A stretch of DNA of 62,996 nt, the filler included, from Globobulimina sp. (lineage: Eukaryota): NCBI GenBank assembly GCA_003354225.1. It is 51 parts of 51 records of this genome, joined end to end, with 100 filler letters (N's around TTAATTAATTAA, not from the genome) between each part and the next. Parts side by side here need not be neighbours in the genome. Positions count along the whole stretch, not along the records: positions 17,333 to 18,470 come from PIVH01022598.1; 50 more parts are not named here. The stretch is one strand, 5' to 3'. Numbering within the stretch: the first letter of the stretch is position 1; the number at the start of each line of letters is the position of its first letter. The translations under genes and the position numbers were made by a program. Of this stretch, positions 1 through 62,996 are shown in pieces. The notes under the pieces were generated by a model. That model ran no database searches and was not told the DNA's origin. It saw only the letters and a program-made list of their open reading frames with translations.

Positions 1-41
1 TGAAAGATATTGATGAAGTAAATAAAAATAATAATCGTTTT

Positions 42-626
42 GTGGAAATACCGGATGATTATTATCGCAAAATACGAATAAAAAATGTAATGAAACGTAT
101 TGATCCTAATTATATTTTGGAAATTGTGGTTGAAAAATATGATAAAAAGAAAGGAATTTGGCCAATTCAAACTAAAATAAATGATTCAAAAAAATCCGAA
201 AAATGGAGAAACAATATTCAAATTGGAGATATTTTGGATGTGCTGCGGGATGGAGATTATCCAAAATGGTATCAAAGTTTTGTTCGATATATTGAGATTA
301 AAGAATTATCAAAAGATTCAATAAAACTAATTATGGATGGAATAACCAGTATAAATGGTGATAAATTAAAAGAACACAAAGTTAAATTGTATAATGATAG
401 TTTATCTGTGGGGGATACAAAAATAATGTATATTCATTATATGGGAACAAAAAAAGTCATTGATCATTGTCGAAAATTTGAAGCTTTTGATTTGGAACAT
501 GTTGCAAAACGCAATACCAACACATCTGTTCCTTTCAGACGAAGGAGAAATGACTCTTGGGTTCCGGTACCCAATCTTTTCGCAACTTATTCCCATCTCG
601 AATCTAGTGGTGCAGAATCGTACTAG
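42..626 (+). CDS. Tudor/chromo-barrel-like domain protein, 3' part
   Basis: Pattern WRNNIQIGDILDV..KWYQSFV...IHYMG resembles royal-family barrels; frame is open from the contig start. Confidence 0.4.
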   Translation: MEIPDDYYRKIRIKNVMKRIDPNYILEIVVEKYDKKKGIWPIQTKINDSKKSEKWRNNIQIGDILDVLRDGDYPKWYQSFVRYIEIKELSKDSIKLIMDGITSINGDKLKEHKVKLYNDSLSVGDTKIMYIHYMGTKKVIDHCRKFEAFDLEHVAKRNTNTSVPFRRRRNDSWVPVPNLFATYSHLESSGAESY

Positions 627-651
627 TCTTAGAGTTTTTGTTTGAACCATC

Positions 652-1138
652 ATGTCCACAAAAAAAACATTCTTATTAATGGACCGACATATTTTACTGT
701 GTTTTGTAGCATTTATTCTACTATGTGTAGATTCACAACTTACCATTGACACCGCTATTTATCCATATTCCGGAACTACGCCAACAGTCTTTTTCGATCA
801 AGGCAAAATAGATGAAATTGAATGGAAAATATCGGGATGTATGGCTGGTGTCAATGCAATCAAATCATTAAAATGGAATGGCGGCACCGGAACAGACGGT
901 TGTGATGACAGCGCGGTTGGTCTCACCATTTGTACCACTGTCAATTTAGCAGCGGATGAATATATTAACGCATATCGTGTTGAATGGGAAGAAGACGGTG
1001 CAGTGAAGGATGAAATTTCTACGACTCGCACTTATAATAATGACACACTTGGAACCGGTACAAAAGACATTGATATGGTTTTTATTATAATTGTAAGTTT
1101 GATTTGTTTATGTTTTATAATTATTGCATTGGTTATTT
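652..1138 (+). CDS. Secreted/single-pass membrane protein with a partial jacalin-like lectin region
   Basis: N-terminal hydrophobic signal, FFDQGKI...LAADEYINAYRV, C-terminal TM helix. Confidence 0.3.
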
Positions 1139-1238
1139 NNNNNNNNNNNNNNNNNNNNNNNNNNNNNNNNNNNNNNNNNNNNTTAATTAATTAANNNNNN
1201 NNNNNNNNNNNNNNNNNNNNNNNNNNNNNNNNNNNNNN
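1139..1238. other. Artificial contig-joining linker N44-TTAATTAATTAA-N44 (first of ~50 copies, one every ~1237 bp)
   Basis: The same N-padded 12-mer, with stops in all six frames, recurs at fixed spacing between unrelated sequences. Confidence 0.99.
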
Positions 1239-2304
1239 AGCATGCCACTGTACTCTTCGAGCCATTATTATATGATAAATTTGACTTAATTTCAATGCTA
1301 TATCATCAAGTAGAAATATTATATCTGGTGTGCCACAGGGTTCTTGTCTAGGACCTTCACTATTCATAGCATACATTGATGGTCTTCAAGGTTTAAATTT
1401 GTCTGAGAATACTAGGTGTTTATGTTATGCCGATGATTTGGCACTAATTAAGCCAATTCGCTCCATTCAGGATGAGACTGATCTAGAGGAGGATATAAAT
1501 AAAATGTCAAATTTTATAAAATCACATCACCTTCTTTTGAATTCAAGTAAAACTAAATATTTAATTTTTGGTCGCCATCCTACCCCTCCTACACTAAACA
1601 GTATCCTTTTGTTAGATGGGTCTCGTCTTGAGTCAGTTGATGTTTTCAAATATCTTGGTGTACATTTAGATAGAAGACTCTCATTCACGCACCATGCCGA
1701 TCTTTCTGCTAAAAAGGCCATTAAGGCCATTGGAGCTTATAGTAGAAATTTTGGTAAGGTTGCACCATCATATGTGTTTGAGAAAATATATCATGTATGT
1801 ATTGTTCCTGGGATGATGTATGGCATCGAAACCTGGTGGCCACGGGCTAAATTTGCACAGTCCAATATTGAAAAAGTGCAACGTCTGGCACTTCGAAAAT
1901 TCACCAACAATTACAATTGGACGATTTCTTATTCAGACTTAATGCATCAAGCTAATGACGTTGGTAATCGTTCATGGATTCCATTATGGCAAAAGGTGGT
2001 GTCACAGAGAATAATTTTATTACATAAATATTGGTTTGATTTGAGATATTTTCCTAGAGAATTTATGTTACAGCCAGATCCTGATGTTAGGCGTAGTGTT
2101 AGACTTCAATCTCACAATTTATGTTTAGAACTGCCACATTTTTCGACTTTTAAAACCAGTTCTACATTTTTATACTTTACGGCAGATTTATGGAATATAT
2201 TAGAATCCGATATTGTACATAGTAAGCCAGAAATGTTTAAGAAGTATGCTGTTTCAAATGAATTTATTCAATTAATAGAGAGTCGTTATGGTACATTATT
2301 ATAG
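1239..2304 (+). mobile_element. Non-LTR (LINE) retrotransposon reverse transcriptase, 3' part
   Basis: SGVPQGSCLGPSLF, YADD, LNSSKTK, FKYLGVHLD, IEKVQRLALR motifs. Confidence 0.92.
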
Positions 2305-2476
2305 CTGAAAAGTCCCCTACTATACTACTTCTGGCTGTAACATAAATTCTCTAGGAAAATATCTCAAATCAAACCANNNNNNNNNNNNNNNNNNNNNNNN
2401 NNNNNNNNNNNNNNNNNNNNTTAATTAATTAANNNNNNNNNNNNNNNNNNNNNNNNNNNNNNNNNNNNNNNNNNNN

Positions 2477-3498
2477 TCATTTAGTGCGCGAGTTTTCCAT
2501 CGAAAGTCTTTTATTTCTGTTTGAAATGATGCAGATTAAAAATCAACTCCTCAATAAACAGTTTAATAAATATATGAAATCCAACATAATCTGATTGGAA
2601 TACCAGATTTCAGCTACTTTGATCTCATCAAAGTTGAACATAATTTATATTCAAAGATATTAAATGAATATAAATGTTCAACTTTGATGAACTAAATCAA
2701 CTGAAACCTGTTGATTATATTAAATTTAATCGAATATTATTTGGATTTCATGTCAGTTTACTCGATGAGAATGAAATTGGAATTGTAATTGGAATGAACT
2801 GTGAAAGAATAAACAAGAACAGGAGAGAGGATGGTAATATTGTATCGACAGACACATTAAAGGACAATTTACAACATATAGTTGATACATATATTTGTGA
2901 TGACAGTGAGCATTCAATCAATATCTCATCAAAGACCAGACAAAAAATACTTGCTTCATTTGCTAAAGTTAAGGTCGAAGTGTATAATGTTCCGAAATAT
3001 GATTGGATGGATACAAGGGCTGTATATCGGACACAAAGTACAACTTCCTTTGGTTCACCAGAGGAGGAAGAATGGAGTGATTTGGAACAAAAAACACCTA
3101 AACATGTACAAACAATGCATATGCATAAAATGCAAAGAATGAAAGGTGTGGATGGTGAAGATGATGAATATAGTAAATTGGAGATGAATTCGCCTGTTAA
3201 AGTGCCTCGAATGAATGCCATTAACATTGATGATGTAACAATTGAGCCGTTACAAGAAGCTCCAACTTATGAATGGATGGGAAAAAAAGGAAATAATACA
3301 ATAGAAAATGAAAAATATGATAAAGATAATAAATTAATGATTGAATATTTACAAACATTTGATAAGGCTATGTCGGAGATAATAAATTTATTAAATGGTG
3401 ATTCTTTGTTAAGATTTTATTCTACCAGTGATTATCAGAGGGTTTTAAAGGAATTTGTAAGTTTAAATAGTAATAATACCACCCAATGTTTTGTATGA
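2477..3498 (+). CDS. RGS-domain protein, C-terminal part; intron 2561-2756
   Basis: Exon HLVREFSIESLLFLFE joins in frame via GT..AG to SINISSKTRQKI...FDKAMSEIINLLNGDSLLRF. Confidence 0.8.
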
Positions 3499-3714
3499 GA
3501 TATGTTAATCTTTTGTATAATTATATCATTGTTTTTGTGCTCCAGCTCCTCTTTGAGATCCTACAAGAAATACTACGTTGAATCATGGACACAGTAAATG
3601 ATATCGATGATGCTNNNNNNNNNNNNNNNNNNNNNNNNNNNNNNNNNNNNNNNNNNNNTTAATTAATTAANNNNNNNNNNNNNNNNNNNNNNNNNNNNNN
3701 NNNNNNNNNNNNNN

Positions 3715-4524
3715 AGCAAATTCATTGAAATAAATTGTATTTCCTATGCAGGTTGCAACAATCACCAAAACTCTATAAACTGGAATGACATGAATTACAT
3801 TAAACTTTTGTATAGCTTTTTGTCTCCAATATTCGAGTATTATGGCTTCGAATATAAATCCGATTATCATTGCATAGAACCAACAATTGTATAAATATGC
3901 CAATTTAAATGGAAATATACAAAGAACCAAACATTTGGTCAGTATCTGGTGAATTGATCCAAAATACGCTGCAATTTCAGTGTATAATAGCAGCCAATTG
4001 TTGTTTTGCTGCGGTTGTTTACAAAGTTTGCTCATAAAAATACAAATAATGGACACAGCAGAAAATATAGAAAAACATATGATTAATGACATCGGTAAAT
4101 CATTAAATGATTTTGGTAAATCATTTGTATTCGAATGCGGTCCAAATAAAACAATGAAAATATTTCCGAGGATCATTAATGTCATTGCGGGAATATCAAA
4201 CTTTCGCAACTTTTCATTTAACATTTTCGAGGCAAAAATTGCATTAAAAACTAACGCCAAACTTCCCAATGACACGAAAATTGATTGCGATCCAGGCGCG
4301 AATATTAATGCCAGTCCACCAAGGAATGTGCCAGCAAAATACGATATGATTCCCAATATCCATAAACAATTTGTTGCGTAACATTTACTCTTCTTATTTT
4401 TATCTGCCTCTGCAATGTTGTTATGTGCTTTCTTTTGTATTACATTACCGATTGAATGTAACAGGTTTGCTAGAATTACCAATGAGATTCCAATGCTTAT
4501 CTTGCAGTCTTCCCAATCCATCAA
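3715..4524 (-). CDS. NIPA-type magnesium transporter / DMT superfamily protein, 3'-truncated
   Basis: Multi-TM protein with GNVIQKKAH, WILGI, SLGSLALVFNAIFASKMLNEK. Confidence 0.8.
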
Positions 4525-5002
4525 TTCTTGATTTACGGATCTGCGGATTACCGCTAATAATAATTAATACTGTGCAGCTGTAATGCGCTGAACCATGTTT
4601 TTTGTTGTCTTTTTTCTTATCTTTCTTTTTATCTCTCTCCTTTCGTTTGTCCTTCCTTTCTTTTTTATCCTTTGTGTTGTATGAGTCCCATTCATCGATG
4701 GATGAGCGCTTTCAATTTCAGTTTTTTGTTAATGTATTAAAAGTAACTTTAACTAAAAAACATTTACTCAAAATAATGCAAACTTATGTGTGGATACTAA
4801 TTATGGGGATTGTCTGTTATTTTATAGGTGCTAAAATATTTGATTACATGGANNNNNNNNNNNNNNNNNNNNNNNNNNNNNNNNNNNNNNNNNNNNTTAA
4901 TTAATTAANNNNNNNNNNNNNNNNNNNNNNNNNNNNNNNNNNNNNNNNNNNNACGAAAACGAGGAAAATTTAAAATGTTTTAAATGGATCCGCAACTTAT
5001 CA

Positions 5003-6035
5003 ATGTTACAAAACGGCGAAACGCAGAGATATTATACACCGACCATTGTTTATCACACTTTCAATGAAAATTGTGGTGCTTCCATTGCTGGCCATCATTT
5101 CACTAAAAATCTATATGTCGAAAATGCCCAATATTTCCCTTTCAACAAAACCAACCATGACAATGGCGTATATTTCAGGTGCGTATACTACAAAATGTCT
5201 ATAAATATGCTCGTATATATAATATATTTTGACACAAATCAGTATTTTCCGGGTTGGCGCGCCAAATATCTGTGATTTGATCATGATAAACAAAGATGAA
5301 CTCTCCGTAAAGAATAACTTCAATGATCAGGATATGGACTTATATTACCATCAGTTGCCATCATTTGATTCATTTAATGTGTCGACCCCATCAGTATTGT
5401 ACCACAATAATCATTTATTTGCTGTTGGTGGCTTTTCCACAGATTATATGTTTGAGAAAAATGCTTTAAATGACATATATTGCCTCGACTTAACAGCACA
5501 TGGCAATGAGTGGCAATGTGTGAGTGACAAAACCAAATTAAAACTCTCTAAATTTGGCGCGTGTTTGTCGTTCCTCACTGGCAATATGTTGATGGTTATC
5601 GGTGGCTGCAACAAAGAGAATGTCGCCACAAAAACTGTAGAACTGTATCACTTTGAGGATAATTGTTATATCATCGAAGATGAGGCAAAGATTAAAAATA
5701 AAAGTGTGCTGTTGAGTGATACGCAATGTCCACATTTTAATGCAGGAATTGTTGGAAATATCGGTTATGATCACAATAAATTATGTATTGGTTCTGGACA
5801 AAATGTGGAACTTTATGACATGTACAAAGATTCATGGATTTTGACCAAGAATACAAATAAGTTCCATTATAATCCACAGTTATGGGTGCATTTGGAGCAT
5901 AGGAATATTGTGTATGTTGCGAGTAGTCAATGTATTGAATGGATGGATATACGGAAACCAAATAAATTTTGGACAATCTATAAACAAAATGCTGACGACA
6001 ACGTTTCATGCTATAATGATATACAAATTGTTTGA
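5003..6035 (+). CDS. Kelch-repeat protein (probable intron ~5179-5243)
   Basis: LFAVGG, LMVIGG, VELYDMYKDSW, EWMDIR..KFW kelch-like blades. Confidence 0.65.
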
Positions 6036-6804
6036 CATTTATTGCATAGATTTGCTTTTTTTTCATTATTTAATGTGTTAAAATACATATNNNNNNNNNN
6101 NNNNNNNNNNNNNNNNNNNNNNNNNNNNNNNNNNTTAATTAATTAANNNNNNNNNNNNNNNNNNNNNNNNNNNNNNNNNNNNNNNNNNNNGGGGTTAACT
6201 TTTTAATGTTTAGTTCACTTTAGTTGCTTATTGCCAAAGGTATCAATTTTATTCCACTAAAACAGACAAATTTGAAACTTGTTTCAAATTCAACATAGGT
6301 CTGCAATGTACACATATATCTAGTTGCGAACTTCAAACCCAGAATTTAACTGTATACATTGAATTGGATCTATATCCACAACGGTAAAAATACAACAACC
6401 CAAATACGCTCCAACAACTGGCGATTGAGTCGGATTGACTATTTAGATTTAGATGAATTTAACATAAACTTTGGTGTAAAAAACACAAGCTTTAGCACGG
6501 ATAAACAAGAGAGGAGAAACACAGAACACACATATAAAATATAAATACAAATACGTTTAAACATTATATTAAATTATTAATAGTTAATACTAAATAACCA
6601 CATTGTTGAGTTTAAGTATTTTGATAATACTTTTGAATTAACTCAACAATTGTTATCAACAAAAAAATAGTTATTAATAATATACATTAATACGGGCAAA
6701 AATTATTTTAATCAACAAAAAAAAGAGATTGCTATTAATTAAATTCTATTAAAAATATAAATTTTAATACGGGCAATTAATAATTATTTTATTTAACAAA
6801 AAAT

Positions 6805-7328
6805 CTAGTGACTAAATATTACATTCTGTTCATTTTCATCGGTTAGAAAGATTATTTTATTCAACATAGGATCAATATTATACTTATTTACTGCAGCAGC
6901 GAATTCATGATCAGCTTCAATATCAATTTGCGGATTGTAATCCACAAAAACAAAATTCATATTATCACTCGTATTGGTATTGGTATTGCCGTACGTATTG
7001 CCACTCGCAAATGTTGTGGACCATGTTGTTAATGTTAAATGATCCATTTCTTCCTCTTCGTTGAGTTCATTGTTCAGATTATCATCATCTGAAATAGCTA
7101 TACATTCTCCCCATTCAATATGTATATTATGATTATTGTCACTCGCGTTCAAATTGGGCGAAATTGGACTGATTGGAGATGTATATTTATATTGGCGACT
7201 TTCAGCAATTGGTTTTAGATGACATGGCAATGATAATTTGCATGCTTGTGCGGATAAATTCGAGCTGGGTGTATTTGATGATAAATATGGCATTTGTTGA
7301 TTTTGTTCATGTTCATGTTGATCGGCTG
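6805..7328 (-). CDS. Hypothetical low-complexity protein, C-terminal part
   Basis: Open frame only; no recognisable domain. Confidence 0.3.
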
Positions 7329-7428
7329 NNNNNNNNNNNNNNNNNNNNNNNNNNNNNNNNNNNNNNNNNNNNTTAATTAATTAANNNNNNNNNNNNNNNN
7401 NNNNNNNNNNNNNNNNNNNNNNNNNNNN

Positions 7429-8566
7429 ATACAAATTCCTACGAATTATTAGAAACTGTCATTGGCTGTCTCGGCAATGGCAGTCACGACGTACGCAGAT
7501 CCATCGCCATCTCATTAGGCAAATACTGCGAACATATGACCTCCAAAAATATACGAAACAAAGCCGTGAATGCGTTGATAGCAAACTACAAATCGCACGC
7601 TGACATATTGCTCATCAAAGAGAAGAAGAAAATATCAAAATGGACTTTCCGCCACGGCGTCGCCTTATCGTTGGCCCGCATCGCCGGCCTCCGCAGCCTG
7701 GAAAAACATTTTGTGCTCAGAATATTGGACTTCTTATTAAAAATTGGATTGTCCGAAGCCGACCAAAAAGTGTATAAACAAAACTTAAATTGCGGCCGTT
7801 CCTTATTTGAAGCGCATGGCGCGGCGTATCCCCACGATTTTTTTGAGAAATTGGAGAGTGCTCTGAGTAAAGTCGAAAACGAAGAAACTGTCCGCTCCGA
7901 CTGGATACGCCAAGGCAATGTCATATTTACTGCGTGTTTAGTGGAACAAATCGATGCTAACGACTCGAAATTAGATGATAAGATCGAGGCTGTCATGGAT
8001 ACGTTACTCGCAATCATATCCACGCCCTCTTTTGATGTACAATATGCGATTTGCGACTCGTTGACGCATCTAATCACGCGCCGCAATTTGAAATCTAAAG
8101 CGCAGAAATATGTCAATAAATTGCTACATTTATTGACCAGTTCGCGGGATTTAGCCGGCCGCCGCGGCGCCGCTATGGGTCTGGCCGCCATTGTGCGCGG
8201 TTTGAAGATCCCCAGTGTGTCGAGCTTGGGCATTATGAATTTCTTAGCCAAGGCTGTCAACCATAAGACACAGCCGCTCAGTCGACATGGCGCGTTATTG
8301 TGTTATAAGGAATTATTCACAGTGTTGGGCACTGCCTTCGAGCCGTTTGTGATTAAGGTTTTGCCGCATTTATTAACGCGATTCGGCGACGAAAACGCTG
8401 AAGTGAGGAAAGCCACGGCCGCCGCCAGTAAAGCAGTGATGAAGAATTTAAGCAATTTCGGCATCAAAATGGTACTGCCATTGGTGCTGATCGCGTTGGA
8501 TAAAAATGATTGGCGCACTAAAGTGCAGTCGTCGCAGATGTTGGGCCAAATGGCGTACTGCGCTCC
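7429..8566 (+). CDS. GCN1: eIF2-alpha kinase activator GCN1 (HEAT repeats), internal fragment
   Basis: RRGAAMGLAAIVRG, RHGALL..LGTAFEPFVIKVLPHLL.FGD, WRTKVQS..LGQMAYCAP match conserved GCN1 segments. Confidence 0.93.
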
Positions 8567-8971
8567 NNNNNNNNNNNNNNNNNNNNNNNNNNNNNNNNNN
8601 NNNNNNNNNNTTAATTAATTAANNNNNNNNNNNNNNNNNNNNNNNNNNNNNNNNNNNNNNNNNNNNGGAATGTTAAAGGGGAAAAAAAAAGCACAAAGGA
8701 AGCAAAAATGCAAAAATCTGCTTCGTAATTATTTGTCCATGGCACTTATATTTGCTTGCCATAGCCTCATAATGGCTCCATCTATGCCAGGTTATAAAGT
8801 AGAATGACGAAAAAAACACGGAAGATGATGAAGAATTTCTCTTCGTTATATATTTAGATTCGAAATGTAACTATATAACAATACCGATTGCTGCTGCTGC
8901 TGTTTCTATGTATACACATTTATAAATTAAGCAACTGCCAATATATATTGAATGTGGATATATTCGATTGC

Positions 8972-9712
8972 TTAACTTTCATCATCGCCATTTTGAGCGA
9001 ACAAAATATTATATTTATATGGACCGCGTCTAACTGCGTTGATTCTCTCTAAATGCTTTTTTTTCTCTAAGATATATTGTTTTAATTCGACGAATGACGG
9101 ATCTGAGCAATCGTTAAATTTTGTTAGATATTGACCAGTGACAAAAAAATCTTCATCCCCTTCCCGTTCTGGCTTGTCATCGTTTGTCAAATATCCGTAA
9201 TCATAAATATGTAATAAATAGCAATGAATGTTATCAAATAAATCGATCCAAAATGTGAGTTCAACATTGTTTAGCTCATCGTTGTCGATATCATAAATAA
9301 CATCTTCTTCCTCTGCATCTGTTTGGTTTCTTTGCACTATGACACATTTATAAAGATGGCATGCCGATATTTCATATTTATTCATTAATAGTTTATGTAT
9401 ATGGGAGATATCATTCTCATGAACAAACAGCATATGATGGAAATCATTAAGTAGCTCAGTATATTTTGTGGCAAATTCAATTAATTCCGTTTGGTGTTTT
9501 ATTATATCAATGTTATGATAATATTTTAATGCTTTTATTACTCTTTGAATAGATCCACATTCATTACAATTGCAACTGCCATCACTTTCAAACGATACCG
9601 TCTCCTCTTCATTGTACCTGATAGTGAATGCAGGAACCTTTAAAAATGGTTTAGATGCACTTTCTTGAAACTCGTCATCACTTTTCCTATCAGGAAAGCA
9701 ACCGCAACCCAT
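8972..9712 (-). CDS. Cys/His-rich hypothetical protein of a lineage-expanded family; N-terminal MGCGC acylation motif
   Basis: 246-aa complete ORF; CGSIQRVIKALKYY, LLNDFHH, FDNIHCYLLH motifs. Confidence 0.55.
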   Translation of the reverse strand: MGCGCFPDRKSDDEFQESASKPFLKVPAFTIRYNEEETVSFESDGSCNCNECGSIQRVIKALKYYHNIDIIKHQTELIEFATKYTELLNDFHHMLFVHENDISHIHKLLMNKYEISACHLYKCVIVQRNQTDAEEEDVIYDIDNDELNNVELTFWIDLFDNIHCYLLHIYDYGYLTNDDKPEREGDEDFFVTGQYLTKFNDCSDPSFVELKQYILEKKKHLERINAVRRGPYKYNILFAQNGDDES

Positions 9713-9994
9713 TGTATGTTAGTGAAAAAACCGGAGATGTTTAAGCAAACGATGATCGGATTTAGGCGTAGATAATTTCCAGCTTTCAAAAGAATTTTTC
9801 AAGTNNNNNNNNNNNNNNNNNNNNNNNNNNNNNNNNNNNNNNNNNNNNTTAATTAATTAANNNNNNNNNNNNNNNNNNNNNNNNNNNNNNNNNNNNNNNN
9901 NNNNGTTCAATTGTTATTACTTTACAATTTGTGAGACATTTATTAATAACTAACCCTTAAACTTTCACTTAAAAAAACAAAGAAAAAGAAATAT

Positions 9995-11042
9995 ATGGCT
10001 TCCTCTATAGAACAGACGTTTACGTATTTGGTTTCAGAGATTTATAAAAAAACGCAGTCAGCATTACATCATCAACATGGTAACATTTGGCATTTATCAC
10101 AAATTTGCGCACAAATCACCGATTTAATACTACGATCACAAGCATTGTCATTAAACACGGAAATAAATCATGATACAAAATCTATTTTAATTTCTCCGCA
10201 ACAATCATTGCAACTCATTAATGAAACCGTCGCAAAATTATTAAACAGCGATGCAAATCCTGGCATTCAAACACTTAAAATGCAGTTTACTTTATCAGCA
10301 ATGACAAAAGAGTCCGATGTAGAAACTAGCAAAAAAATTGAATGTCATCGAAAAGAATTTGATGAAAAAAGTAGAGAAATCTCTAAAAATATACCATATA
10401 ATAACTCCACAATGAAAAAATTGTACAATGATTTGTTTGCATTGTTATGTTTTAATGAGAGATATGTTGAGAATAAAAAGGAAAATGAAGAAATAGATCG
10501 TATATCGGAGAGAGAGATGACAGCAGCTTTAGAGAATGTGTTCCCCCGTTCACAGATTAAAGAATATAAACGTTTATCGAACGAAAATAAAGTATTGCGA
10601 ATAAAGGAATTAATTGACATTATTTATGGCATTCGTTTGTATGATAAAGATGTTGGAAAAGGTGGTTCGTCGATAACTGATATGTCCAAATTGATCGAAA
10701 TGGATCTATCGGAATTATATAATGAAATAAATGAGAAAATGCAAAGTGTACAAATCGAAATAGAAAATTATACAAAAATCTTAGAATTGGAATATACGAA
10801 ACCAGGCACAATCACTACGCCATTATTATCCATGCAATCTGAGATTAGAAACAGATTTCAATTTGGTGCATATTTAAAGCGTTTTAAAGATGAAATTATT
10901 CAAAGCACCGAAATATTGCATACAATAAATAAAAAATTTGCTGACGAATTAAAATCATTACATTTATTATTTAAATCGGAACAACATCCATTAAAAAAAT
11001 TAGTGTATCCAAAGTTCGATCAGTTATCAATATTACGCAAAT
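9995..11042 (+). CDS. CFAP206: Cilia- and flagella-associated protein 206, 5' part
   Basis: TLKMQ, EMTAALENVFP, ELIDIIYGIRLYDKDVGKGG, VYPKF. Confidence 0.85.
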
Positions 11043-11285
11043 NNNNNNNNNNNNNNNNNNNNNNNNNNNNNNNNNNNNNNNNNNNNTTAATTAATTAANN
11101 NNNNNNNNNNNNNNNNNNNNNNNNNNNNNNNNNNNNNNNNNNTTGTCTATGATACAAAACCAAAAAAAAAAAGACGATAAATGAGTTATTTATTTATATG
11201 ATTATACACGAACACTAGCTCAAACACAAAAAATACACAAAAAAAAATAAAAAATCTAGTTTATTATTATATATTACATTACATA

Positions 11286-12280
11286 TTACATATTTGTAAC
11301 TCCACCTTCACCTTCCGTTGCTACATATTGTTTTGCGGATGGCATAACATCAAAGTATGCTGGGGGTTGAGCCTCCATTTCAACACTATTATATGGTGGT
11401 GGCGCATCCTCATAATTACCAGGTGCTGATGGTGCAGATGGTGCTGATGGAGCTCCAGGAATTGGTGTTTCCATTGATGGCGCAGACGGGCCAGCATTTA
11501 ACATCATTTGAAGCAATTGGACATCTTTTGCCAATTGGACATCATTTGTTGTGCCATAACTTGCATTACTACTAACCGCAGATACTGATCCTACCGCAGA
11601 CAAAGCTGGTTGCGGTCTGATAAACATTGGAGTTGGTTTCATCACAATTGGCTGAGCCGCATAACGTGTAACAACTACAGGCGCTGCCACAGGATTAACA
11701 ACCACGGGTTGTCCCGATGTATAATTAATATTATTTGATGGCGGAGTATATTTTGCCACTCTTTTACGTTTCTGACAATAACGATATAAAACACATATTA
11801 ATATACACCCAATAACACCGCCAGCAACACCAACCACAATGGCTACAATTTCGCCAGTTGATAACGTCGAGGCATAACAATTAGAATCGCTCGAATCTTC
11901 CTCATATGATACACTTTTAATAAATTCATTGCAACCACAAGTATCATATCCATATACTTGGTATGGAGAATAACACTCATTGTCATTAAACGCATCGTAT
12001 GTATATCCATAATAATATTCTATTAAACTATTCCCTTTGCAATAAATTGTCAACGAACCAAGACATGATTCTTTATCATCGCAATCCTTACATGAATTTA
12101 GATTAAATGTAATGTTCTCCGCAGTTTCGGCAATATATAGACTTCCCAATCCATTACAGCCTGCACCATAACAATTAAATGTTGTATCATTGGTTGCTAA
12201 AAACCAATGTGAGTCAGAACACGCAGCAGAATATTCTGCCACACATTTAATGGAGACAGATTTGGCATGATTTGCATAAA
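11286..12280 (-). CDS. Single-pass membrane protein with Cys-rich ectodomain and a PPxY/PSAP-containing tail
   Basis: TM IVAIVVGVAGGVIGCILICVLY; tail APSAPSAP, PPPY, PPAY. Confidence 0.65.
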
Positions 12281-12380
12281 NNNNNNNNNNNNNNNNNNNN
12301 NNNNNNNNNNNNNNNNNNNNNNNNTTAATTAATTAANNNNNNNNNNNNNNNNNNNNNNNNNNNNNNNNNNNNNNNNNNNN

Positions 12381-13373
12381 TTTTTATGTTTTCAGTTGAT
12401 ATTACATTCCAGTCATAATCCATTGTATCATCCTGTGGTATATTGGCATAATAAAATGGATTGTTACCATTGTGATCACCGTCATGAATGAATGAATTGA
12501 CAACAATTACTTTACCATTTACAGATATATCCATACCAACATACTGAGAGTTATGTACTGGCGTTATATCTTTAAATATTTCACTAATTTCATTGTAAAT
12601 AAATATACCACTTTCACAAGCAAAATATACTAAATTATTGTTAAATTTCCCAAATCTTGAGTTAAGACATATTGTTAAGTCCACAGAGTTTTGTGGTTTG
12701 ATTAGATTCCATGTTTCACTGTCATCGTTACTGTGATATATACCATATCCATATAATGACACATAAATGTTATAATTGAAAGGATTTAGATTAACAAATA
12801 ATATTCCAAGGTGATATCCAGAATAAGTTAATGTTGTTGAATTTTTAAATGGAAACGATTCAATTTGCAACCATTTTTGACCCCCATTTTGTGTATATAA
12901 TAATCCTTGCATTCTAGAACCGAAATATACAGTTTCATTGCCAGCAATTGTATTTTTAATTGGATTTGGATGGATACATAATCTGCTTCTGGACCATCGG
13001 AAATCTTCGTTTCCTCCAATTACAATTGTGTTAACATTTCCATTTTTATCAGCCAAACCTGATGTTGCTTTAAATGTATTTCCACCATCAATCGACTTCA
13101 AAATGTAACTCAGTCGATCAAATTCATACATTCCTACATTGTCTAACAATGGTTTTTTATTGCTACATTGTCTAACAATGGTTGCCAATGCGAACGTTGA
13201 TTGTTAAATCTATAAATACCTCCAACATCAGTTCGTATATATATTGTGCCGTTCATCGATTGTGTTACGCCAATCACATAACCACCTGCACCAATTTTAA
13301 CTGTATCCCAAATAAAATCACCATTGTTACATTTTGTCAACAATACTGACACTGCTAAAAAAAGTGGTAACAT
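12381..13373 (-). pseudogene. GH74 xyloglucanase-like (BNR beta-propeller) secreted protein, frameshifted at ~13134-13183
   Basis: Signal peptide then WDTVKIGAGGYVIG..IYIRTDVGGIYR..WQPLLD; Asp-box motifs KSIDGGNTF, TQNGGQKW, SNDDSETW lie in another frame. Confidence 0.75.
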
Positions 13374-13889
13374 TTGGTTGATACTACAACTGTCCCTAGT
13401 TGAAAACATTAGACTATGGCTAACTAAGTTTTTTTCGAGACCGTTACATTTCAAGTCTACTTATGTCTAAGAGGATTGCTTGCCAGCAGCGTGGATTAAT
13501 AAATAGTCCTCACTCTATNNNNNNNNNNNNNNNNNNNNNNNNNNNNNNNNNNNNNNNNNNNNTTAATTAATTAANNNNNNNNNNNNNNNNNNNNNNNNNN
13601 NNNNNNNNNNNNNNNNNNTTTCTACCCACAGCCAGAACAATATGAAATGCGCTCTGTCGTATGTTTAGATGAAGCTTTCTTTGTTCAAAAAGACATCGAA
13701 GAATACACCACTCCCGGCCTAGTAAACCAAGCCCAATCGACAAACACCAACACCTTAAACACAAGTCCTATCCTCAAACCTCGCGGCGATGCCATCTCAA
13801 TCACCTCATGGCACGATTTCGGTATACAATCCATCCACATACACATTACACACACGTGCAAGGATAAAAAATATATAAATACACCCACT

Positions 13890-14756
13890 ATGACAGAATT
13901 ATGCGTCGAGGATGAGTCCTTATTCGACGAAACAGAAATATCATCGTATACAACCACAAACTACTCCGTCACCACCGCAGCAACCTCCATCTTCCAATCG
14001 CCGCGCTACAACACCATCAAACAAAGCACATTGGCCAAGCTCAACGCCGTCAACGACGATCCCGAAGACGCTCAAGACCTCAACGAAAACATCGACCTCA
14101 ACCTCGACGAGGATAACCCACACAAACTCTTCCAAAACCTACACAAATTTCGCAAATCCTTCATCGCCAAACGCAAAGCCTCCGGCGTCCACGACTTGGA
14201 CGACAACACTGCGTTCAGTGCACCGCCGACCAGCAGATCTGACGGCAGCTATCATCGGAGACTGCATACCTTGGATCTGGACAAAATAGACTTGGACAAA
14301 ATGCACATGATGGACGAGTCTGAGGTCTCTGAGCTCGATGACGAGCACTATGAAGAGAAAAAACATAGTCACTGCATAGCGCCTGAACATAGCGACGATA
14401 ACAAGCCTTCCACGCCGATCATGACCATACAACACGCCATCGAAGGCAGTCGCGAATTGGGTATTGACGACATCGGCGTTATTAACGACATCACCGACGA
14501 TGACGACAACACCATCGAGGAAAACCTCTACAAATCGCCCAAACTGAAGCATTTACGCAATATATCTATAAAAAAAAAGTCGCAGTGTGACGAAACCAGC
14601 ACGAATGTCGAGTTTGAGTTAGATATTGACCACAGTCACAGTCACGTTGGTAACGGCAACCACGGCAATGTGGATATGGACAGTGGCGACTTTATGGAGT
14701 TGCAGAACCATTTCAGTGTCCAACGGAAGTTAAATGGGCCCCGCGGCAGCATGAAG
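13890..14756 (+). CDS. Acidic low-complexity hypothetical protein, 5' part
   Basis: Long open frame; no domain recognised. Confidence 0.45.
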
Positions 14757-14856
14757 NNNNNNNNNNNNNNNNNNNNNNNNNNNNNNNNNNNNNNNNNNNN
14801 TTAATTAATTAANNNNNNNNNNNNNNNNNNNNNNNNNNNNNNNNNNNNNNNNNNNN

Positions 14857-15994
14857 AATTTCATGAAAATAATGCGAATGATGTGCAACATAATTAATTA
14901 TGACTTTGATATTGATGAATTTGAAAAAAAATTTATTGAGAAAAATATCGATTGAAAAATATTTATTAAATGAAAGCCGGAATTGTTGGACAGCACGGCG
15001 TTTGCTAAATTATTCAAAGCGATCAAAGGATTTTCAAAGAAACAAATTGCTGCAATTTACCGAGAAATTAATAGATGGAGACCAGAGAAAGAACATAAAT
15101 CCGCAGAAGTTGGACAGAATGAGAAAACAGATGAGAAGAAAACAGATAAATCCGCAGAAGTTGGTGTCGGCGATGAGAAGAAAACAGATGAAGAAGAATC
15201 AGATGATAATAAACCACAAACTGACATTTATGATCTAGGAACAATTTATTATTATTGGGAATCACTCCGATATCATAAAGATTATATTGAGCCAAATTAT
15301 AAAGATTTAAAAGAGGAAATGTTAAATAATACATTGTTTAAATTTAAGGTATAGTGCAGGAATTAAAATGCGTCAACATATGATAGCAACAGCTGTTCAT
15401 TTCATGTACAAAGTACAAACATCACAGCTATCATATGTTAATACATTATTGCAATTTTGTTCTACGTTAAGGTAAAACAATGGGATGATTTACGGCATGA
15501 ATGTGAAATCTTGCTGAACACAGAAGCGATAAAGATTGTGATTTCTAATGGTTATCATGAAGGAATGTATCATATAAAACAGAATGCTGCATTTTCGATG
15601 AACCATATTCTTGCACTAAAACTGTATACTGATTATTCTGATTTATGTGCTGCATTTTGCGCAACATTAAGAAGACAAAAAGAAAATAAAGTTGCTGAAA
15701 TTGCAAATTTGGCTAAAATATTAACAGAATGCGTGCTATGTTATGGTTCGTCACTGAAAGGAAGCAAACGCGATATAAGATATTTTCGCGGTGTTAAAAA
15801 AGCATTCCAGTTTGAAATGTTTATCACCAGATTTAATTTACCAACCAGCACAACGGTTAGCTTTAACAAAGCTGTTGAATTTTCAGGTGGTACAGGTCTG
15901 GTGATTGAGTTAAGAGAATTCAAGGAGACATATGGTGTATTCCAATTTGAGTCTTTTACATTATCTGCATTTCCGGAGGAGAGACAAGTAATTT
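14857..15994 (+). CDS. R-S-E type ADP-ribosyltransferase-like protein; intron 15349-15471; two in-frame TGA at 14953 and 14971
   Basis: LKLYTD, YFRGV, PTSTT, SAFPEERQV; GT..AG splice joins FKFK to VKQW in frame. Confidence 0.6.
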
Positions 15995-16094
15995 NNNNNN
16001 NNNNNNNNNNNNNNNNNNNNNNNNNNNNNNNNNNNNNNTTAATTAATTAANNNNNNNNNNNNNNNNNNNNNNNNNNNNNNNNNNNNNNNNNNNN

Positions 16095-16301
16095 AGTCCA
16101 CGGATCAAGTACCCACCTGTAGTCTTCACCAACGGCTGATTGATATGGCTGACTACCAGGAACACCTATTCTTAATGAACCATAATTAGTAGTCAATTCA
16201 AGTCTCTGATTATCTCCATTAATTGGAGCAAAAATAGCATTACCATTTGAATTGCTTTGAGCATTTTTAAACCAGCCAGAAATTGTTACTGGTTGACTCA
16301 T
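16095..16301 (-). CDS. LamG/concanavalin-A-like domain fragment
   Basis: PVTISGWFK...AIF...LEL...W pattern; short and truncated. Confidence 0.3.
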
Positions 16302-17332
16302 ATCTCTTCCTTCTCCCCATAATGTTTTTACTTGTTTAACTTTTTTGCTATTATTTTATACTGGCGTGAAAACACAGGGCGGCGTTGCTGCTCATATCGC
16401 TATTTATATTAGAAACTTTTTAAATGTTTTACACCACGCGGTGTACGGCGGGGTCAGAGCGCTGGTGTCAGGTGTGTTTTAGTTTTTGCCATTTTGATAA
16501 AAAATAAACTACCGTAATCTTTTTAACGAAAAGATCGACAGGTCTGACGCCAGAATTATGCTATACTGCGCAGCTTTACTGAATGGCGCAACACACGCAA
16601 ACAACTATGTAACAAAAATGTGGACCAGGCAGGAGAAAGTTTATGGCGTTTATTGTGGGATTTTTGATATACAAATTAATAAAATCAACTCTACAATGTC
16701 ATTAACCGAAATGTCTAAAATTAACCAATTAAGTTTTTATGCCCAAACTGTAAAAAAATGGTGAGGCGTGGTGGTTCTACATGTTTAAAAAGGTTTGAAC
16801 CAAATCCGACACTTATTGACTGAGTTGCTCACGATAATTAGCTCTAATTAGCTTGTAATTAGGTCACTTCCGGTCACTTTCGAGAAAAGCTATTCTTATG
16901 TGTAAAAACTAGAACAGTTTATAAAAGTACTTTAAGTAAATATGTTTTATATACCTTTCATTTTAAGTTTAAAACGTGACATAAGAAGTTTTGTACTTTG
17001 TCCTTGCATTATGTCTTTATCTAACTACATACATACCTATACCTACCAATAGTTTATCAGTTTATGTCAAGTAAACAGACACGCATTACTTCCTTTCTCT
17101 ATACTATAGAGTTGACAAACATTTATTATACTCTTTATATTTATATTCAAATAAAATGCCTCTCTCTGACAGAAATGATGAAATACTTTTTTCTGCAAGA
17201 CCAAATTTGCTCAAAATATCAACTGATACAACNNNNNNNNNNNNNNNNNNNNNNNNNNNNNNNNNNNNNNNNNNNNTTAATTAATTAANNNNNNNNNNNN
17301 NNNNNNNNNNNNNNNNNNNNNNNNNNNNNNNN

Positions 17333-17789
17333 ACAACAAATCTTTTGAGCGAGTACCATAAATATATTTCATAGGAACAAATGGATAAAGTTTAAAATAC
17401 CTATTTACAGCTAAAAATGTTCTCCACCCTTCAAAAAATGCAACAAATAATATTGATGAAAGCGGGAATTTTATCCGTGTGTTTATAAGCAATTTCGCCA
17501 GTGCTACGTGATAAGTTTTATCTCCATAATTGGATGGGTCTTTGACTACCATTCCACCATAAAATATTATAAATTCTTTTCCTTCATATTGTAATGGATT
17601 TATTTTAAATCCTTGAAATCCAACAATTTTATTTGTTTCTTCAATCACAATAATATGAGTGTAGTTCTTTAAGAATTGAATCCATTTTTCGTAATCTATC
17701 CCTTTATAATTTGCTGAAAACAGTTTGAACATTTCGGACTTCAATTCATTGGTTAATGCATCGTATGTTGTGGTGTAAGACATTGGCAT
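17333..17789 (-). CDS. GNAT-like acyltransferase-fold protein, N-terminal 152 codons of a wrap-around 242-aa ORF (continues at 18351-18080)
   Basis: MFKLFSANY..IVGF..IIFYGG.VVKDPSNYG..GWRTF; the frame continues through the terminal overlap. Confidence 0.75.
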
Positions 17790-18079
17790 GATTGCTGTAA
17801 ATTGATTTCAATTGATCGATTTCAATTAATGTGGTTTTGTTTTTGCTTTTGTTGGTGCAGTGTTGGTGTGTGTTTTTTTACTGTGTTTATTTTTAGACTG
17901 TTTTATTTTTTTTGAGTTTGTTATTTGTATGTAATTCGTTTGTTTGTTGTTTATGATCAATTAAACTTAGGCAATTAACTAAAATTAGCAAATAATTTTC
18001 ATAATGTATGAATAACAAATGAAAGCTAAACTTAATTTAATTTAAAGAAACATTCCAAACATACATAAAATCATAAGAT

Positions 18080-18470
18080 TTACAATTTTGATGTTGGATA
18101 CAACTTTTTAATCAAAAGCCGTTTGGACCCCAATACAAGGTTGTAATACGATAACTCACCTATCATTAAAACACCGTCACCACTTTTTCTATTCGGATTA
18201 TGCTTCAATAACCATTTGATTTCAGGAGTATTTTTTAGTTTATCTGGCAACGGTGAGATTATATCTTCTTCAAATACAGAGTCTTGCTCACGTATTATAA
18301 GATTTTTCTCTTCATCATAATCGTCAGCAAATAATTGTTTTCCAATAAAAGACAACAAATCTTTTGAGCGAGTACCATAAATATATTTCATAGGAACAAA
18401 TGGATAAAGTTTAAAATACCTATTTACAGCTAAAAATGTTCTCCACCCTTCAAAAAATGCAACAAATAAT
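18080..18470 (-). CDS. C-terminal part of the same GNAT-like ORF, ending SKL-stop
   Basis: LFADDYDEEKNLI...PEIKWLLKHNPNRKSGDGVLMIGELSYYN...PTSKL. Confidence 0.75.
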
Positions 18471-18586
18471 NNNNNNNNNNNNNNNNNNNNNNNNNNNNNN
18501 NNNNNNNNNNNNNNTTAATTAATTAANNNNNNNNNNNNNNNNNNNNNNNNNNNNNNNNNNNNNNNNNNNNTATGTAAAACAAACAG

Positions 18587-19508
18587 GTAAAATATTGTGA
18601 TGGTTCGAGTTATTCATCCAATAACCGAACAGTAGTAAGAATCAGCGATGATTTATCATTACACTTTACCGGATTCCGTATCCTTGAGGGTGTGTTTGAT
18701 GAGTTGATGCATTATGGTTATGGCAATGCCTCTGATTTACTGTTTTCTGGCTGTTCTGCAGGTATATATATGTAGTTACTGCTTACTCTGTGCATAAAGT
18801 TGCATATCGGAAAAAAATATTAGGTGGAATTGGGACTTTTATGCATATGGATTATATTTATCATAACAAGTTACCAGAGCCGACGCATATGGGTGCAATG
18901 CCTGACAGGTTGTAGTTGTTTCACTTTTACGTGGGACTGCTTTGTTAATTTGTATAATGTACTGTATATAGTGGATTCTTTTTGGAATATGAAGGAAAGG
19001 GAAAGTTGATGACTGCCACGAAATGGCAATATGAGAATATGAATACTACGGCATCATTAAATCAAGATTGTGTGGCTGCGCAGGCCAAAGGATATGAGTA
19101 TTTATGCCATTTTGCGCAGGAAGTGGTGCCATTTTCATTTGTGAATGTGTTTGCATTGCAATCTGAATATGATAGTTGGCAAACTGGCAATATGTTGGTT
19201 AGTGATAATGCAGCTGACATTAATGCGTATGGCAAGAATTTAACTGATACAATAATGGCAAATTATGCAACTGGAGCGAAACATGATATTTTTTTGGATT
19301 CGTGTGCACATCATTGCGGTTTGTTATTTATACCATATATTTGTTGATGCATTTGTTGACTAACACAGGCGAGTGGGATAATATTGAAATTGATGGGTAT
19401 TTAGCAAGACGTGCTCAATATGATTGGTATAACCAATATGCGTTACATGGTCCTGTTTTCTATCAAAATAAAACATATCCATGTGATAGTTGTTGTAAAC
19501 TAAATTGA
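18587..19508 (+). CDS. Pectin acetylesterase/Notum family esterase, 3' part; introns 18762-18823, 18909-18971, 19319-19368
   Basis: Spliced product has YCDGSS, SGCSAGG nucleophile motif, PDSGFF, QSEYDSWQ, FLDSCAHHC. Confidence 0.9.
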
Positions 19509-19526
19509 TGTGACAAGAAATGGCTT

Positions 19527-19707
19527 AGTTTCGTTTCATTTCATTTCAACGATTGGCAATGTTTTTGGGTTAGCTAGAGTGGTTTTCAACTTTGAATACT
19601 AGGATTACTAGGTCATCGAATACTAGGTCAACTTCGAATACTAGGTTGAAAACCACTCTAGCTAACCCAAAACTTTGCTAATCTTTGAAATGAAACGAAA
19701 CGAAACT
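19527..19707. mobile_element. Palindromic MITE-like element: ~63-bp imperfect inverted arms around four TACTAGG repeats
   Basis: 19527-19590 is the near reverse complement of 19645-19707; the arm recurs at 47922-47961. Confidence 0.7.
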
Positions 19708-19807
19708 NNNNNNNNNNNNNNNNNNNNNNNNNNNNNNNNNNNNNNNNNNNNTTAATTAATTAANNNNNNNNNNNNNNNNNNNNNNNNNNNNNNNNNNNNN
19801 NNNNNNN

Positions 19808-20944
19808 TTGAGATAAATAATAATATAAAATGTGTTAACATTGGTTGTAAGCGAGAGATGAAAGGGAAAGAAAATAGATTTATGTTCGAAGATATTAATA
19901 ACAAAGAAAAAGTAATGCGGGGTCGAATAGAATTTATTGGTGGCGAATTAATGAAAGAAATGAAAGAAGAGATTGAATATTCAGAAATCGATGAGATATC
20001 ACAAAGAGAGTGTTATTATTTAGGTGTCATTGTATGCGATGAGAATGAGGCTGTAAATTGCCAGAAAATAACTGCTGGAAATCTAATATTAAAAGATGTA
20101 AATAATAAACGCATCAAATTGGACATATCAAATGCATTAAATGCACAAGAATTTATTTCTTTATTCCCAGGACAAATAATTGCGGTCAAAGGCATAAATT
20201 GTATGGGAAAAGAGATAAATGTCAAGGAAATATATACAAATGCGGCCATTATGAATAATATGAATGATTTGAATGAAGAGTATGATGATGAAATGAGTGA
20301 TGATGGAATATTATCGATAATGGTTGGTTGTGGCCCATTCACTGCACAAAATAGTTTACAATTTGAAGGCTCTCCGTTGTATAATTTTGGCGAATGTGTT
20401 GCTAAAAATGGTGCAAATATTATCATTTTAATGGGTCCCTTTACCGATATCAATAATGAGTTAATTAAAAATGGTGATATTAATTGTACGCATCAGCAAT
20501 ATTTCATCCATTTATTGCGGCAATTTATTAATAAATTTATTACAAATAATCAGAAATTAATAATTATTCCGTCCACAAAAGATGTGCATCATTTTACTTG
20601 TTATCCACAGCAAAGATATGAAATAAATGCAATAAATCAACTCAAAAAAAAGAATCTATATTTTTTGAATAATCCCTCTGAGTTTACAATAAATAATATT
20701 TCCGTTGGCGTGAATTGCACCGATTTTTTATGGGACTGTAACAGAGTGTGTTTAATACGGAATGTGTCTGGAAATGGTCGATTATTATCGATGATGTCGC
20801 ATTGTCTCAATCAACAACATTTTTATCCATTGTATCCATGCAATAAAGCTTTGCGAATCGATTATAATAAGCACAAATATTTATATATGCACAAGAAATA
20901 TGATTTATTTATAATGCCATCCAATTTGAAAGAATTTGCAAAGA
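19808..20944 (+). CDS. POLA2: DNA polymerase alpha subunit B, internal fragment
   Basis: SLFPGQIIAVKGIN, GPFT, ILMGPF.D, IIPSTKD..H..YPQ, NP, FYPLYP, IMPSNL. Confidence 0.9.
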
Positions 20945-21242
20945 NNNNNNNNNNNNNNNNNNNNNNNNNNNNNNNNNNNNNNNNNNNNTTAATTAATTAA
21001 NNNNNNNNNNNNNNNNNNNNNNNNNNNNNNNNNNNNNNNNNNNNAAGCTATATAGATGGAGCCGATGGTTGATCCGATAATCATACCTGTCACAGCCCAG
21101 GGTTTGTATTCTTGTTTTTTCGTAGATGATAAGGGTATTGCATTTGATATAGTGTCATATAGAGCATTGGCAAACGAAAACATGACTATTAAAATACTAT
21201 AAACTGAAGTGCTTTTTGAAAAGACAAACGTTTTTTTTTAAC

Positions 21243-22181
21243 ATGTCACCGTTTACAACTATGATTCCAACTGTTCTTATTTTAATTTTACATACTCATT
21301 CACAAAGCTTGTACATCTTACAACAAGAACTTTTAACATGGGATGGATCAGAGGCTTCATGTTTGTTTAATTACGATACAAATCTAGCATCAATCCATGG
21401 AACGACAGATGGCACCGACGCAACCACCACAGCAAATGCAAATGAACCATGGATTGGTCTGAATGATATAAATACAGAGGCTGAGTGGATATGGACTGAT
21501 GGCACAGCATGGGACTATGGAACAACGTTTTTCGAAGCACCATGGAATACAGTTCAACCCGATAATTTTAATTCGGATGAAGATTGTGTTCATATCATAC
21601 CAGATGGAAAATGGAACGATAGACCATGTACTGATGGTAGGTATGCATTGTGTGGTTATCCTGAACCTATTCCAATAATGGATGATCCCTCAAATTATCT
21701 ACGAATACCAGCATATAATAACACCATTGGTATTGTGGATGTATTGGATGAAATTCATATTGAATTCGACATTATATTCACATCATTCCCTGCCACCGGC
21801 AGATACGGCTCTATATTACAAATCGGAGATTTAGCGGACCAAAGATTGCCTGCGATTTTTGTTTTTGAAGGACAGGTATCATATTATATTATAAATTGTT
21901 TTCATGTGCATATATAGTGTGTACATAGCATTTTCATTCAACCTTTTCAACCATCACTGAATGGAACAATGTATTTAACTCCAATAATTTAGGAAACTTA
22001 AACTTAGGCGTTTCATATCATTATATGTTGCACCAAACACAAGATTCAATGCAAATAACGGTGAATGGTGCTACAGTGTATAATGGGTAGATTGACTCTC
22101 ATTCAATCATATTTAATCGGAAAATGTATTTAGGAAATGAATGGAATTTCGGTGGCGCATTATTTGATTCACAAGTGACAA
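21243..22181 (+). CDS. Secreted C-type lectin domain protein with a downstream LamG-like region; intron 21876-21928; in-frame TAG at 22088
   Basis: LASIH, WIGLND, WIWTDG, QPD, EDCV, WND..C. Confidence 0.85.
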
Positions 22182-22353
22182 NNNNNNNNNNNNNNNNNNN
22201 NNNNNNNNNNNNNNNNNNNNNNNNNTTAATTAATTAANNNNNNNNNNNNNNNNNNNNNNNNNNNNNNNNNNNNNNNNNNNNGTTTGCTCATCGTCATTGC
22301 CAAAAAATTAAATAAATAAATTAAACAACACACACAAATAATATAAACATTAT

Positions 22354-23340
22354 TTATTGTTGATTATGTGGTTCATTTTGAAATTGTAGTTGACAGAATT
22401 GGGTATTATATCCGAATTTATTTGCAGCTTCAACAATTTGATTAAATTCATTTGGTCTATGTTCAGAGAATGTGCATGGATCATTAATCCAGCAAACAAA
22501 TAATGTTTTAGTATAACTAATTAATGTATAAACGCAACATAAATAAATTACCAGTCCGAAGGTTGCCGCAATAACTATATTCTCATTGAACTCTCCGACA
22601 GCAACACAAACCAAAACGATTACAATTAAATTTAGTATTGCCCCCAACCACAATGGTATTGTTGTCTACGTACATATTATAAACAATTAATTATATAATA
22701 TACATTTCATTATTTTTTTCCGCGCAGAAAAACATAAATTTGTATCGTAACTAAATCATCGTTTATTAAGGCTCCAATACCTCGCGATTTGAACATACTC
22801 CACACATTTTCAGCAGATTGCAAATATGGCCCACCATACAATGCAACATAAACAAAGGCGTAGCTATTTATATATTCTACAATATCACCAATGCAATCCA
22901 GTATGCATCGGAATATACATAGTAACGCGTAAATTGCCGCATTCTCAACATTCTGTCGTTGTAAATACCTAAGAATCGCGGATAACGCCCTAATAACTGC
23001 TTCAATCAACGCACCAAAACATATTGATCCAAACGAGGTCGTTGCTGCTCTTTTAAAGCTATTCTTGGTCACTCCGTCAACGGTGTCACTATAAAACCAA
23101 GTGCCCATTACACCGCAAGCAGTGACATGAGCCACATTGACACAAACTATGTTATGCCAATAAATCAAAAAGAAAATTAAAAACATTGCCAATATTTGCA
23201 ATCCTGACGATGATAAACCATTCGTGGCACCAACAAATACCAAAAAATCAATTACCAATAAAATAATTGAAACAAGACTCATAAATAAGTTCACAAACAA
23301 TGGGGAATAAAAGGACTTGAATACTCCAATTACGATTTTC
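22354..23340 (-). CDS. Choline transporter-like (CTL/SLC44/Pns1) protein, 3' part; intron 22666-22751
   Basis: HVTACG, SFKRAATTSFGSICFGALI, NSYAFVYVALYG, LINDDL, TLFVCW..DP. Confidence 0.88.
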
Positions 23341-23518
23341 TTAAATTCAGTTCAGTTCGGAATAAAAAAATAGAATTTTGCATTGTAAAAAAATAAAAAT
23401 AAAAATTAAAGGTATTTCNNNNNNNNNNNNNNNNNNNNNNNNNNNNNNNNNNNNNNNNNNNNTTAATTAATTAANNNNNNNNNNNNNNNNNNNNNNNNNN
23501 NNNNNNNNNNNNNNNNNN

Positions 23519-24655
23519 TTTCATTAAAAAGAACCCAGAATACGTCGTATTGCAGAAAGATTGGCGTAATTTCTTTAACAACGTCAGCAGAAAAATCACA
23601 TTAGATCTCATACACCGCGTAGTGCCTACTATGTACCCTCAGGCTTTCCAACTATATCATAAACCATATTACATATATATGGCCAACAACGAGTGGTTAG
23701 CCAATGAGGAAGGTCTCGACCAAGGCAGTACGTCGTCGAATACCATCACTGCCGTCGTCTCAAAGTACTTCAACGAAATCGTATTGAAGAAATGCATTGA
23801 AATTAAGCCGGACTTCGAAAAACGAGGCGAAGCGGGGTATGTCGACGACACATTCGAATTATTGACAATCGCCGACGCAAATATTTACATCAAAGTCATT
23901 AAACTATTGGGCCCCGTCTTTGGTTTCATTCTCAATGAATCCAAAAGCGTCATAACGTGCAGTGGTCACCGTGACGCGATATGGGACCTTTTATCTGATG
24001 ATCTGAAACAATTTAAAATCAAAGAACACGCAAACTCCGAATGCCTGAACATTCCAATAGGTTCAGAGGAATATGTGTTGCGACAAATGGACATTAAGAT
24101 CAATGAAATCAAAAAGAGTATTGCCAAAATTGCGGGGATGGACCTAACCTTCTTACAACTTAAAGTTATGAAGGATTACATCAACATATCCCGTATGATT
24201 TATTGGTTCCACTCCGTACCGCCGAAGATCAGTTTGATGGTCGCGAGGAAGTACGACACGATGTTACGCGAATTATTATCAATGATGGGAGGATTTATTT
24301 TATCGGACGACGAATTTTTACAATGTAGCTTATCGACGAAAAAAGCTGGTTTGGGTATGCGCACCGCAACGGATAAAATTAGCGCGATCTATTTACCATC
24401 GATCTTCGCCGCGAAAGAGATATGTAAAAAGTTATTGGACTCTAACATTTATGATGATTTCATGCACGTTATTGATGAGCGAATAGTTTACGCGATGTCA
24501 TTGTACAACGCGTCTGTTTCTGCGAGATATCAAATATCGGACTTCAACGCAACAATTCACACAACCAAATGGATGATAAATGCCATACAATCCTTACAAT
24601 TGAACCGGTTGCTGGCCACAAAGACAGGCAAACATAAAGCGGCCTTATTATCGCA
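23519..24655 (+). mobile_element. Early-branching non-LTR retrotransposon RT (CRE/SLACS-like), internal fragment
   Basis: GLDQGS, YVDD, GFILNESKS, LNIPIGS, SRMIYW..VPP, LSTKKAGLGMR, AIYLPS. Confidence 0.75.
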
Positions 24656-24755
24656 NNNNNNNNNNNNNNNNNNNNNNNNNNNNNNNNNNNNNNNNNNNNT
24701 TAATTAATTAANNNNNNNNNNNNNNNNNNNNNNNNNNNNNNNNNNNNNNNNNNNN

Positions 24756-25287
24756 TTATAATTAAATTGTATAATGTTACTGTGTGTATTGAATTATTAT
24801 TGCACCAAATGGACTTATTTGATGGTGATAAAGCATTGAAATCTGCGATACGCATTTTTAATGATTGAACATTTTTAAATGCAGTCAAATTTACATCCGC
24901 GGATTCCTGATTCTTAATATACACTAAATCTAATTTTTGAATTTTTGGCATTGTGTAGCATGCAATAAATGTTTTCCTGTTACATTTGGCCAATCGGAAA
25001 TATTGTCTATAATTTAAATAAGATGCACATTCACTAATTAATTCCGATGGTAATTTATCAAAACAATCATATGATATAAATATTTGTGGCTCATCTTCTC
25101 TGTTATTAATAATATCGGATTGGATCTTTGTAACTGTTGCTGTTTCATTGAGATTGTTTTTAAAATGATTGAATAATAAAGTTGTGATTAATTATCTTCC
25201 TATGCCTTTAGCAAATTGATAGAAAAATTCATCATCACTCAATTCAGAATCCAAGTTTCGAAACCTTATCAAAGGAAGTAGCGACAT
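24756..25287 (-). pseudogene. F-box-like protein with a single in-frame TAA at 25192-25194
   Basis: ATG at 25287 gives 31 codons, TAA, then an open frame with FDKLPSELISECASYL..LAKCNR. Confidence 0.55.
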
Positions 25288-25664
25288 GACGGAATTCGAA
25301 CACTTCAAATTAAATGTAAGTATGTTTTAGTGCAAGGATACGAGAAACGAAAGAGCATCCGGTCTTCAGCGTCAGATTTTTATTGGGGTAAGGTATAAGC
25401 AAACCGTTTCTGGTGACTGATAACGGTAAAAATAATATAGGTTTGCCTTCGTTTCTCAGAAACAAGATAAAAAAAGGTCACACTGAAAACCGGATGCTCT
25501 TAAAAAAATACTACTTTGGAAACAATGTCGAAGCTAAAAGCTTTGATGGATTATTAACAACAACAACCAAACATATTACATCCAACACCATTGCCATTGC
25601 GAAATAGTATGAAATCACAAAATAGAAAAAGAAAACGCAGTGATTCACATTCAAAGGCGATTCA

Positions 25665-25892
25665 TTGCAGCAACCACCAAATAAAAAGAGGAGGATTGCA
25701 GGTGGGAATTTGCAAAATCAACAAACATCGCCCTACCCAGATAGAATTACAATAAATTCGACCAATATAAAGGATGTCACAACAAAATGTGTGTATGAAT
25801 CGCCAGGAGCCATTGGAGTCAATGGATTCCCAACAGTCGATGATGACTACAACGCATATTTCACAGATTTAAGTGGTTTTGTCACCAAAATT
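25665..25892 (+). CDS. Possible PQQ-like beta-propeller protein fragment
   Basis: IAGGNLQNQQ...GFPTVD..AYFTDLSGFVTKI. Confidence 0.3.
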
Positions 25893-25992
25893 NNNNNNNN
25901 NNNNNNNNNNNNNNNNNNNNNNNNNNNNNNNNNNNNTTAATTAATTAANNNNNNNNNNNNNNNNNNNNNNNNNNNNNNNNNNNNNNNNNNNN

Positions 25993-26822
25993 AAGTTGAC
26001 CCAAATGGGAAAATCAGGCTCACATTAGAATTAGAACAAAGTGGAAAATTACCATTTTTGGACTGTATGGTTAATCGAGAACAAGGAAAACTACAATTAT
26101 CTGTGTACCGCAAACCGACACATAGTGGAAGAGTTTTACATTTTAAATCAGCCCAACCCAGATCCCAGATGGCAGGTACAATCGATAGCCTAACAAGAAG
26201 ATGTTACCAAGTATGCTCAGATCTTGAGACGAAAGTTACTGAAAAAGAATATTTGAAATCGGCCTTTATAAATTGTGGCTATCCCACTGGATTTGTGGTT
26301 AAAAATATGAATCCAGTAAGACCATCAAAGAAACGAGATAGTCCAAAAACGTCAGTATCCATCCCTTATATGAAAGGAGTTTCTGAGAAAATCCGATCCA
26401 TTTTGCAAAGATTTGATACAAAAGTATTTTTCCAGAAACATTGCACTATTGGCAGATTATTATGCAAAAATAGCCCTGAATATTCTAAAGAAGAACAGAA
26501 GAATCTTATATATGAAATATCATGTAATGACTGTTCGAAATTGTATGTTGGTATGACTGAAAGAAAGGTAAAAACAAGAATGAAAGAACATAAGAAAATG
26601 ATTGAAAACAAAGATAGAAAATCGGCTCTTGCCAAACATTCAATTGACTCTGGCCATTCTATTGATGTAGAGGGATTTAGTATTCGGTCATTGGCGAGCG
26701 ATAAAAGAGAACAGCTGCTGGCCCGAGAGGCGTTAATTATTTGCTCGACACCAAACACGCTCAATAAAGTCGAGTGTACACCTCACTCGTCGTTTGTGAA
26801 CATTTTGAAGAAGAAAAATTGA
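25993..26822 (+). mobile_element. Penelope-like element: RT thumb plus GIY-YIG endonuclease
   Basis: LPFLD, VYRKPTH, S.IPY.KGVSE, LIYEISC.DC..YVGMT, RMKEH, SALAKH, REAL..LN. Confidence 0.93.
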
Positions 26823-26914
26823 TTTTTGATACTTTTAGTGACAGAAAATATTAGAATTTTATATAACTGTAATCTGTTCTATTGCATTTTTGTAATCTAT
26901 CATTGTTTTAGGGT

Positions 26915-26955
26915 ATTCCTGAAGAAGTTTATAATGGATAAACGAAACGTCGAAT
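26915..26955 (+). ncRNA. Minimal type I hammerhead ribozyme in the Penelope 3' pLTR
   Basis: attc-CTGAAGA-A-gtttat(aatgg)ataaac-GAAA-cgTC-gaat: conserved core, 6-bp stem II, 4-bp stem I, palindromic ACGT stem III, GUC cleavage triplet. Confidence 0.85.
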
Positions 26956-27352
26956 TTTGTTAATTTGTTGTGTTATCAAAGCGGTTGAATTCCGTAGAAA
27001 GTTTTATTTATTAAAAATGAAATCACCGCAAAGTTGGAACTGTTACTATAGTTGGTCCTGACACGAAAACATGAACAGATATATAGGTGTCGCTGTTGGC
27101 GGCCGCTTGGCCGAAAAGGGGGCGGGGCCNNNNNNNNNNNNNNNNNNNNNNNNNNNNNNNNNNNNNNNNNNNNTTAATTAATTAANNNNNNNNNNNNNNN
27201 NNNNNNNNNNNNNNNNNNNNNNNNNNNNNTGTAAAGGAACTTAAAAAATGAAAACAAAGCACCAAAAGTAACAATTCTTTGAACATTAACTCCTTAAACG
27301 AAGCATTAAATGGAACAATATTGGACAGACTGCAATTAACAGTGCAACTTAT

Positions 27353-28015
27353 TCAGTCTCTATAATATGATAGTAATTGAATTTGAGTGTCAGCATACAA
27401 TAAATTGACAGCCGCCCTATATTCTCCCTTTCCAATATCAAATGCTTTCCCATAATAAATTTCATTGACACTAAACGATAATTGCAATGTATTAAAGTCC
27501 AGATACATATCAATGACATCGTTTTGATAACATTTGGTGGCGTACATTTGACCAAATTCATTTTCACATTCATGCCTTAGGATAAACGCAACTTGTAAAC
27601 AGATACAATATGCTGTATATTTATCAGAGGGTATAGTATAATAAATAGCCGTTTTAGGATCTGCCGCATTCTTAAAAATTCCAATTCGCAGAAATGGTTT
27701 TGGATATGATAATAATTTAAATCTCCAGTGATGTCTGCCACACTTAATGATTTTTGACAAAAATGCAGTTTGATATGATTTCCTTGTTTTAATCAATACG
27801 TTTCCATTGATTTTAAATGAATCGCCGCAACATTTAGTGTCCCAATATTCGCCTGAATAATAATAACAAGCACATATCCGATATATTGGTATTGGTATAT
27901 TACTAATGATATGCGATGATAATATTATTTTTTGAAATCTTCTAATAAATCCAAATACTGCACACCGAGTCAGTTCATCGATTCGATCAAAACTACACGA
28001 CTCAAACGCTGACAT
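27353..28015 (-). CDS. SPRY/B30.2-like domain protein with an N-terminal VFGFIR..IP..I..YY helical motif
   Basis: HHWRFK, LRIGI, NDVIDMYLDFNTLQLSFSVNE..GKAF..YRAAV. Confidence 0.75.
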   Translation of the reverse strand: MSAFESCSFDRIDELTRCAVFGFIRRFQKIILSSHIISNIPIPIYRICACYYYSGEYWDTKCCGDSFKINGNVLIKTRKSYQTAFLSKIIKCGRHHWRFKLLSYPKPFLRIGIFKNAADPKTAIYYTIPSDKYTAYCICLQVAFILRHECENEFGQMYATKCYQNDVIDMYLDFNTLQLSFSVNEIYYGKAFDIGKGEYRAAVNLLYADTQIQLLSYYRD

Positions 28016-28466
28016 TGTCTTAATTTTTCGAGGTTGTAATAAATTATTTTAATTAGAAAACCTCCCCCCATATTTTTCATAGGATATAATAATTGCATGC
28101 AACATAACTACACTAATATTAGTTTAGTTATCTTGCTGCATGTGACTTATTTTGCTGATTAAACAAATGTCAGAGGGGTTATATATTTAAATATACCCTT
28201 CGCTTTTTTAAATTGTTTTGCGACTTCGAACTTTGAATGTCGTTTTGTGTATTAATTCTTGGTGGCTCCAGTGCGTGGAGTGCAGATGATTGGAACTCGT
28301 TTTTCTCAGTCAACGAGATTCAGCCCGAAGAAATAATCCCCAACATATTTTCCCATTAATGGAACANNNNNNNNNNNNNNNNNNNNNNNNNNNNNNNNNN
28401 NNNNNNNNNNTTAATTAATTAANNNNNNNNNNNNNNNNNNNNNNNNNNNNNNNNNNNNNNNNNNNN

Positions 28467-28740
28467 CAGAAGTTGAGGATGAATTATTATTGTTATTATT
28501 ATTTTTATTAAATGTATGTGTTTGTCCCCTCATTTTTTGCTTTATCATATTATTTATTTCATGTAATGAGTCCATTAAAGATGTTTGTAATTGTGATTGC
28601 ATTGCTTGTTTAATCCGATATAATTGTGTAACATCACTGAAATATTTCTGCTCTAAATCAGTCATTGCGTCGTTATGTGCCTCTACCACTTCATCTTTAC
28701 GACACATTAAATCTTCGAGCGATAATGGATTGATCGACAT
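28467..28740 (-). CDS. Coiled-coil hypothetical protein, 5' part
   Basis: ATG-initiated frame, open to the contig end, poly-Asn. Confidence 0.35.
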
Positions 28741-29815
28741 GTTTTATAGATGGTGGATTGGTGGTGATGTGTTGGAGTGTATGATGGTGAAATAATAAAA
28801 AAACAATTTTGTATTTTATGCACGATACGGTTCTGAAAATTTGATGCGTTGTGATGGGATATACGTTGGCGATGTGATGGGTTTGTGGATGGTGAATAAG
28901 ATGATTCTTATTCACTCAAATAAAATGTTGGCAGTTGGTTTGATTAAATTATTAATGATTGGTTTGAGCGCCGTGTGAGCAGCGACTACGGATGTTGGGA
29001 AAAGATTACAATGTTCTTCTATTCTGCAAAACTTACTGAAGCAGAAACATGGGAATCTCCGATCGATTATTTCATCAAATCCATTGCTGGCAGAATTATG
29101 TCGATCGATTATTAGTAAATATTTATTTTGGAATACATGACATGAATATGCATTTAACTGAATTAAATGCAAAGTCACTAATTGAGTACCATTTCATTCG
29201 TCTCAGCAACGATATCAAGTTTTAATATCAACCAAATTTTCAGTGTTTAGTCTGTTGTCTGTTGTTGATAGAAATAATTGTAGAAAAACAAGATTTAAAG
29301 AATGAAAAAATAAGATTTTAAACTTCTTGCTCAATATCCATTTCTTCAATTTCTTGTTTGGTTGCTTTTTTTTCTTGATTCAAACCGCTGATTACAATTA
29401 AATATACATCCTTTATTCAAACCCAATTTCTTTTCATATATTGATGCTTTCGAGAATTGCGAATGTTTCTGCATATGATTATGAGACCCAAGACAAAGTT
29501 ATAACAAACCCAGAACAAACGCATATGAAATTTATCACGATCTATACTAAAACCTTAAATTACTGAAAATGTGATGAAGTTACGTATTAAATTAATTGCA
29601 TACNNNNNNNNNNNNNNNNNNNNNNNNNNNNNNNNNNNNNNNNNNNNTTAATTAATTAANNNNNNNNNNNNNNNNNNNNNNNNNNNNNNNNNNNNNNNNN
29701 NNNTACACATATATGTACTCATGTGATCATATATATGATTAAAAAAAAATTATGAAAGGAAGAAGCAACTACACAATGAAGCATAGCCAGCAAGTCAGAC
29801 AGTCAGTCAGACAGA

Positions 29816-30747
29816 CAGGATTAGGAAATGAAGTGGCTGATGACATGGCGAAAGCGGCCATGTTTAACATTTATCAAACAAGACAGTGGAAGGAGATCGA
29901 GAAAGTTTATTCGAAGGAAGAATGGACAAATTACGGGATGAAGGCAGTGAAGAAAGAGAATAAAAGATATGGACGCTATGACACATTAAATAAGTGGTCA
30001 AAGTACAAGAAAGAACGGATGAGAAAAGCAAAAAACACAAATGATCGGATTTTGATTAAGAATTTGATTGATTGGAATGTCGGCTATCATTACGCGTATA
30101 AGTATGAAATGAATAAGTTAGTCAGATGGCAATGGTGTATGGTTACGCAGCTTCGCTGTGGCCACAATCGCCTAAATGCGCAGAGAAAGTACGGTTACGA
30201 ATCGATTTTTTGTGGGCAGGATACATGTATTGATATTAAGGAAGATTTGAAGCATTTTATTTTTGAGTGCAAAGCGTATGACCAGCATAGGTACGATTTA
30301 TTGAATGTGATCGGACCTATTTTTATGAATGCTTATCAAGTTGAGATTGGATGTATTTGCTATGATGATTTGATTAGATTTCTCCTCTTTCCATTTCAAG
30401 AGGAATTGATGGAGGAAGATGTAAAGAGAAACAAGACAGTGATGAATAATAAATTAAATCAACGAATTGAAGTATTGAAGTTATTATGTGATTACGTAAG
30501 GAATACAGAGAGATTTGATATTGAATATTAAAAAAATTAATTATTTATTTTCTTTTTATTTTGATTGTGTGACAGTAGGGTTTGCTGTGTGATTTGCGTA
30601 ACGTGTACATGTGTTTTGTTTGTTATTGTCATGTTTATCATGGCAATTTAACCTTGTGATACGAACTTTCATTTGTGTTACGTTGTATCATTTTTATTTA
30701 ATTAATTGCAAGATTTTTCAGTTATGTTTTCGCCCGTGTTTAAAAAA
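29816..30747 (+). mobile_element. 5'-truncated RNase H-bearing LINE (RNase H end plus CCHC finger, 3' UTR)
   Basis: GLGNEVADDMAKAA, TQLRCGH, C..C..EDLKHFIFEC..Y...R; stop at 30531. Confidence 0.75.
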
Positions 30748-30940
30748 GGACAACCAGCCAGCCAGACAGGCAGACAGCCAGCCTGGTAGCCAGACAGACA
30801 GTGCTAGAAAATAAGCGATCTCTCGTGTCACGCGGATTTANNNNNNNNNNNNNNNNNNNNNNNNNNNNNNNNNNNNNNNNNNNNTTAATTAATTAANNNN
30901 NNNNNNNNNNNNNNNNNNNNNNNNNNNNNNNNNNNNNNNN

Positions 30941-31837
30941 ATAGCACCGGAAGTATTGAATGGAAAATATAACGAATGCTGCGATTTGTGGTCAATGGGT
31001 GTTATTTTATTTGTGATGGTATTTGGCTTTCCGCCCTTTCATTGCTCAAATAGCAAATTATCAGAATCTCAATCAGATAAAGCCACATTTAAAAAAATAC
31101 AAAAAGGTTTTACGCCAAAAGTAAGGGATGGATTTGGTCCATGGTTTCCGTCCGCCATTCGAGTGAGTGATGAATGCAGAGATTTAATTGCCAGATTATT
31201 ACGAAGCAACGTCGCAGATCGGTTAACTGCGGAGGAAGCATTGGAACATTCCTTTTTAAAATTAAATAATGACAAAATTAATTCTCATCCAATCAAAAAA
31301 AGCATAAATTCATCAATTTTAAATTCATTGCGTGGATTTGCACGAAATGATGAAAATAAATGTGGTTTGCAAACACAAATATTAGCTCTATTGCAAAAAT
31401 GTAAGTATTTGAACAGTACTCAAGAAAAATGCGTTAAAGAGTTTTTTGAGGCGACCGATAAAAATGGCGATGGCAGAATTACAGAACAAGAATTATATGA
31501 TGTATTAAAACAATGTGACCCAGAAATTACAAGCTATGATGTACACTCAATGTTAAATGCAATCGATGCGGACAATGACGGTTTTATGGATTTTGAAGAA
31601 TTATTATCATCGCGCATTGCACGCAAATTACAATCAAATGAAGACAGATTAAGAAAAGTATTTTGTTTTTTAGATTTTGATAAATCTGGAAAAATTTCAT
31701 CAAATGAATTAAAATCTGCTTTGGATTCGATGAATTTAACAAATGAGCAATGTAAGGAATTAATACAGGAATGCGATAAAAATGGCGACGGTGAAATTGA
31801 TTTTGAAGAATTTATTCAATTGTTTCGTAAATTATAA
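30941..31837 (+). CDS. Calcium-dependent protein kinase (CDPK), C-terminal part
   Basis: APE, DLWSMGVI..GFPPF, RLTAEEALEH, four EF hands (DKNGDG, DADNDG, DFDKSG, DKNGDG). Confidence 0.92.
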   Translation: MAPEVLNGKYNECCDLWSMGVILFVMVFGFPPFHCSNSKLSESQSDKATFKKIQKGFTPKVRDGFGPWFPSAIRVSDECRDLIARLLRSNVADRLTAEEALEHSFLKLNNDKINSHPIKKSINSSILNSLRGFARNDENKCGLQTQILALLQKCKYLNSTQEKCVKEFFEATDKNGDGRITEQELYDVLKQCDPEITSYDVHSMLNAIDADNDGFMDFEELLSSRIARKLQSNEDRLRKVFCFLDFDKSGKISSNELKSALDSMNLTNEQCKELIQECDKNGDGEIDFEEFIQLFRKL

Positions 31838-31886
31838 TTTTTTTATTTATTTAATTTCTAGTCGAAAAACTTTTTCTTGTCAAGAC

Positions 31887-32077
31887 ATGGCTAACTTAGC
31901 AGATAAGATTGGATATGTGTATATCATCGCAGTGTTTCTCATTTCTACATTTCTATTTGTTTCATTGTGCATTCATTTCTGGAGAAATGAGCGACCAACG
32001 GCGTCCAATCAAGATCCGTTTATGATGCAGGCGGCGCCAAAAATTAATCCCAAATTAAAATTAATCAGCATTGCGTC
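31887..32077 (+). CDS. Membrane protein, 5' fragment
   Basis: ATG followed by a TM helix; truncated by the contig end. Confidence 0.3.
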
Positions 32078-32177
32078 NNNNNNNNNNNNNNNNNNNNNNN
32101 NNNNNNNNNNNNNNNNNNNNNTTAATTAATTAANNNNNNNNNNNNNNNNNNNNNNNNNNNNNNNNNNNNNNNNNNNN

Positions 32178-32527
32178 TCTGTTGCAAATAATTCACGTTG
32201 ACTCAATGTATTAGTTTCTTGTAATGCATTGCAAGCGAGACAGAACAATTTGGTTTTGATGATTTGTTTTGGTGCTGAGTTAACTGTTTGACTCTGAGTA
32301 TGAGATGACACACTGCCAAAATTATTTGTAGTTTCAGAACTGCGGCTGCTAACATCGTCAGATTCAGAATCTGAAATATTGTGTACATCGTCAGTAGGTG
32401 TATTAGTAGGACTGGATTTGATGTTATTTTGTTGTGTATCCGTGGACTGATGTTCCGTTTCATCATCGATATCATCAGAACTTGTACTTCGGTCCTCAGA
32501 TCCCTCTGATTCTGTGTGTACATCCAT
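32178..32527 (-). CDS. Ser/Asp/Thr-rich hypothetical protein, 5' part
   Basis: ATG-initiated frame with a CxxC near the truncation. Confidence 0.35.
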
Positions 32528-32964
32528 TGGAATTTGGGTTTATTTATAGAATGTTAATGCGACAGAAATAGTGATTTCATAATTAAAGTCTTCTTTATTT
32601 TCCTTCGCTTTTTCTTAAACGTTTGTTTAATTAATAACACTTTCATGTCGTATGAAATTTTTGTATTTTAACGGTATCATTGTTGTTAGTGTTGCCATAG
32701 TCATTTACAGATGGCAATATCTCCAAAGCTATATCTTCTCCAGTTTTAAAGTCCATGACTTACTCACAAAACCTTATTCAAAAACTAAAAGACTCCCATC
32801 TAATCGGCATAGTCCCTTTCATCGACGAAATCAAACATAAATAAAGCATTTATTACGGCACATCAACATGAACATAAGTGTAGGTAGATATATGTACAGA
32901 CATTTACATACAGAATAAAAGAGAATGCCACAAATTAAGAATATAAAAAAGAAAAAGAAATATA

Positions 32965-33314
32965 TTAAACCATAAGACCACCTCTACGCAAATCTGATCG
33001 TATAACAATATTTTGAATATCCCAAAACACTTTTTGTACCGTATCCTGATCAGTAGCACATGTAACATGACAAAATATAACCCTGTTTTGGACCCTATTA
33101 ACACAAATAAATGCATCTTGGATGAATTTGATGGCAGCCTCGTAACATGCATCAAAATGTTGTTTGTCTGCAACATCGTCCCCAACAATTGGTTTATAAT
33201 TTGGGCCATCCCATGGTTTACCATCCCAACCAGCTGCGCGACTAAAACAAGTACTTAAAGGTATTTGTAATGACAACTTCTCGCGAAATAAATCATCTTT
33301 ATTTAAAAGTAAAA
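32965..33314 (-). CDS. Heterotrimeric G-protein alpha subunit, C-terminus
   Basis: LLNKDDLF (G4), HVTCATD (G5), VQKVFWDIQNIVI..L..GGL. Confidence 0.92.
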
Positions 33315-33414
33315 NNNNNNNNNNNNNNNNNNNNNNNNNNNNNNNNNNNNNNNNNNNNTTAATTAATTAANNNNNNNNNNNNNNNNNNNNNNNNNNNNNN
33401 NNNNNNNNNNNNNN

Positions 33415-34104
33415 GGTGTTAGAGGTGTTTTAGGATTAGGTGAAGGTATTGAATCATCCCCAAATATTCAAGAAATTCAAATAAAAATAAAATTTAAGGA
33501 TATATATTGTGGACGTGATCATACCTTAGCAATTGATGATAATTATGGTGTTTGGTCGTGGGGATATGGTAGATATGGTAGGTTAGGCCATGGAGATGCT
33601 AATAATAGATATTTGCCAACAAGAATACAATATTTTATTCAAAACAATATTAAAATTGCTAAAATATGTTGTGGTTATTGGCATAATATATTAGTCTCAT
33701 TAAACAACAAAGTTTTGTTCTTTTTGTGTTGTGTTTACTTATTTTTACATTGTTTTTAATAAATAAATAAGGTATATTGTTTTGGAATGAATAATGAGTA
33801 TCAATGTGGTAATGGTTCAGATGAAACTGTATATTTACCACAACCAAATGAAACATTAAAAAAGGAAACAATTATTGATATTAAATGTGGTGGATATCAT
33901 AATATTGTTAAAACAGCGGATAACAAATATTATTTATGGGGAAATAATGAATATAATCAATGTTTACATGTTCGTGATGCCAATCCGCCAGAATGTATTA
34001 AGAAACCCTTATTATTTAATTCAAATTATTTTGATACAGATGAAGAAATTCTTGAAATGTATCCTGGATTGGATGAAACACGAACAATAATTTGTAAAAA
34101 TTAA
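33415..34104 (+). CDS. RCC1-repeat protein, 3' part; intron 33712-33771
   Basis: CGRDHT, VWSWGYGRYGRLGHG, CGYWHN, CGGYHN, WGNNEYNQC. Confidence 0.88.
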
Positions 34105-34895
34105 ATAAAGATGAAAAACAAAGTGACATTTGAAAACACCAATTTTTGTATTTTCGTTTCTTGTATTTTCGTCTCAAGCAAACACATCAAATGAGTTGGA
34201 TGAGTGTTATAAAGCAACAGCAGCCGATACATCATGACACAATTATATACAGATCGGCATTAATTTCTTAAGCTGGTAATGGTGTGCTAAATCTGAGGGT
34301 TCTGCAAATCGAAATTACATCAATGCAAATAGTGTATTTTCTTAAGCTGGCACCGAACATAATTATCAGTCATAAATTTATATATGTAATAAAAGAGTAA
34401 AAATGAGAAGAGTACAAAGAGAATACGCATGTTACAAAGTACAAAGAGATACAGACTGTCAACACATAATCATAAGATGATTTTCGACTGAACAACGTTG
34501 AATTGCCAGCATGATACATTTGGTTCTGGTAAATATACATTTCCACTGCCTNNNNNNNNNNNNNNNNNNNNNNNNNNNNNNNNNNNNNNNNNNNNTTAAT
34601 TAATTAANNNNNNNNNNNNNNNNNNNNNNNNNNNNNNNNNNNNNNNNNNNNTTGAACTTGAACTTAATTGGCCATCCGATTAAGGCCGGGCTTTGAACTT
34701 GAACTTAATTGAAAATTCCGGGCCGGAAAAGACACTACATCCATAGTAGTATTGGGAACGCCAATGCCACTATTTAATGCAGATATCCGATCAATCTATT
34801 AATCGATAATCGATATCGGTTACGGAAAATTTACATAAAATCGATATTTCAATATAAAATCTCAGAATACTCTAGGATACTATATACATTACATA

Positions 34896-35788
34896 CCTGC
34901 TGTCTGTATCATGTCCGGCGTAATTGGTCCTTTCTTCTTTTTATTTGCATTACCAATATATTTATTTCTAGCAATGAATTCAGAGCGAGTGCCACCATAT
35001 ATGGCCAAAAAAGGGGTGCCTTGCAATGTTGCATGACGGAATTCTTTGGTGCTTCGCTTAAGGGATTGCATTGCATTTTCGTCAAACAACCGATCAATCA
35101 TGACTTTGCTTGCATGAATGCTATCTGGTTCCCCAACTTTATGCGGCTCATGTACAGACGTCAGATTTCCGACATAAGCGGTAGCATTACCTAAAATTAA
35201 AATATATTGACATTACAGAAAACATAGGTGTAGTTGGTCAACATCGCTGGGGGGGAGGGTAAGCCTTGCCCGATTGCCCTCCATGTGTGCCCGATTGGCA
35301 AAAAATCAATGGGGGGGGCTAAAATGACTATTTTTCGCCTTTTTGACGTCTAAACTGATTCTAAACTTGGAGTGGGGGGCGTAATCCCACCAAAACAATA
35401 GTATACTGTACTTACCACATTCGTGAAACATCAATCGTTTCTGATACGCCCTATTTAATGCTTCTTGATCGTCTGGTTTCTTTTCTTTTCCAAATGCTGA
35501 AATTACGTTATCCACTTCTTTGATGTATCTAGGTTGGGATATTTCTGGTTCAGTATCAAAGTCACTGATATCAGAATCGCCGTAAGCGGTCACTACTGCA
35601 AAAACATTAGGGTACATTATACTTCTATAAGGAATGCAATATAGATCTCTTATTACGATTTTTCTTTCGTGTGCGTCTATGCTTTCTTCGCGGCTTGGGA
35701 GGCCGTGAAGGAGCCCGATTGCCTTCAAGGCGGGGGTGACCAGGTGGTGCTGCGCCAGTACAATGGTGCCGGCTTGCTGGCCGGCGGC
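34896..35788 (-). CDS. Two probable exons of an unidentified gene (longer introns, higher GC; perhaps another organism)
   Basis: Open frames bounded by GTAAGT/GTATGT donors and a TTTTAG acceptor at ~35192. Confidence 0.3.
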
Positions 35789-37125
35789 NNNNNNNNNNNN
35801 NNNNNNNNNNNNNNNNNNNNNNNNNNNNNNNNTTAATTAATTAANNNNNNNNNNNNNNNNNNNNNNNNNNNNNNNNNNNNNNNNNNNNAAGTTTAAGCCT
35901 AAAAAGTCAAATATATTCCAAAAGATAACCCCCTCCCCTTTGTATACATTTGGTTCAATTATAAATTTATTCTGACTTTGTTCTGGATTTCCAAAGCGTT
36001 TCTCAGATAATTGAATCAAATGTATACAACTTATCGACGTGTTTCCAAAAAACAGTTTTTAAACTATACTTTACTTGAAAGGTTTTCACAAATCATTATA
36101 TTCATTCAGTTTGTGATCAACCAAGACCACCAATCCTTTCCTTCCATTTTTTCAATTTTTTCCAACCCAATTCACCCAATCCAATAATTTGTAAAATACA
36201 ACGTGATAAAGAATTATTAAAGATGCAGTTTGATATACTGCATTTTCACGTTATATATAATTAATTAATTTATTGTTGTTAGAGCATGCGTGTCATAGCA
36301 GAGGCTCGTGTTTAATTATTGATCCATTCCATACATCTCCAAATAAGTGACATAAGCAACAAATAAGTTACATAAGTGACATAAGTCAAGAGTCAAGACC
36401 GATAAATAAGTTACAAGACCGATTTCGATTATATGACACATTTGATATTACTTGAAACAGTGATGGAATGATAATTTAATACATTCAATGAGGAAATACA
36501 AAAGGTTATTATCCATGATGTTTGCAGGTGTAATATTTCTCAGCAACCAAATTGCAAACATACCGATTTCATTTCTGATTAAACCAGATTAGCATTGAAA
36601 TCATCATCCAACATTATCAAAGCAATTCACATGCTGTAATTATTGATGGTGAGTAAAAATATAAATACATCTAAATCATATTTAACTTTTTTATCCAAAT
36701 AAAATGTATTTAATTTTGAATTACGATTATCTGCAAATACACTTTAAATCCTTCTAAATATTTTGTGCAATTTATTTCATTTGAATTAATGTTAAAATCC
36801 GTATATCAAATGCCTTATTCTTTTTATTTTATTTTAGTTCTAATTTTATTTTAGTGTATTCTAAAAACATTAAAAACATTTGTTTAATAGAAACGTTTCT
36901 TGTTTGCTTTTCTCAGTCTTGGAGAAAACGTAAAAATCTCATTCACACTATTCTTTGTCAACCATGCCGTCAGCCAACAATATACGAATACTACTCATTT
37001 TAGTTTCAATTATAACTCATATTAGNNNNNNNNNNNNNNNNNNNNNNNNNNNNNNNNNNNNNNNNNNNNTTAATTAATTAANNNNNNNNNNNNNNNNNNN
37101 NNNNNNNNNNNNNNNNNNNNNNNNN

Positions 37126-38262
37126 AATTAATTTTGGATTAATTCCATTGACAGTCACCGGCGTAATAAAAACATAATTCTCATCATACATTAAATTCGA
37201 TTTAAATGGTTTGCCAATGCTTTGAATACAGTCATCCGCCACAATAAAATCGATCATTCTCTTCCAACTATCCTCTTTTATCCACGATGGTGGTTCCAAA
37301 TCGCATCCCGTTTCATTACTCATTTGAAATAAAGTGTTTCTGCACCACCGTCTATTCTTAATTATATTGGTAATAATAACATCGTCAGGTTTCACGGCAT
37401 ATTTTTCAATTAATTTTAGGATATTAATATATTGCGAATTAATTTCATTTGTTAAGTCCGCAAACCATAAAAGGTCATTTATTGAGTCGTCACTCATTGT
37501 CTCTGCATTGTTATTGGTATCCTCATTCATCGGAGTTGGTTGTAATAATTCTTCATTCAGCTCAGCCTGGGCTTCTTTGAGCCGCTCTAATTTAATTTGA
37601 TACGGATTAATTAATGCTGTCATTAGCGGCGTATAATCAATTTGAGACATATCATATTCGTTTTCCATCGCACTTTTAATTGTATACAGGATAAACGTTG
37701 ATTGAATGTTTGATTTTATTCTATTTGTAATAATTCGCTGCAAAGAATTGTTATTTAATATATTTAATGGGATATTGAATAAGCACATATTAACAGGACG
37801 CCATATCAATGTCTTTTTAATATAAACGATCTCAATGTCATTGTATTCGAAGCGAGGAAAAGGTATATCCCAGTCAAGGTCCATTAAAATTGACTCTGTG
37901 CCGGAACCAATGATAGGGTCTAAATGTAATATTCTTTTGTCATTTATATAGACTGTTGATGGGATTAAATGAGTGATTACCAATCTATGGATTGGATGGT
38001 CTGTATTGGTATGTTTGTATATGATTTGAATCGCTTTTTGATAATCAGGATTTTTGCCACTAAACAAATTCTGGAAACGATACGTAGGCGAATAAATATT
38101 TAGGGAATTCGATGATATTCGAACATTGCTAATTTCACATAAATTTTCTAATTGCCATACTTCTTTGAATTCTTTTAAATTTGCTGCCTTTTTTTCTAAA
38201 TCAATTTTTTCAATGCGGCAGTCCCAAATCTCTCCATTTTTAATTTCGTATTTGATATTGGC
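37126..38262 (-). CDS. Hypothetical intronless protein, internal fragment
   Basis: Frame open for over 320 codons; no domain recognised. Confidence 0.5.
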
Positions 38263-38362
38263 NNNNNNNNNNNNNNNNNNNNNNNNNNNNNNNNNNNNNN
38301 NNNNNNTTAATTAATTAANNNNNNNNNNNNNNNNNNNNNNNNNNNNNNNNNNNNNNNNNNNN

Positions 38363-39499
38363 GCAGATTCATCTTTATCGACAGTAACAGCGAATGTTTC
38401 ATCATCATACAATTTAAATGCACAGACTTCCGGTGTCAAATTTGGTGCTGTCTCAATTTTATCATCTAAAAGAAGAGAAGGTGCAGATATTGCATTGCCA
38501 GCAAATAAATTATATATATTAATATTTGAATTATCATTAATGTGAATATTGGCATTAAACCAGACCGAGATTGCCCAAACTAATCCTGTATCGGACACCA
38601 AATGATGAATATCCACATCATTCCTTATATCGACATCTTGACACATTGTCATTGATATTCCCCTCACTCTGTTCACTGTGTAGCCCCATTGATATGGTGC
38701 TTGTTCGTGTCCATTATTTGTATACGCTCCAGGTAAGGTACTGCCTATTTGCGTATGTGAATGGAAATTATGAATATGGATATTATTCAATTCAATGCCA
38801 TTTACACCGTTAAATCTGATACCAATCAATCCTTTGCCGGGATGGATCATAGCATCTGCGGAGCCAACCAATATCGGGGAATATGGCCAAAATGGCCGAT
38901 CTGTGACGGCAAATCGTGTTAAATCACTCATATCAGCGGCACCGCCATAGCAATAATTCCACGACAAATCAAATTTATTAATTAAATGATAAGCCATTAC
39001 TTGAATATCAATAATCTTATTGCCAACATAATGCACTTTGAAATTATCAGCAGAACATTCATCATATTCCTTATATCCGGCATAGTTATTACACATCGAT
39101 ATATATTCCATTTGTTTCGCACCGAATACATGCAACGCATTAACCGGCGCATTCAGCATATTTAAAATTCTCTGCGCATTGCGATCCGTACTTTTATCCG
39201 TTCCCTGATGAAAACCAATCGCTTCCAAGCCACGATGATACAAATCATATATCTCAATATTTTGTAACAACACATCCGATGATTTGACTGCGTCAGAACC
39301 GGTATACCACGCAATCACATTCGCACCAATATAATTCAAAAAAATACCATACACAGTGCCAATCTGCGGGTGTTCAGTGATGAGATAATCCATATTATCG
39401 CTCCATAGTTGTCTGCTATGAACATCCACTGTGTCATCAGAAAGGGGGTCATAATCAGCCTCAGATATGGCATATTTGAAGGATAAATCTAATAAAATA
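38363..39499 (-). CDS. Parallel beta-helix (pectin-lyase-like) protein fragment
   Basis: Repeating I.I.N motifs: LLQNIEIYDL, GIRFNGVNGIELNNIHIHNF, INIYNL. Confidence 0.55.
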
Positions 39500-39649
39500 N
39501 NNNNNNNNNNNNNNNNNNNNNNNNNNNNNNNNNNNNNNNNNNNTTAATTAATTAANNNNNNNNNNNNNNNNNNNNNNNNNNNNNNNNNNNNNNNNNNNNG
39601 GTTTATTATTTTTTTCTATAATCAATATTTCCCCATCATTTTGTGTGTC

Positions 39650-40736
39650 TCATAAAGTGTCAGAAAATGATGTATTTGCAGTGTTTATTGTAGTGACTGT
39701 TGTGTTGGATTCAGTTTCAATGTCTTGAGAGTTATCACGATTATAAACATTTGATTGAAGAATGATTTGTTTTTCATGCATTGGCAAAGAGAGAAAATTC
39801 CATAATAAATGGTCGTTTGATGTAGCATTTGTATGAATTGATTTATATTTTGATATATTACAAGTTTGAGGGAATATCAATTGTAAATTTCCTCGACGAT
39901 TAAATTGATCGCATATTTCTCGTAATAACAGGCAATTATCATTATCAGTCGTTATATATTCGGATTTTAAAGTGTTATCTGTTTCAAATGAACATATTGA
40001 TTCTGCCACAGAGTACTCACATTCATTTTCATTTTGTTTGTGGCCGCTTTTTCTGGCCTTTTGAATGTCGATCGGTTCGATTCCAATGCAATGAAATACA
40101 TCGCACATTAATGTGGACCTATGTAATGTGTACAGTTAATGGGTTTAAAGAGCCAACGACAGAAACCAAACACTTTTTTTCCTTGCAACAAATATATGTT
40201 TCCTCAAACTTAACAAGCCTCATTTATGAAGAATAAAAACAATAAATGCTTTATGGGATAAAACAACATAAAAATATAAAATAACTAAACTTTATTCTTT
40301 TATCCAACGGAGATGACGAACTGAGCGATGGTAATAAATTAACTTCTAATAGCCATGGTTTTAACTTTTCATCCAATAACAAATCAACGCCATAGATTTC
40401 GAAACATTGATCCCATTTAATATTTGCTTGTTTAATCCGCGGGGTTATATTTGCTGAGCTTCCCATCATTGTTTTAATTAAAACATCATTGATCGATTCA
40501 ATTATGTTTGAAACATTTACATTCTTTTCATCCTCCAAATATCTCCATAATTGTTGCAAACCCCACTTAGATTCACTCAAAAACGGATATTTTTCATTCT
40601 TTTTATAATTATTGTCATTGTTTTTTTCATACGAATTGTATTTCTTTTGTATGCTATAATTTGTTAAATGTATTTGTCTATTTCGGAGTGCTTTTGCTGA
40701 CGTACTGTACTTTTTTGTAGAGCATCGCAACAATCC
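39650..40736 (-). CDS. Tubulin polyglutamylase (TTLL4/5-like), 3' part; intron 40119-40290
   Basis: HLTNYSIQK, SKW, CFEIYGVDLLLDEKLKPWLLEVN.PSL, RRGNLQLIFP. Confidence 0.9.
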
Positions 40737-42075
40737 NNNNNNNNNNNNNNNNNNNNNNNNNNNNNNNNNNNNNNNNNNNNTTAATTAATTAANNNNNNNN
40801 NNNNNNNNNNNNNNNNNNNNNNNNNNNNNNNNNNNNCGACTACAGGAGAGTGATTTGCCCAGAACTGGCTGCAAGTCGTCAAATTATTTAGGTTAAATTC
40901 CTTGTTTTTGGTTATTTTTCCAAATGTGCTCATTATTTCAATACAAATATAGTTTAGCAAAAATTTGTTCTCGATAACTAAATATGTGTTGGCGTCAATT
41001 TTTGGAATGTATTTGGTGCCGGAATCACCATCAAATTCTCACCACAAAATCCATTTTTTCTATTCAAACTCATCCATTCCATAAAATCCAAATCCATTAC
41101 ATTATGCTTTGCTGTCGCCACAAGCTTCTAACATATTTATACATTTGATAATTTATTTGTAATTACGAAAGAATTAAAATATATGGATACGCAATGGATG
41201 GCATATTTGCCATATTGGTCGGATATATTTGGATTGAGATCAAAATACAAAGTAAATCAATATGTTGAATTATTATGGAAATTTGAGAAGTTTATTTATG
41301 GGAATAAATATTTACGGATTGAATCATATTTAAGCAAATCAACTGTAGAGCAACGCGATGCGCAGTTACAATTTATTACGAGATGGAGGGATTTAGCGGC
41401 TCGGGATGCATTGAAAAGGGGATTATATCCCATAGATACATGGAAATCTGGGCGGCAATTAGTTGAAGAGGCCTCTTCACAATTTGATATTGGATTAATT
41501 GAGATATTTGAGGATTATTTAAACAAAAAAATCTAACTAGGAAATCGCGATTCGATGATATTGAGGTGCAGTTATTTGGTGATTTAAATAAATTATGTGT
41601 TATAGAAGAAGGGCATTGGGCGACATATATTGTAAGCGCCGACGTGAGAAAATTAAAAGGGGGCAAAGCACTTTGTACAAGTGACCGTAAAGTGCAATCG
41701 TACAAAAAATTGCAGGATTGGTTATGTAAACAATGTCAACCGACAGATTTATTAAATGATATTGAATGAATTAATGGCTTATAATGACTTATTAACTTAT
41801 TTAATTAACTGTTTATGTACTGTTTATGTCTTTCTTTTTTGTTTGTTACTGGTTATGGACTTCTTTCTTATGGTAAACGTTTGAAAACATATACAAACAA
41901 CTCGCACACAAACAGTCACAAACATTTTATTATCTATTTCTTACCGTATAATTATTGCCGTATTTTATTATTANNNNNNNNNNNNNNNNNNNNNNNNNNN
42001 NNNNNNNNNNNNNNNNNTTAATTAATTAANNNNNNNNNNNNNNNNNNNNNNNNNNNNNNNNNNNNNNNNNNNNTA

Positions 42076-42300
42076 CGATTTAACCCAGATTCATACACAA
42101 AATGTAATGGCGTTAAGATTAAAAGTTGTTTTTCATATACACCGAAGCTCGGTAAATTACAAATGAATAAAGACCGCATCGCAGAGAGATTAAAAGTTGT
42201 TCATCAAAAAGTTATGGAGTTTTCTCAATGGAATAATATTCAACATCGTTTCAAAAACAATTTGATATCTTCTGAATATTTGTTCTTTGACGGATATTAA
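42076..42300 (+). CDS. C-terminus of an NCLDV-type restriction-endonuclease-fold protein (not in the ORF track)
   Basis: Manual translation RFNPDSYTKCNGVKIKSCF...ERLKVV...YLFFDGY-stop. Confidence 0.65.
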   Translation, partial: RFNPDSYTKCNGVKIKSCFSYTPKLGKLQMNKDRIAERLKVVHQKVMEFSQWNNIQHRFKNNLISSEYLFFDGY

Positions 42301-42377
42301 TTAATAAGTATTTTAATAAGTATTATATTTAATACTTTTTAAATGTAATTAAGAAAGTAATATTATTATAATATATA

Positions 42378-43210
42378 ATGAAGAGTATTTGCGATGGTAT
42401 AAATAATATTATAGGGCTTTTTGAAAATGTTATTGAAAGAAATGAAATAGCAATTTTTAATAGTGTTAATGTAAATAAAATTCCGAATAATTGGGATATT
42501 GATTATTCAAAAGAAAAACAAGAGAAATATACGAAAGCTTTTCAAAATACAACCGTGATGATTAAACGTGATATGATTTATGAAATCGGGCTTAAATATT
42601 TATGTAAGCGAACTGGCGATATGTACGCCGCAATAAATAAATACGAAGGCTCGGGATGCGCAACTGGGTGGGGGTGTGCGAAGCGTAATCCAAAAACAAT
42701 AGCGCATAGGCATTTTACGAATGTTATTGAATGTTATAATTTTAGTACATATTTATCCAATCGATTCGATGTTAATGAGAGTGATTTGTGGGCTAACCGA
42801 ATGATCGAGACAGGTATTCATGGAGGGAAACATAGTAAAAAAACACGAGATAAATTAAGTGATAAGGGTAAGAAGCGATATGAGCGACCTGGCGAAATCA
42901 AACGAAGTATTGAATCTGCAAATAAACATTATAGAGAACACCCTGAAACGCGCACTAAACAGCATAACTCACATCAAAATAGAAGTATTGAAGCTAAACA
43001 ATTAACGCGCATTATTAAACAAACAGCGCAAATTGAACGATTTAAAAAACAATCGGAGCGCGATAAAATACGTGATTCGCATAATAATAAAAGTGCGAAA
43101 GATAAATTAATAACTTCGCAGAAAATAAGTGATAAGGGTAAGAAACGATTTGAAGATCCCATAGAGCGGAAAAAATTAAGTGATAAGGGTAAGAAACGAT
43201 TTGAAGATCG
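42378..43210 (+). CDS. Putative homing-endonuclease-like protein with NUMOD3-like basic repeats
   Basis: GKHSKKTRDKLS and repeated K(L/I)SDKGKKR(F/Y)E; degenerate IYEI...KYEGS. Confidence 0.55.
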
Positions 43211-43310
43211 NNNNNNNNNNNNNNNNNNNNNNNNNNNNNNNNNNNNNNNNNNNNTTAATTAATTAANNNNNNNNNNNNNNNNNNNNNNNNNNNNNNNNNN
43301 NNNNNNNNNN

Positions 43311-44447
43311 AAATCAACATATTCAATTTGAACCAGTCCGTAAATTAAGTGATCGCAAATCGAATGAAAACGGTAAAAATATGAAGAAATTCTTAAATTT
43401 GTCATATTATAAACGCAAAACAAGTGTTTCTCGGCGTAAAATATCCACAGTTTTAGGGATAAAAACCAACATTATCATAAAGGAAAGATTATTAATTTTG
43501 ATTGGCAATTTAGTAAAATTAAGGGCATCATTCAATGCATTGCAATTTGATTTTGATTTAGAAAATAAATATTTTCAGTCTGTAAATATATGTAATGGGG
43601 CAAATGAGATCCAGTTAGCATTGAAACATTCGGTTACAAACAACAACAATAATAATAATAATACCAAGCGTAGTCCTGATAATGTTCAACACATTGTATA
43701 TCGAAATAATTTGTGCTTTTCAACCAATACAAATACAATGTCAATATCCATTCCTTTGAGCAATAATAATTTTGCCGTTACAGCAATGTTGAAATCAAAA
43801 AAGTTTTATGATGCAATTGATGGAACATTTGAGGAGATTGCACAAGTTTTATCGGAAAAAATAAGTTATTTGATATTGGATGTTATTACGAAAAGTATGT
43901 ATTCCATTTCAAAGAATAAAAATATTAAAGAACATGAATTATTTGAAGGCAATCCGGATGAAAATACAATGAAATCTGATATTTTAGAAAATTTATGTTC
44001 AATTTTAATATCTTGTGATGAAATACCGAAAGAATTAAATGAATTTAGGCATTATTTAATCACTTCATTTTTATCGCATTTGTTTATAGGAATTGAAAAA
44101 CGATTTTTATTGCCAAATTTATTAAGAAATGTATTGGGAACAAATGAAATATTATTTTTAAACAATTTATTAAGAGATTTTGAGAGATTATTGGGTGATT
44201 TTAATATTTTATCAAATGAATCATTATCAAATAATAAATTCATTCAATATCCAGAATTAACGCGAATACATTCGATTATTGTGGTTTATTTATCAAATAC
44301 AAAACAATTAATTCAAACATTAAAAGAAATTATTAAAAATAATCTTGGTTTTGATAAAGGTATTATTGATATTAATTTATTAAAAGATAATGAACAACAA
44401 AGAAGAGAACAGATACCATATATTCAAGCAAATACATTATTGTTATT
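43311..44447 (+). CDS. Hypothetical helical protein, internal fragment
   Basis: Frame open across the contig, poly-Asn. Confidence 0.5.
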
Positions 44448-44547
44448 NNNNNNNNNNNNNNNNNNNNNNNNNNNNNNNNNNNNNNNNNNNNTTAATTAAT
44501 TAANNNNNNNNNNNNNNNNNNNNNNNNNNNNNNNNNNNNNNNNNNNN

Positions 44548-44798
44548 GGAGATTCTAACTCCAAATCAGTGCATATTTCGACTGTCTGCATATATACATT
44601 ATAAATCTCATCACTGTGTTGTTGCGCAAAATCATTCCAATCTGCGTATGAATTGGGATTAATATCACAGCTATCCAACAATTGAGAATGTTGCGAATAA
44701 AGAATGATATTCTGAAGAATGCGTTGTTCGTCGTTGAAATTCCGATTCGCACTGCAACTCAAAAATATAATCAACAAAACTGACGGTAGGAATTGCAT
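44548..44798 (-). CDS. Secreted protein, 5' fragment
   Basis: Signal peptide MQFLPSVLLIIFLSCSA. Confidence 0.45.
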
Positions 44799-44807
44799 TG
44801 CTGAGTT

Positions 44808-45684
44808 GAGTTGAAGGTTTTAATAAGTTTCAAAAAACCTTGCCTTAAACTCTTGATGTTATGTCACAACTTTAGAAAGCTTAAGCAACAAACCTGTGTA
44901 TTTGCACAATTGTTTACCCATCGGATGGCTGCAATGCATGCTTCTAATCATCGGAATGCCGCATGTTCATTCAATTCCAATTCCTTGCTATATTGTGATG
45001 GGTATAATGAAACTCTTTATGATAAAATGAAAAACGATACGCAGCGAACATTATTTTATGCAAATTGTATTGCTAAATATTGTGAAAACAAAGTTGTATT
45101 GGATATTGGCTGTGGCTCATTAGCTTTGTTGGCAGTCATCGCCGCGGAATGTAATGCATCCAAAGTGTATGCAGTTGAAGTGAATGAGGCCGCATTCAAA
45201 AATGCAAAACAACTGATTCAAGCAAAGGGGTTATCGAATAAAATCGAAATATTGCATGGATATTCGAACGACATTGAGTTGCCACAAAAATGTGACATTA
45301 TTGTTCATGAAATAATTGGTGAAATAGCGTCATGTGAAGGAGTTAACGCAGTGATACAATCAGCAAAACGTAAATTTATTCAGACAACAAATACGAAAAT
45401 ATGGTCAATTACGGATTATGTGCAAACTTATCTGCTTCCGGTCGAATTCCCGGATGTTGAATATTGGCAATCTTTAAATGAGAAAGTTATTGCAAACAAT
45501 CAATGCAATACTATCAATTTGTGGTCCTTTCCAGGAACAATAATGTCACATTTTTGTGGTAAGCCATCCGATGGGCAAACAATTGTGCAAATATACAGGT
45601 TTGTCGCTTAAGCTTTCTAAAGTTATGACATAACATCAAGAGTTTAAGGTAAGGTTTTTTGGAACATATTAAAACCTTCAACTC
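44808..45684. repeat. 123-bp inverted repeat pair (44808-44930 / 45562-45684, 7 mismatches) plus a 25-bp inverted copy (45282-45306 / 45535-45559)
   Basis: Direct reverse-complement comparison by eye. Confidence 0.92.
44925..45611 (+). CDS. PRMT-like class I SAM methyltransferase, truncated/rearranged at ~45533
   Basis: M.ND..RT.FY, VVLDIGCGS, VYAVEVN, LPQKCDIIVHEIIG..EG. Confidence 0.85.
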   Translation: MAAMHASNHRNAACSFNSNSLLYCDGYNETLYDKMKNDTQRTLFYANCIAKYCENKVVLDIGCGSLALLAVIAAECNASKVYAVEVNEAAFKNAKQLIQAKGLSNKIEILHGYSNDIELPQKCDIIVHEIIGEIASCEGVNAVIQSAKRKFIQTTNTKIWSITDYVQTYLLPVEFPDVEYWQSLNEKVIANNQCNTINLWSFPGTIMSHFCGKPSDGQTIVQIYRFVA

Positions 45685-46196
45685 NNNNNNNNNNNNNNNN
45701 NNNNNNNNNNNNNNNNNNNNNNNNNNNNTTAATTAATTAANNNNNNNNNNNNNNNNNNNNNNNNNNNNNNNNNNNNNNNNNNNNTAACAAATCAACAAAT
45801 CAAGACACTTTCTATGGAGTTATGTTGACCCTGCAAAACAGCAAAATGCGCAATACTGGGCACACAGCATTTGTTATGGTTGGCAGATCAAATCATGATA
45901 TTGTTTCCCTCCCACCCTCACCAAGGGGATTTATTATTATTTATTATGTATTTGTATTTGTATTTGTATCAAGTATGTTATTTAGTTTTGTGTTATTTGT
46001 TTGTATATGTTGTTAGGTATTAAAGTAATTTTTAAATATAATGTTTCCCCCCCGCTTAGTATTAGTTGTTATTGATAAAGTTTAATCATATCCCAATCAA
46101 TCAAAATTATATATTATTATATTCACAGTTATATTTATTTTGTTTTTCAAAGGTTTTTAATATTAGGAGTATAAATAATCAAAACACAAATAAACC

Positions 46197-46921
46197 ATGA
46201 CGACCTTTGGAAACCCATATGACAACCAATACAAATCATCATCTGTACAAAGTGGCAAATCCAAACGAGCAGCAGAACAGAACCAAAAAGAAGCCCGTAA
46301 ACAGAAAAAAGCAAAATCAAAGGGTGGCAGAGTAGATAAAGGTCGCAAAGGTAGCAAAGCTGGCGGTGGCGGAAGAGGCGGCGGTGGAGGTGGTGGGAGC
46401 AGGACCAATGACCGAGGAGGCGGCGGAGGCGGAGGCGGAGGAGGAGGAGGCGCAGATATTGGTGGTGGATTTCTTGGTGTTTTGCAAGTTATATGTTGTG
46501 CCGCAGCGATTGGCCAATTAATAGTGGGTATAATACATATGGTGAATCTGTTCGAATCATTGGAGAATATATGCGATGAAGACGCACAAACCCTTGACTG
46601 TGTAGGAGGTACGCAAACATAGTATATCCTCGCACTTTGTATAGCATATACACTGTATACACGTACTCAGAATCATTATTTTGGAATGTCGAGGACGCAT
46701 TGGGCAATGAGATATGTTATGGTTCGTACGTAGTATCATATGATGCGTTAACAGGAGAAGTAGTGTATGGCGGTTCTGCGTCGCCGTATGATGTAACAAC
46801 GTGCAATGAAGACAATGTGGGCTATAGTTCCTGGTTGAATTCTGCGTGGAGATCGCAAGTGTTTTCCTTGGTGCCAGACATATTTATGGATAATTGGACA
46901 CCATTAATATTTGGAATAATT
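46197..46921 (+). CDS. Gly-rich multi-pass membrane protein, 5' part; intron 46609-46670
   Basis: Poly-Gly tract, TM helix, in-frame GT..AG splice. Confidence 0.55.
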
Positions 46922-47021
46922 NNNNNNNNNNNNNNNNNNNNNNNNNNNNNNNNNNNNNNNNNNNNTTAATTAATTAANNNNNNNNNNNNNNNNNNNNNNN
47001 NNNNNNNNNNNNNNNNNNNNN

Positions 47022-47830
47022 GTAATTATCCAGTGATTAATGCTATTTGTGGTCATTTATCCAATTCAATATCAATGGTTCCATTTTGGCCGTGGGCCTA
47101 TTCTCATTCGCAACATCACGTATATCATCATCATATTTCTAAAGATTTCTCGTTTGATTGGTTTACCAAAGAATCGTGGCAATTAAATGAAAAAAAATTC
47201 GGCAAATGGTTAATAAACATTTATTTAAGTCCTATATTTCCATTTTTTGGTTGGTATATGTATCTTTATACGAATTATGGCGACGGCAACCATTTTTCAC
47301 CATTTTCACGATTATTTGATAATGTGCGTAATTTAAAGCAGCGATATGTTGAACGAATAAAATGTCTCTTTTCTTCGTTATCAGTGATTGTGTTTTTATA
47401 TTATTTTATTTCAGCGGTTGGGACTTATAATTTTGTGGTAGCATATTTGCCGTGTTGTGCGGTACTTAGCTGTTGGGCGTATATGACGACTTATATGCAG
47501 CATCATGATGAATTTTCACAAACTGGTACCATCGTAATGGACGATTCGACCTTTACATTTTTAGATGGTGCGTTACAAACAATTGATAGGAGGATTGCAT
47601 TGGATGCGATGGTGCATCATATTACGAGTGGACATCTTGTGCATCATTTATATTTCACCAAAATACCACATTATCATTTGATGGAAGCAACATATGCCAT
47701 TCGAGGTTATTTAATGCAAAAATCAAAATACAAATTTACTGATCTTAGCAATGAGTATTTATTTCTCTATTTTTGCAAAATGTATAAAAAAACACATTTT
47801 GTTGCTACTCTAAAAAGTAAAAAGAAATGA
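47022..47830 (+). CDS. Membrane fatty acid desaturase (delta-12/omega-3 type), 3' part
   Basis: His boxes HSQHH and HLVHH, TYMQH, TIDR, IPHYHL.EAT. Confidence 0.92.
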
Positions 47831-47921
47831 AATTAACAAAAAAATAGTATCATTTGTATAGTCGTAATAACTAATAATATAATTAATTATTAATTTTTAT
47901 CGTTTATATTTGTACAGTACA

Positions 47922-47961
47922 GTTGAAAACCACTCTAGCTAACCCAAAAACCTTGCCAATC
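47922..47961. repeat. Solo arm of the 19527-19707 palindromic element
   Basis: gttgaaaaccactctagctaacccaaaa..ttgccaatc. Confidence 0.8.
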
Positions 47962-48439
47962 ACAAAAGAAGTGTTTAGAAGTTTAAGCCTAAAAAGTCAA
48001 GCACATTGATTTATATATCCTTGCACAGCACAGAAAACGTTTCAAAATTGATCACTGAAAACGTTTCAAAGGTGTTTGAAAAAAAAAAAACAATTTAGAA
48101 ACATAACAAGTTGTACAAAAAAACAAAACAACAAAAAATCTTTAGATACTTTCTACGANNNNNNNNNNNNNNNNNNNNNNNNNNNNNNNNNNNNNNNNNN
48201 NNTTAATTAATTAANNNNNNNNNNNNNNNNNNNNNNNNNNNNNNNNNNNNNNNNNNNNAACGTCCAGTGTTTTTTGGTAAGAATCAATTGCCTGTTCAGT
48301 CTCGTGTACGTGTATTTTTGATGTTTTTTTATGAAGATGTTGTCGTTCCAATGTTTTTTGAAAGTTTTGCAATTTGTTATACTGAAGTAATTCACCACAA
48401 TCTTCTTGGAACTCAACAGATTTGTACAAATTGTATAAA

Positions 48440-48703
48440 ATGGGAAATAAAAATAGTAACAAAAAAGGTTCAAAACTAAATGAACAAACACCCGCAGTAC
48501 CAAAAAACGCATCATTTAGTAAATCAATTAAAGAAGCCCAAGAATGTTTAGATTATCAAAAAGTGTTAGCTAAAGGTATAAATAAAGGTGTGACTAAAAC
48601 AGCAGTAGTCATACAAAATATAAATGAAAAGGAAGCAATAGGAAATGAAAAAGGTATATTTGGAAGAAATAATGTTAAAATTGTATGGGATGCTCCTAAA
48701 TAA
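48440..48703 (+). CDS. Small basic protein with a possible N-myristoylation motif (MGNKNS)
   Basis: MGxxxS start, 87 aa. Confidence 0.35.
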   Translation: MGNKNSNKKGSKLNEQTPAVPKNASFSKSIKEAQECLDYQKVLAKGINKGVTKTAVVIQNINEKEAIGNEKGIFGRNNVKIVWDAPK

Positions 48704-49495
48704 ACAGTGTTGTTCAATGTTTTCTATTTGTATCTTATGCTGTTATACAACACATTTTACTTATGTTCAATTATTATAACTATTACTTATTCTTAATTTC
48801 TGTATGAATTTCATCCAGCTACATTTGGCTGTTTGTAAATCATAGTATCGGATTAACACTTTAATATTAGGCAGTATGCAAAAACGATTAGCATTGATAA
48901 ATGATGGTCGTTTTTGTATAAGTACTACATATTCTGTATCCGTTTGAGAAATCATATTGCCAAAAAACATAAATTTTTAGTGTATAGTCAGCATTGGGAG
49001 CAACAGTCTGCGTATAAATTAAATCATCAACTCATTCTATGGCACTTCAGAAGAACTATTGTCAATAATCTCATCAAACACAGTAACAATTTTTTGATCC
49101 TCATTCTCCGACTGTAATATAACTAATATTTCAGAGTCATCCATTCTATTTTTCTCGTTGCTTAACTTGACAGTCTTTATTCCTGCATTCTCATTATCCG
49201 TTGGTAACTTTCTGGTTTTATCTGGTGATGAATTTTGAATTTCTTTTTCTAACATTTGAACATCATTCATTTTATTGTCGGAGTTATTTGCTTTTGATAG
49301 CCCAAATTGTGTATGATAATAATCATTATAATCCATAATTGTCAGTGTTGAAGGTGTAATGTAATATATAATGCACAAAATTACTTGAACAGATANNNNN
49401 NNNNNNNNNNNNNNNNNNNNNNNNNNNNNNNNNNNNNNNTTAATTAATTAANNNNNNNNNNNNNNNNNNNNNNNNNNNNNNNNNNNNNNNNNNNN

Positions 49496-50560
49496 AACAG
49501 TGCGCAATATGTGACTTACAACGATAACAAAGATAACTCTCAATTTGTAGCAATGTGGCATTATATTCACGAGTCAGATTTCAATGAATTATCGCCAGCG
49601 TTACAGACTAGAAAACTGCACGAATTATTTCGATATAAATACAATGACATTGTGATTGAAAGAATGAAGAATGGAAATGCTAAGACGCCGACAGGTAATC
49701 TCCATTTATTTGTTGTACATATCCCCAAAATACGTAGTCTCAAAAACGTTTTATAGACTATGAGCTGGCAGTAATTATGACAGATTTATATAACTCGTGG
49801 CATCAAAGCGAAGTAAATTTCATCCAAATTGGAGCTTGCGATGGAAATTGGAAGCAATCAAACGATCCCATACAGAAACTGGTGTTAACCAAACCAAATT
49901 GGCATGGCGTTATGATGGAACCTGTTCCATTTTTGTTTGAAACGTTACAGGAAAACATTGCAAAGGATGTGGTTGAATATCAACACAGAATTGTTGCCAT
50001 TAATGCTGCTTTGAGGTATGATGAAAGTGGGACGTTTTGGAAATAATATGTTTGCACTGATGTTATATGTAAATCTATAAAGTGATGAGGATGGAACGCA
50101 AATCTTTTATATTGTGAATGAACATTTTGGTGAAGAATTGCCGAATGAATCGCATGCATTGAAGTATCAGATTGGGAGTTTCAACAAAGAGCACATTGTG
50201 AAACATATTGGGATAAAAAGAGAGAGAGGACAGTTGTCGCAGGAATTGGATCATTATATTTCTGCGATTAATGTAAAATCAATGACGCCCAACAGTGTGC
50301 TGCAAATATTTAAAGAGAGTGGCAAGGCGGCGAGAGATGGAGCCATTGATGTGTTGAGTATTGATGCGGAAGGATATGATTATGTGGTTTTGAAACAGTT
50401 TTTAGATAATACCAGCATACGACCCTTGTTGATTATGTATGAAAACTTGCATTTGAGTGCGGAGCATAAACAGTTTGCCATTGATAGTTTGCGAGAACAC
50501 GGATACATGGTTTTTGGTATTGGTTGGAATACATTGGGTGTGCGGGTTGCAAATATATAG
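49496..50560 (+). CDS. FkbM-family methyltransferase, 3' part; introns 49695-49756 and 50016-50082
   Basis: FIQIGACDG, GVMMEPVP, INAALS, IDVLSIDAEGYD..L, IMYE..H. Confidence 0.87.
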
Positions 50561-51100
50561 ACTTTCTAGTCGGAGATGCATTGCATTGTTTGATTGCATT
50601 GGTCCATTATTTTGTTTGTTAAACAACTTCAANNNNNNNNNNNNNNNNNNNNNNNNNNNNNNNNNNNNNNNNNNNNTTAATTAATTAANNNNNNNNNNNN
50701 NNNNNNNNNNNNNNNNNNNNNNNNNNNNNNNNCGGAATCCCCTGGTATTACCGCCTGTTTGGTTATGAAATGACTCTTCAACTGCATGGCGGTCGCAGCG
50801 GCGCAGTTTCGGGGATTCCTAAACTAAAGAAAGATGTAGAGTGGATGATTCAAGTTGCTATTGACAACAAAAAAATCTTAGAGTATATACCTGACTCTGT
50901 TGAATGTCTTATTATTCAAGAGTACTATGAATTAAATAAAAATTCAGACTTAAATTTAGTTTGGAATGGAAAAATTGTGAAGTTTTTGTCGGAAGATGAA
51001 ATCATAAAACAAAACATAAAGGATTATATTATAATAGAAAAAATTAATGTTGGACTTCATTCTGCTACTGTATACTTTCAGATGATGCCAGAATTCTGGA

Positions 51101-51697
51101 ATGGAAAAATTACTACATTTAGAAAAGAAGATGGAGTTTGGGAAAGACAATGGTGCTCCAAACAGTTTCTTTCGGTCAAAGTCTGTGGTTATTTCAACGG
51201 CTCCAAATGGCAAAACTACTAAAACCACAACAATACGAGACTCAAATGGTGTGACCACAAATACGGAGGAATTTGATGCCAATGATAATGGATATAATAA
51301 TGGATCCGCACAAGATATGCGAAGTATATTTAATTGGAATGGTAAGGGTAAGGATGGAAATGATATGGATGCAATTGAATTATTTCCAAATCAAAAGCAA
51401 GGATCCGGATATCCGTCATTTGAACGTACACATGACCCATTTGAAGGGTTTCGAGCAAAATGGCAAAATTGGAAATGGAATCCGTCAAATTGGTATAATG
51501 GATATCGAGGTGGTGATAAACAGAATGATATCGATGGAGGACATGGACACAATGTGTATAGAAATAGGAATAATAATCCTGATGATCAGAATAAAAATAG
51601 GAATGAAGGAATTAAATGGCAGTCGTATAGAGATTATAAACATGAAAATAAAGCATCATCATTGCTTGATGATATTGTTAAAAATGATGATTCATGA
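51101..51697 (+). CDS. Asn/Gly-rich hypothetical protein
   Basis: 198-aa ORF overlapping an upstream 150-aa frame. Confidence 0.35.
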   Translation: MEKLLHLEKKMEFGKDNGAPNSFFRSKSVVISTAPNGKTTKTTTIRDSNGVTTNTEEFDANDNGYNNGSAQDMRSIFNWNGKGKDGNDMDAIELFPNQKQGSGYPSFERTHDPFEGFRAKWQNWKWNPSNWYNGYRGGDKQNDIDGGHGHNVYRNRNNNPDDQNKNRNEGIKWQSYRDYKHENKASSLLDDIVKNDDS

Positions 51698-52559
51698 ATA
51701 CATTATGTTTGTATCTGTTTTTTTTTGTTTATTTGCAACCATATTGTTCGAATAGAATTAATTTAAAACAAAGAAAAAATCCGTTCCCTGTTAGCAACAA
51801 AAAAAAAAGATCTCAACCAAATTTCAGATCTGTGCAAGGATAATCAATGAATTAAACAAAATTTTGCATNNNNNNNNNNNNNNNNNNNNNNNNNNNNNNN
51901 NNNNNNNNNNNNNTTAATTAATTAANNNNNNNNNNNNNNNNNNNNNNNNNNNNNNNNNNNNNNNNNNNNAAATGCAACAAAAATGGTTGCATAGCTCAAG
52001 CAGAGCACTGGATTAATCCAGAAGATACAGGTTTGAATCCTGTGGCGACAGCAAATCATCGTACAGTGGATTTGGATTTTATGGAATGGATGAGTTTGGA
52101 TATAAAAAAGGGATTTAATATTTTGTGGTGATGTAAACCACCATGTATTGAATATAAAAATAGAAATATAGCATTCAAATGGCCACAAAGTGTCTGGTTT
52201 ATTAAAATAATGGAAATATAATGGTTTTATATAGAAACAAGGCAAAAACACAACGAAGGGAAGAAGATAGAAGCAAAATTTCAATTGGATACTGGCTGAA
52301 ATTCCATGTAGTTTACGTATATGGTATTTATTTAACGATTTGGATTTTTGTGAATTAAACCCTTTATATATCGTTACATCATGAATAATCTGCATTTGTA
52401 TTACTTATATTATCAAATCTATGCAGATCTTGTCCAGCAATCATGCCATCAAATACAATCATGCCATCAAATAAATATATGCATACATATGTTTTTTATA
52501 GTTATTTTTTGTTTTCATAACAATTATTATTCCAATCGCTAATCGATAATTTCCCCCAA

Positions 52560-53106
52560 ATATTAAACGTTGTGCTACAGTCAAAAAATACTTCATACAA
52601 ACCACTCCCTTTTTATTATTTAATTTAATAATCATTCCTTTTTTGTTTTGATTTGAGAGATTCTTGTTTTAATGATGCATATTAAATATGGAGAGACATA
52701 TAATTCGCTCAACGAATATCATCCAAACTTGTTATATTATATCCAAGCAGCACTTCATTATCTTTCTTATATTGAAGTGGTTAATATTTTTATAATAGTC
52801 GTGATACCAAAATAATATTCCAGTGGAAAAGGAAAAGGCTGAAATTTTAAATATTTTAATAAATTGTCTAAAATAAATGATTTTCATTTAAAGATAAAAT
52901 AAATTACAATTTTTACATTGATAATTTTCAATATCTTGTTTTAATGCATCACTGTCATATTCTTGCAATTGTATAATTGTTTTAATTTATCTACTAATTT
53001 ATTTTTATTTTTATCGCCAACATATTGAATCATATCTTGTATAAATGTGCTTCTTTCATCTTTTCTCTGTCTTTCATTTACATTGATAATAATATTAAAT
53101 TTTTGA
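52560..53106 (-). pseudogene. Degenerate copy of the family related to the ART-like gene at 14857
   Basis: Broken frames give QEYDSDALKQDIE and FSFSTGILFWYHDYYK with frameshifts and stops. Confidence 0.4.
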
Positions 53107-53206
53107 NNNNNNNNNNNNNNNNNNNNNNNNNNNNNNNNNNNNNNNNNNNNTTAATTAATTAANNNNNNNNNNNNNNNNNNNNNNNNNNNNNNNNNNNNNN
53201 NNNNNN

Positions 53207-54343
53207 AATGACAACTTACACCGCCTATTAGCACACATTGATAACTTATCGCCCGCCTTGACACCGGCTACAAATAAAAAAACTAAAACTGTCAATAAAA
53301 TGAGCAGAATGGATGAAAAAGAACAGGGGAAAGAAAAAAAAGCTATGGATGAAGTGGATGAGTTGGATGAGTATAAACAGAGCGTCAAAGGCTGGTGGAT
53401 TGGACAACGAATTATTGTGGAAACGCAAGAAGGGCAAAAAATCACTGGTCGCATTAAAGACTATTTTGTAGCTACGGATAAGGTACAAATATGGTTCGAT
53501 AACGACGAGTCCACCTTTGAAGCTATAAAATTGTCGGATTTATTGAACTGGTACGTTCCCGATACGTATAAGATATCGCAATATAAGAATCTGAAAGATT
53601 TAAAGTATAAAATCATTGATTTTATACCCAAATCGAATAAGTTCAGGCCAATGGACATTGATTTATTGCAAAGAGTGCAGATATTGTATCGCGATGGCAA
53701 ATGGTATACGGCGTTTATTGATGGATACGATCCGGTTTCCAGGCGACATCATGTCAATTATGGAGACACTGCAGGTACAAATGAGAGTTTTTAAGCAATC
53801 TTGTAATATAAATGGTGCTGTTTTTGTGTATACGTAGAATGGCTGTGGGCCACCAAGGAGCGCATAAAACCGCTGAATATGCGGATAATGGACCATGCCG
53901 AAAAAATCCGCACAGAGATAGAGTTGAATGGAAACTACGCTGTGTCGCCGCCATGGGACCCAATCCCATATGGCTTGGATGAGAATTTCCAAATACATTC
54001 AAGCAAATTAATAAAAGAGAAAAGCAAAAAAAGTAAAAAAAAAAGCAAGAGATATAAAAGAAAAAAAATGGGCACTTCGTCGGACGAAGATTATGTAGTC
54101 GATAATAAAAAAAATAGAAAAATGAGGAAACAAAAAAGAAAGAATTCGGATTTATCCATTTCCACTGAATCGAATCAGCCAAATACTAAAAGACAGAGAA
54201 TTACAATGAATGTGCCGTCGGCGATGGGGTCGAATATAATAAATAATACATCCACCACAATAATGGTGAATAATAATTATAATCACAACAATAATGCAAA
54301 AAAAAGAAAATGTAAAATAAAACCAAAGAAAATAAAGCCATCC
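53207..54343 (+). CDS. Tandem Tudor-like domain protein; intron 53775-53837
   Basis: IGQRIIV..GRIKDY..IWFD and RVQILYRDGKWY.A.IDGYD..RHHVNYGD.AEW; basic NLS-like tail. Confidence 0.65.
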
Positions 54344-54743
54344 NNNNNNNNNNNNNNNNNNNNNNNNNNNNNNNNNNNNNNNNNNNNTTAATTAATTAAN
54401 NNNNNNNNNNNNNNNNNNNNNNNNNNNNNNNNNNNNNNNNNNNAAGTTGTTGTTGTTGATGGTGACGGTGACGAAAGGATGGTGACTGTTGACTTAAAAT
54501 GTGAATTTTCAAAAAAAGCTTGAGTTTGGTCCCTGGAAAAAACAAAAATACTCAATTATACAAAAAAATATTCTAAGATTGGTGGTGAAGACGATTTTGC
54601 ATGAAAGTCAATATTCGCGGTGATAATCCAATATTAATTTTTCTCCATTTCACAATATTACTGGACTAATCTCAAAACAAGTTCCGAGTGGTACTGTAAC
54701 TTTTTTTCAATTTACATTTTAGTGTACTGTTTTTAGAGCGTAA

Positions 54744-55514
54744 ATGTCAGTCATATTAAACCTCCTTACTGTGTTCCAATTTGCATGGATTATTCACATA
54801 ATAGATTGCGCCGAGACAAACCCGCCACCACAAGTCGAGATATGGAAACAATTTGAATTAAGTGAAACTGGGCCGAAAGAGAATGCGACAGTAAATCCGT
54901 TTGAAGATTATGAATTTGGCGCAAACTTTACCATCAAAAAATTATCATTTTATGTGTATGGTTTTTATGATGGAAATGGTATATATATGGTACGATTTAT
55001 GCCAAATACATTGGGTGAATGGAATTATATGACATGGAGTAATATTAAATCATTAAATGGAAAAAAGGGTAAATTTAAATGTACGCCGGCCTCTGCATCA
55101 AATTTTGGTGTGCCGTTTGTAAATCATTCACGTTCAACAAAGTCGTTTACATGGTCGCAAAATAACTTTGCATATTTTAGTGTTGGTACCACTTCTTATG
55201 CATTTATACATTATCCAAATATTACTGTACAGAATGAAACATTAGCAACATTACACTCATTATCAAGCACCCCTACATTCAATAAATTGCGTTTTTTATT
55301 GTTTCCGCAATGGGATAGGTACACTCATATTGAACCATTGTATTATCCGTATGTCTCAAATGGTGGATTACCACAAAATACCACAAATTGGAATGTCCGC
55401 CAGTTTAATGTCACATTTTGGAAACATTTGGATTTCATATTGCAAAATTTATCAAGCTTTCAAACCTTTGTTGTGGATCTCATTTTATTCCATCCGTATG
55501 ACTATGGACATTGG
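54744..55514 (+). CDS. Secreted DUF5060/DUF4038 (apiosidase GH140-like) putative glycoside hydrolase, 5' exon
   Basis: Signal peptide, NPF, GFYDGNG.Y.VRFMP..GEW.Y.T.SN, GTTSYA, FNKLR, DLILFHPYD.GHW followed by a GTATG donor. Confidence 0.8.
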
Positions 55515-55876
55515 GTATGTTTTAGTGTGGATTCACTGAAACGTTTTTTTTGAACATTTTTAACAAATGCATCGATGTCANNNNNNNNNNNNNNNNNNNN
55601 NNNNNNNNNNNNNNNNNNNNNNNNTTAATTAATTAANNNNNNNNNNNNNNNNNNNNNNNNNNNNNNNNNNNNNNNNNNNNTGACGATCAATCATCACCAT
55701 TACCTTATCTGATTACAGTTGCGTTTTTCGATGGGAAATCTTATGAACCACTGTATTTGTATGTAATTAACTCTAAATTACGAAACCCCCACCACCCAAA
55801 AAACAGGAACACCCAAAACAGCCACAGCCTCAGCTGTGTTTTTTAAATAATCTAAAAAAGTAAATGCTTTTAACAA

Positions 55877-56677
55877 TTAGGTAATTACATGGGCAAGCAA
55901 CGAGCACATGTAATTACACAAGTATCCATCAATTGATCTTGGTAAAGTATTAACCAAGTTGTAAAACTTCTTCATGTTGTTGAAATGAGATTCAACAAGA
56001 GAACGAGTATTGTAGAGAAGATGTTGAGTTTTAGTAGACATCTTTTTCATATTTCTTTTTGGTTTAGCCATCAGCATTCTTTTCTTCTCAACATGGAATT
56101 CTTCAGCTAGTTTCTTTGAGATATATCCTGCATCAGCTATGAATAATCCATACAAATCTTTGTTCAATTTCATAAAAGGCTTTCTGTCGTCTGTGTTGGA
56201 AGGAGTAAAACAAATTGATAATAGCCTGCCTTCATAATCAGCTGAAATGTGAAGCTTTAAGCCATAATATGACCCTTTTGATCCTCTTCCCCAAGTAGCA
56301 ACACTTGCCATTGTTTTGTGATACTTTGCATTCTTGTTCAAACAAACAGCGATGTCAGTACTGTCTGTGTATTTAACCAAATGAGAGTTCTTTCTGTTCT
56401 CTTTCATGATTGAAAGAAGTACCAAGGTGATGATTTTCAGCAGTCTGTTTACGCTCACTACAAATGTTTTGTATGAACAACTTAATCCAAAATCTTTCCA
56501 CACTGCTTTCTTGGTTGGTATTCCTTGGGTATGTTTGTAAAGAGCTAGGGTAATTACTTCAGTTGTTGATAATTTAGTTGGTCGACCTGTTGCTTTTTCA
56601 TGCTTTTTAAGATTTAATTGTTTGTATAGCACTATCACTTTTTCTTTAATTGTTTGGAAAACGGTTAGTGTTTTCAT
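55877..56677 (-). CDS. IS982-family DDE transposase
   Basis: DSTDI.VC, YYGLKLH, SNTDD, ADAGYIS, KRNMK, R..VE..F. Confidence 0.92.
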   Translation of the reverse strand: MKTLTVFQTIKEKVIVLYKQLNLKKHEKATGRPTKLSTTEVITLALYKHTQGIPTKKAVWKDFGLSCSYKTFVVSVNRLLKIITLVLLSIMKENRKNSHLVKYTDSTDIAVCLNKNAKYHKTMASVATWGRGSKGSYYGLKLHISADYEGRLLSICFTPSNTDDRKPFMKLNKDLYGLFIADAGYISKKLAEEFHVEKKRMLMAKPKRNMKKMSTKTQHLLYNTRSLVESHFNNMKKFYNLVNTLPRSIDGYLCNYMCSLLAHVIT

Positions 56678-56682
56678 GATAG

Positions 56683-56718
56683 TAAAAGCGTCCCTTTCGG
56701 GACGCTTTTATTGTAGCA
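56683..56718 (-). promoter_or_regulatory. Extended -10 (TGCTACAAT) abutting a 12-bp GAAA-loop hairpin just upstream of the transposase ATG
   Basis: Minus strand TGCTACAA-TAAAAGCGTCCC-GAAA-GGGACGCTTTTA-CTATC-ATG. Confidence 0.6.
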
Positions 56719-56916
56719 TAGGAGTTTCGTAATTTAGAGTAACAAAATAAACAAACTAAATGAAGCTCAATTTAGAAGAAAAACAGGGGTAAAGAAAAAA
56801 ACCTTCAACAAAATGGNNNNNNNNNNNNNNNNNNNNNNNNNNNNNNNNNNNNNNNNNNNNTTAATTAATTAANNNNNNNNNNNNNNNNNNNNNNNNNNNN
56901 NNNNNNNNNNNNNNNN

Positions 56917-57592
56917 TGTTTTTCATGCCAATTTAAACCGTGTACAACAGCACCAAGTCAACCGTGTGATGTCTATACTGATTCGCTTGAGAATGCATGT
57001 TCAGAATTTGTATCAAAAGGGCTCGTTTCCATACTCTCCCAAGGCGTTGCTCAAAGTGATGGAGAAAGTGGAGTTTTGCTACGAGAACGAGACTGAAAAT
57101 AAGAAAAATAATGTGTTTGATTTGGATTATTTGAATTATGTGAAAAAGAAAAACATACAAAAGGCCAAGAAGGAGGAACTGGAAAAGCTGAAGAAGAAAG
57201 ATGAGAAATCCAAGAAACCTAAAAAAATGCTGATCTCTTCGCTGTTTTTGCAGGATGTCAAATATCAGCAAGAACAACAAAAGAGGACCTCGGAGATTGA
57301 GCGGCGGCAAAAGGAGAATTTGGCAAAGCGGCGGTATAAGAAAAAGAAAAATGTGAAGGTGAAAACGAAAAAGAAAACGGAGACATTGCCGCAGAAACCG
57401 CAGTTTGTGAGAAACCAATCCATGGCGGCGCATATTATGAAGTCGAACCGGAAGAAAAATAAAAATTCGTCAAAAAAGAAGCATAATATTCAAACGAAAT
57501 ATAATTTGTCAAATTTGAAAAAAATCGATTTTCATCAAAGGTTGATTCATAAAACGGTCGATGCTGAGAAAAAGGTTAGAATCGGATTTTAG
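56917..57592 (+). CDS. Lys-rich hypothetical protein, 3' part
   Basis: Open frame over 200 codons. Confidence 0.45.
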
Positions 57593-57814
57593 TTGATATT
57601 GTTATAAAAGTTACATCTTTTTATGATATTGTATGTAAAGTTTTTTCTTTTTTTTTACATTGTTTTTTGTTTTGTTCTTTGTTGCATTGAGCGTGCTTAA
57701 TTTTAAATATCCATCGTTTATTTGTTTCTATAGTATATTATACAGAGACATATCTCAGAGCCAGAGTTATAATTAAAAGGTATACATTTGACTTGAAAGG
57801 TTTTCACAGAAAAC

Positions 57815-58052
57815 ATGTCTGCAGTGCATCAATCAAATGGAGCTGGTTCATCTGATATGGCAGCATTATTAATTGAAGATGTAAACTCATACAATGGGCA
57901 GAAACCAAAGCAATCTGCAAAAATAAAATGTATAAAATCACAGGTGGTGATTTTTTTATTGATTGTAGCAAGCACTGCTTTTTTATCCAATATTGACAGA
58001 ATTATTGATTATTTTTCAGGCTTTTCATCAAAAGATGATAATGAACAAATAG
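57815..58052 (+). CDS. Type II membrane protein, 5' fragment
   Basis: Short cytosolic N-terminus plus TM helix. Confidence 0.4.
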
Positions 58053-58152
58053 NNNNNNNNNNNNNNNNNNNNNNNNNNNNNNNNNNNNNNNNNNNNTTAA
58101 TTAATTAANNNNNNNNNNNNNNNNNNNNNNNNNNNNNNNNNNNNNNNNNNNN

Positions 58153-58888
58153 AAAATATTAATTATCGGCGATCACAACACAGGCAAAACATCGGTTGTT
58201 CGTCGATATGTTCACAAGAAATTTGACGAATATTCAGTCCAAGCAACCATTGGCATGGAAATTGCGCCAAAGCACGTTCGCGTCAACGACATGACACTAA
58301 AAATAAAATTGTGGGACATTGCCGGGCAAGACAGGTTTTTTGGTCTCGCCGGCATCTATTACCGACAGGCGGTGGCTGCCATTGTCGTATTCGATATTAC
58401 TGAGCAAACTTCATTGAAAAATGCAAAGAATTGGAAAGTGGACGTTGACGATAAAGTGTGTCTGAAAAATGGCGATAATATTCCGGTGGTGCTGTTTGCA
58501 AATAAAGTTTAGTGCGCATCTGCTTTCTATGTGTGCTATGATATAAAAGTATGAATATATCCGTACGTTGCGTACTTAGTGGGATTTGGTTGAAGAAAAT
58601 GCTGCAAAACGGCAGATATCGGATAAGGAACTGGACAAATTCTGCCATGTGAATGGCTTTATTGGTTGGTTCAGTACGTCGGCCAAAAGTGGCATGAATA
58701 TCAAACAAGGAATGAATTATATGATCGCGAAAATAATTGAAAATAAAAAGAAAATGGATATGCAAAATGTAAACCAACTGAATGAAGAAAAATGGAATGA
58801 AAACAAGAGTATTGATTTAACGCAAAAAGAAGCAGCGCGTTCAAGCGGAGGATGCTGTTCTTTGTCTTCGAAATCATTGGAACTGTAA
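58153..58888 (+). CDS. RAB32: Rab32/38-like small GTPase; intron 58507-58579
   Basis: GDHNTGKTS, diagnostic WDIAGQ, ANK|WD, W..TSAK, GGCC near the C-terminus. Confidence 0.85.
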
Positions 58889-59625
58889 TACATTGCATTG
58901 TAATTTGTAAGTATTTAGAAAGTAATCGTCGCATTCATCGATTCATTATCAGGACATTTCAAAATGGAGACTCTTTTGAGATGAAAGAAAGCCTTAAGCG
59001 ATGAACAAAGGAAATTGCATTTTGTTGTGTGTCTTTTTTTTTCGTCTCTATTTTTATTTGCTTTAATTTTTAATTATCAATTTAAATATTATGGGGTGTT
59101 CAAATGACCTTGGAATGGACTCGCAATGTATTTAAATTTAAGTGCGGAATAAAATTAATTTAAGTTACATTCTGTTTCAACGAAAAAGGATTTTTTAACA
59201 ATAAGCGACTGCATAATTATAATGATTCTACACTATTAATATAAATATAATATATATAAACTTTAAAGAGTACTCTGTGTCACTGTGGNNNNNNNNNNNN
59301 NNNNNNNNNNNNNNNNNNNNNNNNNNNNNNNNTTAATTAATTAANNNNNNNNNNNNNNNNNNNNNNNNNNNNNNNNNNNNNNNNNNNNTTTAGTTGTAAG
59401 GATGTGTTACTTTGAATAATTTTATATAGCCTGGCACATTTACCACGTACATACGTTGCTAAGTTGGTCAATATTTCCCACATAATGCCCCTTTTTTGGT
59501 ATACTTTTGTTTGGTTTTATAGCAATCTCAGTATCATTAATAGAACCAGCAATAAATGGTTGGCTGCTCATTATCTAAGTAGATAAAAATCAAAAGTTTC
59601 TTAATTTTTGTTTCATATTTCCGCA

Positions 59626-60524
59626 ATGTCGCATTACAAACAACATAAACAACATAGCAATAACCAATGGCGAAGAGTTGATCGTAACCAAAATCAAAAT
59701 ATAAACGATTCGTATCAAGCAAGCAATTATCATCCACAAAACAGACACACTCAATACAGCAACCACAATAATTACACATACCAACAACCAAATTATTACA
59801 ATAACGATAACTACCATCACCAAAATAATTCTTATTATAACAGAAATTCCTTTGCAAATAACAACAATTATAATAGAAATTATGATCAAAATAACAGCCA
59901 ATATCAAAGAAATTATTATCAAAACAATAATCAACGACAATACCAATCCAAACAATACCAAAACAATTACAACACAAAAACAAGCAGAAACACATTCAGA
60001 TCAATCGGACCTCAGCCACATGGCCTTTCCCGAAAACGCCTGTCTCAAATATCAAAACAACAATTTTGGGTCACCGAGAAATCCGATGGTCTTCGCTTAA
60101 TTTGTTTCATATCCAATCTTAACGCATATTTTATTGGACGCAAAGCAGATATTTATCGCATTACAGCTGATCATTCATTTTATTGTGGAAGGCATGGCTT
60201 AGCAGCAAATACGTTGTTAGATGGCGAGTTAATCGATGTACAAATCAACAATCAAATGGTTGATACTTTGGTTGTACACGGATTTACTAGAAATGTACCA
60301 AAATTATTTACATCGATAGCTACAGATTTAAATGATTTAATATTCGAATTTTATCACTTATATCAGCAATATAACCAATTAATATACAATATATTTGATT
60401 GCTTAATGTATAATAATGTAAGAGTAACAAAGCAAAATAGCAGTATTAGATTCAAGCAAATTGATAAATTTATGAAATTATACAATGAGAAATTATCAAA
60501 ATATCGCAACATTGAGGTCAATGA
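59626..60524 (+). CDS. mRNA capping enzyme guanylyltransferase with an N/Q/Y-rich N-terminus, 5' part
   Basis: GPQP..L, VTEKSDGLR (motif I), TLLDGEL (III), IFDCL (IIIa). Confidence 0.85.
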
Positions 60525-60624
60525 NNNNNNNNNNNNNNNNNNNNNNNNNNNNNNNNNNNNNNNNNNNNTTAATTAATTAANNNNNNNNNNNNNNNNNNNN
60601 NNNNNNNNNNNNNNNNNNNNNNNN

Positions 60625-61130
60625 CAGTAACCCAGCAAAAAAATGGGTTACGTTACACAGATTATACGTGGTCGAAAGTGAAATCTGATATGACAGTCGT
60701 GTTCAGCGTGTAGAATAACCACATATTACATATTTTTATCCATTCTGTGCGAGTAAAAATGGTTCGGCTTGAAAAGGTGCCACTACAGTAACCCAGCAAA
60801 AAAATGGGTTACGGTACACAGATTATACGTGGTCGAAAGTGAAATCTGATATGACAGTCGTGTTCAGCGTGTAGAATAACCCCATATTACATATTTTTAT
60901 CAATTTTGTAATGGTAGAACAGGCTTGGCTTGAAAACTTGCAGGTACAGTAACCCAGCATAAAAACAGATTACGGTATATGGGTAAAGGGTGGGATCTAT
61001 AAGCAAACTGGCTCTGTAAAGTGAAAGGAAGGTAAATTATGTTTTATATAACCATTTGCAAGCAACATTTGACTGTGTTTCGGTGTACACGTTCAAATTT
61101 TGAATTTTACAGTAACCCTGAAAAAATAAT
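60625..61130. repeat. ~161-bp tandem repeat array (unit starts 60625, 60786, 60947, 61110), diverging rightwards
   Basis: Each unit starts CAGTAACCC; the first two are near identical over ~115 bp. Confidence 0.85.
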
Positions 61131-62039
61131 TTTTGACCCTGATTCAGAAAAGTGTCCAAAAGTGCTCTGCAACGGCCATGGTCGGCTTTATTTTATTACT
61201 GATTATGAAAGCTAATGAAAAGACGCTTCCATTTCTGTATTCAGCTCACACCGGAATCGGTAGATTTTTCGCTACGTGAATTTGAATTTTCGGGTAGTGC
61301 CGAAAATGGCATTTTTTGCCACTTTAGGAAAAAACTGACAGTGCCACGAGATTCAGCATCAAATTTTAGGTGGGATATGGTATTTAAGTGAAGAAAATTG
61401 GAAACTTCAATTCCATCCATATAAAATCAATTTTTCGACTTGAGCAAGCCGATGTGAGCCACAGGAAAGAGCTAGCGCGATTTGGACCCCGGATTCGTTT
61501 TTTCCACATCAAAAATAGGTGGGGTAACTAGTTTTAGGTTCAGTAAAACCCTTGTTTCATTTCCAAAAAGTGCCCATGCCCCAAAAAATGGCTCACTTTC
61601 CCATGCAGACACACTTAACTACCTTCTGGTAATTATTTTCAGAATTTTACTCTTCCGAGATTGGAGCTCCAATCGAGTATATTATAGGGTATTTGATGCT
61701 AATGAAGTGTGCAGACAAAGGTAGAATTACTGTTTTAAAAGTATACGATTTTCAGCCAAGNNNNNNNNNNNNNNNNNNNNNNNNNNNNNNNNNNNNNNNN
61801 NNNNTTAATTAATTAANNNNNNNNNNNNNNNNNNNNNNNNNNNNNNNNNNNNNNNNNNNNCCCTTCCCTTCCCTTCCAATAAAAGCAGCTAGCTCTACAA
61901 TAACTCTTACAAAACCCCAGAGAGAAAATAACTTCGTAATATTTTCCAGGGGGATAAAAGGTACGTTAAATATATACAAAATGAAGTGATTGGTGTATCA
62001 GAATTGAACATAATAATAATTTTACAGTCTGTTTGACGT

Positions 62040-62261
62040 TTAAAATTTTTTGATGAGTGAAAAATCTTCGTTTATTAATGTTTGGTGATCATATTTTAGT
62101 TCCTCTTTGTTCGTTGCTCGGAATGATGATATTAATGCCCTTAATGATACCAATGATTTTGATGCTGGTTTTGTTTCTGTTTCATCCGATTTATAAAATT
62201 CTATCAATGCATATGATCCAACAGTGGCTAAAATGGCTACAACTATGGCTGACTTTGACAT
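62040..62261 (-). CDS. Probable first exon of a protein with an N-terminal membrane anchor
   Basis: MSKSAIVVAILATVGSYALIEFY. Confidence 0.3.
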   Translation of the reverse strand: MSKSAIVVAILATVGSYALIEFYKSDETETKPASKSLVSLRALISSFRATNKEELKYDHQTLINEDFSLIKKF

Positions 62262-62368
62262 GTTAACAGATTTACAAAATATTCTTTTAAAAAAACTTTC
62301 CTTGATCCCTTACTCGTGCAACCAGTCAATTATGAAATTATCGTAATTTTACAAGTTTAAAATGATTT

Positions 62369-62996
62369 TCACGATTCAATTTGAAAGGTAATGCCAGCTT
62401 CATTCAATCGTTGAATTAAAGACGTATTACCAAACACCGTGGAAGGCGTAAAAACACCACCTTTAATTTTTGGAAATCCTTTGCTTAAATCACCACTATT
62501 TATTCTATTCTCTTCTTGTAACAGAACAATGCCGCATTCACATAATATTTTAGCAGTTGCAGAATATCCAATGTCTTTACCAGAGACTGCCGCGGAAATA
62601 TTATAATCACACTTCAATTTATTTAATTCATTAATATCAGACTTATATTTTTTGCATAAACTCACGGAATATCCCTTTGCAAAGAATTTAAATGAAAACG
62701 TTTGTGTTTCTCTTTGTTTTTTTGTAGGTCCATTTTCAGAAAAAACACCAAATGTAAGATACGATGGGTAATTTATTAGTAAATTCCTTCCAAACTCATA
62801 ATTAGTTAAAAAAGTGCCTAACGCAGCGATACCAATCGTTTGCATCACACTCCAATAGCTATTGAATGATATATATGCTGCATATTGAGGAAATGTTTTA
62901 TTTTTTATATTTTGGCAATGTAGCAAAGCACTGCTTATTCCCTGCGAATTGCTAACAACCGCACTGTCTGCAAATGGAAATAGCATCGAATATTTA
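62369..62996 (-). CDS. SCCPDH: Saccharopine dehydrogenase-like oxidoreductase, C-terminal part
   Basis: FS..GPT, VSGKDIGYSATAKILCECGIVLL, GGVFTP..FG..LIQRL..AGITF. Confidence 0.85.
   Translation of the reverse strand, partial: KYSMLFPFADSAVVSNSQGISSALLHCQNIKNKTFPQYAAYISFNSYWSVMQTIGIAALGTFLTNYEFGRNLLINYPSYLTFGVFSENGPTKKQRETQTFSFKFFAKGYSVSLCKKYKSDINELNKLKCDYNISAAVSGKDIGYSATAKILCECGIVLLQEENRINSGDLSKGFPKIKGGVFTPSTVFGNTSLIQRLNEAGITFQIES

Follow-up and report, generated by a model that had tools for sequence, protein, structure and literature searches.

A contig with identical ends from a Globobulimina sp. assembly carries an intact gene of an unnamed, predicted GNAT-fold family and may derive from a tandem duplication

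Classical gene arrays, such as those of the histones, the 5S rDNA and the spliced-leader genes, are high-copy. Nanovirus segments and alphasatellites measure about 1 kb, are AT-rich and carry one gene, and in ciliate nanochromosomes and dinoflagellate plastid minicircles there is likewise one gene per small molecule. In an assembly, a word-length overlap between the two ends of a sequence can arise in two ways, either because the sequence is an isolated loop or because a unitig has its start and its end at the same branching node. In this work we have analysed a contig with such ends, which carries a single gene. Circular shapes in short-read graphs are a known signature of tandem repeats (PMC5499541), and our contig is like collapsed tandem genes in its word-length end overlap, its single reported unit and its head-to-tail joint. 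It is unlike the classical gene arrays in that its copies may be as few as 1.5 and its word depth is only 5–10. We propose, with a probability that we put at roughly 0.55, that the contig is a graph cycle which arose because a nuclear gene has been duplicated in tandem, perhaps only in part.

The window, by which we mean the whole analysed stretch of 62,996 bases, consists of 51 contigs of 1136–1138 nt, placed in order of length with N/TTAATTAATTAA/N spacers between them, and the sequence discussed here is one whole contig in it, at positions 17333-18470 (1138 nt). A preliminary description of this DNA had reported that the terminal 119 nt of the contig are identical, and they are: the left copy (17333..17451, coding for residues ~114-152) and the right copy (18352..18470, redundant with the left) match at 100%. 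The distance from the start of one copy to the start of the other is 1019, giving a unit of 1,019 nt. No other contig in the window behaves in this way: none of the other 50 has ends that overlap by 15 nt or more. Both marks of a graph cycle, identical k-base ends and a sequence that is continuous over the joint, are found in it, and 119 is one of the default word sizes of MEGAHIT. Under the proposed duplication, the assembler would have come back to its start, the copies being the same over a stretch longer than the word, and it would therefore have printed one unit with the 119-nt word at both ends. A graph cycle is an ordinary and already known assembly phenomenon. Word-length identical ends in fragmented short-read assemblies do not show a circle, and we regard this as a caution, not as a discovery.

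Comparison with related proteins indicates that the gene restored by joining the two ends of the contig is real, intact and complete. It lies on the minus strand. The 5΄ part (17333..17789) starts with an ATG at 17789-17787 and encodes residues 1-152 (P0001, the translation of 17789-17334), to which AlphaFold2 and Foldseek assign a GNAT-fold domain. The 3΄ part (18080..18351) encodes residues 153-242 up to a TAA stop at 18082-18080; it is collinear with the relatives P0004 and P0005 and contains a conserved C-terminal helical region with the N-P...G motif of the family. Translation of the same strand from 18469 to 18083 gives P0002 (residues 114-242), which has in common with P0001 the 39 residues encoded by the 119-nt repeat. 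In a doubled unit built by script, the frame stays open for 248 codons from stop to stop and for 242 from the ATG, and no further frame of at least 60 codons that is independent of the gene was seen.

The alignments with P0004 and P0005 agree with the 242-aa protein that the preliminary description had obtained by joining the two minus-strand ORF pieces. P0004 aligns gap-free both with P0001 (39% over 150 aa, E 3e-42) and with P0002 (38% over 124 aa, E 2e-32), and its alignment stays collinear across the cut ends of the contig; the cut is therefore arbitrary relative to the gene, and reading around it restores a complete gene. The full-length relatives P0004 (247 aa) and P0005 (249 aa) match the joined frame in length, and because both align gap-free over the join, the joined frame is not a product of chance and the gene can be taken as real and whole. 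A linear annotation of the contig would split it into two fragments, and the wrap-around reading recovers the whole.

Independent evidence on the joint comes from the k=31 contigs (not raw reads) of the public run X1, the only run with the sequence. This run contains 0.84 of the sampled words of the contig, and two sister runs of the same sample, X2 and X3, contain next to none of them, which is not proof of absence. No RNA run was listed as containing it. Record 1 of X1 (785 nt) begins exactly at 17973, spans 17973-18351 and passes from there directly into 17333-17514, so that the joint is flanked by 379 and 182 nt. Near 17514 (17500..17514, codons of a conserved motif, which is GDKTYH in this gene) the same record leaves the unit and runs into 224 unrelated bases. 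The 30-nt start of this loose end is absent from the window on both strands with up to 3 mismatches, and because it matches nothing on either strand the loose end is not a fold-back of the unit. Record 2 covers 17500-17913, and the mean word depth is 10.1 for record 1 and 5.5 for record 2, a ratio of ~1.8; there is one depth value for each contig, and amplification of the DNA, if it took place, may have made the depth uneven. One stretch, the 59 nt of spacer at 17914..17972, is not covered in the contigs of X1 and is the weakest link of the cycle, although a hole in contig cover alone proves nothing. As to the flanks of the repeated block, one exit and no entry were seen in these contigs.

How do these data bear on a circular molecule? 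The preliminary description had offered a gene-sized extrachromosomal circle or minichromosome as one of its readings, and had named graph edges leaving the cycle as something to look for. A true extrachromosomal circle of 1,019 bp could have been cut out of a chromosomal or tandem copy as an eccDNA, or it could be a stable episome the size of a gene, with only this gene on it. A word-length end overlap is what such a circle gives, its head-to-tail joint is independently confirmed, and one gene plus 290 nt of spacer, which could fit a promoter and a terminator, make for a compact unit. Against this, an isolated circle would show no exit path and a uniform depth, whereas in the contigs of X1 there is an exit near 17514, the depths are uneven (10.1 and 5.5) and 17914-17972 is uncovered. 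From a clean and abundant circle one would expect a single closed unitig with the same depth throughout; the pattern observed is different, so this reading is not supported. The low word depth in X1 (5–10) and the near-empty sister runs are likewise unlike an abundant small circle, without proving its absence. Together with the lack of replicon features and the ordinary, nuclear-like codon usage described below, these results make the circle improbable in our view.

A tandem duplication is the reading that we favour. We infer for the copy number, the order of the blocks and the chromosomal location the following arrangement: a nuclear gene of the ordinary kind, from a protist-like eukaryote with an AT-rich genome, would have been duplicated head to tail, with at least 1.5 copies in a row, in an A-B-A layout in which A (17973..18351 followed by 17333..17514) occurs twice and B (17515..17972) once, before an unrelated flank. 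On the strand of the gene, this order would read as a 3΄ gene fragment, the spacer and one complete gene. The depth ratio of ~1.8 between the two records agrees with what such a layout predicts. In addition, the P0005 gene, which is the closest relative with DNA in hand, is found beside other ORFs on a linear contig of 2,018 nt. Of the three readings in the preliminary description, its array is the nearest to the evidence: the head-to-tail joint stands, being bridged by an independent contig, and the homogeneous array gives way, probably, to a short or partial duplication.

Several observations speak against the duplication. The exit near 17514 may be due to a chimeric molecule or to a misjoin at a short repeat with k=31, and the assembler of the window, working with 119-nt words, made no break near that position. 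On the left, no flank leading into the unit was observed, and a simple A-B-A layout would have record 2 run on to 17972, whereas it stops at 17913. Furthermore, the joint would look the same if a circle existed alongside a chromosomal copy.

The main rival to the duplication is an artefactual closure through the thinly supported spacer. In that case the gene would be single-copy and thinly covered, and either a few chimeric reads or a chimeric molecule formed during whole-genome amplification would have linked its 3΄ flank with its 5΄ flank; nothing would lie head to tail in the cell. The absence of the closing stretch 17914-17972 from the independent contigs is what this explanation would lead one to expect, but the hole carries no weight by itself, as stated above. 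The depth is low (5–10), only one of the sample's three runs contains the sequence, the kind of result that low-input or patchy amplified data give, and the exit at 17514 is a second odd join in the same run. On the other hand, of the two links of the cycle only the one through the spacer could be false, since the link from 18351 to 17333 lies inside the gene and is a true continuation of the frame according to the homologues, and across the spacer link the sequence is plain AT-rich non-coding DNA that runs on without any mark of a junction. We consider an artefact of this kind unlikely, while giving it more weight than any circular molecule.

The spacer (17790..18079, 290 nt) is A/C-rich on the sense strand of the gene, that is, the minus strand. 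On the plus strand its GC skew reaches +0.71 and its AT skew -0.75, and these values are in line with the 290 nt of strand-biased non-coding DNA noted in the preliminary description. If the copies lie head to tail, the spacer would act both as the 3΄ flank of one copy and as the 5΄ flank of the copy that follows. A short imperfect palindrome or repeat (AATTGATTTCAAT / ATCGATTTCAATT; 17800..17827, 13-nt arms, 77% complementary) is located 11-38 nt upstream of the ATG and may be a candidate promoter element. Further into the spacer, at 17873..17912, there is a T-rich tandem repeat with a period of 16-17 nt and 2.3-2.4 copies. As a DNA strand the spacer folds no better than its shuffles (z=+0.98), Rfam gives no match on it at E≤1, and it contains no tRNA. 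Elsewhere in the window, at 51985-52051, there is a tRNA (36.8 bits), the only Rfam match of the window above the gathering score.

Our searches for the hallmarks of small replicons gave negative results. No origin-like stem-loop was found in the unit, where the arms of inverted repeats never exceed 13 nt and the best one is a repeat with 13-nt arms and 77% complementarity, and none of the 17 matches of the nonanucleotide NANTATTAC in the window falls in 17333-18470. The Pfam scan of the unit gave no match to a Rep, an RT, a capsid or any other replication protein, in accordance with what the preliminary description had said of the first three. No sequence of the spacer or of the unit is common to any of the other 50 contigs of the window, and the search for further contigs sharing 17790-18079, which had been suggested as a check, thus found none among them. 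No telomere-like repeats were present at the printed contig ends, which were inspected, and the ends of a ciliate-type nanochromosome are thus lacking. Two scans of viral contigs revealed no relatives, and among plasmids there was no DNA match. A search of phages returned two records under one name, at 25% identity.

These results speak against the idea that the contig is a segment of a multipartite small-circle replicon, be it an ssDNA of the nanovirus or satellite type or a minicircle of an organelle; a multipartite replicon had also been put forward at the outset. The unit is like nanovirus segments, alphasatellites and other small ssDNA circles in its size of ~1 kb, its single gene and its AT-richness, and its one gene per circle also recalls the organellar minicircles. 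It differs from the former in that the origin of a rolling-circle ssDNA replicon (stem-loop and nonanucleotide), a Rep, a common region among the contigs of the window and relatives in viral contigs or plasmids are all lacking, and from the minicircles of dinoflagellate plastids in that its gene is not organellar and no core region is common to the remaining 50 contigs. With ciliate nanochromosomes and similar gene-sized chromosomes the likeness is the single gene, and the difference the absence of telomeric repeats at the ends of the contig. The gene, moreover, belongs to a cellular GNAT-fold family, neither viral nor organellar, and its codon usage is like that of the nuclear-like contigs. 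The multipartite reading is already largely refuted, and we give it next to no credence. A self-maintained 1-kb circle in a protist, a cargo-only episome that would consist of a single GNAT-fold gene of bacterial type with 290 nt of control region and would be copied by host functions, strikes us as very doubtful for the same reasons: it would have to do without an origin-like hairpin, without the nonanucleotide and without a replication protein, with a spacer that folds like its shuffles and occurs in no other contig of the window. Such a minimal replicon would, if real, be of an unusual kind, but the evidence gathered here speaks against it.

Turning to the host genome, the gene has a GC3 of 0.266 against a median of 0.276 for the 31 other ORFs of at least 200 codons in the window, and its RSCU correlation is 0.73, the median of the same set being 0.72. 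Under alternative genetic codes the ORFs became no clearly longer than the AT-richness would account for, and the standard code is sufficient. On another AT-rich contig there is a fragment of a calcium-dependent protein kinase like those of plants, diatoms and ciliates, and P0004 comes from a collection of eukaryote proteins. On the basis of the source of P0004, the codon usage, the kinase, the absence of telomeres and the standard code, we take the gene as nuclear and as belonging to an AT-rich, protist-like eukaryote.

Not all contigs of the window look alike. Four of them (7429-8566, 13619-14756, 23519-24655 and 56917-58052) have long ORFs with a GC3 of 0.51-0.60, whose codon preferences agree little with those of the AT-rich majority (r from -0.08 to 0.36), and may come from a second organism or from a distinct genome compartment. 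Among these four is the GCN1-like contig, which had been proposed as a depth standard and which may therefore be unsuitable as a single-copy standard for the unit. A search with a GCN1-like fragment gave hits of at most 64% identity. In two other contigs (1239-2376 and 25993-27129) the long ORFs, judged by eye from their translations, resemble reverse-transcriptase fragments of retroelements.

What is the protein encoded by this gene? Pfam, NCBIfam, PHROGs and a search of the PDB by sequence gave nothing significant for it. A word-indexed protein search with P0001 returned no match, and an exhaustive profile-free search with the same query found 70 proteins at E≤1e-3. The protein in the top row, P0003, was rejected: it is a repeat protein of 1934 aa with 26 matched stretches, the best of them on query residues 77-118, and by eye its match was judged to be repeat-driven. 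The best Pfam match of P0001 is Acetyltransf_1, which at 13.3 bits against a cut-off of 20.7 remains below the gathering score; among 18 scanned relatives only P0007 passes for this domain (25.4 bits).

Structure prediction was more informative about the N-terminal part. The AlphaFold2 model of residues 1-152 has a pLDDT of 91.2 (53 rows in the alignment) and that of P0004 a pLDDT of 93.5 (family alignment of 52 members). Compared by Foldseek with the PDB at E≤1e-3, the first model matches 284 chains and the second 158, and GNAT acetyltransferases head both sets. Acetyltransferases of aminoglycosides, ribosomal proteins and histones come first, with probability 1.00 and E down to 2e-7, and with a TM of ~0.5-0.6 for the domain model (residues 1-152). 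We conclude from the models that the N-terminal ~150 residues have the predicted fold of the GNAT (acyl-CoA N-acyltransferase) superfamily. The C-terminal ~90 residues are helical and conserved, with an N-P....G motif, and they have no Pfam or NCBIfam model and no named counterpart. Thus the protein is like the GNAT superfamily in the fold of its first 150 residues but differs from it in its sub-threshold Pfam score and in its extra conserved C-terminal part, and on the strength of these models the 242-aa protein is assigned to an unnamed family of proteins of ~250 aa with a predicted GNAT fold.

The family, for which Pfam and NCBIfam offer no model, is well represented in bacteria. In a scan of one genome per prokaryote species, performed with a smaller alignment of the family (A4), at least 581 loci encode relatives, and the loci listed belong to Myxococcota, Bdellovibrionota, Gammaproteobacteria, Acidobacteriota, Planctomycetota and Sericytochromatia. 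From the 80 loci kept (L001-L080), 49 had their ORFs listed, and 16 of these were picked by hand and not at random, so that the fractions given here are only indicative. A Rieske/VanA-type oxygenase is adjacent to the family gene in 12 of the 16, and a GH3-family adenylating enzyme is adjacent or fused to it in 8 of the 16; fatty-acid desaturases and short-chain dehydrogenases are found in two loci each (2/16 and 2/16). Examples of the loci kept are L012:4941-8441, L065:4983-7391 and L024:4835-7321. Other members of the family are fused to a desaturase, to PAP2, to an MFS transporter or to a cupin domain. From the GH3 and Rieske context and from these fusions we infer a putative acyl-group transfer step in a small-molecule or lipid pathway. 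The neighbourhood of GH3 and Rieske genes in these 16 loci looks like an undescribed conserved gene cluster.

On the eukaryote side, members of the family are few. The gene for P0005 is located on a metagenome locus, L081, whose contig of 2,018 nt has a GC of ~45%; next to it, at L081:713-2017, are a 263-aa ORF and a 165-aa ORF on the opposite strand, open at the contig end. The window protein, P0004 and P0005 share only 20-28% identity with the bacterial members. They also differ from them at a conserved site: bacterial members have the sequence FSGDT, in which the D-T after the G is near-invariant, and this is replaced by GGMV in the window protein, by GNT in P0004 and by GTV in P0005. The replacement of the D-T and the low identity may reflect an old transfer from bacteria to eukaryotes with a changed function.

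The identical ends of the contig, in a unit for which an independent assembly shows a way out of the loop, are an example of how such ends should be read. The only mildly new item in this work is the unnamed family with the predicted GNAT fold. Two things may be worth keeping: the complete gene that the wrap-around reading recovers, and this large family, encoded at the bacterial loci counted above, with a few members on the eukaryote side and without a described function.
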